Part shown: positions 1-64,000 of the stretch, in pieces
How the letters are laid out: the number at the start of each line of letters is the position of its first letter
How positions within the stretch are numbered: position 1 is the first letter of the stretch
DNA from: Vicinamibacterales bacterium
GTDB lineage: Bacteria > Acidobacteriota > Vicinamibacteria > Vicinamibacterales > UBA2999
Assembly (NCBI GenBank): GCA_040081715.1
Contig: JBEBFY010000008.1
Location: forward strand, 9,420-73,419
Reading direction: 5' to 3'
DNA: 64,000 nt
Notes under the pieces: model-generated
What the model saw: the letters and a program-made list of their open reading frames with translations, nothing else
Databases searched by the model: none
What the model was told of the DNA's origin: nothing
Made by a program: the position numbers and the translations under genes

Positions 1-1
1 C

Positions 2-721
2 GGACTCGCGATCGCATCGCCGCTCGTGGACCGGATTGCAGGCGGTGACGCCGGCGCTCTTGACGAACTCCTGCGCCACGCCCACCTGCCGGACGGCCGG
101 CTCGCCGTGCGCTCCTCGGCCGTTGGCGAGGATTCCTCGGGCGCCAGCTTTGCGGGCCAGCATCAGACCGTGCTCAACGTACGCGCCGCCGGCGTATTCG
201 ACGCGGTGGTCGCCGTGTGGGAATCCGGTCGATCCGAGGCGGCGCTCGCGTATCGCCGCAGGCAGGGCCTCCCGATGGATCCGGCCGTCGGCGTCGTCGT
301 GCAGTTACTGGTGGAGCCTCTCGCGGCCGGGGTCCTGTTTACCCGCAACCCGATCACCGGTGTGCGTGAGCGGATGATTGAAGCGGCGTGGGGCCTCGGC
401 GAAGTCGTAGTGAGCGGGGCGGTGACGCCGGATTCGTTCAGGTTGAGCCACGCAGGCGAACTGCTCGAGGCCACACCGGGCTTCAAGGACATCCGCGTGT
501 GGTGGGCCGAGCACGGCCACGGCACGGATACGCATCCCGTTCCGGAGGAACACCACTCGACGCTGTGCCTGGACCACAACCACCTCGCGGCCCTTCACGA
601 ACTCGCGTCGCGGTGCGAGGCGGTGTACGGCCCCGACCTCGATCTCGAGTGGGCGGTGGACGCGCTGGGCGGCGTGCATCTGCTCCAGGCGCGCCCCATC
701 ACGACGACGGCCGGACGATGA
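2..721 (+). CDS. PEP-utilising enzyme N-terminal ATP-grasp (PPDK_N / PEP synthase-like) domain protein, 5' end outside window
   Basis: The frame is open from nt 2 with no upstream stop. The translation carries the PEP synthase/PPDK nucleotide-binding signature (AVRSSAVGEDSSGASFAGQHQTVLNV, VVVQLLVEP..AGVLFTRNP). The protein ends right after this domain, and its stop overlaps the next start (ATGA at 718-721). Confidence 0.8.
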   Translation, partial: GLAIASPLVDRIAGGDAGALDELLRHAHLPDGRLAVRSSAVGEDSSGASFAGQHQTVLNVRAAGVFDAVVAVWESGRSEAALAYRRRQGLPMDPAVGVVVQLLVEPLAAGVLFTRNPITGVRERMIEAAWGLGEVVVSGAVTPDSFRLSHAGELLEATPGFKDIRVWWAEHGHGTDTHPVPEEHHSTLCLDHNHLAALHELASRCEAVYGPDLDLEWAVDALGGVHLLQARPITTTAGR

Positions 722-2091
722 CCTCGGCCGGACCGGCTGCCAGCACCAACACGCAGTTGCTGACGGCGGTGGCCATCGCCGCCGCGCTCACGCCGCTCAA
801 CTCCACGATGATCGCCGTGGCACTGCCGGGGATGGCGACCGGCTTCGGCGTGGAGCCGTCGAGCGTGACCCTCTCGGTCATCACCGGGTACCTCCTGGCC
901 ACGATCGTGTGTCAGATGCCGGCGGGCAGCGTGGCCGATCGCCTGGGGTACGACAGGGCGCTCACCATCGGCCGATGGATCTTCGCGGCCGGTGCGCTGG
1001 CAGCGGTGGTGGCGCCCGCGCTGCCGGTCGTCGTGGCCGGCCGCCTGCTCATGGCCGCCGGGGGCTCGCTCATGGTGCCCACCGCGATGGCCCTGTTGCG
1101 GGTGGCCGTTCCGCCTGAGCGGCGCGCCCGCGCCTTCGGCACGATGGGGGCGGTGATGGGCGGCGCGGCAGCCGCAGGTCCGGCCATCGGCGGCCTCATG
1201 CTGACCCGTTTCGGGTGGCGGTCGCTCTTTCTCATCAACATCCCGCTGATCGCGTTGTCGTGGCTACTGCAGGGACGCACGGCAGCACCGGCAGCGCCGG
1301 CACGCGAGCGCAAGCCCTTCGACTGGCTGGGCACTGCGCTGCTGGGCACCGCGCTCGTGCTGCTCGTCGCCGCGTCGCGCACATCGCCCGCCCTCGCCGG
1401 GACATTGGCGGTTGCGGGGGTCGCACTGCTGGCCGTGCTGGTGCGCCACGAGCGCCGCGCCCCGGCGCCCATCATCGACCTCTCCCTGTTCCGCAACAGC
1501 GGGTTCCTCTCGGGCTCAGCCGTCATCGCGCTCCAGAATCTGGGGATGTATTCGCTCCTCGCCCTCGTCCCCTTCTACTTCGGCGCTGGCCGCGATACCG
1601 CCGGAGCGGCACGGGTGAGCCTCGCCATCGTGGCCATGACCGCGGCCATGGCCATCTCGTCTCCCTTCGGCGGCTGGATGGCCGATCGACTGGGCCTGAA
1701 GACGATGGTCGTCACCGGCGGACTCCTGGGGGCGGCGGGGATCCTGTGGCTGTCGCTCCTGCCGGCCAGTGCCTCGCCCCTCGCAATTAGCCTCCGGTTG
1801 CTCGTGGTCGGCTTGGCGCTCGGTGTCTCAACCGGCCCCGCGCAGGCCGGTGCCCTCGAGGCCGTACACGCCACACAGAGCGGCATGGCCGCTGCGGGGC
1901 TCTCCATGCTGCGGTATCTCGGGGGCATCACCGGCACCGTGATCCTCGGGTACGCGATGAGCGGCCCTGGCCCGCAGCACGCGGCGATGCTCGTCTTCGT
2001 CGGCGCCTTCGTGGTCGCCGCGCTCGCCGGTTTCGGCATTCCGGACCTGCGCGCTTCGCAGGCACCGGCCGCACAGGCCGTCAACAGCTAA
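718..2091 (+). CDS. MFS transporter (drug/H+ antiporter-like)
   Basis: In-frame ATG at 718 inside track ORF 388..2091. From there the protein is a run of hydrophobic helices with MFS-type loops (GSVADRLGYDR, LLMAAGGSLMVP). The part upstream of 718 is Arg/Pro-rich and overlaps the preceding gene. Confidence 0.85.
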   Translation: MTSAGPAASTNTQLLTAVAIAAALTPLNSTMIAVALPGMATGFGVEPSSVTLSVITGYLLATIVCQMPAGSVADRLGYDRALTIGRWIFAAGALAAVVAPALPVVVAGRLLMAAGGSLMVPTAMALLRVAVPPERRARAFGTMGAVMGGAAAAGPAIGGLMLTRFGWRSLFLINIPLIALSWLLQGRTAAPAAPARERKPFDWLGTALLGTALVLLVAASRTSPALAGTLAVAGVALLAVLVRHERRAPAPIIDLSLFRNSGFLSGSAVIALQNLGMYSLLALVPFYFGAGRDTAGAARVSLAIVAMTAAMAISSPFGGWMADRLGLKTMVVTGGLLGAAGILWLSLLPASASPLAISLRLLVVGLALGVSTGPAQAGALEAVHATQSGMAAAGLSMLRYLGGITGTVILGYAMSGPGPQHAAMLVFVGAFVVAALAGFGIPDLRASQAPAAQAVNS

Positions 2092-2130
2092 GGGCCTGGC
2101 CAGAGTCCATCATCACGACAGAAGGCTACG

Positions 2131-2658
2131 ATGTCTTCACCCGATCCCCGTTATCCGCTTGGCCCGCTCGACCTGACGATTCCCATCACGCCAGCGCTCC
2201 GCGCGTCCGCCATCGACGACATCGCGGCGCTCCCGGAACGATTCAGGGCGGCGGTGGCGGGGCTCGCCGACGCGCAGCTCGACACGCCGTATCGCGAGGG
2301 CGGCTGGACCGTGCGCCAGCTCGTGCATCACGTCGCCGACAGCCACATGAACGGCTACATCAGGTTGAAGCTGGGCCTGACTGAGGACCAGCCCACGATC
2401 AAGCCGTACGCGGAGGCACGCTGGGCGGAGTTGCCGGACAGCCGGCTCCCGGTCGGGATCTCCCTCGACATCCTCGACAACGTGCACGCGCGGTGGACGG
2501 TGCTGTGGCGCGCCCTGGATCAGGGGGCGTTCGAGCGCACGTTCCTGCATCCGGAGCTCGGGCCGCTCACGCTGGACCGCCATCTGCAGATCTACGCCTG
2601 GCACTCGCGTCATCACACGGCGCACGCCATGGCCCTTCGCGCGGCCAAAGGCTGGTAG
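2131..2658 (+). CDS. DinB/YfiT-like metal-dependent hydrolase or thiol transferase family protein
   Basis: 175 aa with the DinB/YfiT His triad context (LVHHVADSHMNGY ... YAWHSRHHTAH). Confidence 0.8.
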   Translation: MSSPDPRYPLGPLDLTIPITPALRASAIDDIAALPERFRAAVAGLADAQLDTPYREGGWTVRQLVHHVADSHMNGYIRLKLGLTEDQPTIKPYAEARWAELPDSRLPVGISLDILDNVHARWTVLWRALDQGAFERTFLHPELGPLTLDRHLQIYAWHSRHHTAHAMALRAAKGW

Positions 2659-2670
2659 TATCAGGGCCTC

Positions 2671-2982
2671 ATGACAGCCAAACGCGCTGACGGCGGCGAA
2701 CCTCGCGAGGTGGGCGACGCGCTCGGCATGATCGAGACGCGCGGCTTCATCGGCATGATCGAAGCGGCCGACGCCATGCTCAAGACGGCCAACGTCACGC
2801 TGGTGGGTTGGGAAAAGGTGGACGCCGGCCTTGTGACGGCGATCATCCGCGGCGATGTCGGGTCGGTCAAAGCCGCCACCGACGCCGGCGCCGCCGCAGC
2901 CCGCCGCGTGGGCGAACTGGTCGGCGTGCACGTCATTCCGAGGCCGGCCGACGACCTCGAGACAATTTTTCCGATCCGCTAG
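2671..2982 (+). CDS. Bacterial microcompartment shell protein, BMC-H (PduA/EutM/CcmK-type hexamer subunit)
   Basis: Residues 18-103 align by eye almost position for position with PduA ([75 protein letters not shown]). It starts 12 nt after the DinB gene. Confidence 0.93.
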
Positions 2983-3427
2983 TCCGCTTCCGCCGCACCC
3001 GTACCACGAGCGGGCGGAGTTTCTTTTCATCCGGTTCCACCAACAGCGCCTGAGCCGGGTCCGCCAGATCGAACAGGTGGCCGTCGGCGTCCCGCACATA
3101 GAGCTCGTCCCCGGCAATCATCAGCGTGAGCGGTCCTTCCTCGCCGATCACCTCGTAGAGCCGCACGCCGAACACGTCGCGCAGGGCCGCGAGCAGGTGC
3201 CGGATCTGCGGCACGGAGAATCCGCGGCGCAGCAGATCCGCGAGCAACTGCAGTTCAATCACATCCAGCGGGGAATACCGCCGCTCGGTGAAGCCGCCGG
3301 CTTCGGTCTTCTTTGTGGCCACCGCGGCTGAAAAGAGGCGCCGCGCATCCCACCACTGGAGCTGCCGGGCGGTCAGGCCGGTGAGCGAAGCGACCTCGCG
3401 GGACGAATAAGACCGCTTCAGCCTCAC
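2933..3427 (-). CDS. MerR family transcriptional regulator
   Basis: N-terminal MerR helix-turn-helix ([25 protein letters not shown] ... [28 protein letters not shown]). The start overlaps the stop of the upstream gene. Confidence 0.85.
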
Positions 3428-3714
3428 GCGTCCGGTTCCGCCTGCCCGTTCGCCATGCGGGCACCGGCGACATCCCGTGCCGTCAGACCACCCTCGTCAT
3501 GCGTCGTGAAGGCAACGGTCACGCGCCGGTAGTGGATGGTGATATCAGGGTGGTGGCCGGACCCTTCCGACTCCGGCACGAGGCGCTGGACGAAGGCGAC
3601 GGCGGCGGGGAATCCGGAGAAGACGAACTGCCGCTCGATGACGTTGCCCACTCGGGTCCAGCCGGGGAGCGCAGCCAAGTCACGCGCGACCTCCGCGTCG
3701 GTCAGCAAGGCCAT
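3424..3714 (-). CDS. 4a-hydroxytetrahydrobiopterin (pterin-4a-carbinolamine) dehydratase
   Basis: 96 aa with the PCD/DCoH signature (LPGW..V...I.R.F.F..F..A.AFV..L....E...HHPDI...Y..V.V.F.TH...GLT..D). Confidence 0.85.
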   Translation of the reverse strand: MALLTDAEVARDLAALPGWTRVGNVIERQFVFSGFPAAVAFVQRLVPESEGSGHHPDITIHYRRVTVAFTTHDEGGLTARDVAGARMANGQAEPDA

Positions 3715-3734
3715 ATGCCCTGCATGATACGGCC

Positions 3735-4832
3735 CTACAACCCGAACCGGGCGGGGGCCATCAGGGCCAGCTCCGGCCCCTCGCGGCCGTCGACGACCAG
3801 GTCGGCCACGAGGTCAGCCGTCAGTGGTGCGAGCAGGACGCCGTTTCGGTAGTGTCCGGTGGCGAAGATCACGCGCGGATTGGCCGCGGCCCGGCCAATG
3901 ACGGGTACGCCGTCCGGTGTGCCCGGGCGCAATCCGACGCGCACCTCCTGCAGGTCCGCCAGGGCGCTGGCCGGGAGCAGTTCCGCCGCCGCGCGCCGTA
4001 ATCCCTGCACGCCCTCGTCGGTGGGCCGCTCGTCGAAGCCCACCTGCTCGACGGTGCCGCCGACGAGCAGGCTCCCGTCGGTCCATGGCACGAGGTAGCA
4101 GTCGGTCCCCCAGACGACGCGTGAGGCCAGCGGTGCAGCGGCGCGGAGATGCAGGAGCTGGCCGCGCACGGGTGTCACCGGTGTGGCGGCGGTGGGTGTG
4201 AACACGTCCTGACCCGACCAACTGCCGGCGGCCAGTACCGCGCAGTCTGCCTCGATCACGCGGTCGCCGCATTGCGCCGTGATGCCGCTCGCGCCTGACT
4301 CCACGGCATCCACGCGCACACCGGCATGAATGGTGGCGCCTGCTCGTTCGGCCGCGTCGGCCAGCGCCAGTGTCAGGTCGCGCGCGCGGACAAAACCCTG
4401 TTCGGGCAGCAGGAGCCCGGCCCGCACGCCCAGGCCAACGCCGGGTTCCATGGCCAGAACCGCTGCCCTGTCGAGCCACCGGATCGGCACACCACGCGCC
4501 TCGTGTCGCGCGGCGTCCGCACGAAGCGCGGTTTCCTGCGCCGCGTTCAGCGCCACTTCCACGGTGCCCGTCCGCTGATACTCCACGTCGACCCGTGACT
4601 CCTCGCGCACCCGCGCGATGAACGCGTCGTACCGCCGCAGGCTGGCCTCACCAAGTGCGAGCAGGCCGCCCGAGTGCGCCTCGATCCACGGGGCGAGGAC
4701 TCCGGCAGCCGCCTGCGTGGACCCGCCCGCCGGCCCGCGCATGTCAACCAGGTCGACGTTGACACTTCGCCTCGCCAGGGCATGTGCCACCGCGCAGCCC
4801 ACGACCCCGGCACCAATCACCAGCACCTTCAC
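3735..4832 (-). CDS. thiO: FAD-dependent glycine oxidase (ThiO-like) / DAO family oxidoreductase
   Basis: In-frame GTG at 4832 gives VKVLVIGAGVVGCAVAHALARR (Rossmann GxGxxG). The C-terminal GHYRNGVLLAPLTA is typical of ThiO. The longer track ORF (to 5039) adds an Arg/Trp-rich extension with no support. Confidence 0.7.
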   Translation of the reverse strand: MKVLVIGAGVVGCAVAHALARRSVNVDLVDMRGPAGGSTQAAAGVLAPWIEAHSGGLLALGEASLRRYDAFIARVREESRVDVEYQRTGTVEVALNAAQETALRADAARHEARGVPIRWLDRAAVLAMEPGVGLGVRAGLLLPEQGFVRARDLTLALADAAERAGATIHAGVRVDAVESGASGITAQCGDRVIEADCAVLAAGSWSGQDVFTPTAATPVTPVRGQLLHLRAAAPLASRVVWGTDCYLVPWTDGSLLVGGTVEQVGFDERPTDEGVQGLRRAAAELLPASALADLQEVRVGLRPGTPDGVPVIGRAAANPRVIFATGHYRNGVLLAPLTADLVADLVVDGREGPELALMAPARFGL

Positions 4833-5032
4833 ATCGCGAGTGTATCTGTCTCGGCACCAGGCCCGTTTGTGCGAGGGAACGTGGTCGGGCGCTGTGTATT
4901 TTCGGGATGACGGTGTGGCCACAATACCCGGCCGGACGGCCGGGTGGTCTCGAAAAGTCACGGGCAATCCGCAGGCACCCCGGGCACGAGCCTTGCTCAT
5001 GGCAGTCCAGTGACCAATCACTGGAGCAGACC

Positions 5033-5962
5033 ATGACATTCACCAGGACAAGCGTGGCACTCATCGCGGCCGGCAGTCTGGCCCTCGGCGTCGGCGGCGC
5101 CTGGCTGCTGACGCGACCGTCCGGCGAACCCGTCCCGAGCGCCACAGAGACACAGGCTGCGGTGCAACCCGCCATCGAATCCGCCGCCCCAGCGCCAGCT
5201 GCCGCGGCCGACCCTGCCCCAGCGGCGGCACCAGCACCAAGCCCGGCGCGCATCGGGGCCACTGAGCCCAGAAGGCCGGCGTCTCAGGCCTCGCGCCCGG
5301 CGGCGACGCAGCAGGGCACGACCGGTCGGGTGCCGGACGTGAAAGCGCCCACCCCTGTTGAGGAGACACGCCCGGCAGCCGCTCCTGCTACGAGGGCAGT
5401 GGCTGCGCCGGCTCCCCAGCCCACGCCGGAGCGGCTGTTCGAGGAACTGGTGGTGTCGGCCAGCACCGTCCTGAGTCTGCGGATCGACGCGGCGGTGTCG
5501 AGCGAAAGTGCGAGCGTCGAGGACCGGGTGACGGCGACTGTGACACGTGACATCCGCGTGGGCGACCGGGTGGCCATTCCCTCGGGCTCCATCGCGCACG
5601 GCGAAGTCACGCTCGTGGAGCGGGGCGGAAAGGTGAAGGATCGGTCTCGCCTCGGCGTGCGCTTCACGTCGATCGCGCTCGGCAACGGGACCCGCGTGCC
5701 GATCGAGTCCGCCGTGATCGTGCGCGAGGGTGCGTCCGCCACAAAGGAAAGCACCGCGAAGATCGGCGGCGGGGCGATCGGCGGCGCCATCGTCGGCGGA
5801 ATCATCGGCGGCAAGAAAGGTGCGGCGATCGGCAGCACAGTGGGTGCTGGCGCCGGCACTGCCGCCGTCATGGCAGGGGGCCGCAACGCGGCAACGCTGG
5901 AGCCCGGAGAAGCGGTCAGCCTGCCGTTGACGAAGCCTGCGGCGGTGACGGTCGATCGCTGA
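5033..5962 (+). CDS. Membrane-anchored hypothetical protein with Pro/Ala-rich linker and C-terminal glycine-zipper segment
   Basis: ATG at 5033 gives a signal-anchor (MTFTRTSVALIAAGSLALGVGGAWLL). This is followed by a roughly 120-aa P/A-rich linker, a beta-rich domain, and GGGAIGGAIVGGIIGGKKGAAIGSTVGAGAGTAAV. Confidence 0.6.
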   Translation: MTFTRTSVALIAAGSLALGVGGAWLLTRPSGEPVPSATETQAAVQPAIESAAPAPAAAADPAPAAAPAPSPARIGATEPRRPASQASRPAATQQGTTGRVPDVKAPTPVEETRPAAAPATRAVAAPAPQPTPERLFEELVVSASTVLSLRIDAAVSSESASVEDRVTATVTRDIRVGDRVAIPSGSIAHGEVTLVERGGKVKDRSRLGVRFTSIALGNGTRVPIESAVIVREGASATKESTAKIGGGAIGGAIVGGIIGGKKGAAIGSTVGAGAGTAAVMAGGRNAATLEPGEAVSLPLTKPAAVTVDR

Positions 5963-6064
5963 CGCGGTCGGTTGCGCTGTCGACTCCGTACCACGCCGTT
6001 CTTCGCTGTCAGACCGGCGCCGTCAGAGAGGCGCTGTCTGAGAGGCGCCGTCAGAGAGCTGCTG

Positions 6065-6514
6065 TCAGGTGGGCTCGATCCTCCAGCGTTCGATGTATCG
6101 GTCTTCCCGCCACTCGAGCGCCACCGCGCCATTGAGCGGGAAGGACACCGGCGACTGATCGGGATGTGCGCCCAACAGCAGTTGGAGAATTCTGGGCAGA
6201 CTCGGCATGTGACCGACCACCGCGATCTGGCGGTCCTCACCAATAAGCATGTCCCGGGTCCACTCAGGGGGGTCCGTCGGCTGCAGGCCCCGAACGGCCG
6301 TGATCGACGCAAACGGATTGCACACCCGCCAGAACACGTCCGCGGTCTGGCGTGCGCGATGCTTGCCGCTGTGCCAGATCACCTCCGGTTTCGCGCCCCT
6401 GGCGGCGGCCTCACGGGCCATGAGTTCAGCCTGAGCCCGCCCCCTGGCTGAGAGGGGTCGCATCGGGTCAACCCCTGGGGGCTCGGCCTCGGCGTGGTGC
6501 ACCAGCAGGACCAT
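6065..6514 (-). CDS. sixA: Phosphohistidine phosphatase SixA (histidine phosphatase superfamily)
   Basis: The N-terminus VLLVHHAEAE...LSARGRAQA and the later VVGHMPSL match the SixA RHG/H motifs. Confidence 0.8.
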   Translation of the reverse strand: MVLLVHHAEAEPPGVDPMRPLSARGRAQAELMAREAAARGAKPEVIWHSGKHRARQTADVFWRVCNPFASITAVRGLQPTDPPEWTRDMLIGEDRQIAVVGHMPSLPRILQLLLGAHPDQSPVSFPLNGAVALEWREDRYIERWRIEPT

Positions 6515-6549
6515 CCCGGTTATACTGGCACGTTCGAGCGCACGGCGAT

Positions 6550-6658
6550 TTCACCGACTTGATGGGCCGCGTTCCGGGATTCCCCGGCGCTCTCTTCTAT
6601 CTAAGTCGCGCACCGGCCCGCGACTGTCGCGGGCTTTTTTGTGAGTTGAAGGAGCAAC
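6550..6658 (+). promoter_or_regulatory. metK 5' leader with mutually exclusive helices ending in an intrinsic terminator (candidate riboswitch/attenuator, class unassigned)
   Basis: CGACTT (6555-6560) can pair with AAGTCG (6603-6608). GTCGCG (6605-6610) can pair with CGCGAC (6619-6624). GCCCGCGA (6616-6623) can pair with TCGCGGGC (6627-6634), followed by T6. The three helices overlap pairwise. Confidence 0.45.
6616..6641 (+). terminator. Rho-independent terminator 18 nt upstream of the metK start codon
   Basis: 8-bp GC-rich stem GCCCGCGA/TCGCGGGC with a 3-nt loop, followed by TTTTTT at 6635-6640. The upstream gene is divergent, so this can only act on a leader transcript. Confidence 0.7.
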
Positions 6659-7768
<1,110 letters not shown>

Positions 7769-7801
7769 ACGGCGAGCCGTTTACCAGGCCGCGGAACGAC
7801 G

Positions 7802-7836
7802 AAGGGCGCCTCGATGCTTCGGCATCAGGCGCCCTT
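7802..7836. terminator. Bidirectional hairpin terminator between the convergent metK and lipoprotein genes
   Basis: AAGGGCGCCT (7802-7811) pairs with AGGCGCCCTT (7827-7836), with an inner GATGC/GCATC extension. A weak T-tract follows on the + strand. Confidence 0.6.
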
Positions 7837-7880
7837 GTTCATTTGTGAGCGGATCCGCCGGTGCGGCCGCGATCTTCAGA

Positions 7881-8372
7881 TCAGAAGAATTCGTACCACC
7901 TGGGCGGCCGGCGCGTGACGAGCGCCTGCACCGCCGCCATCTGTTCGAGGATCGCGCCCGTATCGGCGACACCGGCCGAGGTCAGCAGCGCCTTTACCTC
8001 TTCCCTGAGGGCCTTGGCCTGCGATGAGCTGATCTCTCGGGCTGCTACGGTCTGCCACAGCGTTGTCCCGAGCTTTACGGCATCCGGCATCGTCAGCTTG
8101 CCGCCCGACTGCACGGCCCCTGCCACGCGCGTCGCCAGCTCCTGCGTCGGCGCCTCGCCGGCCTTTTCCGGGCACAACTTGGTGAGGTCGTCGATGAAGT
8201 CCTTGGCACCGCTCGGGTCCTTGACCTGGATCGCCATCAGGTCCTTGCCGATGTCACTCATGTCGCCCACGCGATCCGGCGTGGCGGCATCGAGCATCGG
8301 GCCATCGGCCTGTTTGCAGCCGGCCACTCCGAGGGCCAGCATCACCACCGTCGCCATGCCGAACTTCCTCAT
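7881..8372 (-). CDS. Hypothetical lipoprotein
   Basis: In-frame ATG at 8372 gives MRKFGMATVVMLALGVAGCKQ (lipobox LGVAGC). The longer track ORF (to 8639) has no support. Confidence 0.6.
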   Translation of the reverse strand: MRKFGMATVVMLALGVAGCKQADGPMLDAATPDRVGDMSDIGKDLMAIQVKDPSGAKDFIDDLTKLCPEKAGEAPTQELATRVAGAVQSGGKLTMPDAVKLGTTLWQTVAAREISSSQAKALREEVKALLTSAGVADTGAILEQMAAVQALVTRRPPRWYEFF

Positions 8373-8486
8373 ATCGTCTCGTTTCCTTCCCTGACCACGG
8401 GCCTCGCCACGGGGAGCTCGAAAGTTATCACATGCGACTTGCACAGGACCACGGTGGGCAGGCAGACCAGTCGCGGCCCCACCCTG

Positions 8487-8691
8487 GTGGCGCTGAGCAA
8501 CCGGAATCAGCTTGAGTGCCTCGTGGACGAGGTCCGCGGCCTGCTGGCGCAGGTGCGGCTCCGCATCGGCGACCCGGGACGCCGGCGACGACTTGAAGCT
8601 CAAGCGCGGCCAGCCGGCCCTGGCCATCATCAAGGCCACCGAGGTGATGGTGGCCCGGGCGGGCGAGCCCCGTCCTGGATGGCACTGCTAA
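8487..8691 (+). pseudogene. Degenerate Mop/TOBE (molybdopterin-binding, molbindin-like) gene remnant with a frameshift
   Basis: GTG at 8487 gives MALSNRNQLECLVDEV (compare Mop MSISARNQLKGKVV). A second frame gives DDLKLKRGQPALAIIKATEVMVA (compare ELGVKEGAELTAVVKSTDVMILA). The total span is 205 nt, i.e. 68 codons plus 1 nt. Confidence 0.3.
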
Positions 8692-8741
8692 GTGCGTTGT
8701 CCATCCGGAATGCTCTCCCCTGGATGGCGTGACTACCGCCG

Positions 8742-10439
8742 CTAGCGAACCGACGCGGCTTGTCCAGACGGAAGCGCAAACACGTGGATGGCACTTCCCG
8801 GTTTGGGCTGGGGTGCATTCGGCTGAAGCGCGGGCACGTTAATGAGATTCCACGTGGTCCCAGGTCCGGACACGACCGCAATGAACTGCCGTCCTCCAAC
8901 GGAGTAGGAAATCGGGAACCCTTGAGGGGCACCGGTGGTCCGCGTCTCCCAGAGCCTGGCCCCGCTGGCCGCGTCGAACGCGGTAAAGCGACGGCTGTAG
9001 TCGCCAACAAAGACCAGGCCGCCCCCCGTCGTCAGTGCAGCACTGTTGAACGGAGCGGGCTGGCGATGGCGCCACAACAGCCGGCCGGTGGCCTTATCCA
9101 TGGCTACGAACTCGCCGAGGTCCTTCGGACTCGCCGGATGCGGCAACGAGGAACGCGCCGCCGGCCCGGTGCCTCCACCGCCGTCCTCCTGCTTCATCGC
9201 GCCAAACACGGCTTCCGTGCACGTCAGGCTCAGGGGAACATAGAACGCCTTCGTGGCCGGGTGGTAGGCCATTGCCGTCAGGTTCTTGAAGCCACCCGGA
9301 CCCGGGCAATAACTGATCGCCTGATTGAGCTTCGGGATCATCTCGGCGCGATAAAGGGCCTTGCCGCTCGCCGGATCGATCGTGACGAGCGTCTGGTAAC
9401 CGAGGTCGTGCGCGCTCAGGAACCGCCCGCTGCGGCGATCCAGTTCCCACATCACGCCGAGCTTCCCCATCTTGAACAGAGACCGGCGGCCGCCATCGTT
9501 GATGAGAAGGCTCTCAAATACCTCGTCCAGATCGTGCGTCTCGCCAGGCAAGTGCTGGAAGTACCACGCTATCCGCCCCGTATCCGGGTCGAGCGCGAGC
9601 GTCGACCCCGTGTAGAGCGCGTCGCCGTCCGTTCCGCGCTGAACGCGTGTCCAAGGCTTGGCCTGTGCGACACCCCAGTAGATGAGCCGCGCTTCAGGAT
9701 CGTAACTCCCCGGAATCCAGGCATCGCCACCGGCCCGGAAGTTGAGCCCGAGGTTGCCCCAGGTGTCGCCTCCGGGCTCCCCTGGGCGTGCGATCGTCGA
9801 TGTGCGCCACGCTTCCTTCCCGGTCTTGATGTCGTGGGCGGTGATGTAGCACACGTCATCCTTGTAGCGGCCGCATCCGGTGAGGCCGGAAATGGCCTTC
9901 CCCTCGACGGCGATAGCGCCACTCGAGAAGCTGTACCCCTTACGGGTGTCAGCCACCGTCGTTTCCCACACGAGCCTTCCGGTCCGGGCATCCAGCGCCA
10001 GAATGTGCGCATCGACAGTGTTGACAATGATCTTGTCGTCGTAAATCGCCAGGTTCCGGCGGACCACCGCTGGCGTCCGTCGATACTCCCAGCGGGTATC
10101 TCCGGTGACTCCATCAAGGGCCTGCACGACTCCGCCAGGGCTAGCCATATAGATGACGCCCTCGTACGCAATCGGTGCTGCCTGACTGGCCCCGGCCTCA
10201 AGAGTGGCCGACCACACCAGTTGCAGCCCCTTGACGTTCTTCGTCGTGATCTGGGTGAGCGGGCTGAAGCCCCACCCATCGAGAGTGCGCCGCCAGTGCA
10301 GCCAGTCACCTGGGTCAGGGTTCCGCGAAATGGCCTCCGTCACTGGATGGAACGCGGCTTCCGTCGACACTGCCGGCTGAGCGGCGAGCCATCCTAAACC
10401 AGCGATCGTGCCGACGAGAGCCGCGTTCATTCGCATCAT
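8742..10439 (-). CDS. PQQ-dependent dehydrogenase, methanol/ethanol family (8-bladed quinoprotein propeller), exported
   Basis: Signal peptide followed by NPDPGDWLHWRRTLDGWGFSPLTQIT..NVKGLQLVWS and repeated ALDA.TG...W propeller motifs. The vicinal Cys-Cys of classical MDH/ADH is not visible. Confidence 0.8.
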   Translation of the reverse strand: MMRMNAALVGTIAGLGWLAAQPAVSTEAAFHPVTEAISRNPDPGDWLHWRRTLDGWGFSPLTQITTKNVKGLQLVWSATLEAGASQAAPIAYEGVIYMASPGGVVQALDGVTGDTRWEYRRTPAVVRRNLAIYDDKIIVNTVDAHILALDARTGRLVWETTVADTRKGYSFSSGAIAVEGKAISGLTGCGRYKDDVCYITAHDIKTGKEAWRTSTIARPGEPGGDTWGNLGLNFRAGGDAWIPGSYDPEARLIYWGVAQAKPWTRVQRGTDGDALYTGSTLALDPDTGRIAWYFQHLPGETHDLDEVFESLLINDGGRRSLFKMGKLGVMWELDRRSGRFLSAHDLGYQTLVTIDPASGKALYRAEMIPKLNQAISYCPGPGGFKNLTAMAYHPATKAFYVPLSLTCTEAVFGAMKQEDGGGGTGPAARSSLPHPASPKDLGEFVAMDKATGRLLWRHRQPAPFNSAALTTGGGLVFVGDYSRRFTAFDAASGARLWETRTTGAPQGFPISYSVGGRQFIAVVSGPGTTWNLINVPALQPNAPQPKPGSAIHVFALPSGQAASVR

Positions 10440-10444
10440 GCGTC

Positions 10445-13387
10445 CTAGAAGTTCAGTTGCGCGCTGAACTTGACCAGACGCGGATACGACAGTGACGTGG
10501 GGACGAGCCAGGAACTGCCATTGGTCCCATAGGCACTGTTCAGCTGCAGCGGGGTATTGATGTTGCCCGCGTTGTACATGTCGAACATCGCCTTGATGCG
10601 CGCCCTGCCGATCACGATGTTCCTGGCGATTCGAAGGTCGACCTGAGTCACCTGATCGCCGTACCGCGTGCCAGGCTGAACCAGGTTCACCGTGGCCGTC
10701 GCTCCCGACGACAGATTCCTGCCGAGGGACGGCGCGACTTGCGCGTTCGTGAAAGTCGCCGCAGCCGTCAGCGCCGGTCCATTGAAGCTCTGAAAGGTCC
10801 CTGACGCCTCAATCTGCCACGGCAGCGTGACCGATGCCCCCAGCTTCACTTGCGTCAACATCGGCGTCGCCTGTTTGCAGTAGAGCGGGCTGGGGTTGTC
10901 CAGGTTGGCCACCACCTCGCAGTTATCCGAGGTCGTCTTCCCGGTGCTCACACCGCCCTGGAGCATCAGGCCCTTCGTCAGGCGTGTCTGCACCGCCACG
11001 TCAACCCCGTCCCAATGTTCGGTCTGCGTCCCATACTTGGCGGACGACGTGATGATGTTGTTGATCTGTCCCACCTTCGCCGGCTTCAGGTCGTAGAGGC
11101 CGCAGATCTGTTGCGCACCGCCGTTAGGCAGGCGGGCATCAGACGGCGTCGTCACGCAGTAGGGGTCGAAGTCGGCGGCTCCAATCGCCAGGTTGTCGGT
11201 CACCTCGAAGTTCCCGTACCAGCGGCGGAAATAGCCGACGTTAAGGGCCACGCCAGAGGCAAGCTGGTGCTGCACGGACGCCGACGACTCCCAGTTATAG
11301 CTACGGTTGCCGAAGCCGATCGCGTAATCCGGGTCGTACCGGTTGGCCAGTACGGGCGTTCCGAAGAGACGATTCTGGCTGACGCCCAGCTCTCCGTTCG
11401 CCGCCGGGTTCAGCGGATCGCCTTGGACGATGAAGTCGCCGTTCGGATCGGTCCACACCCGCGTCATGCTGACGTTCGACCGCACCGGATTCTGAAGAAG
11501 GCCCTGCTGAATGACGTAGCGGCTGACACTGGCCTTGACGGCCGTCTTGCCGTTCCCGAACAGATCAAACGCCACACCGGCGCGCGGGCTAAGGTCACTC
11601 CACGAGACGAGCGTGGCCCCCGGGAAGTCGCGAGCGACTGGCACGTACTGGACCGGTTCCAGATGCATGTCTGGATAGCCTTGCTGATAGGCGTCGTAAC
11701 GAAGGCCCAGGTTCAGCGTCATCCGGCGGATTGTCCACTGATCCTGTGCAAAGAGCGCCGCCTGCCGCATGTCCGCCTTCGTCGTAAACGGCGTCGAATA
11801 GTACGTCACCGACACTGGTCGGTAGTTCACCGTGTTGAATGTTGTGTTGTCGTACACCACCGGAGTCTGGCTGTTCCACCCCATACGGTATGACGCGCCA
11901 ACCTTCAGGGCGTGAGTGCCCGTGACGTACGAGACGGAGCCCTTCACCTGCGGTGTCCAGTTCACATCCTTATAGAAGCCGGTATTGAAGTAGATGGGCG
12001 CACGATAGGCGGTGCCTGTGGTTGCCTCGCGAATCGAGGGTGCCTTCGGCGTCACGTAGTAGTCGTACCCTTTCGACTGCCGGGTTGCCGCGCCGGCCAC
12101 CTCGATGAGAAACCGGCTTGTGTAGGGCGCAGTCCAATTCACCTGGGGCACGCTCCCAGACCGGGGCGACATGCTCGCTGCCTCAGGCGTGTAGATGGTT
12201 CCGTTGAAGAGACCTGTTCCGAATGGACACTGGCAGAGCCGGTTGTATACATACAGGAGCGAGAGCTTGTTCTTCTCACTGACCTGCCACGTCACACGCA
12301 GGCTCGCGTCATGCGTCAACTCGCCGCTCGTCGCCCGCCTGGAGAGATCCGACACCGGCTGCCACGCTGCGATATCACTGTTGAAGTAGGCGTTGGCCTT
12401 GTACCGCTCGTTCACCATGCGTGAATACCCGGCGTAGAACCAGACCTTGTCCTTGGCCAGCGGCCCCCCGAACGAGGGATTCACCGTCCAGAGCGACTTT
12501 ATGCTGTCGGGTGTCCTCACGCCTCTCGCCCGCAATGCGTCGGTGAAGTTCGATGACTGCAGGGAACCTCCGCTGACGGTTGCGAACAGACTACCCACGT
12601 AACGATTGCCGCCCTCCTTCGGAATCATGTTGATGCGGACACCGCCCGTTTCTGTCTCCGCAGAATTTGCCGAAAACTCCATGGCATATTCCTGGACATT
12701 CCCGTCCTGAAGATTCATGAACGACCGGGACTGCTGTCCGGAGAATACGTTCAGGATGAGGCCGTTGAGTTCGACGTACGTATCGCCGGCCCGCCCGCCG
12801 TGCGCGGCCAAGGACGCGAACGCGTCGACTCCCACCGCACCGCCGCTCCCTGTGGACGCGGTCGAAGTCGACCCGCCGTTGTAGTACTGAACTCCAGGGA
12901 CGAGCGTCGCCACCTCGGCATACGACCGCCCGGACGGCAACGTCTCCACGACATCTCGGGTCATGACAACCTGGCGATTGATGTTCTGCACATCGACGAT
13001 GGGCGCAGCACCGGTCACGCTCACCGTCTCCTCGACGCCACCCACGCGCAGGTCGGCATTCACCGCGGCGGTGAATCCCGTGGTGAGAGCGACACCCTCA
13101 CGCTTGACCGTGGAGAAGCCGGAGAGACTGAAGCTGACCGTGTACATCCCAGGCGGGAGAGCCACGATCTTGTACTGACCCGCGCCGTCCGACGCGACCG
13201 ACCGGGTCTTCTCGATCAGGGCATCGCTCGACGCCTCGACCGTAACTCCTGGCAGGACGGCGCCAGTCGCATCCTTCACGACTCCGGAAATCGCTGCACT
13301 ACCCTGAGCCATGACCGGTGCCACGGCGGCAGTCAGCAGTCCTGCCACCAGTGCCGCCCGGACACCCCATCCCACTATCCTGTTCAT
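10445..13387 (-). CDS. TonB-dependent receptor-like outer-membrane protein with N-terminal carboxypeptidase-regulatory-like domain
   Basis: Signal peptide followed by a CarboxypepD_reg domain (ISGVVKDATGAVLPGVTVEA...GQYKIVALPPGMYTVSFSLSGF). A long beta-barrel region ends in the aromatic terminus ...KFSAQLNF. Confidence 0.85.
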   Translation of the reverse strand: MNRIVGWGVRAALVAGLLTAAVAPVMAQGSAAISGVVKDATGAVLPGVTVEASSDALIEKTRSVASDGAGQYKIVALPPGMYTVSFSLSGFSTVKREGVALTTGFTAAVNADLRVGGVEETVSVTGAAPIVDVQNINRQVVMTRDVVETLPSGRSYAEVATLVPGVQYYNGGSTSTASTGSGGAVGVDAFASLAAHGGRAGDTYVELNGLILNVFSGQQSRSFMNLQDGNVQEYAMEFSANSAETETGGVRINMIPKEGGNRYVGSLFATVSGGSLQSSNFTDALRARGVRTPDSIKSLWTVNPSFGGPLAKDKVWFYAGYSRMVNERYKANAYFNSDIAAWQPVSDLSRRATSGELTHDASLRVTWQVSEKNKLSLLYVYNRLCQCPFGTGLFNGTIYTPEAASMSPRSGSVPQVNWTAPYTSRFLIEVAGAATRQSKGYDYYVTPKAPSIREATTGTAYRAPIYFNTGFYKDVNWTPQVKGSVSYVTGTHALKVGASYRMGWNSQTPVVYDNTTFNTVNYRPVSVTYYSTPFTTKADMRQAALFAQDQWTIRRMTLNLGLRYDAYQQGYPDMHLEPVQYVPVARDFPGATLVSWSDLSPRAGVAFDLFGNGKTAVKASVSRYVIQQGLLQNPVRSNVSMTRVWTDPNGDFIVQGDPLNPAANGELGVSQNRLFGTPVLANRYDPDYAIGFGNRSYNWESSASVQHQLASGVALNVGYFRRWYGNFEVTDNLAIGAADFDPYCVTTPSDARLPNGGAQQICGLYDLKPAKVGQINNIITSSAKYGTQTEHWDGVDVAVQTRLTKGLMLQGGVSTGKTTSDNCEVVANLDNPSPLYCKQATPMLTQVKLGASVTLPWQIEASGTFQSFNGPALTAAATFTNAQVAPSLGRNLSSGATATVNLVQPGTRYGDQVTQVDLRIARNIVIGRARIKAMFDMYNAGNINTPLQLNSAYGTNGSSWLVPTSLSYPRLVKFSAQLNF

Positions 13388-13450
13388 CCTCTGACTCCTC
13401 GTCGGTGAAGAAAGGCGCGGCGACTCCGCCGCGCACGTCGTGCATCTCTG

Positions 13451-14935
13451 TTACGGCGTTGCCCCAAGCGAACGCAGCAGATCGGCCGCACTGACCCGGC
13501 CGTTCCGTGTCTGACCTCTGGCTATCGCGAGTGGAGTCTTCCCCTGCTTGTTTCGCATATCCAGCCTGGCTCCTGCCTTCACCAGTAACTGGATCACGTC
13601 GTTCCAGCCCTTTGACGCCGACCCATGCAGCGCCGTGTCGCCAATAGAATTCACCGCGTTGACGTCACTGCCCGCCTTGGCCAGCAGCGATACGAGCTCG
13701 ACGCCGGCCGATTCGTCATCTCCGGCAGCCACCGTCTCTGGTCGCAGCCCCCCGGCATCCACCCGCAGGCCGGCTGCCAACATCAGCGCGGTGGTGCCAT
13801 CCCGCGCCATCAGGGTGGCGTCAGCTCCCGCGGCCAGAAGCAGACGGGCAATCTCAACTTCGCCAAGCCTGGCGGCCAGGCCAAGGGGCGTCGTCCCGGC
13901 AAGGGCATCCGGGAGCGCATAGTCCGCGCCATAGCGCGTCATGCCCGTGCCACCCGTGATGCGCACATTGGCGTCGGCGTGATGTCTCAATAAGAGACGG
14001 GCCGCATCAACACTGCCGCGGAGAGTAGCGGCGTGAAGCGCCGCGTAGCCACCCGCGACCACATTCGGATTCGCGCCCTTGTCGAGAAGCAGAGCCACCA
14101 GGCCCGCGTGGCCACTGTGCGTTGCGGTTGTCAACGCGGTTACACCGTCGGCACTCGCCTCATCCGGCGAGGCGCCACGGGCCAGGAGAAGCGCCGCAGA
14201 CTCGGCGTCCCCGACGCGTGCCGCAAACATCAGCGGGGTAAATCCGCCTCGCTTGACTTCGATCGTCCGTGGCGTGGTCCGGCGCTGCATGTTGTTGAAG
14301 GGGTCGGCCGTGTTCACGCGCACCGATGTCACGGCGGTTCGCGCCCCTATGTCCGCTCCGCGATCGAGCAACAGTGCGACGACACCGGGATGCCGCTGCG
14401 CCACGGCCCACATGAGGGCGGTCTGCCGGCGGTGCTTCTCGTCGTGATTGACGTCGGCGCCTGCCGACAGCAGTGCCTTGACCGCATCCACCTTCCCGGT
14501 TCGAGACGCCGTCATCAAGGGCGTCTCGCCGTTGACCAACTCGGCATTCGGGTCTGCGCCCGCCTTCACCAGCACTGCCACAACCGAGGCACTGCCGTTC
14601 TCCGCCGCGAGGAACAGCGGCGTGGCGCCAAGGTCTGTGCGGGCGGAGGCGTGAGCCCCGGCTCCGAGCAGTGCCGTGACAGTTCCCTTGTCGTCCCAGT
14701 GCGCAGCCCAATGGAGCGCAGTGGTCCCGTCAGGACCCGCAGCGTTCACGTCGGCGCCCGCTTTTGCGAGCGCACGCACCGTTGTCGTATCACGCTGCCT
14801 GGCAGCACTCAGGACGGTCGCCTCCTCGGCGCCCACAGGCTGGCCCATGGTGGCAGCAAGCACGGCAAGAGCCATTACGGAGGGCGCCGCACAGAAGGAG
14901 GCGCGTTGAAAAGGGGGCCTGCGTCGAGTCGTCAT
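13451..14935 (-). CDS. Exported ankyrin-repeat protein
   Basis: Signal peptide plus about 12 repeats of the G.TALH.AA..G....V..LL..GAD.N type. Confidence 0.9.
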   Translation of the reverse strand: MTTRRRPPFQRASFCAAPSVMALAVLAATMGQPVGAEEATVLSAARQRDTTTVRALAKAGADVNAAGPDGTTALHWAAHWDDKGTVTALLGAGAHASARTDLGATPLFLAAENGSASVVAVLVKAGADPNAELVNGETPLMTASRTGKVDAVKALLSAGADVNHDEKHRRQTALMWAVAQRHPGVVALLLDRGADIGARTAVTSVRVNTADPFNNMQRRTTPRTIEVKRGGFTPLMFAARVGDAESAALLLARGASPDEASADGVTALTTATHSGHAGLVALLLDKGANPNVVAGGYAALHAATLRGSVDAARLLLRHHADANVRITGGTGMTRYGADYALPDALAGTTPLGLAARLGEVEIARLLLAAGADATLMARDGTTALMLAAGLRVDAGGLRPETVAAGDDESAGVELVSLLAKAGSDVNAVNSIGDTALHGSASKGWNDVIQLLVKAGARLDMRNKQGKTPLAIARGQTRNGRVSAADLLRSLGATP

Positions 14936-14944
14936 TCTGATGAA

Positions 14945-16276
14945 TCAGACCCCTGCCAGGGATCCTGTGCTGTTCCCGAACACGTCGGTCCGCACGCCGA
15001 GCTTGTCGAGCAGCGCCACATGCAGGTTGGCCAAAGGCGTTTCGTCCGGGTACTGCAGATGCCGCGCGACCGGGAGCTGGCCGGTCCCGCCCCCGACGAC
15101 GACGATGGGAAGGTTTGAGTGGCTGTGGGCGTTGCCGTCGCTCATGCCGGAGCCATACAGCAGCATGACGTGATCCAGGAGCGTGCCATCCCCCTCCTGA
15201 GTGGCACCCAGCCTGTCGACGAAATAGGCAAACAGCGAGACATGAAACGTATTGATGCGGCTCAAGCGTTCCAGCTTCACGGGGTCATTCTCATGGTGCG
15301 ACGTCGGGTGATGGGCATCTGGTGCGCCGACTTCGGGGTACGCCCTGCCACTGAATTCCCGGCCGATCATGAACGTGACCACTCGCGTCAGGTCAGCCTG
15401 ATACGCAAGCACCTGGAGGTCGAACATCAGCTTGGCGTGCTCCTCGAAGGTCGACGGGATGCCGGCGGGTTGGACCAGCGTCGGCAACTCGCGGGCGCTC
15501 TGCTCCTCCGCGCGTTGGATACGGCGCTCGACGTCACTGATGGCGTCCGTGTACTCAGCGAGTTTCGTGCGGTCGGATGGCCCAAGTGTCCTGGACAGCC
15601 GGCCGATCTTCTCCGTCACCGAGTCAAGGATGCTTCGCTCGTTCTGAATTCGCTCCAGCCTCGCCGCCTGACTCGTGCTGCCCGTTGCGCCGAACAGACG
15701 CCCGAACACCGCACGCGGGTTGTTCTCCATCGGAAGGGGTGTCTTGGCTCCGCGCCAGGCGACCGTGTTGGTGTACGCGCAGCTGAAGCCGATGTCGCAC
15801 GTGCCAGCCTCCGCTGACTCGAGGCCCAACTCAAGAGACGCGAGCTGCGTCGCCTGCCCAAACTCCCGCGCGGCGAGTTGATCCATCGAAATTCCCGCCT
15901 CGACCGCGGATCCCTGTGTGTTTCTGGGGTTGGCACTGGTGAGGAACTTCGTGCTCGCACTGGCGTGCACGCCACTGTTCTTGGGTAGACCAGCGGTGCT
16001 GAGCCCCGTAAAGACGCTCGTCTGGGCCCGATGAGCCGAGAGAGGCTTTAAGGTCGACGGCAACTCGTAGGCCGTCCCCGTCACAGCGGGCGTCCACCGG
16101 GCCATCCAGATCCCGTTCGGGACATAGATTGCCCCCAGGCGGCGCGGCGTCGCGGCAGCCAAGGCACGCGCCTCGCCGAAAGCGGGAACCATGCTGTCCA
16201 GCAAGGGGAGTGCCAGTACGGCACCTGCGCCCCTAAGGACGGTCCGCCTCGACAAGGCCTTGCGCGTGACAATCAT
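14945..16276 (-). CDS. DUF1552 domain protein (Tat-exported)
   Basis: Twin-arginine leader (KALSRRTVLRGAGAVLALPLL) and family-typical motifs. The start overlaps the stop of the upstream DUF1592 gene. Confidence 0.8.
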   Translation of the reverse strand: MIVTRKALSRRTVLRGAGAVLALPLLDSMVPAFGEARALAAATPRRLGAIYVPNGIWMARWTPAVTGTAYELPSTLKPLSAHRAQTSVFTGLSTAGLPKNSGVHASASTKFLTSANPRNTQGSAVEAGISMDQLAAREFGQATQLASLELGLESAEAGTCDIGFSCAYTNTVAWRGAKTPLPMENNPRAVFGRLFGATGSTSQAARLERIQNERSILDSVTEKIGRLSRTLGPSDRTKLAEYTDAISDVERRIQRAEEQSARELPTLVQPAGIPSTFEEHAKLMFDLQVLAYQADLTRVVTFMIGREFSGRAYPEVGAPDAHHPTSHHENDPVKLERLSRINTFHVSLFAYFVDRLGATQEGDGTLLDHVMLLYGSGMSDGNAHSHSNLPIVVVGGGTGQLPVARHLQYPDETPLANLHVALLDKLGVRTDVFGNSTGSLAGV

Positions 16277-18720
16277 TCGGACCTCCGCATCTGAAACGGT
16301 ACGCTCTTCACGACAGCGAGCACGATGGCGGACCAGCGGTCGTTCCTGGCGGCTACGTCCCGCGTGATGGCCCGGACCGTCGGCATGTCGTACGACTCAA
16401 GGCCCCGGCCAAGCGCATAGGTGAGCATCTTCTCGATCGCCGTTCGCACGAGATCTTCACGACGACTCACGAGGAACGCCCGCAGTCCCTCGACACCGTT
16501 GAACGTGGTCCCGTCTGGAAACGACGCGTTCGCGTCGATCCGTGTTCCGCCGTCACCGGTCACTCGCCAGCGGCCCGTCGCATCGAAGTTCTCCAGCGCG
16601 AAGCCCAGCGGATCCATCCGGACATGGCACGATGCGCACACGGGGTTTCTTCGATGCTGCTCCATTCGCTCACGGATGGACGCTGGCCGGCCATTCTCGC
16701 CCTGCTCCTTCAACGCCGGGACGTTCGCTGGTGGAGGCGGGGGCGGTGTGCCGAGCACGTTCTCCAGAAGCCAGCGTCCTCGCAGCACGGGTGATGTGCG
16801 GTTGGGATAGGCCGTCACCGTGAGGAGGCTGCCCTGGCCGAGGAGCCCGTGACGGGCCTCAGCGTCAAGGGTGACTCTGCGAAAGTGGCTGCCGTAGACG
16901 TTCGGAATTCCATAGTGCCTGGCCAGCCGTTCATTCACGAAGGTGTAGTTGGCCGTCAGCAAATCCGCGACGCTATGGTCGTCCCGCAGTTGACTGCTTA
17001 TGAACAGGCGCGTTTCCTGCTCGAGGGCATCGCGGAGATTCTCATCAAAGTCCGGGAAGCTATCGGGATCAGGCAACACGCTTCGCAGCTGCCGCAGCGA
17101 GAACCACTGCGCCGCGAAGCTATCCACCAGCGTGTCCGACCGGACGTCGGCAAGCATCCGGCGCACCTGTGCGTCGAGGGTGCCAGGCGTTCGTAGCCGG
17201 CCCGTAGCTGCGAGATTGCGGAGTTCCTGGTCAGGGATCGAACTCCACAGAAAAAACGAGAGCCTCGAGGCCAGCTCGAGATCGGTCAGCCGGTGGCTTC
17301 TCGCCGGCTCGGCCCGATCGCGCTCGATCCTGAAGACAAACTCAGGGTCGGCCAGCAAGCGCTCCAATCCTGCGCGGACTCCGGCTTCGAACCCTCCACG
17401 ACTGGCACCCGCCCGGTAGAACGCCATCAGGGTCTGCTCATCATCAGGCGTGGCGGGCCGACGGAACGCCTGAGTCGCCAGATTCATCAGAATTCGTCGC
17501 GCACATCCGTTCTCCTGCTGCGCACTCGCGGGCTGGCAGATGAAGATGCGCCGGCGGCTTGGCGTGTCACCGGTCCCGGAAGCCCCTTCCGGGCCGAGCA
17601 CCGCGAGGCTATCGACAGCGGGGCCCGAGTTGCCCCTCGGAGAACTCACCGCTTCGTTTACGGCGTAGCCAAACGGGGGAAGGTCCGGCTGAAGGATGCC
17701 TTCAGGCTCCCCAATGCGTCGCACGAATGACACGCTCACGGTCCTGGTGCCGGCACGAATGGGCACGCGCACATCCAGAGCGCTGTCCCCACGCAGCATG
17801 TAGTCTTCCCACTCGGGGTCCCCGGCGATATTGCCAGCGAAGGTGACAGGCGGCGCTGGCCCCCGCTGCGCCCCACCCACTTGCAGCCGAGCCACGAGTG
17901 CGCCATCGACGCGCAATTCAAGGTCCGATGGTTCGTCGAACGCACGGATATATCCGTACATCGTGCGGCGCAGCCTAATCTTGCAGACGTACGCACCATC
18001 CAACGGGAAGTGGTGCCGCACTGACAGCCCGCCGCGCGAGCCAAATGGCACGTCCTCGCCTGCGCGGTCGTCCTGATATAGCCCCTTCGAGACCGAGTAG
18101 GTCTGAGAAGCACTCCCGGGCGGCGCCCCGGGATCGCCGACCGCCGCACGGCTGATCACGAGCGCGGCATTCAGGTACTGATCGAGCAGCACCGGTGACA
18201 CCGACAGGACGCCGGCGATGTTGTCGAAACCGCGATCGGAATCGTCCACTGCAAGCAGACTGCGGGCATCGACCTCCAGACTGAGCAGGTCACGAATGGC
18301 GTTGACGTACTCGGTCCGGTTCATGCGGTGCGGAGGCACCCGACCGGCATCGGGATTGGCGGCGGCGGCCCGGTCGAGCGATGCCTCCAGATAACCCACG
18401 AACGCCTGGGCAGCATCGCTATCCGGCTGTTTCGCCTGGGGCGGCGGCATCGAGCGCCCCCGCAGCTTGCGGGCAACCCGCTCCCATATATCCGGCCGTA
18501 TTTCGGGGCGGGCTGGATCCTCACCCTCAAGACTCAAGCCAGATGTCTTGAGCCTGTTGTTGTGGCAGGTGACGCAATAAGTGTTGACGAATGCTCCACG
18601 TCCCGCAGTGTCAGCCAACGCGCCTTGCGTGACTATTGCCTGTGCACGCGGGGGACCAGAGGGAGCAAGTCCGGGCGCAACGGCAAGCAAGGCAACGGCG
18701 GCGGCAGCCAGCGAAGACAC
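16273..18720 (-). CDS. DUF1592/DUF1588/DUF1585/DUF1587/DUF1595 multidomain protein with c-type haem-binding motifs
   Basis: 815 aa with a signal peptide, an N-terminal CVTCHNNRL and a C-terminal NPVCASCHVRMDPLGFALENFD. This is the usual partner of DUF1552. Confidence 0.8.
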   Translation of the reverse strand: MSSLAAAAVALLAVAPGLAPSGPPRAQAIVTQGALADTAGRGAFVNTYCVTCHNNRLKTSGLSLEGEDPARPEIRPDIWERVARKLRGRSMPPPQAKQPDSDAAQAFVGYLEASLDRAAAANPDAGRVPPHRMNRTEYVNAIRDLLSLEVDARSLLAVDDSDRGFDNIAGVLSVSPVLLDQYLNAALVISRAAVGDPGAPPGSASQTYSVSKGLYQDDRAGEDVPFGSRGGLSVRHHFPLDGAYVCKIRLRRTMYGYIRAFDEPSDLELRVDGALVARLQVGGAQRGPAPPVTFAGNIAGDPEWEDYMLRGDSALDVRVPIRAGTRTVSVSFVRRIGEPEGILQPDLPPFGYAVNEAVSSPRGNSGPAVDSLAVLGPEGASGTGDTPSRRRIFICQPASAQQENGCARRILMNLATQAFRRPATPDDEQTLMAFYRAGASRGGFEAGVRAGLERLLADPEFVFRIERDRAEPARSHRLTDLELASRLSFFLWSSIPDQELRNLAATGRLRTPGTLDAQVRRMLADVRSDTLVDSFAAQWFSLRQLRSVLPDPDSFPDFDENLRDALEQETRLFISSQLRDDHSVADLLTANYTFVNERLARHYGIPNVYGSHFRRVTLDAEARHGLLGQGSLLTVTAYPNRTSPVLRGRWLLENVLGTPPPPPPANVPALKEQGENGRPASIRERMEQHRRNPVCASCHVRMDPLGFALENFDATGRWRVTGDGGTRIDANASFPDGTTFNGVEGLRAFLVSRREDLVRTAIEKMLTYALGRGLESYDMPTVRAITRDVAARNDRWSAIVLAVVKSVPFQMRRSE

Positions 18721-18830
18721 GCCAAGATTCTAGGAGGGAACCGCTGCCGCCCGGCGCGCCAACTGCAATCCACTGCTACTCTTGGTATCCACAGCTACCA
18801 AGGTTCTGGTAGAACCCAACTGTCGCCCCA

Positions 18831-19460
18831 CTAATCGACGTGAATGAGGCCGCGCTGAATCGCAGCCGTGAGCGCGGCCGTCCGATCGTGGACGTGCAGT
18901 TTACCGAACACGCTCCGCAGATGGACAACCACCGTCTCCTGGCTGATCTGCAGTTCTGCGGCGATCTCCTTGTTCCGCATCCCCTTTCCAAGGAGCTGCA
19001 GCACAGCCAACTCCCTGGGCGTGAGGACCGGTTCGCTGATTCGTCGTGCCAGACGCGCTCCGAGGTCGGGCGTGATGGCAGACTCGCCGTTGTAGACCTT
19101 CCTGATCGTGTCGAGCAGAGTATCGGGAAGCGTATCTTTCAAGAGATACGCCAGCGCGCCCGCCTCGATCGCCCGGTAGATGTCCTCGTCTCCCCGGTGC
19201 ATCGTCAGGACGATGATCCGCGCAGTCGGATCCTCTTGGCGGATCGCACGAATCGCCTCCCATCCGCTTCGATCAGGAAGGCGCAGGTCCATCAGGACAA
19301 TGTCGGGCCTGTGGCGCTGATAGTCAGCGATGGCGGCTTCACAGGAGGCCGCACTCGCGATGACCTCCATGTCGGGTTCCTGCCGGATCAGCGCGACGAT
19401 GCCGGCACGCACAACGCTATGATCCTCGACGCACGCGATCCGGATTCTGGGCGCCTTCAT
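18831..19460 (-). CDS. Response regulator, NarL/FixJ (LuxR-type HTH) family
   Basis: Receiver domain (IACVEDHSVVR...DIVLMDLRLPD) plus a C-terminal LuxR HTH (LTPRELAVLQLLGKGMRNKEIAAELQISQETVVVHL). Confidence 0.92.
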   Translation of the reverse strand: MKAPRIRIACVEDHSVVRAGIVALIRQEPDMEVIASAASCEAAIADYQRHRPDIVLMDLRLPDRSGWEAIRAIRQEDPTARIIVLTMHRGDEDIYRAIEAGALAYLLKDTLPDTLLDTIRKVYNGESAITPDLGARLARRISEPVLTPRELAVLQLLGKGMRNKEIAAELQISQETVVVHLRSVFGKLHVHDRTAALTAAIQRGLIHVD

Positions 19461-22400
19461 GACGCAACCGCTCGTTCCGACCTCGGCACGCGGACGGCGA
19501 CCGTCGTCGGCCCACCCGCACGACTATCGAGCTCGAACTCCGCTCCGATTCTGCTCGCGCGCTCCTGCATTCCGACCACACCCACGTGACCCGAGGTTGC
19601 CGCCGCTGTCCGCACGTCTTCCGTAAAACCCGAGCCATCGTCCGTGATTCGCATCGCCACGAGGGTGGGATGGTAGTGCACCTCCACGGTAACGCGCCCG
19701 GCGCGTCCGTGCTGGATCGCATTGCGAATCGCTTCCTCGGCGATCATGTACAGCTCCCAGTCTTTCTCAACCGGCAGGGCCTGCGGCTCGCCGCTCACAC
19801 GTACGAGACAGCGGCCCACTTCGTGACCTGAGGCGGTGCGGCTGTATGCCTCGAGCGCCAACACCAGCGAGAACTCACCCTGCCGAGGCCGGAGGTCCCA
19901 GATCGCCTCGCGCGCAGTTCGCACATTCTCCTGCGCCTCACGGCGCAGATGCCGCAACTCACCGGTGAGACCGGCGCGCTCCGCTCCTGGTGAGCGCGCA
20001 AGGCCTTCAAGCTGGAGTGCCAACCCGGCAAGGCTCTGAAGCAACGTATCGTGCAGCTCGCGGCCAATGCGGCCCCGTTCGGCCAACACCAGGGCAAATC
20101 GTCGTCGCACCGCGCGTACGCGGAGTTGTGTGACACCGAGAACCGTCAGCAGCGAGGTCACCACACTCAGCGCCCTGAACCATGCCCGTTGGTAGAAGGG
20201 CGGCTCGACCGTGAACGCCAACGACGTCTCGGAATGTGACACGCCACTCAGGTGGGCTCGGACGCGAAAGCGGTAGGAGCCGGGGGGCAGCTGCGCGTAG
20301 AACACCTGACGGCGATCGCCGGCGCGTGTCCAGTTCGCATCAAATCCCTCCAGGAGGTACTCAAAGGACACCTTGCTTGCCGCCGACAGGCTGACCGCTC
20401 CATAGTCGATCTGGATGTTTCGAGCTCCAGACTCGAGGCGAAGGTCGGCAGGTAGTGGCCAGATCGGTCGGGCGTCGATAGCGAGCAGCTCGATGACCGC
20501 GCGCACCCTGACGGAGCGGGGCTCCATCAGTTCTGCCGGGTCGACCACGGCCACGCCGCTGACCGTCTGAAACCACAACTTCCCATCGCCTCCGCGGGTC
20601 GCGACGGGCGTTCCGTACCGTGTCGGCGATTCCAGGACACCATCAGATCGGTCATAGACCGTGTAGTTCACACGATACCGATGATCCGTGGCCGCGGCCT
20701 GAAGGTTCCGCCTGTCGAACCGGATGATTCCGGCAGCGACCATTGCCCACAGGCCGCCGTGACCGTCGTCTACCATGCCGCGCAGATCGGTTTCAGGCAG
20801 TCCATGGTGCTGGGTCACGCTGGTGAAACGTTCTCCGTTCCACCATGCCAGGCCGTTCCGCGTCAATGCCCAGACCGTGCCGTCACCGTCCTCCAGCAGG
20901 TCCGATATCTCCCCGCCTGGCAGCCCCTCGCGTGTACTGTAGGTCGAAAAGGAGCCGTGGTCGTACTTGGCAATGTGACCGTCACCGAAGCCGATCCAGA
21001 CACGCCCTTTCGCGTCACTCAGGACCTCGGAGCACTGCTGCCCACCGACGGCCTCGTGCTCGTCGAAGGAGGTAAGAAGCCCATCCTTCCAGCGGGACAG
21101 GGCGACTTCGCTGAACCGGCATAGCCACAGTCCGCCGTCAGGATCGGTTGCCATCGAGAACACGCGTCCAGGCGGCGGGTCCGGCAGGAGATGCACTCCC
21201 GTGAAGCGACCGTCGGCAAAGAGCCCCACGCTCGTATCGGTACCAACCCACAACCGGCCGGCTCGGTCACTATGCAAGGCCGTAATGTGGAGCCTTGGGA
21301 GCTTGTACTGCGCGTTTGCCTCCGGGCGTTCGCCGGGCCCGAATCGATCCAGCCCATCGCTGGTGCCAACCCATACCTGCCCGTCATTGGTCGTCTCCAG
21401 CGAGCGGACAGTGTTGTTCAACAGTCCGCTTCGACGTGTGACCATCGTCACGTCGTGCTCAAAGAACCGGCGGAGACCGCTCCGCGTCGCAACCCAGATG
21501 TTCCGCTCGGAATCCCCGACAATCGCCAGCACGACGTCGTTGACGTCATCGAGGTCACTGAACCGCTGCACGACTGGCCGTTCCGTCTCCGATGGCGGAA
21601 TGCGCAACAGCCCCTGCCCCATGGTCCCGACCCACACACCACCGAGCCGGTCGTGATGCAACGTTAGACCAATCGCGGAAATCCCGTGAGCGGGAACGTT
21701 CTCCAAGAGGGGCCTGGCGGCACGAGTCGGATCGGTGACCCACACCGCTCCTGACTCGTCCTCGCTGAAGCCTCGGGCCAGATCCGCAGAGAACCGCTCG
21801 AAACGGACCTGGTCCGCGCGGCGACGGTAGATGCCAGCCGTTGTCCCAACCCAGAGGGTTCCGGATCGATCTTCATGCAGGCTATACGCCGTCGTCGGCG
21901 GCAAACCCAGGGCTGGCGTGACCTGCTCCCATCGCCCTTCGCTGAATCGCGCCACTCCGCTGCGGCCGCCCATCCAGATCGCCCCATCCCGCGTCTCCAG
22001 CAGCGCGATGACAAAGCCGCCAGGCAGTCCGTCGTGGGTTGAGTAGTGAACGGCAGCCCTGCCGGTGATGAGGGAGACTCCACCACTCGTGTAGCCAACC
22101 CAGATATGCCCGGCCCGGGTACTGAGTAGCGACATCACATCGCGGGAAGGCAGCGGCGACTCACCACGAGAGCCCCATAGGACAAACCGTGAGCCGTCGA
22201 ACCGCACAAGGCCCGATGACGTGCCGAGCCACAGGTAGCCGTCCACATCTTGAGCGATGGCGTTAATCACGCCCGTCGGCAAACCGGGTGCGTTGCGATA
22301 GGACTCCGAGTACCAACGGTCGTTCGCGTTGAGCGCGAACGCCGGCCCGGCCGCAATCGCGAGAAGCAGGCAAATACGGATGGCGCAGCGAGCATTCGCG

Positions 22401-22546
22401 CGGATCGGTGAGGACAGTTGCGTATGGGACACCGGACTGGGGCACAAGGATGGCACCCAGCGCCGCGAGCACACAACGCCAACTTTCATTGCGGCCACAC
22501 ACCCTGCCGACCCCCAGTGGCACGGTGACGGGCTGAAGTCAACCAC
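19457..22546 (-). CDS. Sensor histidine kinase with periplasmic two-component-regulator propeller (Reg_prop) repeats and Y_Y_Y domain, HisKA_3/HATPase core
   Basis: Repeated G.LW.GT..GL motifs, one TM segment, an H-box (RIGRELHDTLLQSL) and an HATPase_c domain. The start is uncertain: an in-frame GTG at 22432 gives a cleaner signal peptide (SHTQLSSPIRANARCAIRICLLLAIAAGPAFA). Confidence 0.85.
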   Translation of the reverse strand: MVDFSPSPCHWGSAGCVAAMKVGVVCSRRWVPSLCPSPVSHTQLSSPIRANARCAIRICLLLAIAAGPAFALNANDRWYSESYRNAPGLPTGVINAIAQDVDGYLWLGTSSGLVRFDGSRFVLWGSRGESPLPSRDVMSLLSTRAGHIWVGYTSGGVSLITGRAAVHYSTHDGLPGGFVIALLETRDGAIWMGGRSGVARFSEGRWEQVTPALGLPPTTAYSLHEDRSGTLWVGTTAGIYRRRADQVRFERFSADLARGFSEDESGAVWVTDPTRAARPLLENVPAHGISAIGLTLHHDRLGGVWVGTMGQGLLRIPPSETERPVVQRFSDLDDVNDVVLAIVGDSERNIWVATRSGLRRFFEHDVTMVTRRSGLLNNTVRSLETTNDGQVWVGTSDGLDRFGPGERPEANAQYKLPRLHITALHSDRAGRLWVGTDTSVGLFADGRFTGVHLLPDPPPGRVFSMATDPDGGLWLCRFSEVALSRWKDGLLTSFDEHEAVGGQQCSEVLSDAKGRVWIGFGDGHIAKYDHGSFSTYSTREGLPGGEISDLLEDGDGTVWALTRNGLAWWNGERFTSVTQHHGLPETDLRGMVDDGHGGLWAMVAAGIIRFDRRNLQAAATDHRYRVNYTVYDRSDGVLESPTRYGTPVATRGGDGKLWFQTVSGVAVVDPAELMEPRSVRVRAVIELLAIDARPIWPLPADLRLESGARNIQIDYGAVSLSAASKVSFEYLLEGFDANWTRAGDRRQVFYAQLPPGSYRFRVRAHLSGVSHSETSLAFTVEPPFYQRAWFRALSVVTSLLTVLGVTQLRVRAVRRRFALVLAERGRIGRELHDTLLQSLAGLALQLEGLARSPGAERAGLTGELRHLRREAQENVRTAREAIWDLRPRQGEFSLVLALEAYSRTASGHEVGRCLVRVSGEPQALPVEKDWELYMIAEEAIRNAIQHGRAGRVTVEVHYHPTLVAMRITDDGSGFTEDVRTAAATSGHVGVVGMQERASRIGAEFELDSRAGGPTTVAVRVPRSERAVAS

Positions 22547-22590
22547 GCCCTTGCGCCGGACTCAGCCTCTGAAGTACCCTGACCTCACTC

Positions 22591-22665
22591 ATGGGTTCCA
22601 CGCTCCACCACGCACACGTCCATCACCACGGCCATCGGGCCGTCCGGCCGGGCCGCGTGCGCTGA
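22591..22665 (+). CDS. Candidate his operon leader peptide (24 codons, 7 His)
   Basis: ATG 22591 ... TGA 22663-22665 encodes MGSTLHHAHVHHHGHRAVRPGRVR. It lies between the divergent kinase gene and hisI and is followed by a terminator. No clear Shine-Dalgarno is present. Confidence 0.5.
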   Translation: MGSTLHHAHVHHHGHRAVRPGRVR

Positions 22666-22703
22666 GCGTCTTGTAGCAACAGACACCCAGAGCCCCGAAG
22701 ATG

Positions 22704-22732
22704 CCCCGCCGGAACTCAGGCGGGGTTTTTTG
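22704..22732 (+). terminator. Rho-independent terminator in the his leader
   Basis: CCCCGCC (22704-22710), an 8-nt loop, GGCGGGG (22719-22725), then TTTTTT (22726-22731). It lies 73 nt upstream of the hisI ATG. Confidence 0.7.
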
Positions 22733-22804
22733 TTGTACGGGCTGACGTGGCCCGGCCCCCGGCTGGCGGACGGAGCACCACGAGCGACGAGAGAGAGCAG
22801 ATCA

Positions 22805-23137
22805 ATGGCGATGGATTTCACGAAACTTGACGGCCTGATCCCTGCCGTCGTGCAGGATTACCTCAGCAACGAGGTACTCATGGTCGGCTTCATGAACGCG
22901 GAAGCCTGGGAGATCACGAAGAGAACCGGCTACGTCACCTTCTACAGCCGCACGCGCAACACGCTGTGGACCAAGGGGGAAACCTCGGGCAACCGGCTCG
23001 CGGTGAAGGAGGTCCTCATCGACTGCGACGAGGACACCGTGCTGGTGAAAGCGGCGCGTCAGGGCGACGGCAACGTGTGCCACACGGGTGAGCGGACCTG
23101 CTTCTTCGTGAAGGCCGACGGGGTGACCATCCCATGA
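22805..23137 (+). CDS. hisI: Phosphoribosyl-AMP cyclohydrolase (monofunctional HisI)
   Basis: ATG at 22805 gives [18 protein letters not shown]...[18 protein letters not shown]...CDEDTVL...[12 protein letters not shown]. There is no HisE domain. Confidence 0.92.
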
Positions 23138-24021
23138 CACTCAAACTGGGCATCCCGAAGGGGTCGCTGCAGGACGCGACCGTGCAGCTCTTCGCACGGG
23201 CGGGCTTCAATATCCACGTCAGCTCACGTTCCTACTTCCCCACCATCGACGACCCGGAGATCGAATGCATGCTCATCCGGGCGCAGGAGATGGCGCGCTA
23301 CGTCTCGGACGGCGTGCTGGACGCAGGCCTGACCGGCCTCGATTGGATCGCGGAGCACGAGGCTGGCGACGGCACCACCGGCGTCATCGAGCCGATCGCG
23401 GATCTCGTGTACGCGAAGCAGAGCTTCGGCAAGGTCCGGTGGGTGCTGGCCGTGCCCGAGGACTCTCCCTACCAGACCGCCAAGGATCTCGAAGGCAAGA
23501 CGATCGCCACCGAACTGGTGCGGGCCACGAAGGCCTACTTCGCGCGCCAGGGCGTCAATGTGAAGACGGAGTTTTCCTGGGGCGCCACGGAGGTGAAGCC
23601 GCCACGGCTGGCCGACGCCATCGTGGAGGTCACCGAGACTGGCTCGTCGCTGCGGGCCAATCGCCTCCGCATCATCGACACGCTGATGGAGTCCAACACG
23701 CAGCTCATCGCCAACAAGACGGCGCTAGCGGACGCGTGGAAGAAGACCAAGCTGCAGAACCTCGCGCTGCTGCTGAACGCCGCCATCGCCGCCCAGGGCC
23801 GCGTCGGCCTGATGCTGAACGTCGAGAAAGCCAGGCTCGACTCGATTCTGGCCATCCTGCCGGCGCTGCAGCGGCCGACGATCTCGTCGCTCAGTGACGA
23901 GGCGTGGGTGGCGGTCAACACCATCATCGAAGAGAAGACGGTGCGAGACCTGATGCCGAAGCTCAAGGCGGCCGGGGCGCAGGGGATCGTCGAGTATCCG
24001 CTCAACAAGATCGTGCTCTGA
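23134..24021 (+). CDS. hisG: ATP phosphoribosyltransferase, long form with C-terminal regulatory domain
   Basis: [13 protein letters not shown]...[10 protein letters not shown]...ETGSSLRAN, 295 aa. The start overlaps the hisI stop (ATGA). Confidence 0.92.
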
Positions 24022-25295
24022 TGATCCGCATCATCGACGCTGAGGATCGGGAAGGCGTCGCGGCGCTGCTCTCGGCCGCGCGCGTACGCGATGCCGCCAC
24101 GGACCGCCGTGTGGCGCGCATCGTGGCCGACGTCCGGAGCGGTGGCGACGCGGCCCTGCTGCGGTACGCGCGCAAGCTCGACAACCTGGAGGGCGGCCTC
24201 GAGATTCCGCACAGCGACATCCGGGCACAGGCCGCGCAGGTGCCTGCGGCCGTGCGCGCCGCGATCCGCAGCGCGGCGAAGCACATCCGGGCCGTCGCAC
24301 GGAAGCAGGTCCCGAAAGGCTGGCTCCTGCAGGTCGCGCCCGGCGTGACCGTCGAGCAACGCGTAACTCCGCTCGACCGCGTCGGCTGTTATGTGCCCGG
24401 CGGCCGGTACCCGCTCCCCTCGTCCCTGTTGATGACGGCCATCCCCGCGCGCGCGGCCGGCGTGCAGGAGATCGTCGTGGTCTGTCCGCGCCCGGAACCC
24501 GTGGTGCTGGCCGCCGCGCTCGAGGCCGGGGCCACGCGCGTGTTCCGCATCGGCGGCGCGCACGCCGTGGCTGCCATGGCCTACGGTACGGAATCGGTGC
24601 CCCGGGTGGACAAGATCGTGGGCCCGGGCAACCGGTTCGTCGCCTCGGCCAAGGCGCTCATCGCCACCGACTGCGGCATCGACTTCTACGCCGGGCCGAC
24701 CGAGATCCTGATCGTGGCGGCACGCGGGCCGGCGGAGTGGATTGCGGCCGACCTCATCGCGCAGGCCGAGCACGATCCGGACGCGCGTGCGGTGCTCGTG
24801 ACCCCGAATCGGGCGCTGGCCGATCAGGTAGTGGCAGCCGTGATCGCCCAGGCGCCACAGGACGGTCCTGCCCGGATGGCGCTTGCGCGCCATGGCGGCG
24901 TGGTGGTGACGCAGACGATGGATCAGGCGATGGCACTGGCCAACGACGCGGCCCCCGAGCACCTTGTGCTGGAACGCGAATCGCTGCTCAGCCAGGTCCG
25001 CTGCGCGGGGTCGATCTTCATCGGACCGTGGACGGCGCAGGTGGCGGGCGACTACGCCATCGGGTCGAATCACGTGCTGCCCACGGCCGGCGCCTCGCGC
25101 GTGCGCGGCGGCCTGTCCGCGGCCGACTTCGTGCGGCAGGTGACTGTGCAGCGCCTCTCGGAGGCCGGGCTGCGGGCCATCGGGCCGACGGTCACCACGC
25201 TGGCGCGCGCGGAGGGTCTTGAGGGACACGCCGCCTCCATCGATGTACGGACGGGCATCAACCAGAGCGCGGCGGGCAGGCGGAGAAAGCGATGA
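24021..25295 (+). CDS. hisD: Histidinol dehydrogenase
   Basis: In-frame ATG at 24021 overlaps the hisG stop. Family motifs are present (YVPGGRYPLPSSLLM, AQAEHDPDA, GDYAIGSNHVLPT). Confidence 0.93.
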   Translation: MIRIIDAEDREGVAALLSAARVRDAATDRRVARIVADVRSGGDAALLRYARKLDNLEGGLEIPHSDIRAQAAQVPAAVRAAIRSAAKHIRAVARKQVPKGWLLQVAPGVTVEQRVTPLDRVGCYVPGGRYPLPSSLLMTAIPARAAGVQEIVVVCPRPEPVVLAAALEAGATRVFRIGGAHAVAAMAYGTESVPRVDKIVGPGNRFVASAKALIATDCGIDFYAGPTEILIVAARGPAEWIAADLIAQAEHDPDARAVLVTPNRALADQVVAAVIAQAPQDGPARMALARHGGVVVTQTMDQAMALANDAAPEHLVLERESLLSQVRCAGSIFIGPWTAQVAGDYAIGSNHVLPTAGASRVRGGLSAADFVRQVTVQRLSEAGLRAIGPTVTTLARAEGLEGHAASIDVRTGINQSAAGRRRKR

Positions 25296-26368
25296 CGGTG
25301 CAGGGCATCCCGAGCCCGGGTGACGGCCTTCGACTTCACCTGAACGAGAACACGGGCGGATGCTCCGAGCGCGTGATGGACGCCATCCGCGCCATGCGCG
25401 CCACCGACATCTCGGCCTACCCCGATTACCGGCGCGACGTGGCCGCGGTGGCTCGGCACTTCGGCGTGGACCCGGACTGGCTGATCCTCACCAACGGACT
25501 CGACGAAGGCATCTTTCTGGCCTCCATCGGGACCTTTGGCCGAGCACACGATGCGTCGCTGGAAGCCATCGTGCCCGTGCCCGCGTTCGACCCGTACCTG
25601 ACGGCCACGGCGGCCGTGGACGCGCGCACCATCCGCGTGCCGCCGGGATCGGACTTCGCGTTTCCGGCAGACGCGGTCGTCGCCGCCATCACGCCGAAGA
25701 CGCGCCTGATCTTCCTGAACACGCCCAACAACCCGACAGGGCAGGCGATTCCTCACGGCGTGCTGCGCCGGATCGCCGGGGCGGCTCCGCAGGCGACGGT
25801 TGTGGTGGATGAGGCCTACGTGGAGTTCGCGGACCCGGAGCCGGGCCAGCGGAGCGCAAGCTTTCTGGACGAGCTGCCCGTGCACCCCAACGTGGTCGTG
25901 GGCCGCACGTTCTCGAAGGCCTACGGGCTGGCCGGCATGCGCATCGGCGTGCTCATCGGCCATCCGGATCGCCTGGAGCCGGTTCGGGCCGTGACGCCGG
26001 TCTTCAACATGAACACCGTGGCCATGACGGCGATGCACGCGGCGCTGGCCGACACGGCGTTTCTGCCGCGCTACGTGGCCGACGTGCACACGTCGCGCGA
26101 ACGGCTCTACGCCGCCTGCGGGCGGCTTGGCCTCGAGTACTGGCCGAGCGCCGCCAACTTCGTGCTGATGCGCGTGGGACCGCGGGCCGGTGAGGTCGTC
26201 GCGCACCTGTCCGCCAGCGGCGTGCACGTGCGGGACCGCTCGAAGGATCCGTACAGCCCCGGCTGCATCCGGGTCACCGCCGGCATCACCAGCCACACTG
26301 ACCGCGCCATTGCGGCGCTTGAGGCGGTGGTGGCCACGGGGCTGACCAGCGCGAGGAGGAACCCATGA
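25292..26368 (+). CDS. hisC: Histidinol-phosphate aminotransferase
   Basis: Class II aminotransferase motifs ([31 protein letters not shown]). The start overlaps the hisD stop. Confidence 0.92.
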
Positions 26369-26967
26369 GCGTGGACGCGCCCCGCGAGGCCCGATTCGAC
26401 CGGCGGACCACGGAAACCCAGATCAAGGGCCGGTTCGTGGTGGACGGCGAGGGGAAGTACCAGGTGCGGACCGGCATCCGCTTCCTCGACCACATGCTCG
26501 AGTTGTTCACCCGGCACGGCGGGTTCGACCTGCAGTTGAAGGCCACCGGCGATCTGGACGTCGATCAACACCACACCGTGGAAGACATCGGCATCGTCCT
26601 CGGCGAAGCCGTGGCAGCCGCACTGGGAAACAAGAAGGGCATCAACCGCGCCGGCTACTTCGTGATGCCGATGGACGAAACGCTGGCCGTGGCGGCGGTG
26701 GACCTGAGCGGACGGCCGCACTCCGTCGTGAAGCTGAAGCTGGCCGTCGAGAAGGTGGGCGACCTGCAGGCCGAGCTCGTGCACGATTTCTTCGACGGGT
26801 TCGCCATGGGCGCCCGCGCCAACGTGCACGCCGTCGTCCTGTACGGACGGTCGAGCCACCATCACATCGAGGCCGTCTTCAAGGCCTTTGCCCGCGCCCT
26901 GCGCGTGGCCTGCGCGAAGGACGCGCGGCTCGCGAAGATGCTGCCCAGCACGAAGGGACTGCTGTGA
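26365..26967 (+). CDS. hisB: Imidazoleglycerol-phosphate dehydratase
   Basis: RRTTETQI...[20 protein letters not shown]...[14 protein letters not shown]...[19 protein letters not shown]. Confidence 0.95.
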
Positions 26968-27578
26968 TTGCACTGGTCGACTACAAGGCTGGCAACCTGA
27001 CGTCGGTCCGCAAGGCCCTCACGGCCCTGGGCGCGTCGTTCTTCACGCCTGCCACCGCCGCTGAGCTGGAGGGTGTGACAGGCGTGATCGTGCCTGGCGT
27101 CGGCCACTTCACCTCGACGGCCAACCTCGACGAGCCCTGGCGCCGTGCCATCGAGGGCCGCGTGCTGGCTGGGGCGCCGCTGCTCGGGATCTGCGTGGGC
27201 ATGCAGTGGCTCTTCGAGGGCAGCGCGGAGTCGCCGGAGTGCCCGGGGCTGGGCGTGCTGCCAGGGCGCTGTGAGCGCCTTGCGGGCAACGCGGCCGTCG
27301 GCGTCAAGGTGCCCCATGTCGGCTGGAACGCGCTCGTGCCGCCACCGGGTACGAGGTCGGTCCTCCTGCAGGGGGTTGCGCCGGGTTCGCAGGTCTACTT
27401 CACGCACTCGTACGCCCCGCCCGTCACCAACGACTGCGTGGCGGCCACCACGCACGGTGCGGAAACCTTCGGAGCAGCCGTGGAGCGCGGCCATGTGTTC
27501 GGCGTGCAGTTCCACCCGGAGAAGTCCTCGGACGTAGGTCTGCGGATTCTCGGTAACTTTCTGGAGGCGTGCCAATAG
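26964..27578 (+). CDS. hisH: Imidazole glycerol phosphate synthase, glutamine amidotransferase subunit
   Basis: [13 protein letters not shown]...PGVGHF...[13 protein letters not shown]...[10 protein letters not shown] (class I GATase triad). Confidence 0.93.
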
Positions 27579-28333
27579 TGCTCTCCAAACGCGTGATCGC
27601 CTGCATGGATGTCCGGGAGGGACAGGTCGTCAAGGGCGTGCAGTTCCAGGACCTGCGCCACGCCGGCGACCCGGCCGAACTCGCCCGCCGCTACAACGTG
27701 GAAGGTATCGACGAGGTCGTGGTGCTCGACATCACGGCCACGCTTGAAGGCCGGCGGACGCTCGCCGACACCGTGCATGCCGTGGCGGCGGAGATCTTCC
27801 TGCCGCTCGCAGTCGGCGGTGGCATTCGTTCCGAGGCCGACGCGGCCACGGTGATCGACGCTGGAGCAGACAAGGTGAGCCTGAATACGGCCGCCCTGCG
27901 CCAGCCGGAGCTCATCACGACCCTCGCCAACCGGTACGGCAGCCAGGCCGTGATTGTGGCCATCGACGCCAAGCGGATCGACGACCGGTTTGCCGTTTAC
28001 GTGCGCAGCGGACAGACCGACTCCGCGCGCGACGCCGTGGAATGGGCACGCGAGGCGGAGTCCCGCGGGGCCGGCGAGATCCTGCTGACGTCGATGGACC
28101 GCGACGGCACACGCGCCGGCTTCGACTGCGCCCTCACCGCCGCCGTCTCGAGCGCCGTGAACATTCCCGTGATTGCCTCAGGTGGCGCGGGTGGCTTTGA
28201 CCACTTCGTGGATGTGTTCACCGAGGGCCGGGCGGACGCCGCGCTGGCGGCCTCGATCTTTCACTACGCCGAGTCGAGCGTGCACGACCTGAAGGTGCAC
28301 CTGCGCGACCGCGGCATTCCCGTTCGCCTCTAG
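27578..28333 (+). CDS. hisF: Imidazole glycerol phosphate synthase, cyclase subunit
   Basis: GTG at 27578 gives the canonical (M)[11 protein letters not shown] start with GGAGG 10 nt upstream; GTG at 27569 is an alternative. Motifs include [11 protein letters not shown] and ASGGAG. Confidence 0.93.
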
Positions 28334-28351
28334 TTCCGGGCTCCTCACGAC

Positions 28352-29029
28352 ATGCTGATTCCGTCCATCGACCTGCAGAACGGCCACATCGTCCAGCTCG
28401 TCCAGGGTGAGAAGCTTGCCATCCAGACGGACGACATGGAGCTCTGGATCTCGCGGTTTGCGCGGTTTCCGAAGGTGCAGCTCATCGACCTCGATGCGGC
28501 CATGGGCAAGGCCAGCAACCTCGTGCTCGCCAAGTCGATCTGCGCGCGGCTGCCGTGCCGCATGGGCGGCGGCATCCGGACGGTGGATCGGGCACTCGAG
28601 GTGCTGCAGGCCGGGGCGCACGCCGTCATCGTCAGCTCGTCGCTCTTCAAGGACGGCGCGGTGGACCTGCGTTTTGCCGAAGCGCTCGCGGCCGCGGTCG
28701 GACCCGAGCGCGTGATCGCCGCGGTAGACAGCAAGGGTGGCCAGGTGGTGATCCATGGGTGGAAGACGCCCCTGCCGATCACAGCGGTCGAAGCCGTCAA
28801 GGCCCTGGAGCCCTACTGCGACGAGTTTCTCTACACGCACGTGGACAACGAGGGCCTGATGCAGGGCACCGACATGGACGCCATCATGGCCGTGCACCGC
28901 GCCACGTCGCGCCGCCTCACGGCCGCCGGTGGCATCACGACCCGTGCCGAAATCGACGCCCTCCATGCGGAGGGCATCGACGCCGTGGTCGGCATGGCGA
29001 TCTACACAGGCCATCTCGCCATCGAATAG
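28352..29029 (+). CDS. hisA: HisA-type ProFAR isomerase (short, diverged form)
   Basis: MLIPSIDLQNGHIVQLVQG...LIDLDAAMG...GGGIR..., a 225-aa TIM barrel and the last gene of the operon. Its last 60 nt are duplicated at 33229-33290. Confidence 0.8.
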   Translation: MLIPSIDLQNGHIVQLVQGEKLAIQTDDMELWISRFARFPKVQLIDLDAAMGKASNLVLAKSICARLPCRMGGGIRTVDRALEVLQAGAHAVIVSSSLFKDGAVDLRFAEALAAAVGPERVIAAVDSKGGQVVIHGWKTPLPITAVEAVKALEPYCDEFLYTHVDNEGLMQGTDMDAIMAVHRATSRRLTAAGGITTRAEIDALHAEGIDAVVGMAIYTGHLAIE

Positions 29030-29039
29030 CGTTGAACGT

Positions 29040-29606
29040 TCACCCCTGCTCGAACCGCCGATCGGGGATGAACCACATCACCCCGACCGCCACGTAGCAG
29101 GCGACGCCCAACCAGGGGTTCACGAAGGTCAGTCCGATGCCCACCGCGTAAATGGCAACCGACGCCTTGCCTTTGACGTCCTTGCCAAGCGCGATCGCGA
29201 GAGCCGATGTCGGCCCATGGAGCGACGCGAGCGCCCGCGCCAGTACGAAGTACGCCACTCCCGACGCAAGGCTCACCACGCCGTACAGCACCACAGGCCA
29301 TCGGCTGAAGTGGTTCTCGCCCATCCAGGTCGTCACGAAAGGGAACAGCGACAGCCAGAACAGCAAATGGAGGTTCGCCCAGAGCACGGGTCCGTTGATT
29401 CGATGGGCGGAGTGCAGCATGTGATGGTGGTTGTTCCAGTAGATGCCCACGAACGTGAAGCTCAGCACGTAGCTGAGCAGCACTGGCAGGAGTGGAGCCA
29501 GCGCTCCGAGCGTCTCCCCGTGTGGGACCTGTAGCTCCAACACCATGATGGTGATGATGATCGCGATCACGCCGTCGCTGAAGGCTTCGAGTCGTCCTTT
29601 GGTCAC
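29040..29606 (-). CDS. TMEM175/DUF1211 family potassium channel homologue
   Basis: In-frame GTG at 29606 gives (M)TKGRLEAFSDGVIAIIITIMVLEL (RxxxFSD helix-1 signature) followed by 5 more hydrophobic helices. The longer track ORF fuses it to the tail of an upstream pseudogene. Confidence 0.75.
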   Translation of the reverse strand: MTKGRLEAFSDGVIAIIITIMVLELQVPHGETLGALAPLLPVLLSYVLSFTFVGIYWNNHHHMLHSAHRINGPVLWANLHLLFWLSLFPFVTTWMGENHFSRWPVVLYGVVSLASGVAYFVLARALASLHGPTSALAIALGKDVKGKASVAIYAVGIGLTFVNPWLGVACYVAVGVMWFIPDRRFEQG

Positions 29607-30026
29607 GGCAGATGGTGACCGACGGACTGCCGTCTCGTCCAGCAGGAGTCTGAGCGCGTGCGGTGAGTGGCCACCTGCGCGCACCATGCGCACCCAGAGG
29701 AGCGTCATGTGCTCGAGATGGAGCGCCTGTTCGATGCCGCCGACGTCCAGCGGATCCCAGCCAAGTGCAGCCACGAGTCCCGCCACGACGGCCTTGGCCG
29801 ACGGGTCGTTCCCGCAGAACAGCATGGCCGGCTTCCCAGCGCAGGTCGGGTACGACGAGTCCTCGACGTTCTCGAAGCCGTAGATGCTGAATGCCTTGGA
29901 CCTTCGTGCCTGGCAGCAGGGCCTGCAGCATCTCAGTGCCGGACTGTCGGCTGCCGAGTCCGTGGGTGAGACCCGGACCGACTGGATTGGTGCAGTCGAT
30001 CAGAATCTTGCCTGAGAGGGCATCCG
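29607..30026 (-). pseudogene. NADP oxidoreductase (NADPH-dependent F420 reductase-like, F420_oxidored family) remnant, 5'-truncated and frameshifted
   Basis: One frame reads ...LSGKILIDCTNPVGPGL...LLPGTKV. A second frame continues KAFSIYGFENVEDSSYPTCAGKPAMLFCGNDPSAKAVVAGLVAALGWDPLDVGG. The shift is near 29897, and the N-terminus is replaced by repeat copy A. Confidence 0.6.
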
Positions 30027-30086
30027 GACGATAGGAAACATTGGAAGGCTTCCACGAGGTTGTCGCCGCAAATGCGCCCCTCGGCA
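30027..30086 (-). repeat. IS91-family oriIS-like end repeat, copy A (internally deleted)
   Basis: GACGATAGGAAACATTGGAAGGCTTCCACGAGGTTG + TCGCCGCAAATGCGCCCCTCGGCA. It matches copy B at both ends but lacks about 41 nt in the middle. Confidence 0.55.
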
Positions 30087-30158
30087 CGGAATGGGATGAC
30101 GCGATGGAGACCACCAGGAATCGGGTGCGCGACGCCACTGCCCCGTGGGCTGCGTCCG

Positions 30159-31127
30159 TCAGGTCCGCGGGTCTTGATCGACTCTGCGCAAGGCCGGCCG
30201 ATCACCGAACGTGAACTGAATCTGCTCCCGCCGGCGTCCCTCGAGAAACTCACCCCGGCGATGGAAGCCCATCACGTTGGCAAAGATCAGCGTGTTTGCC
30301 TTCCCACAGACCGGCGCCTCGACGATGCCCATCGCACGACGCTGCGACTCGGTCGGTAAACGAACCAGACACCCGGGCACGGTGGTCCGGTATCCGAGAC
30401 CTTCACTCTTCGCCCGGGCGACCCGGACACTGACGTCGTATTCGTGCGCGAGCCTGCCGAGGTTCAATTGCGTCGAGCCCTTGGCGAAGACGATGGCACC
30501 GTTGGTCTCGTCGATGTCATTCAGATACAGCCATGCCTTGCTGGATGGGTAGTGCACGTCGGCATGGAGGTAGTTGGTCCCGATGAGGCGTGACGGTGGC
30601 GGCGCCCCCTTCGACTTCGTCATGAAGTTGACGTTCATCCGCATCTCCTCGATGGCGGGAGTCCGAAGCACCGCGGCTGCCAGTCGGCTGAGCCGATCAT
30701 CGCTGCGCAGGCGCTCCCACGCGACCGGCATCTCTCGCTTGTGGCGATTGACGACGAGGTGTTCCTCGATGATGAAATTGTCCTCGACCACTTCGGACGT
30801 GAAGAGCCCGGCCTGGTAGCAGGTGTCGCACTCGGCCTTGACGCGTGCGAAGACGTCGGCCGGGAAGAAGTTCTCGATCGCGACAACGCCGTCCCGTTCG
30901 AACGCGTCCACGTAGGCCTTCAGGTCGGCGTCCGCGGCGCGCTTGCGGAGACGCCACGTCAGGTTCAATGTCGCAATGCGCGCGAACTGCAGTCCGAGCC
31001 GGTTGGCGAGCACCGAGCCGTCATGGTACCCACCGCCCGCAAGAATCTCCGGGCCGTACCAGGCCTTATAGCCCTCCGTCTTTGGCTGGCTCACTTCATG
31101 AGGCAGGCCCGCCACGCGTTCGCTCAT
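30159..31127 (-). CDS. Phytanoyl-CoA dioxygenase (PhyH) family Fe(II)/2-oxoglutarate oxygenase
   Basis: ATG at 31127 is preceded by AAGGGAGG. The motif region NYLHADVHYPSSKAWLYLNDIDETNGAIVFAKGS fits the PhyH HxD...H facial triad context. Confidence 0.65.
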   Translation of the reverse strand: MSERVAGLPHEVSQPKTEGYKAWYGPEILAGGGYHDGSVLANRLGLQFARIATLNLTWRLRKRAADADLKAYVDAFERDGVVAIENFFPADVFARVKAECDTCYQAGLFTSEVVEDNFIIEEHLVVNRHKREMPVAWERLRSDDRLSRLAAAVLRTPAIEEMRMNVNFMTKSKGAPPPSRLIGTNYLHADVHYPSSKAWLYLNDIDETNGAIVFAKGSTQLNLGRLAHEYDVSVRVARAKSEGLGYRTTVPGCLVRLPTESQRRAMGIVEAPVCGKANTLIFANVMGFHRRGEFLEGRRREQIQFTFGDRPALRRVDQDPRT

Positions 31128-31206
31128 CTTGCCTCCCTTGATCCGCCGCCTTCTGGAAACGCCAGTATAACTGCCGGGACAGTCGTGATTGAGTCGGCGC
31201 AGCCGC

Positions 31207-31455
31207 ATGAGCCAGGCATCCACGAAGGCAAGCGAGAAGAACTACATCACACCGATCGGCTACCAGCGACTCCTGGACGAGCGACGGTTTCTGCTCACCA
31301 GGGAACGGCGGGCGGTGACTGCGGTGGTGGCGTGGGCAGCGAGCAACGGCGACCGCAGCGAGAATGCCGATTATCAGTTACGGCAAGCGTCGGCTGCGCG
31401 AAATCTACCGGCGGATCCGCTTTCTCACCAAACGCATCGATGCCGCTGGACGATA
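31207..31455 (+). pseudogene. greB: greB/greA-type transcript cleavage factor N-terminal fragment (frameshifted, 3'-truncated)
   Basis: KNYITPIGYQRLLDERRFLL...VAWAASNGDRSENADYQ resembles the GreB N-terminus. After about 31378 the homologous reading (YGKRRLREIYRRIRFLTKRID) continues in another frame and stops at the edge of repeat copy B. Confidence 0.7.
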
Positions 31456-31552
31456 GGAAACATTAGAAGGCTTCCACGGGGTTGGCGCCGCTAACGGAAG
31501 ACCCCTGATGCGACCTTGGGTCAGGCCGTCGCCGTAAATTCGCCCCTCGGCA
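31449..31552 (-). repeat. IS91-family oriIS-like end repeat, copy B
   Basis: 81 of 84 nt are identical to copy C by my alignment. It then shares a further 25-nt segment with copy A. Confidence 0.6.
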
Positions 31553-31837
31553 GCTTTCATCTGCCGAGCAGCGCGCAACGTCACAGAACTTCGAGCGGCC
31601 CTCGATCAGTGGCACATTGCCGCGATGCCGCGCACCGACGACCGCGGGTTCTGGCTCCACGTGCTCGACTGGCTGTCGAAGTATGCGGACCATGAACCCG
31701 GTTGGGCCGATGGATGTCTCGCAGTGCTGTCCGGGCGCGACGCGAACCTGAAAGTGTGGACGTATGACCGCGAGTTCCGCACGAGGTGGCGACGCCCAGA
31801 CGGGACCGCGATTCCGATGGCCGTCAACGGAGGCTGA
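31538..31837 (+). pseudogene. PIN-domain (VapC-like) toxin C-terminal fragment
   Basis: ...LDWLSKYADHEPGWADGCLAVLSGRDANLKVWTYDREF matches the C-terminal half of VapC toxins. The N-terminal half is absent, and the frame opens right at repeat copy B. Confidence 0.45.
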
Positions 31838-32074
31838 CCCCGAGCCCTTGAGCCCGGCGTGGATTGTGCCTGGTGGGCTTGCGGGCGGGACCACTTCGTG
31901 CAACAGCGATCTGGCGCCCCATCCCGGTCAGCGGGGATTCCTAAACACTGGCCGACTTCCCAGGAGAAAGTCCGCCGCGAGCGCGTGTTTCAGAACAGGG
32001 ATGGGCGTCCTCGGCCCAGCCGAGCACGACGCCTATGTGCGAACCATCGGCACGGTTGCTTTACACTCCCGCCC

Positions 32075-32587
32075 ATGGCCACCATCAACCGCCGCATCAC
32101 CGCCTCGCTCGAGGGCGACTTCGTCGTCTTCATCATCGGCGCACGTTTCAACCGCTGGTGGAAGCTGCCCAGGTATCTTTGGTTCTTCTCAACCATGCCG
32201 AAGATGCTCGCAGAGGTCGCTGCGAAACCCGAGAGCGGCTTTCTGGGATGGGAGTCCCTGAGCCTCACGACGAACGTGCAGTACTGGCGGTCGTTCGAGC
32301 ACCTGACCGCGTACTCCCGTAATCGCGACCAGACCCATTACCCATACTGGGTGAAGTTCAACAAAGAAGTCGGCTCGAATGGCGACATCGGCATCTGGCA
32401 CGAGACGTTCCTCGTGCGCGCAGGCGAGTACGAATGCATCTACAACAACATGCCCTTGCGAGGCCTTGCGAAAGCCTCCAAACACATCGATGCCGTCGGA
32501 CGCGCAGGCACCGCCATGGGACGACTAGGCCGCACGGATGGCAGCGATGCCCCGGTCTCCGAAGGTGGAACCGAGCGCGGCGCGTGA
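32075..32587 (+). CDS. DUF4188 domain protein
   Basis: ATG at 32075 gives [30 protein letters not shown]...[16 protein letters not shown]...[22 protein letters not shown], as I recall the DUF4188 family pattern. Confidence 0.6.
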
Positions 32588-32781
32588 CGCGACGCGGCTG
32601 AGCGCCCCGATTTGTCGGCACGAGGCGCGTCAGTGTCTCCACTCCACACAGCGCGATCCGATGCGTGTCGCTCGCTATACTCGGTCGAGCCCGATGCAAC
32701 CGCGCTGTGGCCGCCAGGCCGTCACTCATCTGGGCGCTGCCGGGGTCTGGCTGCGTCGCATAACAGGCATTGCGTTGACGT

Positions 32782-32865
32782 GACGATAGGAAACATTAGA
32801 AGGCTTCCACGGGGTTGGCGCCGTTAACGGAAGACCCCTTATGTGACCTTGGGTCAGGCCGTCGC
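32782..32865 (-). repeat. IS91-family oriIS-like end repeat, copy C (adjacent to a transposase 3' remnant)
   Basis: The minus strand reads ...GGAAGCCTTCTAATGTTTCCTATCGTC. It lies about 100 nt beyond the stop of the IS91-type transposase fragment, the position expected for oriIS. Confidence 0.6.
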
Positions 32866-32964
32866 GCGGGCCGTTCCTCGCCACGGAGGCACACCTCCGG
32901 CTCCCCTGATGCCAACGGTGTCGTGAGGCCAGGGCCTCTCCTCGGGCGTGACGGGCGCGGACGC

Positions 32965-33183
32965 CTACGCGTCGCGGTCGCGGAGTGGCGGTGCGCGTGC
33001 GGGCCTCGCCTGAGGCACTTCGATGGGGAGATCCAAGTGCCGCAAGATGCGCTGCGTCACGGCCGACTCGTCGAGGAGCGCGATCAAGCGCAGGCGGCCG
33101 CCACACCTGGGACACGCCAGGACGTCGAACCCGAAGGTGCGTTCCATCAGCGACGCCCACCACTGGCCGCGAGCGTGGCGCCG
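32965..33183 (-). mobile_element. IS91 family (Y2 HUH, rolling-circle) transposase, C-terminal fragment only
   Basis: WWASLMERTFGFDVLACPRCGGRLRLIALLDESAVTQRILRHLDLPIEVPQARPARAPP matches the characteristic C-terminal CPxCGG...ILxHLxLP tail of IS91-family transposases. Everything upstream is missing. Confidence 0.65.
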
Positions 33184-33228
33184 AACCACGTCCGCCCGCC
33201 AGGCCGCCCGCGGCCACGCGCAAGGCCC

Positions 33229-33293
33229 TGCGGAGGGCATCGACGCCGTGGTTCGGCATGGCGATCTACACCGGCCATCTCGCCCTCGACTGA
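33229..33293 (+). pseudogene. Duplicated hisA 3' end (remnant, 1-nt insertion)
   Basis: About 58 of 61 aligned nt match 28966-29026, with one extra T. It encodes GIDAVV / GMAIYTGHLALD* versus the hisA tail GIDAVVGMAIYTGHLAIE*. Confidence 0.85.
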
Positions 33294-33319
33294 CTGGGTC
33301 CGTACGGTAGAGTCCTCGC

Positions 33320-34612
33320 GTGTCCGTGCTTCGTCAGTTGGGACTCGACCGCCGCGAGTTGCGGGCGTGGGCCATGTACGACTGGGCGAACTCGGCGTAT
33401 CAGTGCACGATCGTCACGGCGGTCTTCCCGCTCTTCTTCAGCGAGGTGGCGGCGGCACACCTCCCGCCCGTCGTCGCAACGCAGCGCTTCGCCTGGGTGA
33501 CGACGATCGGGGCTGCCGTCGTGGCGGTACTGGGACCGCTGCTGGGCGTAGTAGCCGATTTCCGCGCCGTGAAGAAGACACTCCTGACAGCATGCGTGGC
33601 CCTCGGTGCGATCTCCGCTGGCGCCATGGTGTTCATCGACCGGGGCGAGTGGCTGCTGGCTTTGGGGCTGTTTCTCGTCGCCAACATCGCCATCGCCACC
33701 AGCTTCGTCTTCTACGACGCCCTCCTCCCCCACATCGCCACACCGCGCGAGATGGACCGTGTGTCCACCTCCGGCTACGCGCTCGGGTACATCGGAGGCG
33801 GTGTGCTGCTGGCCATCAACCTGGCCTGGATCATGTTCCCTGCCTCGTGGGGCCTCTCGGGGACCGTGATGGCCATCAAGCTCTCCTTTGTCAGCGTGGC
33901 CGTCTGGTGGGCCGTCTTCACGCTGCCACTTCTGTTCACCGTCCCCGAACCCCCGGCGGCGCGGCCGGAACCCGGTACGGAATCTCGTGTCCCGGTCGTG
34001 GCCCAGGCCATTCGGACTTTCCGTGAACTGCGTGGCTACAGGAACGCCTTCTGGCTGCTGGTGGCCTTCCTCCTCTACAACGACGGCATCCAGACCATGA
34101 TCAAAATGGCCTCCGTCTACGGGTCCGAGATTGGTATCGGCCGCAACGCCCAGATCGCGGCGTTCGTCGTGGTGCAGTTCGTGGGCGTGCCGTTCGCGTT
34201 TCTGTTCGGCGTGCTCGCCAACCGGGTGGGTCCGAAGCCGGCGCTGTACGGCGCGATTGCGGTCTACGTGGTCATCGCGCTCATCGGCTACGGCATGACG
34301 AGCACGTTCGAGTTCTTCCTGCTCGCGGTCCTGGTGGGGATGGTGCAGGGCGGGGCGCAGGCGCTCAGCCGATCGATGTTCGCCAGGATGATTCCGCCGG
34401 ACCGGTCGTCGGAGTACTTCGGGTTCTTCTCGGTATTCGAGAAGTTCGCGGGCATCCTCGGCCCGCTGGCCTTCGGATCCGCGGTTGCCCTGACCGGGTC
34501 CAGCCGCCCCGCCGTGCTGATGCTGGTCGTCTTCTTCGTGCTCGGGGCCCTCGTGCTGACACGCGTGGATCTTGCGGAAGGCGAGCGGCAGGTGGCCGAC
34601 GCGCTCATCTAA
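33320..34612 (+). CDS. MFS transporter, UMF1/Atg22-like family
   Basis: N-terminal RELRAWAMYDWANSAYQCTIVTAVFPLFF and about 12 hydrophobic helices. Confidence 0.8.
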   Translation: MSVLRQLGLDRRELRAWAMYDWANSAYQCTIVTAVFPLFFSEVAAAHLPPVVATQRFAWVTTIGAAVVAVLGPLLGVVADFRAVKKTLLTACVALGAISAGAMVFIDRGEWLLALGLFLVANIAIATSFVFYDALLPHIATPREMDRVSTSGYALGYIGGGVLLAINLAWIMFPASWGLSGTVMAIKLSFVSVAVWWAVFTLPLLFTVPEPPAARPEPGTESRVPVVAQAIRTFRELRGYRNAFWLLVAFLLYNDGIQTMIKMASVYGSEIGIGRNAQIAAFVVVQFVGVPFAFLFGVLANRVGPKPALYGAIAVYVVIALIGYGMTSTFEFFLLAVLVGMVQGGAQALSRSMFARMIPPDRSSEYFGFFSVFEKFAGILGPLAFGSAVALTGSSRPAVLMLVVFFVLGALVLTRVDLAEGERQVADALI

Positions 34613-34640
34613 ACAAAGCGGCTAAATACTTCCGCTGGTG

Positions 34641-35126
34641 TCACCGGCCCACAGTCGTGCGGATGCGCGCCAAGTGGTGCCAGCTATGCCGAACCGCGTG
34701 GTCCTCAAGTACGAACTGTGCAGTGACCGGCGCGCCGAAGCTCAGCGAGAAGGGCGCCGCTCGATCGAGCTGCTCATCGCTGAACGCGTGGACCGCTTCG
34801 GCCGCCTGCCGACTGTTCTGACGCAGCAGATCGAGAGCGGCGGTCTTCGTTGTGGTGGAGTGCTCGCGCGCATGGTTCGCATTCAACTCAGCGACAACAG
34901 GCCACGTGACATCGATGACTGCCTTGCCGTCGGCAATCGAACGCGCCAAATCTATTTCGATGGGGTACACGAGGGCGACGTGATTCACGACCTGGCCCAC
35001 CGTCCGACGGTCCGTAGCTGAGATCGGAGTCTCCCATTCAGCGGCAGAGAGTCCTTCCGCAAAGGCAGCCAGCCCGGCAGCACCCTCCTCGATGCGGGCG
35101 GCAAGGGATTCAGCGCGACGACTCAT
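34641..35126 (-). CDS. DinB superfamily protein
   Basis: A 161-aa four-helix pattern with conserved His positions (VVNHVALVY ... EDHAVRHSWHHLARI). Confidence 0.65.
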   Translation of the reverse strand: MSRRAESLAARIEEGAAGLAAFAEGLSAAEWETPISATDRRTVGQVVNHVALVYPIEIDLARSIADGKAVIDVTWPVVAELNANHAREHSTTTKTAALDLLRQNSRQAAEAVHAFSDEQLDRAAPFSLSFGAPVTAQFVLEDHAVRHSWHHLARIRTTVGR

Positions 35127-35299
35127 TCCATGTCTCCTTTGGTTGTGGTCGAACCTATAGTCGAACCTGCCAATTGACTCACGTATCAGGGGCCTGCACC
35201 AGGCAGCCAGCTTGCGCCCAACGTGGCAAAGGATCCGCGCCCGCCGCGGAGCGTGAGCGGGATGCGGGCGTCGGCTCCATTTGGTTGTTGGGCCGCTGG

Positions 35300-35593
35300 T
35301 CAGAGCATTGCCGGAAACTCTTTGGATGAGTGATGAACCGTCAAGATGTGGATTTCGTTGTGGCCGACCAATCGGTAGATGATTCGGTACGGGCGGTGCA
35401 CGACTTCCCGGACCAAGACGTCATCGAATTCTTGAACGGCTCTGCCGGACTCGGGAAAGGGAACCAGTCGATCCGTCGCCGCGACCAGGCGAGCAACAAC
35501 GACTGCTGCGTAGTGGGGTGAGTCTTGACCGATGAACGTGCGAATCGCAGCCAGGTCGGCCTGCGCCTGCTTCGTCCAAAGGACCTCTCTCAC
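35300..35593 (-). CDS. RelE/ParE family toxin
   Basis: GTG at 35593 overlaps the antitoxin stop (GTGA). WTKQAQADLAAIRTFI...FPESGR...RPYRIIYRL.G..I.ILTVHHSS is ParE-like. Confidence 0.8.
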   Translation of the reverse strand: MREVLWTKQAQADLAAIRTFIGQDSPHYAAVVVARLVAATDRLVPFPESGRAVQEFDDVLVREVVHRPYRIIYRLVGHNEIHILTVHHSSKEFPAML

Positions 35594-35793
35594 GACAAGA
35601 ACTGTCTCTTGATGTCGTCGTGCGACACCAATTGGCGCGCGTCGGATTGCCGAATACCTTCTTCGATCTTCGCGACGACACACAGCCGCTCGATGGCGTC
35701 CTCGATAGTCGCCTGTTCGGGCAGAGCCTGAAGTGCCTCGATGGCGCGCTGTTTTTCGGTAGGTTCCATGCTTATGATTTTACCATCGTCCAC
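35590..35793 (-). CDS. Putative antitoxin, partner of the ParE-like toxin
   Basis: Small acidic protein translationally coupled to the toxin. The family is not recognised with certainty. Confidence 0.6.
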   Translation of the reverse strand: MDDGKIISMEPTEKQRAIEALQALPEQATIEDAIERLCVVAKIEEGIRQSDARQLVSHDDIKRQFLS

Positions 35794-35951
35794 TTGAGTG
35801 GTCCGTGCTTGTCGTCAGCCCTACGTGCCAACTGAGCCGCGCGCTGCGGGGACACGATCAAACGGACCGCCGAGCGCGTCGGCTCCAGTTAGAGGTTAGC
35901 CCGTGTCACCTATCTTCCCGGTTGCTCAACCCGCGAACTGATGATGCGGAC

Positions 35952-36728
35952 TTACTTGCATTTTCTTGCGATGTAGTCGCGAACGCCCTGCACCTGCAAT
36001 GCAAGAGCCGGGTCATCAGTCAGCGACGAGGCCTTCTCGGCATCGGCAATCGCACTGCTGCACTGTTTGTTGTCTGCATAGGCGATCGCGCGAGATGAGA
36101 AAAAGAAGGGAGCGCCGGGTACGATTTCGATCGCTTCCGTGAAGTCGGCAATCGCGGCATCAAGCCGGCCGAGATAGTACAGGGCGAAACCGCGGTTTGC
36201 GTGGGCGAGCGCCTCGCGTTGTCCGAGCCCGCCCAGCTGGACGGCTTTGTCGTAGTCAGCGACTGAGCGCTCGTACTGCGAGGCTCGCTCGGGCTCACTG
36301 GTGGCCAAGCCGGCTTTGACGCGTAGACTGTCCGCCCGGTCGCTGTAGGCGAGGCCGTAATCCGGCCGAAGCTCGATGACTCTCGTAAAGTCGGCGATGG
36401 CCGCATCGAGATGACTGAGAGACTGGTTCACGAAGCCGCGTTCTTCGTAAGCCACCGCCTCGCGCTGTCCGAACCCGCCTAGCGTGATCGCTCGGTCATA
36501 GTCGGCGAGCGCCCGCTCATGGAGGTGACGACGCTCAGAATCGCTGGCGCTCAGCTTAGCCTGCGCTCGGAGATTGCCGCCGCGGCTCGCGTAAGCGAAG
36601 GCATTGTCGGGCTGCATTCCAATCGCTGTGTCGAACGCCCGCAGAGCTTCGCTCAAGCGTCCCAGCCGAGTGAGCATCACACCTTTATTTCGGTGAGCTC
36701 TGGCATCGCGCGGTATGCCGGTGGCCAT
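35952..36728 (-). CDS. Tetratricopeptide repeat protein
   Basis: Six or more TPR units (A..Y.NRG.....LG....AI.DF..AI...P...). Confidence 0.85.
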   Translation of the reverse strand: MATGIPRDARAHRNKGVMLTRLGRLSEALRAFDTAIGMQPDNAFAYASRGGNLRAQAKLSASDSERRHLHERALADYDRAITLGGFGQREAVAYEERGFVNQSLSHLDAAIADFTRVIELRPDYGLAYSDRADSLRVKAGLATSEPERASQYERSVADYDKAVQLGGLGQREALAHANRGFALYYLGRLDAAIADFTEAIEIVPGAPFFFSSRAIAYADNKQCSSAIADAEKASSLTDDPALALQVQGVRDYIARKCK

Positions 36729-36792
36729 TTGCTGGACTCTCGTGAGCGCTCGCGGCCGCCTTCACGTGCCTCAGCTGCACCGCGATGACCGG

Positions 36793-37287
36793 CTACTTCG
36801 CCGGAGGCGTCGGCAACGGTTGGTCGGAGTTATAGGTATCGCGAACATACAACCACTTGCCGCTGACCCGGCGTGACACGGACAGATAGCTGCCGCTGTC
36901 GACCGATTTGCCCGATCCGTCCTGAACGGTGTACGAGCCCGCATTCCAGCCCCAGTCGCCGTTCACGTCCACGGTTTCGGCGCCGTTGACGAGCGTCAGA
37001 CCGGCGGACTTCGCATCGGCAGAATCCTGTGCGATGAACGCCCGGATTGCGGCTCTGCCACGCGCGACCGGCGCATGCGGTGGCATCAGCGCCGCATCCT
37101 CCGCATACAGCCCCGCGGCTGTGTCGGCGTCGCCTGCGTTGTACGCCTTAAACCACGTCGCGGTAATCTCTTTGAGCGCGGTTTGGTCAGCGGTTGTGTC
37201 CGCCGGCGCGGGCGCCTGAGATGCGCAGCCGCTCATCAGAAAGGCCCCGACGGCAAGAGCCAGAAGCTTGTTTGTCATGGTGGACAT
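36793..37287 (-). CDS. SnoaL-like/DUF4440 (NTF2 fold) lipoprotein
   Basis: Lipobox (LMSGCAS) followed by WFKAYNAGDADTAAGLYAEDAALMPPH...GKWLYVRDTYNSD. Confidence 0.7.
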   Translation of the reverse strand: MSTMTNKLLALAVGAFLMSGCASQAPAPADTTADQTALKEITATWFKAYNAGDADTAAGLYAEDAALMPPHAPVARGRAAIRAFIAQDSADAKSAGLTLVNGAETVDVNGDWGWNAGSYTVQDGSGKSVDSGSYLSVSRRVSGKWLYVRDTYNSDQPLPTPPAK

Positions 37288-37715
37288 GATACTGACACTC
37301 GGACGCAGAGGCAGTGGTCGGTCGCCTGCTCCGCTCAGGCCAGGAGTTGGGCGTATCGCTTACTTGATCCTCGCGCCGTGTCCCTGATTGATTTGTCTTG
37401 CTCGGCATAACGTCGTTTAGCTGGAATGCGCCAATTGGCCGGGCTCGGTGCGCGACGAGCTGCGCTCCTGGCCTACCGCGGCCACCACTCCGGCGCCATT
37501 GTCCATACTTTCTAGGGCCGGGATCGGCAGTTTGGGCAAACAGTTGCAGGAACGGGGCGGCAGATCGGATCAGTAATTCCCGCGTACGCCAATTGCTGGC
37601 GATGGGCGGGTTGGCGTGCCGCTTGCTCCTGGGTGAGGGGTGAGGAGCCTGGAGCGACCAGGTACGCACACTCTGCGAGGGCCTTGAACGGGGCCGGTCG
37701 CAGCCGCGGCCGCCG

Positions 37716-38402
37716 CTACTTCGCGAACTTCTGGAGGGCCGCCTTCCAGGCACCGACGGGACCTGGCGACCCGCCCATGCCCTCGAACAACAGTTGGCGG
37801 CTTTCGAGCGGCTTGCCGTAGAAGCGTTGCTGGGCGTCCTTGTCCTGCCGCAAGGTGCTGCCGCTGACCGAGATACCGGCGAATACACCGCGCGCACGCG
37901 AGTAGCTCAGGATCTCGGCGCGCATCTGGAGGTCCGTCGCGGCCTGGGCGTCGCGGCCGACCGGCCCTGCCGCCACGGAGGCGTCCGCGCCGAGCTTGAA
38001 CTGGTTCTTCACCAGTGTCTCCACGCCCTTGCGGTTGTTCACGATGAGCACCAGGTCGGATTCCTGGCCGCCGATCTGGAGGCCGAAGCTCACGCCCGTC
38101 AGCGTCAGGAACGCCGGCGATGACCAGCCGTCCTTGCCGCGCATGCTGATGATGCCGCGCCCGCGGGCTCCCCCGATGCCGAACGCGCCCTTCTTGGTGC
38201 CGGGGATGACGGCGATGGCCTCGGCCCGTCCGAGGATGGATTTCGGAATGGACTTGTCCTCGGCCGACATGATCTCGCTGAAGACCTCCGTGGCCGCGGC
38301 CACGCGCTTCGCTTCGTCGCTCTCCGCCTTCTGTGCACGCGGTGCGGCGACAAAAGTCACGAGCGCGAGGGTGGCGGCTGCGAGGAGTGTTCGTCTGGTC
38401 AT
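37716..38402 (-). CDS. SYLF (Ysc84/DUF500) lipid-binding domain protein, exported
   Basis: IPKSILGRAEAIAVIPGTKKGAFGIGGARGRGII...FGLQIGGQESDLVLIV...KLGADASVAAGPVGR. Confidence 0.8.
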   Translation of the reverse strand: MTRRTLLAAATLALVTFVAAPRAQKAESDEAKRVAAATEVFSEIMSAEDKSIPKSILGRAEAIAVIPGTKKGAFGIGGARGRGIISMRGKDGWSSPAFLTLTGVSFGLQIGGQESDLVLIVNNRKGVETLVKNQFKLGADASVAAGPVGRDAQAATDLQMRAEILSYSRARGVFAGISVSGSTLRQDKDAQQRFYGKPLESRQLLFEGMGGSPGPVGAWKAALQKFAK

Positions 38403-38447
38403 GCGGTCATGATAGCGCGCGGGAACAACAGGCCACCTGTTCGGCCG

Positions 38448-39710
38448 TCAGACGATCGGCGGGGCGGCGGCGCGGAAGTCACCACCCAGAATGGGCACGG
38501 ACGACGTGCCCAGCCAGTTCTCCAGCACACGGGCGTACACGGACCGGAAGTCTGTCTGGTAGGTCACGTCGCCGCCATTGTTCTCGAGCGTCGGGTTCTG
38601 GCCCGCGGGGTCGAGCGAGGCTGCGGTCCCATACAAACCTCCGCGCACGGCACCGCCCATCGCCATCATGATGCCGGCCGCGCCGTGGTCGGTGCCCGCG
38701 CTCCCGTTCTCCGAGATGCGCCGCCCGAACTCGGAAAACAGCAGCACCAGCGTGTTGGACAGCAGTCCCTGCCCGCGCAGGTCGTTGTAGAACGCCAGCA
38801 CGCCGTCATTCACGTTGCCCATGAGGTTCGCGTAGGCGCCGCCCCCGATGTTGCCTTGTGCCGCGTGCGTGTCGAAGCCGCCAGTCTGCACCCAGAAGAC
38901 GCGCGTGCCAGTGCCCCGCACCATCGCACCGGCTGCCGTCCGCAACGCGACCGAGAAACCGTTATTGGGATAGGTGACCGTGCCGGTGTAGCTGGCCACC
39001 GAGGCCACCCGATCAAGCGTCGCCATGGCACCCAGCGCCGCGCCGTTGACAAACGCCAGTTGTGGCTGGTTCGACGGGACGTAGCTGGACAGCCGGATCG
39101 CGGCGGCTCGTTCGTCCGCGGCGGCCGTGCCGCTGTTGGGGCTGGCGAAGCTGAACGCGCGCGCGTCCGGAATCGCCGGTACCCCCACGGTGCGCGACAC
39201 TAGCGCACGCGGTGTCTCCTGGGCCACGGCCCAGCCGGTCAGCGGGTCCACCGGCGCGGACAGCGTGCTCAGGTAGCGGCCCAGCCAGCCTTCGCCGCTT
39301 GGCGACCCCGGCGAGGCTGTACCCCAGATGTCGAGACCCAGGAAGTGCGAGCGGCTCGAGTTTGCATACCCCGTGCGCTGCACGACGGCCAGGTGGCCGG
39401 CGTCGAAGATCTGGCGCAGCCCGGTCAGGCGCGGGTGCAGCCCCAGGGCCTTGCCCGACGAGTCGCTGCCGATCTGCACGACCTGCCCGGCGGGAATGGC
39501 GATGTTCGGCCGGCGGCTGTAATAAAAGGCATCTGTGTAGGGCACGAGTGTGCTCAGCGCATCGTTGCCGCCGCTGAGATACAGCACGACCAGATTGCGG
39601 GACGCGGCGCCCTGCGCACGGGCGATGTCCGAGAGAAAGGCCGGGGCGGCCATGGTGACGGTAAAGGCCGATACGCCGTTGCGGATGAAGTTGCGTCTGG
39701 AAGTGTGCAT
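38448..39710 (-). CDS. DUF1501 domain protein (sulfatase/alkaline-phosphatase-like fold, Tat-exported)
   Basis: ATG at 39710 gives MHTSRRNFIRNGVSAFTV (twin-arginine). Family motifs are present (LSGGNDALS, GGFDTHA, SEFGRR..ENGS.GTDHG). Confidence 0.85.
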   Translation of the reverse strand: MHTSRRNFIRNGVSAFTVTMAAPAFLSDIARAQGAASRNLVVLYLSGGNDALSTLVPYTDAFYYSRRPNIAIPAGQVVQIGSDSSGKALGLHPRLTGLRQIFDAGHLAVVQRTGYANSSRSHFLGLDIWGTASPGSPSGEGWLGRYLSTLSAPVDPLTGWAVAQETPRALVSRTVGVPAIPDARAFSFASPNSGTAAADERAAAIRLSSYVPSNQPQLAFVNGAALGAMATLDRVASVASYTGTVTYPNNGFSVALRTAAGAMVRGTGTRVFWVQTGGFDTHAAQGNIGGGAYANLMGNVNDGVLAFYNDLRGQGLLSNTLVLLFSEFGRRISENGSAGTDHGAAGIMMAMGGAVRGGLYGTAASLDPAGQNPTLENNGGDVTYQTDFRSVYARVLENWLGTSSVPILGGDFRAAAPPIV

Positions 39711-39727
39711 GGGAGTCCCTGCCCGTC

Positions 39728-41209
39728 CTAGATGAACTGGTACTCGCCGCTGCCGGTGATGAGCCGTGTCAGACCAGCCGCCTTGGCGTTGAGCTGCGTG
39801 TCGGACCCCGTCCACGCCCCACCGGCGCGCAGATAGGCGGCCAGTTCCTGACGCTGGGTCGAGTCGAATGCCAGCGGGGTGTACCGCGCTAGGAAGTAGT
39901 CCAGCACGCCGTCTGGCGTGGCGCGGTAGGGTTGCGCATCACGCCCCAGCACGAAGCGCTGGTTGCCCGCAAGGCCGGCTGCGAAGTTCATGCGCGCCAG
40001 CATGGAGCCGGTGCCGAACCAGTCGGTACCAAGCGACCAGCCTGCCACATCGGGCGGCTCGAACAGCGTCTGCCCCATACCTGGCAGGGCGGCCCTGGCC
40101 GAATCGATCGAATAGCCGTTCCAGCCGACTTCCTTGATCGACTTCACGGCGTACTCCACCGGCCACGCGTAGCGCGCGTAATACGCGTCCGGGCTCTGGA
40201 ACCAAGCCGACCCCAGAATGTAACGCACCGTGGCGCGCATGCTGGTGTTGTTCTGCAGGTAGACGGACGCGACGTTGGCCACAAACGCCTCATCCGGCAC
40301 GACGGCCTCCGACACGAAGAAGCCCCACAGTTTTCGCGCCAGACGTCGTGCCGTTTCCGGATGGGTTGCGAGCGCATTGATGAGGTCGATGCCGTCCTGC
40401 TCTCCACCCGCCGCGGTGCGTGCCGGAATCGTCTTGTCGCCATTGGCGTAGATCGGAAACGTGAAGGTCTTGGCCGTGACATCGTGCTGACCGGCGTTGT
40501 AGAAGAACTCGTAGTACCCCAACGCGACGTCACGCAGCACACCGCTGGTGCGCAGGTTCCAGCCCGTGAAGACCCGGGCGGCGGCGTACACGTCCGGCTC
40601 GGTGTAGTTGCCCACGCCCCACGTGAACAGCTCCATGATCTCGCGACCGAAGTTCTCCTGCGGACGGGTACGCGTGTTGGTGCGGCCATCGAGAAAGACC
40701 ACCATGGCCGGGTCGCGGGCCACCGCCAGCAGCAGATCGCGGAAGTTGCCCAAGGCGTGCTGCCGGAACAGTTCGTACTGACCGGGCGGCCCAGGCACTT
40801 CGCCGGGCTTGCCCGCCATCATGCGCGCGCCCTGCGTCGCGCCCGCAAATCCCGCCACTTTCGAGTAGGTGGTGGCGAAGTGGTTGTGCCAGAAGAGCGC
40901 CATCTTTTCCTGGAGCGGGCGCTCGGTGTGCGTCATCCGGAACAGCCACCGCTGGCGCGAGTCGTTGATCACGGTGTTCGGGGCGTACTGACCACCCCGC
41001 GTCGTCACACCAAGATAGCCGTTGGTGCCCACCTTCGCGTCGATGTCGTCGGGCTGCCGCTCATAGTCGATGAGCTGGTCCACGGCCTGGTTGAACGACA
41101 GGCCGAAGTAGCCAACGCGCTCATCGGGGCTGGCCCCGAATCCGGCGCGCCGCAGGAGGTGATCAATCGGTCGAGTGCCAGCCATCTCGTGATGCTCCAC
41201 GCTCCCCAT
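39728..41209 (-). CDS. DUF1800 domain protein
   Basis: HLLRRAGFGASPDE...LFWHNHFAT...FLD...N....PNENFGREIMELFT.G are typical DUF1800 motifs. It lies 17 nt upstream of the DUF1501 gene. Confidence 0.85.
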   Translation of the reverse strand: MGSVEHHEMAGTRPIDHLLRRAGFGASPDERVGYFGLSFNQAVDQLIDYERQPDDIDAKVGTNGYLGVTTRGGQYAPNTVINDSRQRWLFRMTHTERPLQEKMALFWHNHFATTYSKVAGFAGATQGARMMAGKPGEVPGPPGQYELFRQHALGNFRDLLLAVARDPAMVVFLDGRTNTRTRPQENFGREIMELFTWGVGNYTEPDVYAAARVFTGWNLRTSGVLRDVALGYYEFFYNAGQHDVTAKTFTFPIYANGDKTIPARTAAGGEQDGIDLINALATHPETARRLARKLWGFFVSEAVVPDEAFVANVASVYLQNNTSMRATVRYILGSAWFQSPDAYYARYAWPVEYAVKSIKEVGWNGYSIDSARAALPGMGQTLFEPPDVAGWSLGTDWFGTGSMLARMNFAAGLAGNQRFVLGRDAQPYRATPDGVLDYFLARYTPLAFDSTQRQELAAYLRAGGAWTGSDTQLNAKAAGLTRLITGSGEYQFI

Positions 41210-41313
41210 CCAGAACGGGGTGCTGTACTACGGTAACCCGGCTACCTTTGCGAATTGTATGCCACCGGCAACTGGCGCCCCGCCCAGTGCAGGACCCCTG
41301 ACCGGGCCTCAGT

Positions 41314-41922
41314 GTGGCATCCACTCCGGACAGTTTCGAGGTCCTGATACCAGTCCCAGAAACCACGGATAATGGGCCCATGGCTCGGACATCCGGGGTG
41401 AAAGCGACCGCGAAGCGGGAATCTGCCAAGCCACGTTCCCGTGTGCGACGGCCGGCGGCACCGGCCGCCCGTGCCCGGTCAGCCCGGGCCAAGGCTTCGG
41501 CCGCGCCACGGCCCGCCAAGCCGGTGTCCGGCCTCGCACCAGGGATGCAGCCCATCAGCGCTTACCTGGCCGTGGCCAACGTCGGCGCCAGCGCCGCTTT
41601 CCTCGAAACCGCGCTCGGCTTCACGCGCGGCGTCGTGCTGGCCGAGGCCGGCGACGAACCACGCTACGCCGAAATGCGGCATGGGGCCTCGACCGTCGTG
41701 CTGGTCCGGAAGGCGGACGCGGCAAGCGCCACAGGCGGCGCAGCCGGGCTCTACACCTACGTAGATGACCTCGACCGGCAGCTCGCCGCGGCCCGCGAGG
41801 CTGGTGCGGGCGTGGATACGCCGGAAGACAAGCCCTGGGGCGACCGCGTCGCCACGGTCATCGACCCGGACGGGTACCGCTGGGTCCTGGCCACCTTCAA
41901 GAAGCTCGTCCCCTTTTCCTGA
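41314..41922 (+). CDS. VOC (glyoxalase/bleomycin-resistance) family protein with basic N-terminal extension
   Basis: C-terminal 120 aa: ISAYLAVANVGASAAFLETALGF...DKPWGDRVATVIDPDGYRWVLATF. The true start is uncertain; internal ATGs exist. Confidence 0.65.
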   Translation: MASTPDSFEVLIPVPETTDNGPMARTSGVKATAKRESAKPRSRVRRPAAPAARARSARAKASAAPRPAKPVSGLAPGMQPISAYLAVANVGASAAFLETALGFTRGVVLAEAGDEPRYAEMRHGASTVVLVRKADAASATGGAAGLYTYVDDLDRQLAAAREAGAGVDTPEDKPWGDRVATVIDPDGYRWVLATFKKLVPFS

Positions 41923-41952
41923 CTGCGCCTGAGTCACACCACGGAACACGCC

Positions 41953-42798
41953 ATGGACGCCGAACACGAAACCATCGCCTGCCAGCGCTTCTTCAACAGC
42001 CTCACGGAGCTGTGCGTGGTGCGGTCGATCAAGCTCTATCGCTTCAAGCTGGACCCGGTGCCGCGCGTGCCGGTGCTGCCCTGCCTCGATCACGAGGCCA
42101 TGCTGCATGACGGCATCCCCCGCCACGCCTCGGCCTACGTGGAAGAGCGTGCCTCGCACGACATTCACGAGGTGCTGTTCGTCCCAGCGGATTCGCTGAT
42201 CGAGCTCGATGTCGTCTCCACGGCGGAGGAGCACTCCCATCGCTCGCGCGAGCGCCTGATGGCCCAGCTCAAGGAGCGCTTCCCGAACTGCACGGTGCGC
42301 ACGAACAAGCCCTCCTTCCTGCGCGGCGACAAGCGCGTGATGCAGGCGTGCCGGGCGCAGGTATCCCTGCGGGAGATCCTCCGGAGCGAGGACTTCGACC
42401 GCCTGGAGGGCGCGCTGGAGCACATCCGGACGATTGCGTCGCTGATGGAGAAGGAATCGCGCGTGGCGTCCTGGGGCGTCCGGACGGTCACGACGCCGCT
42501 GCTGGCCGCCGTCGGCTTTATCGTCTTCGCGCTCGTCGGGGGCATGGGCGACACGCTCGGCGCCTTCACCGTGCGCGGCATCCAGGCGCTCGTCGTAGGC
42601 GCGCTGGGCGCCCTCTTTCTCTACTACGGCATCAAGGCGGTGCATCTGACGGAGATGGCCAACCGTCTGTGGAAGCGGGCGGCCGAGTACCACCTGATCG
42701 TCTCCGAGCGCCGGCGCATCAGCCAGAAGGGTCACAGCATGGACACCTCGGTCGGCGACGCCGTACCAGCCGGCATCATCAGGACGGACCGGAGCTGA
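41953..42798 (+). CDS. Hypothetical protein: about 170-aa soluble N-domain plus C-terminal two-TM hairpin
   Basis: No family recognised. TM helices at LLAAVGFIVFALVGG and IQALVVGALGALFLYYGI are followed by an amphipathic tail. Confidence 0.55.
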   Translation: MDAEHETIACQRFFNSLTELCVVRSIKLYRFKLDPVPRVPVLPCLDHEAMLHDGIPRHASAYVEERASHDIHEVLFVPADSLIELDVVSTAEEHSHRSRERLMAQLKERFPNCTVRTNKPSFLRGDKRVMQACRAQVSLREILRSEDFDRLEGALEHIRTIASLMEKESRVASWGVRTVTTPLLAAVGFIVFALVGGMGDTLGAFTVRGIQALVVGALGALFLYYGIKAVHLTEMANRLWKRAAEYHLIVSERRRISQKGHSMDTSVGDAVPAGIIRTDRS

Positions 42799-42812
42799 CG
42801 ACATCCGAGTGG

Positions 42813-43724
42813 TTGGTCGCGGCTGACGAGGCGGGGCTGCGGATCGACAAGTTCATCGCGGCGGCCTCCCGCCTGGGTTCACGGTCGCGGGCGGCGGATG
42901 CGCTCGTCAAGGGCAAGGTATTCCTCAACGACGCGGAGGTGGGCATCCCCGATGCCGCGCGTACGTTGGCCATCGGTGACCGTGTGCGCGTGTGGGCCGA
43001 CAGGCCCGGGAGTGCCCAGCGCAAGGGCCCCCACCGGGACGAGGTGCTCGACATCGTTTACGAGGACGCGGCCATCATCGCGGTGAACAAGCCCGCCGGG
43101 CTCCTCACCGTGCCGCTGGAGCGTCGCGAGCATGACCCGTCAGTGCTCTCTCTGCTGGCTGCCTCCCTGAAGAAGCGCGGGGCTCGCCCTCCGCTGGTGG
43201 TGCACCGCATCGACAGGGACACGTCGGGTCTTGTCCTCTTTGCGCGGACTCCCTCGGCGCAGGCCGACCTCAAGGCCCAGTTCAGACGGCGGGAGCCCGA
43301 GCGCGTGTACTGGGCGGTCGTGCACGGCAATCCGTCGCCAGCCGAGGGCGCGTGGCGTGACCACCTGACATGGGACGGCGACACGCTCCGGCAGGAAGAG
43401 ACGGACGAGGACGATCCGCGAGCCGCCGAGGCTGTCTCCCACTACGGGGTACTCGAACGGTTTCAGGACGCGGCGCTGGTCGAGGTGCGCCTCGTCACGG
43501 GCAAGCGGAACCAGATCCGCATCCAGGCGTCCCTGCATGGGCATCCGCTCGTGGGCGAACGCCAATATCTCGATGGCCCACCCGCGCGCCGCACGATCCT
43601 CTTCGACCGCCAGGCGTTGCACGCGCGTCGGCTGAACATCTCCCACCCGGTGACGGGCGAGTTCGTGAATCTGGAATGCGACCCGCCAGCAGACCTGGCG
43701 AGCCTGATCGCGCGTCTCCGGTAG
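42813..43724 (+). CDS. RluA/RluD family pseudouridine synthase (S4 domain + catalytic domain)
   Basis: RIDKFIA...VFLND... (S4), NKPAGLLTVP and HRIDRDTSGLVLFA (catalytic Asp motif). There is no in-frame ATG, so the start is assumed at TTG 42813 (CTG 42795 is possible). Confidence 0.8.
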   Translation: MVAADEAGLRIDKFIAAASRLGSRSRAADALVKGKVFLNDAEVGIPDAARTLAIGDRVRVWADRPGSAQRKGPHRDEVLDIVYEDAAIIAVNKPAGLLTVPLERREHDPSVLSLLAASLKKRGARPPLVVHRIDRDTSGLVLFARTPSAQADLKAQFRRREPERVYWAVVHGNPSPAEGAWRDHLTWDGDTLRQEETDEDDPRAAEAVSHYGVLERFQDAALVEVRLVTGKRNQIRIQASLHGHPLVGERQYLDGPPARRTILFDRQALHARRLNISHPVTGEFVNLECDPPADLASLIARLR

Positions 43725-43730
43725 GGCCGG

Positions 43731-44957
43731 CTATCCGAGGCGCTTCCAGGAAAATGCGGCGTCGGCCTTGTCGGGCTTGCCCTTCACGGCCCTGAGCAGG
43801 ATGCGCCCCGAGAGGAACGCGTCCGTCAGCGAATCACCGGAACTCCCAAGAGCCAGCAGGTGGTGCGGGAAGAACCGGTGCGGCCCGATGCAGGGCAACC
43901 CGTCGATGGTGTCGCCGTAGCTGGACGCCCACCCAAACTCCGGTTTCAGTCCGAAGATCGACTGATACATCAGCAGCGACTCGTACATCAGCTCGTTGGT
44001 GTTGTGTACGCAGAGGGCGTCGCGGAGCTTCTCGGCGGCCACCTTCTGGTCCCCACCGCTGATGAGGAGACGCCCATCGGCGGTCCAGCGTAGCCGCCGG
44101 GCCGGACTTTGCGCATTCACGAGCGCCATCGCCTCGGGGAACAGCCCCTTCCGCATCGCAGCCGTCAGCGGGGCCGTGAGCACGTGATACCGCTCCCGCA
44201 CCGCCACGTGGCGCTGGAGCTGCTTGGTTTCGGCCGTGGCCACGCCGGTCGTGATCACCACGTTGCCGGTGGTAATGGTGGCGTGCGGCGTCTTCACCTG
44301 CGCAGTCTTGCGGTCGAAGGTGATCTTCGTGACCTTCGTCTTCTCGAAGACACGCGCCTTGCTGGCTACGGCGGCGCGGATCATCCCCACGGTGGCCTTG
44401 TACGGGTCGACGAGCAGCGCGCCCTTCGTGCGCACGCCGCCATCCGCGTCCACGTGGACGGCACGTTGCACCCCCGTGCGTGAGAGCCAGGCCCCCTCCA
44501 GCCCGGCTTCGTGGCGGGCCTCGTAGTCCTTCTGAAGCAGGCGCTCACTCTCGCGCCATGGCACCGCGACAGTCTCGACGGGCACCGCGTTGCACTGAAT
44601 CTTCAGCTTCCTGAGGAGCGCGGCGCCGTCCAGCGCGGCGGCCGCCCAGGACTCGTAGGCCTGCCGGGCGTCCGTCAGGCCCAGCCGCTCAACGACATCA
44701 CGAAAGGGCTGTTCGGGCGCACTGGAGAGCACACCGGCGCTCCGTCCGCTCGCGCCCAGCCCGACGCGATCGGCCTCGAGCACCATCGTCTTGAGTCCGG
44801 CGGCCGCACACAGGTAGGCCGTCACGCTTCCCGTGAGGCCCGCGCCGACGACCACCACGTCCGCTGTGTATTCGCCTTTCGGCAGAGGCTCGAACCGAGG
44901 ACGGCGTGTGTCTGGAAACTGCTGAACCCAAGGGGAAACCCCGAACCGGATGCGCAT
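43731..44957 (-). CDS. FAD-dependent oxidoreductase (DAO family)
   Basis: ATG at 44957 is followed soon after by ADVVVVGAGLTGSVTAYLCAAAGLKTMVLEA (Rossmann fold). Confidence 0.75.
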   Translation of the reverse strand: MRIRFGVSPWVQQFPDTRRPRFEPLPKGEYTADVVVVGAGLTGSVTAYLCAAAGLKTMVLEADRVGLGASGRSAGVLSSAPEQPFRDVVERLGLTDARQAYESWAAAALDGAALLRKLKIQCNAVPVETVAVPWRESERLLQKDYEARHEAGLEGAWLSRTGVQRAVHVDADGGVRTKGALLVDPYKATVGMIRAAVASKARVFEKTKVTKITFDRKTAQVKTPHATITTGNVVITTGVATAETKQLQRHVAVRERYHVLTAPLTAAMRKGLFPEAMALVNAQSPARRLRWTADGRLLISGGDQKVAAEKLRDALCVHNTNELMYESLLMYQSIFGLKPEFGWASSYGDTIDGLPCIGPHRFFPHHLLALGSSGDSLTDAFLSGRILLRAVKGKPDKADAAFSWKRLG

Positions 44958-45201
44958 GGTCTGCGCAGTATGCCGAGACTTCCGCCGGATTGCCAAATGC
45001 CGGCCAGCGGGATGTGCTGATCGAGCAGGATCGGCGCCGCCAGAAGACCCGACTGTCCAGGTAGATTCCGCACTGATCGGTGCCATCCCCGATCTCGGAA
45101 ACCGCGACCTCGAAAGGCGACCCTTCACCCGAACCCCCGCAGTCACGTTGGGCACCGGTCTTGCTTTCCACATGGTCATCTTGAGTTAACCTTGTGGAGT
45201 C

Positions 45202-45447
45202 ATGAACGTGCAGATCAATGCCAAACAGCTCCGTGCGACTCTTCCGGACGTCGTGGCGCGGGTTCAGAAGGGTACCCGCTTTACCGTGGTGTATCGCAGC
45301 AGGGCGGCGTTTCAGATCGTGCCGATGGGCGCCCCGGACCGGACAACGGAGGCACTTACTGACGACCCCCTCTTCAAAGCGGGCCCCTTGGGCCGGTCAT
45401 CCGATGGCCGCCGGGCAGGGGACCACGACGACCTGCTGTACCGCTGA
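45202..45447 (+). CDS. Phd/YefM-type antitoxin
   Basis: MNVQINAKQLRATLPDVVARVQKGTRFTVVYRSRAAFQIVP. It lies directly upstream of the PIN toxin. Confidence 0.75.
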   Translation: MNVQINAKQLRATLPDVVARVQKGTRFTVVYRSRAAFQIVPMGAPDRTTEALTDDPLFKAGPLGRSSDGRRAGDHDDLLYR

Positions 45448-45882
45448 ATGAAGGCCATCTTCGTGGATACGGCCGGCTGGATGGCCTGCGCGGATGGGTC
45501 CGACGCCGCGCACGCACGGGCCTGCGTCGCCAGGGATGCCGCGCTTGAGGCTGGCCAGTTGCTCGTGACGTCCGACTACGTGGTGGACGAGACGCTGACG
45601 CTGCTGCGCTTGCGGCTGGGCATTGCCGTCGCCGAGCGCTGGTGGCACCAGGTAGACGCCAGTCAACGCGTGCAGTGGGAGCACATCGACGGCGTTCGGG
45701 CCGAGCGCGCCCGTGAGCTGTTCTTTCGCTATCGCGACAAGCGCTTCTCGTTCACGGATTGCACGAGCTTCGCGCTGATGCGGGAACTGCGGCTCACGAC
45801 GGTGCTGACCACCGACGCCCACTTCAAGCAGATGGGCTTCTCTTTGTGCCCCGGCCCGCGCGCCGCCCGCGGAAAGTCTTAA
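45448..45882 (+). CDS. vapC: PIN-domain toxin VapC
   Basis: IFVDTAGW...SDYVVDETLTLL...SFTDCTSFALMREL....VLTTDAHF carries the PIN acidic residues. The ATG immediately follows the antitoxin stop. Confidence 0.85.
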   Translation: MKAIFVDTAGWMACADGSDAAHARACVARDAALEAGQLLVTSDYVVDETLTLLRLRLGIAVAERWWHQVDASQRVQWEHIDGVRAERARELFFRYRDKRFSFTDCTSFALMRELRLTTVLTTDAHFKQMGFSLCPGPRAARGKS

Positions 45883-46039
45883 GGGTTCGCCCGCGAATAG
45901 GGATGCCAGCTTGGGCGTCGAGGCGCCCGCCCGGCAAGGCGCGAGGAGCGCGCATACCGGGTGTATGCAAGCGAGGAGCAACGCCGCCCGGCGGGATGCA
46001 TCGGCGGCAAAGGCGGCGTCCTTATTCGCGGGCGAGCCC
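45883..46039. mobile_element. MITE-like element, 157 bp, with 25-bp terminal inverted repeats and TAA flanks
   Basis: GGGTTCGCCCGCGAATAGGGATGCC (45883-45907) matches the reverse complement of 46015-46039 (GGGCTCGCCCGCGAATAAGGACGCC) at 22 of 25 positions. TAA lies immediately on both sides; the left TAA is the vapC stop codon. Confidence 0.6.
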
Positions 46040-46051
46040 TAAGCCTCGCGA

Positions 46052-47149
46052 CTACCTGCCTCTGCGTTCGGCCGTGAGCAGCGTGTCCTTCCTGTGCAGG
46101 CCCCAGCGGTAGCCGGTCAGCGTCCCGTCCTTGCCGATCACTCGGTGGCAGGGCACGACGAGGCACACCGGGTTGGTGGCGCAGGCCCTGGCGACGGCGC
46201 GCACTGCGGTGGGGCGCTTGATGCCTTTCGCCACCTCGCCGTAGGTGCGGGTCTGCCCGAGGGGAATCGACTGCAGGAACCGCCACACCTGCCACTGGAA
46301 GGCCGTGGCGCGTACATCCAGCGGGAGTTCGGCATCGGGTACACGGCCCTCGGTGTACTCCCGCAGCGCGCGGACCCAGGGGGCAAGTCCGCGGGCACGC
46401 TCGTCGAGCGTGGCCGCCGGGAACTCGGCGCGCAGCTCGGCGATGAGCGGCGCGTCGGCGTCGCCCAGCTTGACCGCGCAGACACCGGCGTCCGTGCCGG
46501 CCACGAGCAGCCGTCCCAACGCCGAATCCACAAGGCAGTAGCGCACGACCAGCCCCTTGCCACCAGCCCGATACGAACCAGGCGTGACGCTGCCCGTCGG
46601 CTTCCGTTCGTAGACGCGGCTGGATGACCCGTAGCCGGCCTCATACACCGCCCCGGCCAGCGGGAGCGTGCCCTCGCGAAGTCCGGCCCTGAAACGGGCC
46701 GCGCGGACCGCCTCGAGATAGGCACGAGGCGACAGACCCACAACCCGGGCAAAGGTCCGTTGCAGGTGGAAGCGACTACTCCCGGTGTGCGCCGCCACGC
46801 GCGCGAGGTCCACGGGCTCGTCGGCATGGGACGCGATGAAGGCACACACCTGGCGGGCCAGGGCCACACCAGGATCAGCCGACCGGCCGTGCTGGGGATG
46901 GCAGCGCTTGCAGGCTCTGAAGCCGTGCGCCTCGGCAGCTTCCGGCGACGGATGGAACGCGACGGACGCCCTGAGGGGGCGGCGGCTTGGGCAGACGGGC
47001 CGGCAATAGATGCCCGTGGTCCTGACGGCGTACACGAACTCGCCGTCGTGTGAGCGGTCGCGGTCGACGACGGCGCGCCAGCGGATGTCGTCGAGGGACG
47101 GGCGCGGACGAGCGGGAGTGCGGGGAGACGCCATGTCGGTGGTCAGCAT
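46052..47149 (-). CDS. ada: Bifunctional Ada-type regulator / methylated-DNA-protein-cysteine methyltransferase
   Basis: N-terminal Ada zinc site (YCRPVCPSRRP...FRACKRCHP), an AraC HTH (HLQRTFARVVGLSPRAY), and a C-terminal MGMT domain with PCHRVIG. Confidence 0.9.
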   Translation of the reverse strand: MLTTDMASPRTPARPRPSLDDIRWRAVVDRDRSHDGEFVYAVRTTGIYCRPVCPSRRPLRASVAFHPSPEAAEAHGFRACKRCHPQHGRSADPGVALARQVCAFIASHADEPVDLARVAAHTGSSRFHLQRTFARVVGLSPRAYLEAVRAARFRAGLREGTLPLAGAVYEAGYGSSSRVYERKPTGSVTPGSYRAGGKGLVVRYCLVDSALGRLLVAGTDAGVCAVKLGDADAPLIAELRAEFPAATLDERARGLAPWVRALREYTEGRVPDAELPLDVRATAFQWQVWRFLQSIPLGQTRTYGEVAKGIKRPTAVRAVARACATNPVCLVVPCHRVIGKDGTLTGYRWGLHRKDTLLTAERRGR

Positions 47150-47212
47150 GGCCGCAGCGTAGCGGCCTCGGGCGCCACCACTCTATCCGGGTCTTGCGGT
47201 CAAATAGAGGCC

Positions 47213-49702
47213 GTGCAGCGCGGCGCGAAGATCGGGACGTCGGTCGCCCTCACGATCCTCGGGATCCTGCTGGTCGCGGGCCTGTGGGCCGGCGTCACCC
47301 TGCGCGCCAGCCTGCCCCAGCTCGACGGTCAGGTCCGGCTGACGGGTCTCTCGGCGCCAGTACGCGTCGAGCGCGACGCGCTCGGCATCCCCACGATCCG
47401 CGGTGCCAGCCGCGCGGATGTGGCCACTGCCACAGGGTTCCTCCACGCGCAGGACCGCTACTTTCAGATGGACCTCGCCCGCCGGCGCGCGGCCGGAGAG
47501 CTGGCTGAACTGGTCGGCGCCGCTGCTGTGGACACCGACAGGGCGATCCGGATTCATCGCCTGTCGTCAGTGGCCGCAGATGTCCTGATGCATCTCTCGC
47601 CCGCCGACCACGCGGTGCTCACGGCGTACGTCGCCGGGGTCAATGCCGGCCTCTCGGCGCTTGGTTCCCGCCCTCCCGAGTACCTCCTGCTCGGGCAGCC
47701 GCCTCGCCCCTGGACGGAGCAGGACTCCATACTCGTGATCCTCTCGATGTTCGTGGCGCAGCAGGACAGCGCGGGCGTCTACGAATCCATGCTCGCCGTC
47801 ATGCAGGACGTGCTGCCTGAGGCGATGGTGGCGTTCCTGTCGCCCCGGGGCACCGAGTGGGACAGCCCTGTGGTTGGCGGCGCGTTCCTGATGCCGCCCT
47901 CGCCAGGCCCCGAGGTGTACAACCCGCGTGAGCGCCGGAAGGGCCTCCCGCCGGGCACGGCGGCGGTCCTGCCCAGGCTTCCGGCAAGAACACCCTCCAA
48001 CTGGGCCGAGGCCGCGGGGCTTCGCGTGGCACTCGACGACCCGTGGGATGTGGCCACCGGCAGCAACAACTTCGCGGTCTCAGGCGCACACACCAGTCAC
48101 GGCGGGGCGCTTCTTGCCAACGACATGCACTTTCCCATCCGCGTGCCGAATACCTGGTACCGCGCCGCGTTCGAGTGGCCAGAGGGCAGCGCCGGCTTGA
48201 ACAGCGCCAGCTTGAGCAGCGCCGGCGGCACACACCGGCTCGACGGCGTGACGCTGCCGGGCGTGCCCACGATGGTGGCCGGCAGTAACTCCCACATTGC
48301 GTGGGGCTTCACCTCCACGTACGGCGACTTCAGTGACATCGTGCTCGTCGAGCGCGACGCCGCCGATCCCTCCCGCTACAAGACCCCAGGCGGCCTTCGT
48401 GCCTTTGAGCGCCACGACGAGGTCATCCGCACGGCAGGCGGCACAGACGAACACCTGACCGTCGAGTGGACGATCTGGGGCCCGCTCCTCGCGCCCGACC
48501 ACAAGGGCCGCACGCGCGCCATCCGCTGGGTGGCGCACGATGCGGCCACAGTCGCCGCGGCGCTCCTGCCGATGGAGACAGCCCGGACACTCGGCGAAGG
48601 GCTGGCCAGCGCCGGCGCAGCCGGAGCCCCCGCCTTCAACCAGATCATCGCAAGCCGCGACGGCCGGATTGCGTGGACTGTGTATGGCAGCATGCCGCGC
48701 CGCAACGGTCTCGACGGGCGGAGGCCGTCGTCCTGGGCGGATGGGTCCCGTGGCTGGCATGGCCACCTGACCGCGGACGAGCACCCGCGCGTGGTGGATC
48801 CAGTTGATGGCCGCCTGTGGACTGCCAATGCCCGCGTCGTGGACGGCGCCATGCTCGAGTTGATTGGGGATGGCAGCTATGAAATCGGCTCACGCGCCCG
48901 GATCATCCGCGACCGGCTGCGCGCGAAGGAACGCTTCGAGCCAGCCGACCTGCTGGCCATTCAACTCGACGACTCTGCCCTGTTCCTGGAACGCTGGCGG
49001 GCACTCCTCGTCCGAACGCTCGCGTTACCGGCAGCGCTCGGCTCGGCACAACGCGCCACGCTCCGGGGCATCGTTGAGCGCGACTGGCAGAGTCGCGCCT
49101 TGCCAGGCTCCGCTGGGTACCGGTTCACGCGGGCGTTCCGCGACACGGTGTCGCGCCGGGCGTTCGCGTTTCTCCTGGCCGACTGCCGGGAGGCGGATGC
49201 GCGCTGCGACTACACGCTTGAGCGCAAGCGCGAGGGTCCGCTCTGGGCGCTGGTCACCGAACGGCCGCTGCACTTCCTGGATCCGGCCTACCCCTCATGG
49301 GACGCATTCCTGATCGCTGCCGTGGACGCCATGATCAAGGACACGGAGCAGACGTTCGGCGCGGACCTTTCAAAGCGCACGTGGAGCGAGGTCAACCGGA
49401 CGCGGTACCGGCACCCGCTCAGCGCAGCCGTGCCGCTGCTCGGACGGTGGCTCGACATGCCGGAGGCTGCTGTGCCCGGTGACCTCTACACCCCACGGAT
49501 GGCCTACGGAGCGGACTCCGCCTCTGAGCGGTTCGTCGTCTCGCCGGGGCGTGAAGCCGAAGGCATCATGCACATGCCCACGGGCCAGAGCGGCCACCCG
49601 TTCTCGCCACACTACGGGGACAGCCATCCTGCCTGGGTGAAGGGCGACCCCACGCCGTTCCTGCCGGGGCCGGCCGTGCACTCTCTGATCCTGAATCCCT
49701 GA
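47213..49702 (+). CDS. Penicillin acylase family Ntn-hydrolase (possible acyl-homoserine-lactone acylase)
   Basis: 829 aa with a signal-anchor and the family layout. A candidate nucleophile context GSNNFAVSG lies at the alpha/beta junction. Confidence 0.8.
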   Translation: MQRGAKIGTSVALTILGILLVAGLWAGVTLRASLPQLDGQVRLTGLSAPVRVERDALGIPTIRGASRADVATATGFLHAQDRYFQMDLARRRAAGELAELVGAAAVDTDRAIRIHRLSSVAADVLMHLSPADHAVLTAYVAGVNAGLSALGSRPPEYLLLGQPPRPWTEQDSILVILSMFVAQQDSAGVYESMLAVMQDVLPEAMVAFLSPRGTEWDSPVVGGAFLMPPSPGPEVYNPRERRKGLPPGTAAVLPRLPARTPSNWAEAAGLRVALDDPWDVATGSNNFAVSGAHTSHGGALLANDMHFPIRVPNTWYRAAFEWPEGSAGLNSASLSSAGGTHRLDGVTLPGVPTMVAGSNSHIAWGFTSTYGDFSDIVLVERDAADPSRYKTPGGLRAFERHDEVIRTAGGTDEHLTVEWTIWGPLLAPDHKGRTRAIRWVAHDAATVAAALLPMETARTLGEGLASAGAAGAPAFNQIIASRDGRIAWTVYGSMPRRNGLDGRRPSSWADGSRGWHGHLTADEHPRVVDPVDGRLWTANARVVDGAMLELIGDGSYEIGSRARIIRDRLRAKERFEPADLLAIQLDDSALFLERWRALLVRTLALPAALGSAQRATLRGIVERDWQSRALPGSAGYRFTRAFRDTVSRRAFAFLLADCREADARCDYTLERKREGPLWALVTERPLHFLDPAYPSWDAFLIAAVDAMIKDTEQTFGADLSKRTWSEVNRTRYRHPLSAAVPLLGRWLDMPEAAVPGDLYTPRMAYGADSASERFVVSPGREAEGIMHMPTGQSGHPFSPHYGDSHPAWVKGDPTPFLPGPAVHSLILNP

Positions 49703-49841
49703 GCGCTGAGATTCCGGCACTGTGCGCGGCAGTCCGGCCACCGACCTGCATGGGAAGACAAGTGGGAGGGATTCGGATATCGCCTGCCGACGTTCCGGCT
49801 GCACACAGGTCGGGATAAGCTCATGTCGGGCGGTGAAAGCT

Positions 49842-50774
49842 ATGGACAATTGGCCTGTGATCCCTGTCTGGCACGGCGTCGACGGCAGGTCTCATCTTTT
49901 CCATGGCGACTCGTTGGCCCTCATGGAGCAACTGCCGGCGGACAGCATTGACTGCATCTGGACCGACCCGCCGTACCTGTTATCCAACGATGGCATCACC
50001 TGCGTCGCGGGCAAGATGGTCAAGGTCAACAAGGGCGAATGGGACCGGAGCCGCGGCATTGATCTCGACCACGAATTCAATCGGACCTGGCTTGCGGCCT
50101 GCCACCGGATCCTGAAGCCGTCCGGTACGATTTGGATCAGCGGCACGCTGCACGTCTATCTCAGCGTCGGCATGGCTCTCCAGCAACTGGGCTTCCGCAT
50201 CCTCAATGACATCATCTGGGAAAAACCTGCGCCTCCTCCGAATCTGGGCTGCCGTTGCTTTACGCACTCGACGGAAGTTCTTCTCTGGGCAACGAAAGCG
50301 ACAAAGGGCGGGAAGGACCGTCACACATTCAACTACGACGCAATGAAGACGGAAAATGACGGGAAGCAGATGAAGAACGTGTGGCGATTTCACACTCCGT
50401 CGATGGAGGAGAAGCAGCACGGCAAGCATCCGACCCAGAAACCGACCGCACTCATCGCCCGTTGCCTTCGAGCCACAACAGATCCCGGCGATCTTGTTTT
50501 CGACCCGTTTGCCGGATCAGGATCGACGGGCGTGGCCGCGCTCACGTTGGGGCGTCACTTCGTCGGTTGCGAGCAGGACAAGGTCTATGCGCAGCTCGCA
50601 GCGAAACGCCTGGCCGATGTCGCTGGCAGTGAACGCGACACCGACACAGGCGATCCGCCGTCACCGAACGACCAGAAGCCGCACGGACTGCTCGCGAAGC
50701 CCAGACACAGAAAACCCCGCGTAGCCCACAGGGGCCACGCGGGGTTCATGAAGCCGGGCCAGGTGGCCCGTTGA
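49842..50774 (+). CDS. Beta-class DNA methyltransferase (N6_N4_Mtase family, DPPY type; probably N6-adenine)
   Basis: ATG at 49842. Motif IV (IWTDPPY) near the N-terminus and motif I (VFDPFAGSGSTGVAA) near the C-terminus give the beta permutation. HPTQKP is present. No restriction gene is adjacent. Confidence 0.85.
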   Translation: MDNWPVIPVWHGVDGRSHLFHGDSLALMEQLPADSIDCIWTDPPYLLSNDGITCVAGKMVKVNKGEWDRSRGIDLDHEFNRTWLAACHRILKPSGTIWISGTLHVYLSVGMALQQLGFRILNDIIWEKPAPPPNLGCRCFTHSTEVLLWATKATKGGKDRHTFNYDAMKTENDGKQMKNVWRFHTPSMEEKQHGKHPTQKPTALIARCLRATTDPGDLVFDPFAGSGSTGVAALTLGRHFVGCEQDKVYAQLAAKRLADVAGSERDTDTGDPPSPNDQKPHGLLAKPRHRKPRVAHRGHAGFMKPGQVAR

Positions 50775-50781
50775 CGCCTGT

Positions 50782-51984
50782 CTACCTCCGGGCCGGCGCG
50801 GTCTGGAGCAGGAAGCGCTGCACGCGCTTGCCCTCCCAGGCCTCGCCCACGTAGATGTTGCCCTGCTGATCGGTCGCGATGCTATAGGCCTCGGTGAACC
50901 CGCCGCCCGCATGGCTGCCGAAGCCGAACGAGCCGAGCGTCTCCATGGACTGACGATCGAGGACCCAGACCTTCTCGTTCATGCCGTCAGCAACATAGGC
51001 GTACTTCTGTTCCACGTCTCGCGAGAATGCGATGCCGTAGGTCGAGCCCCCCTTGGTGCCAGGCGCCACGACGCCCTGCTTCAAGAACGTGCCATCCGCC
51101 TTGAACACCTGGATGCGGTTGTTCGCCTTGTCGCAGACATAGAGCAGTTTGTCGTCGCTCTGGTTGATGCAGTGCACGTTGCCGAACTGCGGGCTGGCCG
51201 GGTCGGGTGAGTCCACCTTTGTCGGGGCCGAGTCATCCGGCGTCTTGCCGAACGCGCCCCAGTGGCGCTTGTAGGCGCCGGTCGTGGCGTCGATCACGAG
51301 GACGCGTCGGTTGTGGAGGCCATCGGCGATATAGGCCTCGTTGGCCTTCACGTCCACCACCACGCCTGCAGCGCCGCGCGCGTTCATCTTGTCGCTGCTG
51401 TCGGCCTTGCCCTGCTTGGTCTTGCCGAACTGCATGATCTTGCGGCCGAACCGGCTCAGCTTCAGCAGCTGGCCGTCGCCGTGGCCATCGGCGCCGAGCC
51501 ACACGTTGTCCTGCGCGTCGATGAAGATGCCGCGCTCACCGAACGGGGCACCGCCAAGCGCACCGTCCACGCCCTTCGGCGCCGGCGTCGGCCAGTCGAA
51601 CCCCTCGGTCGCGCCGCCGTAGCCCTGGACCCAGTTGCCCTGCTGGTCGAACTCGATGACCGGCGGCGCCGGGCGGCAGCAGCCCGCCACCGCGCCCTTC
51701 ATGCCGCCGTAGCTGCCGTCGACCGCTTCACGCTCGGAATCCTTCAACGTGCCCGGACGCTGCACGATCCAGATGTGATTGCGGGTGTCGACAGCCACGC
51801 CGACTACCTGCCCGATCTTCCAGTTGTTCGGAAAGGGCTTCGGGAACGTCTTGTCGTACTTGAACTGCGGCACGGCCGCCTTGACGGCCGGCTTCGCCTG
51901 CTCGGCCGAAAGCGGGCCGAGCGGAGCCACGGCCGCGAACGTCAGCGCCAGGGCGCCGAGGGAAATGACGCGTGAGAGCTTCAT
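50782..51984 (-). CDS. Exported NHL-repeat six-bladed beta-propeller protein, paralogue 1
   Basis: Signal peptide and repeated ...YV.D..N.R...F motifs. It is clearly homologous along its length to the adjacent 400-aa gene. Confidence 0.7.
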   Translation of the reverse strand: MKLSRVISLGALALTFAAVAPLGPLSAEQAKPAVKAAVPQFKYDKTFPKPFPNNWKIGQVVGVAVDTRNHIWIVQRPGTLKDSEREAVDGSYGGMKGAVAGCCRPAPPVIEFDQQGNWVQGYGGATEGFDWPTPAPKGVDGALGGAPFGERGIFIDAQDNVWLGADGHGDGQLLKLSRFGRKIMQFGKTKQGKADSSDKMNARGAAGVVVDVKANEAYIADGLHNRRVLVIDATTGAYKRHWGAFGKTPDDSAPTKVDSPDPASPQFGNVHCINQSDDKLLYVCDKANNRIQVFKADGTFLKQGVVAPGTKGGSTYGIAFSRDVEQKYAYVADGMNEKVWVLDRQSMETLGSFGFGSHAGGGFTEAYSIATDQQGNIYVGEAWEGKRVQRFLLQTAPARR

Positions 51985-53183
51985 GACTGTGGCCTTAGTC
52001 CCTTATAGAGGAAGCGCTGCACGCGCTTGCCTTCCCAGGTTTCACCGATGTAGATGTTGCCGCGCTGGTCGGTGGCAATGCTGTGCGGCGTGGTCATGCA
52101 GCCGCCGGCGTGGCCGCCGCAGCCGAACGAACCGAGGATCTCCAGCGTCTTGCGCTCGAGGATCCACACCTTCTCGTCACGGCCGTCGGGAATGTAGAGG
52201 TACTTCTGCTCGGGCTTGGCCGACAGCGCCACGCCGAACACGGTGCCGCTCATCGAGTGTGGCTCGATGAACCGCTCGCCGACATAGGTGCCGTCCACCT
52301 TGAAGTCCTGCACGCGGCTGTTGTTGCGGTCCGCGAGGTAGACGTGCCCGTCCTCACTGACCGCGATGCCGTGCGGCGTGGAGAACTGCTGGTTGGGCTT
52401 GTTCGGATCGTAGGGCGGCGTCTTGGTGCTGTCGTCCGGCTTCTTGCCGTAGGCGCCCCAGTGGCGCTTGTAAGCGCCGGTCTTGGCGTCTACCACGAGC
52501 ACACGGCGGTTGCCGTAGCCGTCGGAGACGTAGGCCTCGCCCTTCAAGATCTGGACGCCGGTCGCGCGACCCATGTCCTGCGGATGGTTGCTCGTCGGCC
52601 CCTTGAGGCCGGTGTGACCGACCTGCAGGAGGAACTTGCCGTCCCGGGTGAACTTCAGCATCTGGCCGTCGCCGTTTCCCGTGGCCGTGATCCAGACGCT
52701 GTGATCGCTGTCGTCGACGGCGACGCTGTGCATGCCGCTGGGGCTGCCGCCGCCGGTCGGGTCCTTGCTCTGCTCGCCCGGTGTCGGCCAGTCGTACTTG
52801 CCGTCCTTGCTCGCCCCGCCCCATCCCTGGATGTAGTTGCCGGCGTAGTCGAACTCGATGATGTAGGGCCCCTTGACGCAGCACTCGCCGCGGCCGCGCT
52901 CCACCTCGAGCTCATCCGGCCGCAACGTTTCGGCGCGGTGGGCGATCCAGACGTGCTCCTTCTTGTCGACCGCCACGCCGACCACCGTGCCCGTGTTCCA
53001 CTTGTTGGGCAGCGGCATCTTCGGGAACGTCTCATCCCACTCGAAATACGGGACCATCTTCACGCCCGGCCGTGCGGGGGCGTCTGCCGCACCCGCCCGG
53101 GCACCCAGCGTCTGATAGCCCGCCAGCCCGGCCACCGCGGCTACCGCAGCCACCAATCCTGCTCGCTTCAATGTCATAACCAC
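51981..53183 (-). CDS. Exported NHL-repeat six-bladed beta-propeller protein, paralogue 2
   Basis: Same length and motif order as paralogue 1 (e.g. GAYKRHWGA.GK.PDDS, IATDQ.GNIY.GE.WEGKRVQRFL). AAGGGAG precedes the ATG at 53183. Confidence 0.7.
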   Translation of the reverse strand: MVMTLKRAGLVAAVAAVAGLAGYQTLGARAGAADAPARPGVKMVPYFEWDETFPKMPLPNKWNTGTVVGVAVDKKEHVWIAHRAETLRPDELEVERGRGECCVKGPYIIEFDYAGNYIQGWGGASKDGKYDWPTPGEQSKDPTGGGSPSGMHSVAVDDSDHSVWITATGNGDGQMLKFTRDGKFLLQVGHTGLKGPTSNHPQDMGRATGVQILKGEAYVSDGYGNRRVLVVDAKTGAYKRHWGAYGKKPDDSTKTPPYDPNKPNQQFSTPHGIAVSEDGHVYLADRNNSRVQDFKVDGTYVGERFIEPHSMSGTVFGVALSAKPEQKYLYIPDGRDEKVWILERKTLEILGSFGCGGHAGGCMTTPHSIATDQRGNIYIGETWEGKRVQRFLYKGLRPQS

Positions 53184-53438
53184 GTCTCCCTTGTTCTCAT
53201 CCGCCCCCAGTTACCGAGGGGCAGCGGCCAATCATACGCGGAGTCCGGTGCCTGGCGGCAGGTCCCGCATGCTGCAAGTTGTCGCCTGGCGGCGGAGCCG
53301 CAGGCTGGTGCCCTACCGGCCGTCGGGCGCGGCGGTCGTGCCGAATTGCTCGCGCAGCTTCCGGTCCAGCTTCGGCATCAGTTCTCGCAGGCGGCGTCCA
53401 GTTCCTCACTGATGTCGAAGAGGGCCTTGGTGTCCGCG

Positions 53439-55139
53439 CTACTTCGTGCTGAGGGTGATCTGGTGTTCGTCGAGGATGCGGCCGGTGGCGCGGTTGAGCT
53501 GCGCAAGGCCCTTGCTCAGGTCCGCCTCGGCACGGGCGCGCTGGCTCCGCGTGTTGATGAGCGCCGACTGGCGCTGGAGCACAAAGAACACGGTCGAGGT
53601 GCCCGCCTCGAACTTCCGCTGCTCGCTGGCGTACTGCTGGTCGGCCAGCCTCGTCGCGTCGGTGGCCGCCTCGAGCGTGGCGCGGGCCGACACCACCGCC
53701 TGCATCGCGTTCCGGACATCGGCGGCCACGGCGTTCTCCACCTGGCGGCGCTGCAGTTCGATGCGCCTGGCTTCCACGAGCGACGACGCCAGGTTGGCCT
53801 CGGCCGTCCGGTCGTGGAACGGCAGCGAGATCCGCACCCCGACCTCCACTGACGGGAAGTCCTGCCTGAACAGGTTGGTGAAGGACTGGCCGACGCCGCC
53901 GATGAGCTTCGCCGGCACGCCAGAGTCGCCGCCACCTGAGACCACGATCGGCGGAAGGCCCTGTGCGTTCGACAGCGTGTTGATCCGCTCGAACAGCGGG
54001 CCGAAGCTGGACGTGAGCGGGTTACCCGTCTGGCTCACGAAGGTCCGCCCCGCCAGACCCGCGCCGGTGTAGGTGCCCACCAGATCCACCTGGGGCCGGG
54101 TCTGATCCCGGAAGAAGTCCGTGTTCGTCCTGTTGGTCGCGGACGAAATCGAGAGCTGCTGCAGCTCGGGCCGGCTGCCGAGCGCGGCCTTGACCGCTAT
54201 GTCCAGCGCCATTTCCGCGGCTGGTGCCTTCGGAGACGTGGTGGGCGCCAGCGCGGCGGACCAGATGCCCGCGGAGGGGTCTGGCGCCACCAGCACCTTC
54301 AACGCGTTCTCGACGCGCGTCAGCGTGGTCTGCGCCGCAAACACGTTCTGGCGGAGGTTCGCCCGCTGCGTCTCGGCTTCGACCACGTCGATGGGCGCCG
54401 CAACGCCCTGATCCACCATGCGGCGGTTGGCATCGACGAGCCGATTGTTGAGGTCGAGCCCGGAGCTGAGGACGGACAGGTTCTCCCTGGCGAACACCAG
54501 ATCCCAGTAGGCCTGCTCGACCTGCAGCGCCACGTCCATCACGCGCTGCCTGAACTGCGCCTCGGTCAGCTCCTGATTGCGCTTCGCGACTTCCACCTGG
54601 CGCCGGGCCGCGTCCACGCGGCGGCCCCGGAAAAGCGGCTGCGTAATGGACAACCCCAGAGACGACGGGAACTGCGGGTTCAGTTGTGTAAACGAGTTGT
54701 CGGTGGTCTGCCGTCGCGCGGTGAACGACGCCTGATAGCTGGTGCCGAAGATGGGTGACAGACCGCTCACGCGAGGCGTGACGAGCAGATCGTTGTTCGT
54801 CAGCGCGCCGCTGGCGGTCCCCCCGATGATCGACGCTACCGGCGTCACCTGCCGTATCAGCGAGGACTGCAGACTGAACTGCGGATCGAAGGCGCCCAGG
54901 GCGCCGCCCACGCCGAACGTGGCCTGCTCGATCGTGGTCCGGGCCACGGCGATATCAGGGTTGTTCGCCAGCGCCTCGCTGAGGGCCTCGGCCAGCGACA
55001 GATCCCGCTGACCGATGACGCCCACGCGAATCGGCAGCGGCGCGGAAGGAGCCGAGGCTGGCGTCTGCGCGGACGCCGCGCCGGCCAGGCACACGAGGAC
55101 ACACGCCACAAGAGGCGTCAGGCGCACGTTATTCAGCAT
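53439..55139 (-). CDS. TolC family outer-membrane efflux protein
   Basis: 566 aa with a signal peptide and the two OEP repeats (LSLAEALSEALANNPDIAVAR...). Confidence 0.85.
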   Translation of the reverse strand: MLNNVRLTPLVACVLVCLAGAASAQTPASAPSAPLPIRVGVIGQRDLSLAEALSEALANNPDIAVARTTIEQATFGVGGALGAFDPQFSLQSSLIRQVTPVASIIGGTASGALTNNDLLVTPRVSGLSPIFGTSYQASFTARRQTTDNSFTQLNPQFPSSLGLSITQPLFRGRRVDAARRQVEVAKRNQELTEAQFRQRVMDVALQVEQAYWDLVFARENLSVLSSGLDLNNRLVDANRRMVDQGVAAPIDVVEAETQRANLRQNVFAAQTTLTRVENALKVLVAPDPSAGIWSAALAPTTSPKAPAAEMALDIAVKAALGSRPELQQLSISSATNRTNTDFFRDQTRPQVDLVGTYTGAGLAGRTFVSQTGNPLTSSFGPLFERINTLSNAQGLPPIVVSGGGDSGVPAKLIGGVGQSFTNLFRQDFPSVEVGVRISLPFHDRTAEANLASSLVEARRIELQRRQVENAVAADVRNAMQAVVSARATLEAATDATRLADQQYASEQRKFEAGTSTVFFVLQRQSALINTRSQRARAEADLSKGLAQLNRATGRILDEHQITLSTK

Positions 55140-58100
55140 GTTCCGGTGTGATGGTCTGCCTGAAGGGATTCAGGCGCCGCACGTGCTGACCGAAGCGCTC
55201 GAACGCCGGCCAGTGCTCGAAGTCGTCGAAGAGCGAGTAGAAGACGGGCACGGCGAGCAAGGTGAGGAGCAGGCACAGCGTCTGGCCGCCCACGACCAGC
55301 ACGCCGATGGACTTGTTGGCCGCGGACCCGGGGGCATTCGACAGCACCAGCGGGATCATGCCGGCCACGAGCGCGATGGTCGTCATCAGGATGGGCCGCA
55401 GCCGATCCCTGTTGGCCTGCAGGATCGCATCGTAGCGGGACAGCCCCTCCGCCCGGAGGCCGTTGGTGTGATCGATCTGCAGAATCGCGTTCTTCTTGAC
55501 GATGCCGAAGAGCAGCAGCAGGCCGAGGCCGGCGAACAGATTCACGGTCTGGCCGCCGATGAAGAGCGACAGGATGCCGAAGGGCACGGCCAGCGGCAGC
55601 GTCAGCAGAATGGTGATCGGGTGCACGAACGACTCGAACTGCGCCGCCAGCACGATATACATGAAGATGAACGACAGCGAGATGGCGATGATGAAGCCCT
55701 GCCCCGTTTTGGCCAGCTCCTCGGACATGCCGGTCGGCTCGGCCACGTAGCCCGGCGCCATCCCCATCTGCGCGATCTCCTGCTCCATCTGCGCGAGCAA
55801 CTCCGACTGCGACGCCCCCGCCGCCAGGTTGGCCGTGAAGGTCACCTGGCGTTCACGATTGATGCGTTCAATGGACGACGGTCCCGTGGTCGGCACAATC
55901 GTCACCACCTCCCCGAGGTCCACGGTGCCCCGCTTGGCCGAGGGCACGGTCATGCGCTGCACACCTTCGACGGTCGTGCGGAAGGTGTCCGCCGCCCGCA
56001 GGGTGACGTCGTACTGGTCTTCGCCGATGTCGAAGGTCGTGACGTTCTGGCCGCCGACGAGCACGTTCAGAGCCATGGCGACGTCCTGCACCCGCACACC
56101 TAAATCAGCCGCCCGCTGGCGGTTGATTTCGACCCGCAGTTCGGGCTTGCCATAGACCAGCGACGTCTCGACGTCCACGGCCAGCGGGTTCTTGCTGACC
56201 CGCGCGTAGAGCTCGTCCGCGTACTTGCCGAGCACGGCCAGATCCGGTCCGCGCATCGAGTACATCATGCCGGCGCCGCCACCGGGCCCGCCGAGCGACA
56301 TCACCGAGGTTCGGAGGTTGCCGGGATAGGTATCCAGCATCTGCCGGAAGCGGGCCATCATGTCGTTGTGGTCCGCGGTGCGTGTCTCCGGGGGCGTGAG
56401 CGCCACGGTGATCGACCCGATGTTGCCACTGGAGCTGCCGAGGTTGATCATCGGCCCCTGGCTGCCACCCCCGCCCGCCCCCACCGAGACCAAGGTGTCC
56501 TTGACCTCAGGGAGCTTGCGCAGGTCCGCTGAGATCCGCGCGAGGATGGTCGTCATAGCCGCCAGGCCCGTGCCCTCGGGCGCCCGGACGCTAATCGACA
56601 GCTTCGAGCGGTCCTCGTCAGGCGCGAAGTTCTTCCCGATGGCGCCAAACAGCGGCACGATGCTCGCGGTCACCAGCACGCACAGGGTGACGATCGCCCA
56701 CCGGTGCGCCATGGACCACCGCAGCATGGCCATATAGCCCCGCTCAATCGGCTTGAAGATCACCGAGTCCTTCGAGGTGTGATGCGCCTCGACGTCTTCC
56801 TTCCTCGGCGGCTTCACGAACCGCGACGTCAGCATCGGCGTCAGCGTGAACGACACCAGGAGCGACACGCCGACGGCGAACGCCGCCGTGAGGCCGAAGG
56901 ACGCCAGCACGCGGCCCACCACGCCACCCATGAAGGCCACGGGTATAAAGACGGCCATCAGCGACAGTGTGGTCGCCATGACGGCGAGGCCGATCTCCTT
57001 CGTGCCCTTGATCGCCGCTTCGTACGGGTCCATGCCCTTCTCTTCGATGTAGCGGAAGATGTTTTCCAGCACGATGATGGCGTCGTCGATGACGACGCCC
57101 ACCATCAGCGTCAGCGCGAGCATCGTCACCTGGTTGAGCGTGTAGCCCATCACCGACATCAGCGTGAAGGTCGAGATGATCGAGATGGGGATCGCAACGG
57201 CGGCGATGAGCGTGGTGCGGATGTTGGCGAGGAAGATGAAGATCACGACCGACGCCAGGATGCTGCCGAGGATCAGGTGCCCCTGGACGGCGTCGAGCGA
57301 CGCTTCGGTGAACAACGACTGGTCGTCGACCACATCGATCGTCATGTCTTTCGGCACCGTCGCGGTGATGCCGGCCAGACGCGCCTTGATCGCCCGTGCC
57401 ACGGTGACGGTGTTCTGCCCGGACTGCTTGCTGACGGTCAGCGTGACGGCTGGACGGCCGTTCAGGAAGGCCGCGGAACGCATTTCGACCTGGCTGTCCA
57501 CGGCGTCGCCGATGTCACCGAGACGCACGACGTAGTCGCCCCGGTTGCCGATGGCGATGCGGTTGAACTCGCTCGGGTCGGTGATCTTGCCCATCGTGCG
57601 CAGGGTGACTTCCCGGGCGCCCTGCTCCACGCGGCCCCCGGGGAGCGTCAGGTTCTGGGCGCGCAGCGCCGCGGTGACTTCAGGCACGGTGATGCCGTAG
57701 GCGCGCATCTTGTCCGGGTCGAGCCGCACCTGGATGGCGCGCTCGCTGCCGCCAACCATGCTGATCTGTCCGACGCCGCTGACGCTTTCGAGCCGCTCCT
57801 TGACTTCCTTCTCCGCGAAGCGCGTCACCTCGCGGAGCGGCCGCGACCCGGCGACCGCGATCTGCATCACGGGCTGCGCGCCCGGGTCCGCCTTCAGAAT
57901 AATCGGCGCCCTGGCCGTCTCCGGAAGCTGGCCGGCCAGCAGGTTGACCTTGTCGCGCACTTCCTGCGCGGCCACGTCGCCGTCCTTCTCGAGGACGAAG
58001 GTGACGATCACGGTCGACTGGCCTTCGCTGGACGTAGACCGCAGCTCGCTGATGCCGCTGATGGTGTTGACGGCGCCTTCGACCTTCTTGGTGATCTCGC

Positions 58101-58284
58101 TTTCGATCTGTTCCGCCGAGGCACCGGGGTTGGTCACGGTGACGGCCACGGTCGGGATGTCGATATTCGGGAAGAAGTCGACGCCGAGGCCGAAGAAGGA
58201 ATAGACGCCCATCACCGTCAACGACACGATGAGCATCGTGGCGAAGACGGGCCGCTTGACGCAGAGTTCAGCGAGCTTGTGCAT
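55129..58284 (-). CDS. RND efflux transporter permease (AcrB/HAE family)
   Basis: 1051 aa starting MHKLAELCVKRPVFATMLIVSL..., with 12 TM segments and two large periplasmic loops in the typical AcrB layout. Confidence 0.93.
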   Translation of the reverse strand: MHKLAELCVKRPVFATMLIVSLTVMGVYSFFGLGVDFFPNIDIPTVAVTVTNPGASAEQIESEITKKVEGAVNTISGISELRSTSSEGQSTVIVTFVLEKDGDVAAQEVRDKVNLLAGQLPETARAPIILKADPGAQPVMQIAVAGSRPLREVTRFAEKEVKERLESVSGVGQISMVGGSERAIQVRLDPDKMRAYGITVPEVTAALRAQNLTLPGGRVEQGAREVTLRTMGKITDPSEFNRIAIGNRGDYVVRLGDIGDAVDSQVEMRSAAFLNGRPAVTLTVSKQSGQNTVTVARAIKARLAGITATVPKDMTIDVVDDQSLFTEASLDAVQGHLILGSILASVVIFIFLANIRTTLIAAVAIPISIISTFTLMSVMGYTLNQVTMLALTLMVGVVIDDAIIVLENIFRYIEEKGMDPYEAAIKGTKEIGLAVMATTLSLMAVFIPVAFMGGVVGRVLASFGLTAAFAVGVSLLVSFTLTPMLTSRFVKPPRKEDVEAHHTSKDSVIFKPIERGYMAMLRWSMAHRWAIVTLCVLVTASIVPLFGAIGKNFAPDEDRSKLSISVRAPEGTGLAAMTTILARISADLRKLPEVKDTLVSVGAGGGGSQGPMINLGSSSGNIGSITVALTPPETRTADHNDMMARFRQMLDTYPGNLRTSVMSLGGPGGGAGMMYSMRGPDLAVLGKYADELYARVSKNPLAVDVETSLVYGKPELRVEINRQRAADLGVRVQDVAMALNVLVGGQNVTTFDIGEDQYDVTLRAADTFRTTVEGVQRMTVPSAKRGTVDLGEVVTIVPTTGPSSIERINRERQVTFTANLAAGASQSELLAQMEQEIAQMGMAPGYVAEPTGMSEELAKTGQGFIIAISLSFIFMYIVLAAQFESFVHPITILLTLPLAVPFGILSLFIGGQTVNLFAGLGLLLLFGIVKKNAILQIDHTNGLRAEGLSRYDAILQANRDRLRPILMTTIALVAGMIPLVLSNAPGSAANKSIGVLVVGGQTLCLLLTLLAVPVFYSLFDDFEHWPAFERFGQHVRRLNPFRQTITPEHAE

Positions 58285-59392
58285 GACTCGTTACCTTCAC
58301 GGGCGCGCCGTCAAAGAGCTTGTCGAGCGCGGTCGTGGCCACTGCGGCGCCGGCGGCAACCCCCGAGATCACCCGGCGCATGCCGTTCAACTCGTCGGCC
58401 ACCTGCACAACCTGCACATGCGCCTGGCCGCCCTCGATGATGTAGATGACCGACGCATCACCATTGGCGAGGCGCGCAACGGCCGCCGTGGGGACGAACA
58501 CCGCGGACTCGGTGGCCGGGAGCCGCACCTCGGCGCTGCCGAACATGCCGGGCGTGAGCTTGCTGTCGGCGTTCGGAAAGTGTGCCTCCACCGTCATCGC
58601 GCGGGAGTTCGGGTCGATAGCCACGTTCAACGCACCGACCGTGCCTTTGAACACCGCACCCTCGTGGGCCGGCACGGCCACTTCCACGGACATCCCCCTG
58701 CGCAGCCGCGCGGCGTCGGACTCGGGCACCTGCAGGTTCAACTTGATGGGCTGGATGCGCACGAGCGTCAGGAGCTTCACCGAGGTCGTCACATACTCGC
58801 CGACCGACGACGGCCGGGCGCTCACGTGGCCCGAGAACGGCGCGCGGATGACGGTGTCGTCCACGGCCTTTTCGGCGGCGGCCATCTGGGCCTTGACCTG
58901 GGCCACGGCGGCGTCCGCGATGGCCACCTGCGACGTCAACCGATCGAAGCTGCTGCGGGAGATGTCGCCGCTCTTCGCCAGGTCGGCGTTCCGCTGAAGC
59001 TCCTGCCTGGCCCGGGCCGCCTCCGCCTCGGCCTGCTGCAACGACGCCTGAACCTGGTTGAGCCGGATGCGCGCGTCGCGGTCGTCGAGCTTGACGATCA
59101 CAGCGCCAGCCTTCACGACATCACCGACCTGGGCCATCGTCTGCACGATCGTGCCGGCCACCTGCGGCGTCACGTCGGAGGACTCGTCGGGGATGAACGT
59201 GCCCGTCGCCCGGACCACCAGCGACACCTGGCGCTGCTCGGCCTCGGCGGTCTGCACATCGACGGGGGTGCCGGCGGACGCGGGCGCGGCGGCCGGTGCC
59301 GCCTTGGACTCAGGGGTGGACGCGGGCGTGCCGCAACCGGACAGCAGGACAAGGGCCGAGCTCACACACACGAAAAGCTGCTTCAGTCTCAT
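58268..59392 (-). CDS. RND efflux periplasmic adaptor (membrane fusion protein), lipoprotein
   Basis: ATG at 59392 gives MRLKQLFVCVSSALVLLSGCG (lipobox), followed by coiled-coil and barrel motifs of the HlyD_D23 type. Confidence 0.85.
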   Translation of the reverse strand: MRLKQLFVCVSSALVLLSGCGTPASTPESKAAPAAAPASAGTPVDVQTAEAEQRQVSLVVRATGTFIPDESSDVTPQVAGTIVQTMAQVGDVVKAGAVIVKLDDRDARIRLNQVQASLQQAEAEAARARQELQRNADLAKSGDISRSSFDRLTSQVAIADAAVAQVKAQMAAAEKAVDDTVIRAPFSGHVSARPSSVGEYVTTSVKLLTLVRIQPIKLNLQVPESDAARLRRGMSVEVAVPAHEGAVFKGTVGALNVAIDPNSRAMTVEAHFPNADSKLTPGMFGSAEVRLPATESAVFVPTAAVARLANGDASVIYIIEGGQAHVQVVQVADELNGMRRVISGVAAGAAVATTALDKLFDGAPVKVTSHAQAR

Positions 59393-59577
59393 TCGAACCT
59401 GGGAACGAGGGACACTCGGGGTGCCGGCGGGACGTCCGCTGGCGCAGTTAGATTGACGACGGGGGCGGGGCCGAAGTTTCACAAGGCCCGCGTCTGCATG
59501 ATTTTAGCGCGTCCCGGGGGCCCGCCCGAATGCGCCTGACAGTGTCGGGCGGCGATTCCTGTTTGGGGGCCGGAATT

Positions 59578-60735
59578 TCAGCCCAGAAGGGCGTCCCGGG
59601 CCGCCACAACCAGGTCCTGAGCCTCGGCGGCGCTTCCGGCCAGCGCCGTCAGGTGACCCATCTTCCGGCCGGGGCGCGGGAGCGTCTTGCCATACAGGTG
59701 GAGCTTCACGTCGCGGAACCGCAGCGCCGCGGCCCAGTTGGGCTCCCCGTCCTGCCAGAGATCCCCGAGCAGGTTGGCCATCGCGGCCGGGCGCACCAGT
59801 GCGGGGTTGCCCAGGGGCAGCCCGCACACCGCCCGCACCTGCTGCTCGAACTGGCTCGTGACCGCAGCGTCGAAGGTCAGGTGGCCGGAGTTGTGGGGGC
59901 GGGGTGCCAGCTCGTTCACCACAAGCTCCCCGTCCGTGGTCACGAAGAACTCCACGCAGAGCACGCCGACGTACTGGAGCGCGTCCAGGATGCCACGTAC
60001 GATCTCGGCGGCCCGGGCGGCGATCGGCGCAGGCACGGCGGCCGGCGCCGTGGTTACGTCGAGGATGTGGTTGCTGTGCCGGTTCTCGAAGGGCACGTAC
60101 TCCGCCGTGTACCCATCCAGGCCCCGTGCGGCGATGACCGATATCTCGGCCTGGAGGCTGACGAACTTCTCGACGACGACCACCTGCCCGCCCACTGCTT
60201 CCCAGACAGGCGGAATCTCCGAGGCGGCGCGGATTTTGTGCTGCCCCTTGCCGTCGTAGCCGAACGCCGCGGTCTTGATGACGGCCGGCGTGCCGACCTT
60301 CGCCACGGCGGCCTCGAGCTCGGCCAGTGTCGCCGCGGACGCAAACGGCACGGTGGGAAAACCGTGTGCCTGCAGGAACTGCTTCTCGCGGATCCGGTGC
60401 TGGGTGATGAACAACGCCCCGGCTCCCGGCCGGACGGGGACGCACTGCTCCACGGCACGGATCGCCTCGACGGGCACGTTCTCGAACTCCAGGGTGACAA
60501 CCTGCACCGCCTGGGCAAACCGGCCCAGCGCCTCGAGGTCGTCGTAGCCGGCTGTGACTTCCACGTCGGCCACCTGGCCGGTCGGCGTGTCGTCGTCGGG
60601 CGACAGCGTGTGCACCCGATAGCCCATGCGCCTGGCGGCAATGGCGAACATGCGGCCAAGCTGGCCGCTGCCCAGGACCCCGATCGTGGCACCGGGCGGG
60701 ATAATCCTGTCCGCCACGGCGGCCCCGCCGGTCAC
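59578..60735 (-). CDS. purK: N5-carboxyaminoimidazole ribonucleotide synthase
   Basis: [18 protein letters not shown]... and an ATP-grasp domain. It overlaps the purE stop. Confidence 0.92.
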
Positions 60736-61232
60736 GGGAGCGAGTCCTGCCGGATCTTCTCGGTCTGCTCGGCGCGGAAGGCGCGGATCTGCTCGCGCAG
60801 CTCGGGACGGCTGTTGGCGAGGATCGAGACCGCCAGCAACCCGGCGTTAGTCGCCCCGGCCTTGCCGATAGCCAGCGTGGCCACGGGCACGCCCGCGGGC
60901 ATCTGGACAATCGAGAGCAGCGAATCGAGCCCGTTGAGCGCCGCGCTCTGCACAGGCACGCCGAGCACGGGCAGGGTGGTGTGGGCTGCCACCATGCCTG
61001 GCAGGTGCGCCGCGCCGCCGGCGCCCGCGATGATGACTTCAAGCCCGCGCGTCTCGGCCGTCATCGCGAACTCCGCCATCCACACGGGCGTCCGATGCGC
61101 GGAAACGATGTGCCGCTCGCACGGGACACCGAAGCGCTCGAGGGCGTCCACGGCGTGGCGCATGGTGTCCCAGTCGGACGATGACCCCATGATGACGGCG
61201 ACCAGCGGCGCGGGCGAGGACGGGTGCGTCAT
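60732..61232 (-). CDS. purE: N5-carboxyaminoimidazole ribonucleotide mutase
   Basis: ATG at 61232 is followed by [13 protein letters not shown]...SAHRTP...[24 protein letters not shown]. Confidence 0.93.
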
Positions 61233-61266
61233 GGAAGGAAGGATTGTACCCGTGTAGAGTGACGCC

Positions 61267-62655
61267 ATGCGCGCGTGTTTGCACATGATTTCCACTCACC
61301 GGCGGCATCTGACGACGCTCGTGGCGCTGGTGGCACTGCTGCCCACGGCCGGATCCCGTCTCGCAGCCCAGGCACCCACAGCCCTCACGGTTCCCTACCG
61401 TCTCTTCACGCTCGATAACGGCCTCACCGTGATCCTCCATCGGGACACCTCCGTGCCGGTGGTTTCGGTGAACGCGTGGTACCGGGTGGGCTCGGCCAAC
61501 GAGAAGCCCGGCCGCACGGGATTCGCCCACCTCTTCGAGCACCTGATGTTCGAGGGCTCGAAGCACGTCAAGGACGGCGAGTTCGACGGCCTTCTGGAAG
61601 CCGCCGGTGGCAGCAACAACGGCACCACCACGAACGACCGCACCGACTACTACGAGGACGTCCCGTCCAACGCGCTCGAGCTTGCGCTCTTCCTCGAGTC
61701 GGACCGCATGGGGTATCTGCTCGAGACGATGTCGCCCGAGCGGGTGAACGGGCAGCGCGACGTGGTGAAGAACGAGAAGCGGCAGCAGGTGGACAACCAG
61801 CCCTACGGCAAGGCGTCCGAGGCCATCGACGCGCTCCTCTTCCCGCCCGGCCATCCCTACAGCTGGCAGGTCATCGGGTCCATGGATGACCTCTCGGCCG
61901 CCAGCTACGCGGACGTGGTGGAGTTCTTCAAGACGTACTACGCCCCGGGCAACGCCAGCCTGGTGGTGGCCGGCGACATCGACCTGGACCGCGCGCAGGC
62001 CCTGGTCACGAAGTGGTTCTCGGAGATCCCGAAAGGTGCGGCGGTCGAGCCCCTCACCGTGCCGCAGCCCGTGCTCACCGAGGTGAAGCGGAAGACGATC
62101 GCGGACAAGGTCCAGCTCCCGCGACTCTATCTGGCGTGGCTTTCCCCGAAGGAATACGCGCCGGACGATGCCGCACTGACCATTGCGGCGCAGATCCTCT
62201 CCGGCGGCAAGGGTGCGCGGCTCGATCGCCGCCTGGTGCATGACACCCAGACCGCGCAGGAGGTCTTTGCCTACCAGGGCGGCATGGCGCTGGCCGGCAC
62301 ATTCCAGATCGTGGCCACGGCCCGGCCAGGCAAGACCATCGCGGAGCTGCAGACCGCGATCGACGACGAGGTCGATCGCCTCCGCCGCACGCCACCCGAG
62401 ACCGCCGAGATCGAGCGCGCCGTCAACGCGATCGACGCGCAGTTCTACCGGGCGATGGAGCGCGTGGGCAGCTACCGGGGCAAGGCGCTGCAATTGAACC
62501 AGTACTTCAACGCCGTCGGTGAGCCCGACTACTTCGCGAAGGACCTGGCCCGCTACCGCGCCGTGACGCCGGCCGACGTGCAGGCCGCCATCGTGAAGCA
62601 CCTTCCGAAGGACCGCCGCGTGGAGCTGGTGGTGGAGCCGGAGACGGGGCAATGA
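61267..62655 (+). CDS. M16 (pitrilysin/insulinase) family zinc peptidase, active-site subunit
   Basis: Signal peptide and the inverted zinc motif [10 protein letters not shown] followed by a downstream E. Confidence 0.9.
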
Positions 62656-64000
62656 CGCGGCACCTGCGACTCGGAGCCCTGTTGCTCTCGCTCGGACTCG
62701 CCGCCGCGGTCGTCAACGGTGCGCAGGCACCTGACCGGACAGCACCAGACCGGACAACGCCGCCCGTTCCCGGCCCGCCCCCCGCACTGAAGGTTCCGGC
62801 GATCCAGAAACGGACGCTCACCAACGGCGTGCCCGTCTGGATCATGGAGTCGCACGAGGTCCCGCTCGTCCAGGTGAACCTCGTGGTGCTGGCCGGGAGC
62901 GCCGACGACCCGGCCGGACAGTTCGGCCTCGCGAACCTGACCGCCACGATGCTCGACGAGGGTGCGGGTTCTCGATCCTCTATTGAGATTGCCGACACGA
63001 TTGACGGGCTTGGCGCCACGCTTGCCGCAGCCAGCGCGGTGGACTCATCAGGCGTGCGGCTCAACGTGCCCGTCGGCAAGCTGACGGCCGCGTTGCCCGT
63101 GATGGCGGATGTGGCGTTGCGGCCGAGGTTCCCTCCGGCCGACCTGGAGCGCGTGCGTCAGGAACGCCTCACCTCACTGCTGCAGGCCAGGGACGAAGCC
63201 GCCTCGCTTGCGGCCCTGGCGTTCTCACGGGCCGTGTTCGGTCCAACGCACCGCTACGGCACCGGCACGATGGGCACAGCGGCCAACGTGAAGGCCTTCA
63301 CCCGCGAAGACCTTGTGGCGTTCCACTCGACTCGCTACGTGCCGGCCAGGGCCGCGTTCCTTGTCGTCGGCGACGTGAAGCCCGAGACGCTGATGCCGCT
63401 CCTGCAGCAGCACTTTGGCACCTGGGCCGGCAAGGGCGCGCCCCGAGCCTCCCTGCCCGTTCCACCGCAGGTCGCGAAGCGCCGCGTGGTCATCGTGGAC
63501 AAGCCCGGCGCCCCGCAATCACAGATCCGGATCGGCTGGGTGGGCGTGCCGCGGTCCACGGCGGACTTCTTCCCGCTCGAGGTGATGAACACGATGCTGG
63601 GCGGATCCTTCACCTCCAGGCTGAACGCCAACCTGCGCGAGGAGCACGGCTACAGCTACGGCGCGTACTCGGCCTTCGACATGCGGCGCGTGGCTGGGTA
63701 CTTCTCGGCCCAGGCAGGCGTGCAGACGGACAAGACCGCCGAGGCCGTGAAGGAATTCTTCAACGAGTTCGCGCACATCACCACGTTCGAGTCAGCCGAG
63801 TTGACGCGCACGAAGAACAACATCGCGCTTGGCTACCCCGCGGAGTTCGAGACGTCGACCCAACTGTCCCGGAAGCTGGAGGACGTGCTGGTGCACCGCC
63901 TCGCTGACGACTACTTCGACCGCTACATCGGTCGCGTGCAGGCCGTCACGGGCGAGCAGGTGCAGAAGGCAGCGCTCCGCCACCTGGACGCGTCACGCTT
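62652..64000 (+). CDS. M16 family peptidase-like protein (no HxxEH seen), 3' end outside window
   Basis: ATG at 62652 overlaps the upstream stop. My own translation shows a signal peptide and the M16 fold pattern (...LANLTATMLDEGAGSRS..., ...LREEHGYSYGAYS...). The ORF is absent from the track because it has no stop in the window. Printed coordinates beyond 63900 are shifted by one (see the rejected note). Confidence 0.8.
   Translation, partial: MTRHLRLGALLLSLGLAAAVVNGAQAPDRTAPDRTTPPVPGPPPALKVPAIQKRTLTNGVPVWIMESHEVPLVQVNLVVLAGSADDPAGQFGLANLTATMLDEGAGSRSSIEIADTIDGLGATLAAASAVDSSGVRLNVPVGKLTAALPVMADVALRPRFPPADLERVRQERLTSLLQARDEAASLAALAFSRAVFGPTHRYGTGTMGTAANVKAFTREDLVAFHSTRYVPARAAFLVVGDVKPETLMPLLQQHFGTWAGKGAPRASLPVPPQVAKRRVVIVDKPGAPQSQIRIGWVGVPRSTADFFPLEVMNTMLGGSFTSRLNANLREEHGYSYGAYSAFDMRRVAGYFSAQAGVQTDKTAEAVKEFFNEFAHITTFESAELTRTKNNIALGYPAEFETSTQLSRKLEDVLVHRLADDYFDRYIGRVQAVTGEQVQKAALRHLDASR

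Follow-up and report, generated by a model that had tools for sequence, protein, structure and literature searches.

A probable ribosome-mediated attenuator of the histidine operon in Vicinamibacterales and a second clade of Acidobacteriota

The eight-gene histidine operon of a Vicinamibacterales bacterium is preceded by an element that is very probably a ribosome-mediated transcription attenuator, a conclusion reached on computational grounds. The element lies within the 64-kb stretch of DNA that was analysed (hereafter the window), and the hallmarks of leader-peptide attenuators all appear to be represented in it: a short ORF rich in His codons, a terminator on the same strand before the first structural gene, and an antiterminator that would exclude this terminator. 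The mechanism is classical, and its lineage-specific version is new, being both outside Rfam and not found in the literature searched. A previous sequence-only reading of this DNA had proposed attenuation of the hisL type; all of the parts that it would require were found to be present and conserved, and the likeness to hisL is one of mechanism only. The features of the locus, all on the forward strand, are the following.

22551..22556, + strand: -35-like hexamer TTGCGC (TTGACA in most relatives), part of a putative promoter.
22575..22580, + strand: -10-like hexamer TACCCT, 18 nt after the -35 hexamer and 10 nt before the leader ATG, part of the putative promoter.
22591..22665, + strand: leader ORF, from ATG 22591-22593 to TGA 22663-22665, 24 codons plus stop, MGSTLHHAHVHHHGHRAVRPGRVR.
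22606..22635, + strand: regulatory His-codon block, 7 His within codons 6-15, the proposed ribosome stall site.
22611..22621, + strand: region 1, CGCACACGUCC, part of the His-codon block, pairing with 22651-22661 in the MFE fold.
22628..22643, + strand: local hairpin ACGGCC-AUCG-GGCCGU (arms 22628-33 and 22638-43), just after the His run.
22644..22653, + strand: region 2, the predicted antiterminator 5' strand, CCGGCCGGGC, within the last codons of the leader ORF.
22651..22661, + strand: 3' partner of region 1, GGCCGCGUGCG, overlapping region 2 by 3 nt and ending 1 nt before the stop codon.
22703..22712, + strand: region 3, the terminator 5' arm, GCCCCGCC(GG), common to the predicted antiterminator and the terminator.
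22703..22731, + strand: intrinsic terminator called by the terminator scan, stem 22703-22710/22719-22726, loop 22711-22718, T-run 22726-22731.
22805..29029, + strand: hisI-hisG-hisD-hisC-hisB-hisH-hisF-hisA (NCBIfam matches; hisI ATG at 22805), the proposed regulated operon.

Direct reading of the leader ORF places His at codons 6, 7, 9, 11, 12, 13 and 15, codons 6-15 being CAC CAC gca CAC gtc CAT CAC CAC ggc CAT. The 24-codon ORF with seven His had been described in the sequence-only reading, together with gaps of 38 nt from the stop codon to the stem and of 73 nt from the T-run to the hisI ATG; every position of the ORF was verified against the sequence, and both distances were right. Among the 400-nt regions upstream of hisI, 75 of 78 contain a stop-free 10-codon window with at least five His, compared with 14 of the 1395 controls, which were taken from the same loci on both strands and in all frames. 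Judging from these counts, the presence of a His-rich leader ORF is far beyond chance. The relatives keep an ORF that runs from ATG/GTG to stop over 20-30 codons and includes 4-12 His, and its peptides have little in common across loci beyond the His run (e.g., MFTVHHHGLHHFHHGHRPAGAA, MTLASHRHHHHHHHHHHHTVAGRRSCG and MSFVHHAHRSHHHRSQNGTAGVCA), His being the sole conserved residue type. Insertions and deletions inside the His block of the aligned leaders are multiples of three. Among His codons, CAT accounts for 42% in the leaders versus 22% in the his structural genes (odds ratio 2.6), for which the coding regions defined by tblastn served as the control. This excess fits selection for slower decoding and could also reflect constraints of RNA structure.

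The terminator core in the window consists of CCCCGCC (22704-22710), an 8-nt loop, GGCGGGG (22719-22725) and TTTTTT (22726-22731), with an energy of -17.9 kcal/mol. The sequence agrees with the hairpin and T6 previously placed at 22704-22731, the stem called by the scan spanning 22703-22726. Across the related loci, where terminators were called by a lenient fold-based finder, a hairpin of at most -10 kcal/mol followed by a T-run is located 20-57 nt past the stop codon in 74 of 79 cases, whereas in three loci (L030, L041 and L058) the leader is kept and the T-run is absent. The terminator helix is paired in 97% of alignment cells and shows a CG/GC exchange at one pair. The His-rich short ORF and the intrinsic terminator co-occur in 74/79 Vicinamibacterales loci, which is the outcome of the check on conservation of the codon run and terminator that had been suggested along with the initial proposal.

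Downstream of the terminator, NCBIfam assigns hisI, hisG, hisD, hisC, hisB, hisH, hisF and hisA, as expected from the eight-gene his operon of the sequence-only reading, and the divergent upstream neighbour that it had noted in the window is a sensor histidine kinase encoded on the minus strand. All 79 relatives in which hisI was matched have it immediately before hisG. The T-run ends at most 20 nt from hisI in 31 of 74 loci, so that in these loci hisI is expressible by read-through only. This arrangement bears on the possibility that the short ORF is a separate gene for a small His-rich (e.g., metal-binding) peptide, the hairpin being its own terminator and the his operon having its own downstream promoter. 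Such a gene would be expected to be kept intact and to have a promoter, as this ORF does, at least putatively, and the 73 nt between the T-run and hisI in the window could in principle contain another promoter. However, the His count alone is conserved while the rest of the peptide varies freely, and the conserved 3' portion of the ORF occurs in three different reading frames. Moreover, the element is always joined to hisI, its upstream neighbour being variable (the divergent kinase or a co-oriented DUF1648 gene), the loci with at most 20 nt after the T-run (12 nt in locus L163) leave no room for a promoter, and the promoter scan of the window found no promoter-like site past the terminator. 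A separate peptide gene is thus very improbable, and the ORF is better read as part of the attenuator.

An alignment of the leaders anchored at the start codon revealed a conserved pattern of TTGACA, an 18-nt spacer (17 nt in eight loci) and TAnnCT; in the subgroup to which the window belongs, the -35 box is TTGCGC instead of TTGACA. The pattern TTGNNN-N17-18-TANNNT-N6-13-start was found at 67 of 74 leaders versus 1.1% of all ATG triplets in the same loci, and within the 64-kb window the promoter-plus-start pattern is unique to the leader locus. A stock promoter scan of the window called no promoter at the leader, because TAnnCT and TTGCGC deviate too much from the E. coli consensus. In the 74 leaders, the distance from the end of the -10 box to the start codon is 9-10 nt (range 7-12). 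Positions 7-8 after the -10 box are pyrimidine-rich in the relatives, where the ATG is mostly preceded by T-C, and this Y(-1)R(+1) context would favour initiation at the A of the leader ATG.

The lack of a clear Shine-Dalgarno sequence, raised at the outset as a caveat, holds true: there is none before the leader ATG in the window, and an SD-like tetramer occurs in only 3 of 74 leaders. From the position of the promoter we infer that the transcript is leaderless or nearly so, with a 5' UTR of 0-4 nt; a 5' UTR of this size is too short for a Shine-Dalgarno sequence and would point to SD-less initiation of the leaderless type. The gap between TANNNT and start codon is about 6 nt in typical leaderless genes (PMC3160421), as compared with 9-10 nt for the leader TANNNT of 67/74 loci. 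The mode of initiation of the leader ORF is therefore uncertain, with no SD and a -10 spacing longer than that of strictly leaderless genes. The conserved promoter, with its -10 box about 10 nt from the ATG, would account for the missing SD, and the probable leaderless-type start is a mildly unusual feature.

The absence of a Shine-Dalgarno sequence would also suit an untranslated leader RNA whose CAY-rich tract and alternative hairpins are recognised by a factor acting in trans (for example, tRNA-His in a T-box-like contact, or an RNA-binding regulatory protein), which chooses between terminator and antiterminator. Histidine T-boxes do control his genes in other phyla (PMC9413887), and region 2 is strongly conserved at the RNA level, as described below. 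However, the His triplets always lie in one frame, this frame opens with an ATG/GTG whose spacing from the -10 box is fixed and closes with a stop codon 9-27 nt past region 2, indels of the His block come in multiples of three, and the CAC/CAT wobble variation is typical of codons. In addition, the segment 22300-22900 has no match to the T-box or any other meaningful Rfam match at E up to 10, and no T-box was found window-wide at gathering thresholds. We therefore consider a trans-acting reader quite unlikely and retain translation of the leader ORF as the preferred reading.

To identify the alternative RNA structures, every diagonal of the MAFFT alignment of 74 leaders (alignment A1) was scanned in an unbiased manner. 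Only four meaningful helices emerged, namely, the terminator, the local hairpin, 1:2 and 2:3; with RNAalifold, the MAFFT alignment yielded the terminator only and none of the alternative helices. Folding in search of alternative pairings had been recommended in the sequence-only reading, which had been unable to establish the antiterminator by eye. The 1:2, 2:3 and terminator pairings were all recovered, and the antiterminator can now be placed at 22644-22653 with 22703-22712. In the 1:2 helix, a CACGCGC block in the His codons pairs with GCGCGTG at the end of the ORF (columns 45-51 with 110-116 of alignment A1; 77% of cells paired), and four of its six pairs change on both sides. The local hairpin, a possible pause or spacer hairpin, has the strongest covariation of the element, with CG/UA/GC exchanges in four of five pairs. 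Regions 2 and 3 of the window pair at 9 of 10 positions with one C.C mismatch, and in alignment A1 the antiterminator comprises columns 96-102 (consensus CCGGCGG) with 202-208 and is 83% paired, this register outscoring slides of 1-3 nt. The antiterminator and terminator pairings are predicted to be mutually exclusive.

Over the two complete conformations, 86.6% of cells in alignment A1 are paired for termination and 82% for antitermination, compared with 30-54% and 22-56%, respectively, in slid registers, and none of 500 shuffles matched the observed pairing or covariation score. Region 2 also fits its own terminator arm better than those of other loci (z = -4.3 on double-centred duplex energies, 0/5000 permutations), the per-locus duplex z-scores being modest (mean -1.2). 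The core of region 2 is read in all three frames of the ORF across genomes (46/25/3), indicating that it is selected as RNA rather than as peptide. Covariation is strong in the local hairpin, moderate in the 1:2 helix as well as at one terminator pair, and weak in the antiterminator: within Vicinamibacterales, the latter helix is mostly invariant, with double changes in two of seven pairs and a central pair that forms in only 54% of sequences.

In the layout of the leader, the median distance to the start of region 2 is 41 nt from the first His codon and 12 nt from the last. Region 2 is followed at a median distance of 12 nt (range 9-27) by the stop codon, and a further 38 nt (median) separate the latter from the terminator core. 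Partition functions were computed for transcripts that stop short of the terminator 3' arm, the ribosome being represented by a footprint of 28 nt kept single-stranded. The probability that the terminator 5' arm pairs to the ORF is 0.80 for a ribosome placed at the first or middle His codon, 0.58 when it is placed at the last one and 0.32 when it is at the stop codon, as compared with 0.43 without a ribosome. Antiterminator pairing is higher with a stalled ribosome than with one at the stop codon in 72 of 74 loci, and higher than without a ribosome in 67 of 74; the latter difference indicates that the His-codon region competes for region 2 in the manner of a classical region 1. In the window's own sequence, antiterminator pairing is already 0.74 without a ribosome, and the 1:2 competitor looks weak there. 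In these equilibrium calculations of what is a kinetic process, the position of the ribosome decides the predicted fold, as is characteristic of leader-peptide attenuators.

These observations can be combined into the following mechanism. A sigma-70-type promoter would start the transcript at the leader AUG or no more than about 4 nt from it, and the leader ORF would be translated without a Shine-Dalgarno sequence. When His-tRNA is plentiful, the ribosome would pass the His codons and region 2 and reach the stop codon at 22663-65; with the ribosome over region 2, the terminator (22703-22731) would form and the transcript would end before hisI. When His-tRNA is scarce, the ribosome would stall in the His block (22606-22635) and occupy region 1, leaving region 2 free to pair with 22703-22712 once this arm is made; with the antiterminator formed, there would be no terminator and RNA polymerase would enter hisIGDCBHFA. 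If the leader is not translated, region 1 would pair with the end of the ORF and compete with the antiterminator. The analysis shows the sequence elements, their conservation and the predicted pairings, and the start site, translation of the ORF and response to histidine are what we infer from them.

Two departures from this scheme would keep the coupling to translation: the attenuator could sense general translation capacity or another signal, or it could act mainly via Rho or masking of the RBS. The His run is interrupted (HHAHVHHHGH), many relatives have Arg-rich stretches, and, with regard to Rho or RBS masking, the T-run is missing from the three loci mentioned above. Nevertheless, His is the only enriched residue and histidine is the product of the operon, 74/79 loci have a strong intrinsic terminator of the canonical form, and the hisI start region is outside the conserved pairings. 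Both variants together have little probability, and attenuation by histidine supply through the intrinsic terminator is the reading followed below.

The distribution of the element was analysed starting from a genome scan with the HisG protein of the window, which listed 80 species-representative loci with HisG 74-96% identical. Nearly all of them are labelled Vicinamibacterales or Acidobacteriota, in keeping with the guess of an Acidobacteriota-like genome made from the gene content; these loci belong to Vicinamibacterales, a group within the phylum Acidobacteriota. A covariance search had likewise been suggested, and the covariance model R1, built from the 74 aligned leaders, matches 79 of the 80 related loci, with exactly one strong copy upstream of hisI in each of these Vicinamibacterales genomes. 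The copies include two cut by contig ends and one shifted 996 nt upstream by an insertion, and the single miss is a 1.4-kb contig. The match in the window spans 22591-22734 with 95 bits.

As the matches listed in a HisG homologue search with the protein of the window were all at least 85% identical, distant taxa were reached through a representative of the 50%-identity HisG cluster (P0125) in a metagenome scan. Among the 80 metagenome loci listed, 18 have hisI immediately upstream of hisG and form a second clade, in which HisG is 64-68% identical to that of the window. A His leader (e.g., MKLLRAHHSHHHHHVKPCPRRCG or MNSRAHRHHRHHGHTPRPMRCA) was found in 16 of these 18 loci, each with TTGACA-N17-TAATTT-N10-ATG and a strong terminator. 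R1, in the building of which the second clade was not used, matches 16/18 loci at 26-46 bits, versus one weak match in 24 loci without the hisI-hisG arrangement. No His leader was found in the 60 metagenome loci that lack hisI before hisG, where hisG may not be the first gene. The named relatives of second-clade HisG are Candidatus Acidiferrales and Acidobacteriia of the class Terriglobia. In a 4.56-Mb NCBI contig of Candidatus Acidiferrales (L163), the element is present with its T-run ending 12 nt before hisI, and the upstream neighbour differs from that in the window, being a co-oriented DUF1648 gene.

The antiterminator partners have changed together between Vicinamibacterales and the second clade: in Acidiferrales, the terminator arm is GGCCCGCUGGCGC and region 2 is GCGGCGGUGUGGCU (GCGGCGGUGUGGCUAG with the stop codon included), with duplex energies of -13.5 to -20.2 kcal/mol. 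The two clades were analysed apart, the antiterminator register of the second clade being shifted by 6 columns in alignment A2. Masked-ribosome folding of the second clade follows the same trend, with 0.75 for the stalled ribosome and 0.40 at the stop codon. On the strength of these matches, the predicted element is common to at least two classes of Acidobacteriota.

The comparative data also dispose of a chance origin, in which a GC-rich intergenic region would happen to combine CAC/CAT triplets with a hairpin. The folding z-score of the single element in the window is only -2.1, and Rfam yields nothing but terminator-driven noise, both of which would fit such a coincidence. The His-run counts (75/78 versus 14/1395) and the R1 matches in 79/80 loci and in 16/18 independent loci of the second clade refute it, leaving it next to no probability. 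A more far-reaching reading is that the element represents an ancient Acidobacteriota RNA family, spanning at least Vicinamibacteria and Terriglobia, whose sensor is a leader peptide made from a leaderless or nearly leaderless transcript, with promoter, 5'-terminal AUG, His codons, covarying pause-type hairpin, antiterminator and terminator packed into one compact unit of about 180 nt. We put this forward tentatively and give it somewhat less than even credence; if true, transcription and translation would have to be tightly coupled in Acidobacteriota, and initiation without an SD would have to be efficient.

Acidobacteriota are among the most abundant soil bacteria, and to our knowledge almost nothing is known about their gene regulation. 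The element would provide a concrete cis-regulator in this phylum, with a clear signal and output and open to testing. R1 could become the starting point of a new RNA family, and a small ORF that recurs without annotation gains one. To Proteobacteria, Firmicutes and Actinobacteria, a further phylum would be added in the range of histidine leader-peptide attenuation. Confirmation of the start site would mean that attenuation driven by SD-less promoter-proximal initiation also exists outside Actinobacteria. The attenuation mechanism itself is classical, and the general understanding of attenuation is unchanged.

Membership in the Rfam His_leader family, which the sequence-only reading had suggested examining, was not borne out: cmscan of 22300-22900 gave no match to RF00514 at E up to 10, and the whole 64-kb window has no match to any Rfam family at gathering thresholds. 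Matches to NsiR1, ncS037 and anti-hemB at the locus (E above 1) were driven by the terminator alone. As the sequence-only reading had surmised, no description of a his attenuator in Acidobacteriota was found in the literature searched.

The E. coli hisL leader has a Shine-Dalgarno sequence and seven consecutive His codons followed by Pro-Asp-stop. In contrast, the His run of the present element is interrupted, its ORF goes on for 9-12 codons through the antiterminator strand, and its start codon has no Shine-Dalgarno sequence and is separated from the -10 box by about 10 nt; the first gene is hisI here and hisG in the case of hisL. The two have in common a short His-codon ORF, alternative hairpins and an intrinsic terminator before the first his gene, with no detectable homology of sequence or structure between the present element and hisL (RF00514). 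For hisL, ribosome stalling at the His codons was proposed to favour the antiterminator (PMC9413887, PMC1183508).

Lineage-specific His leaders have been predicted in gamma-proteobacteria. Such histidine leader attenuators were also predicted in the Firmicutes, namely, in the Bacillus cereus group, in Peptostreptococcaceae/Lutispora and in Erysipelotrichales (PMC9413887, PMC2965389). The Firmicutes leaders resemble the present element in having His-rich ORFs and terminator/antiterminator hairpins upstream of his operons, in lacking an RF00514 match and in being described by comparative genomics only; they belong to a different phylum, are unrelated in sequence and contain 3-5 consecutive His codons (PMC9413887). 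These two papers describe nothing about promoter-proximal, SD-less starts. His leaders have been searched for in Actinobacteria as well, to judge from the reference list of PMC4833913.

The closest parallel for the SD-less, promoter-proximal start is with the mycobacterial leaderless polycysteine short ORFs, which are Cys-responsive attenuators (bioRxiv 10.1101/834739; PMC4633059). Both combine an amino-acid-rich ORF at the 5' end of the transcript, absence of a Shine-Dalgarno sequence and biosynthetic genes downstream, in the one case for Cys in Actinobacteria and in the other for His in Acidobacteriota. Leaderless status was mapped experimentally in mycobacteria and is deduced here from the promoter, with 9-10 nt from the -10 box to the ATG compared with the typical 6 nt; unlike the polycysteine ORFs, the present element has a canonical intrinsic terminator as its output. 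Finally, the E. coli trpL leader (RF00513, also without a match at the locus) differs in its Trp codons and SD-led ORF and has no homology to the element, whereas it follows the same four-region logic of 1:2, 2:3 and 3:4 pairings, in which a ribosome at the stop codon occludes region 2, and in both leaders the hairpin after the regulatory codons could be a pause signal.

Within the His leader, a small hairpin lies immediately downstream of the His run, ahead of the genes of the his operon:

22628-22643: small hairpin immediately 3' of the His run (columns 72-76/90-94 of A1, the MAFFT alignment of leaders)
22805-29029: his operon, in the order hisI-hisG-D-C-B-H-F-A

This hairpin belongs to neither the antiterminator nor the terminator, yet nowhere else in the element are compensatory changes as clear: in A1, four of the hairpin's five pairs have substitutions of the type CG to UA to GC. 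The hisL and trpL leaders contain a transcription pause hairpin (PMC9291695), and by analogy the hairpin following the His run is plausibly its counterpart here.

The first gene of the operon is a monofunctional hisI, which encodes a protein of 110 aa that lacks the HisE domain; neither hisE nor a histidinol-phosphatase gene is obvious within the operon. The leader and the hisI-first gene order occur together in both Acidobacteriota clades examined, the Vicinamibacterales and Candidatus Acidiferrales (class Terriglobia).

Among the related loci collected in the genome scan with HisG, two carry repeat-rich insertions between the His-leader terminator and hisI (L053:2692-3672 and L020:1-456), so that the leader of L053 is located 996 nt upstream of hisI. 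The repeats are GC-rich tandem units of ~60 nt each (e.g., ...CGCGGAATACGCGGACTACAC...), and the insertions may be MITE-like or REP-like elements. Three further loci, from related genomes, have His leaders without a T-run:

L030:3445-3580
L041:116-251
L058:3442-3541

In these loci, the promoter and the leader (MSFTTPLAHRHHHHRHPGGPAMLRALTTN) are retained and the hairpin CGCCGGAUCUGGCGG is present, whereas the T-run after it is absent. The three genomes may have adopted another output mechanism or lost the regulation.

Several relatives bear labels at odds with a clearly acidobacterial locus, namely the record titles of L001, L033, L039 and L044 and the name of P0271, a protein among the HisG relatives. 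The labels of these MAG records read 'uncultured Bifidobacteriaceae', 'Acidimicrobiia', 'cyanobacterium' or 'Baltobacteraceae', and mis-binning or mislabelling of the assemblies is the probable cause.

Elsewhere in the window, a second leader precedes metK:

6494-6642, + strand: metK leader, ~150 nt, directly 5' of metK
6616-6641, + strand: strong intrinsic terminator (GGCCCGCGACTGTCGCGGGC followed by T6), directly before metK
6659-7768, + strand: metK (TIGR01034)

The Rfam search identified no SAM riboswitch or other family at threshold for this leader; Trp_leader matches it at a sub-threshold 25 bits, and R1, the covariance model built from 74 aligned His leaders, scores 18 bits there. The metK leader may represent an undescribed attenuator or riboswitch.
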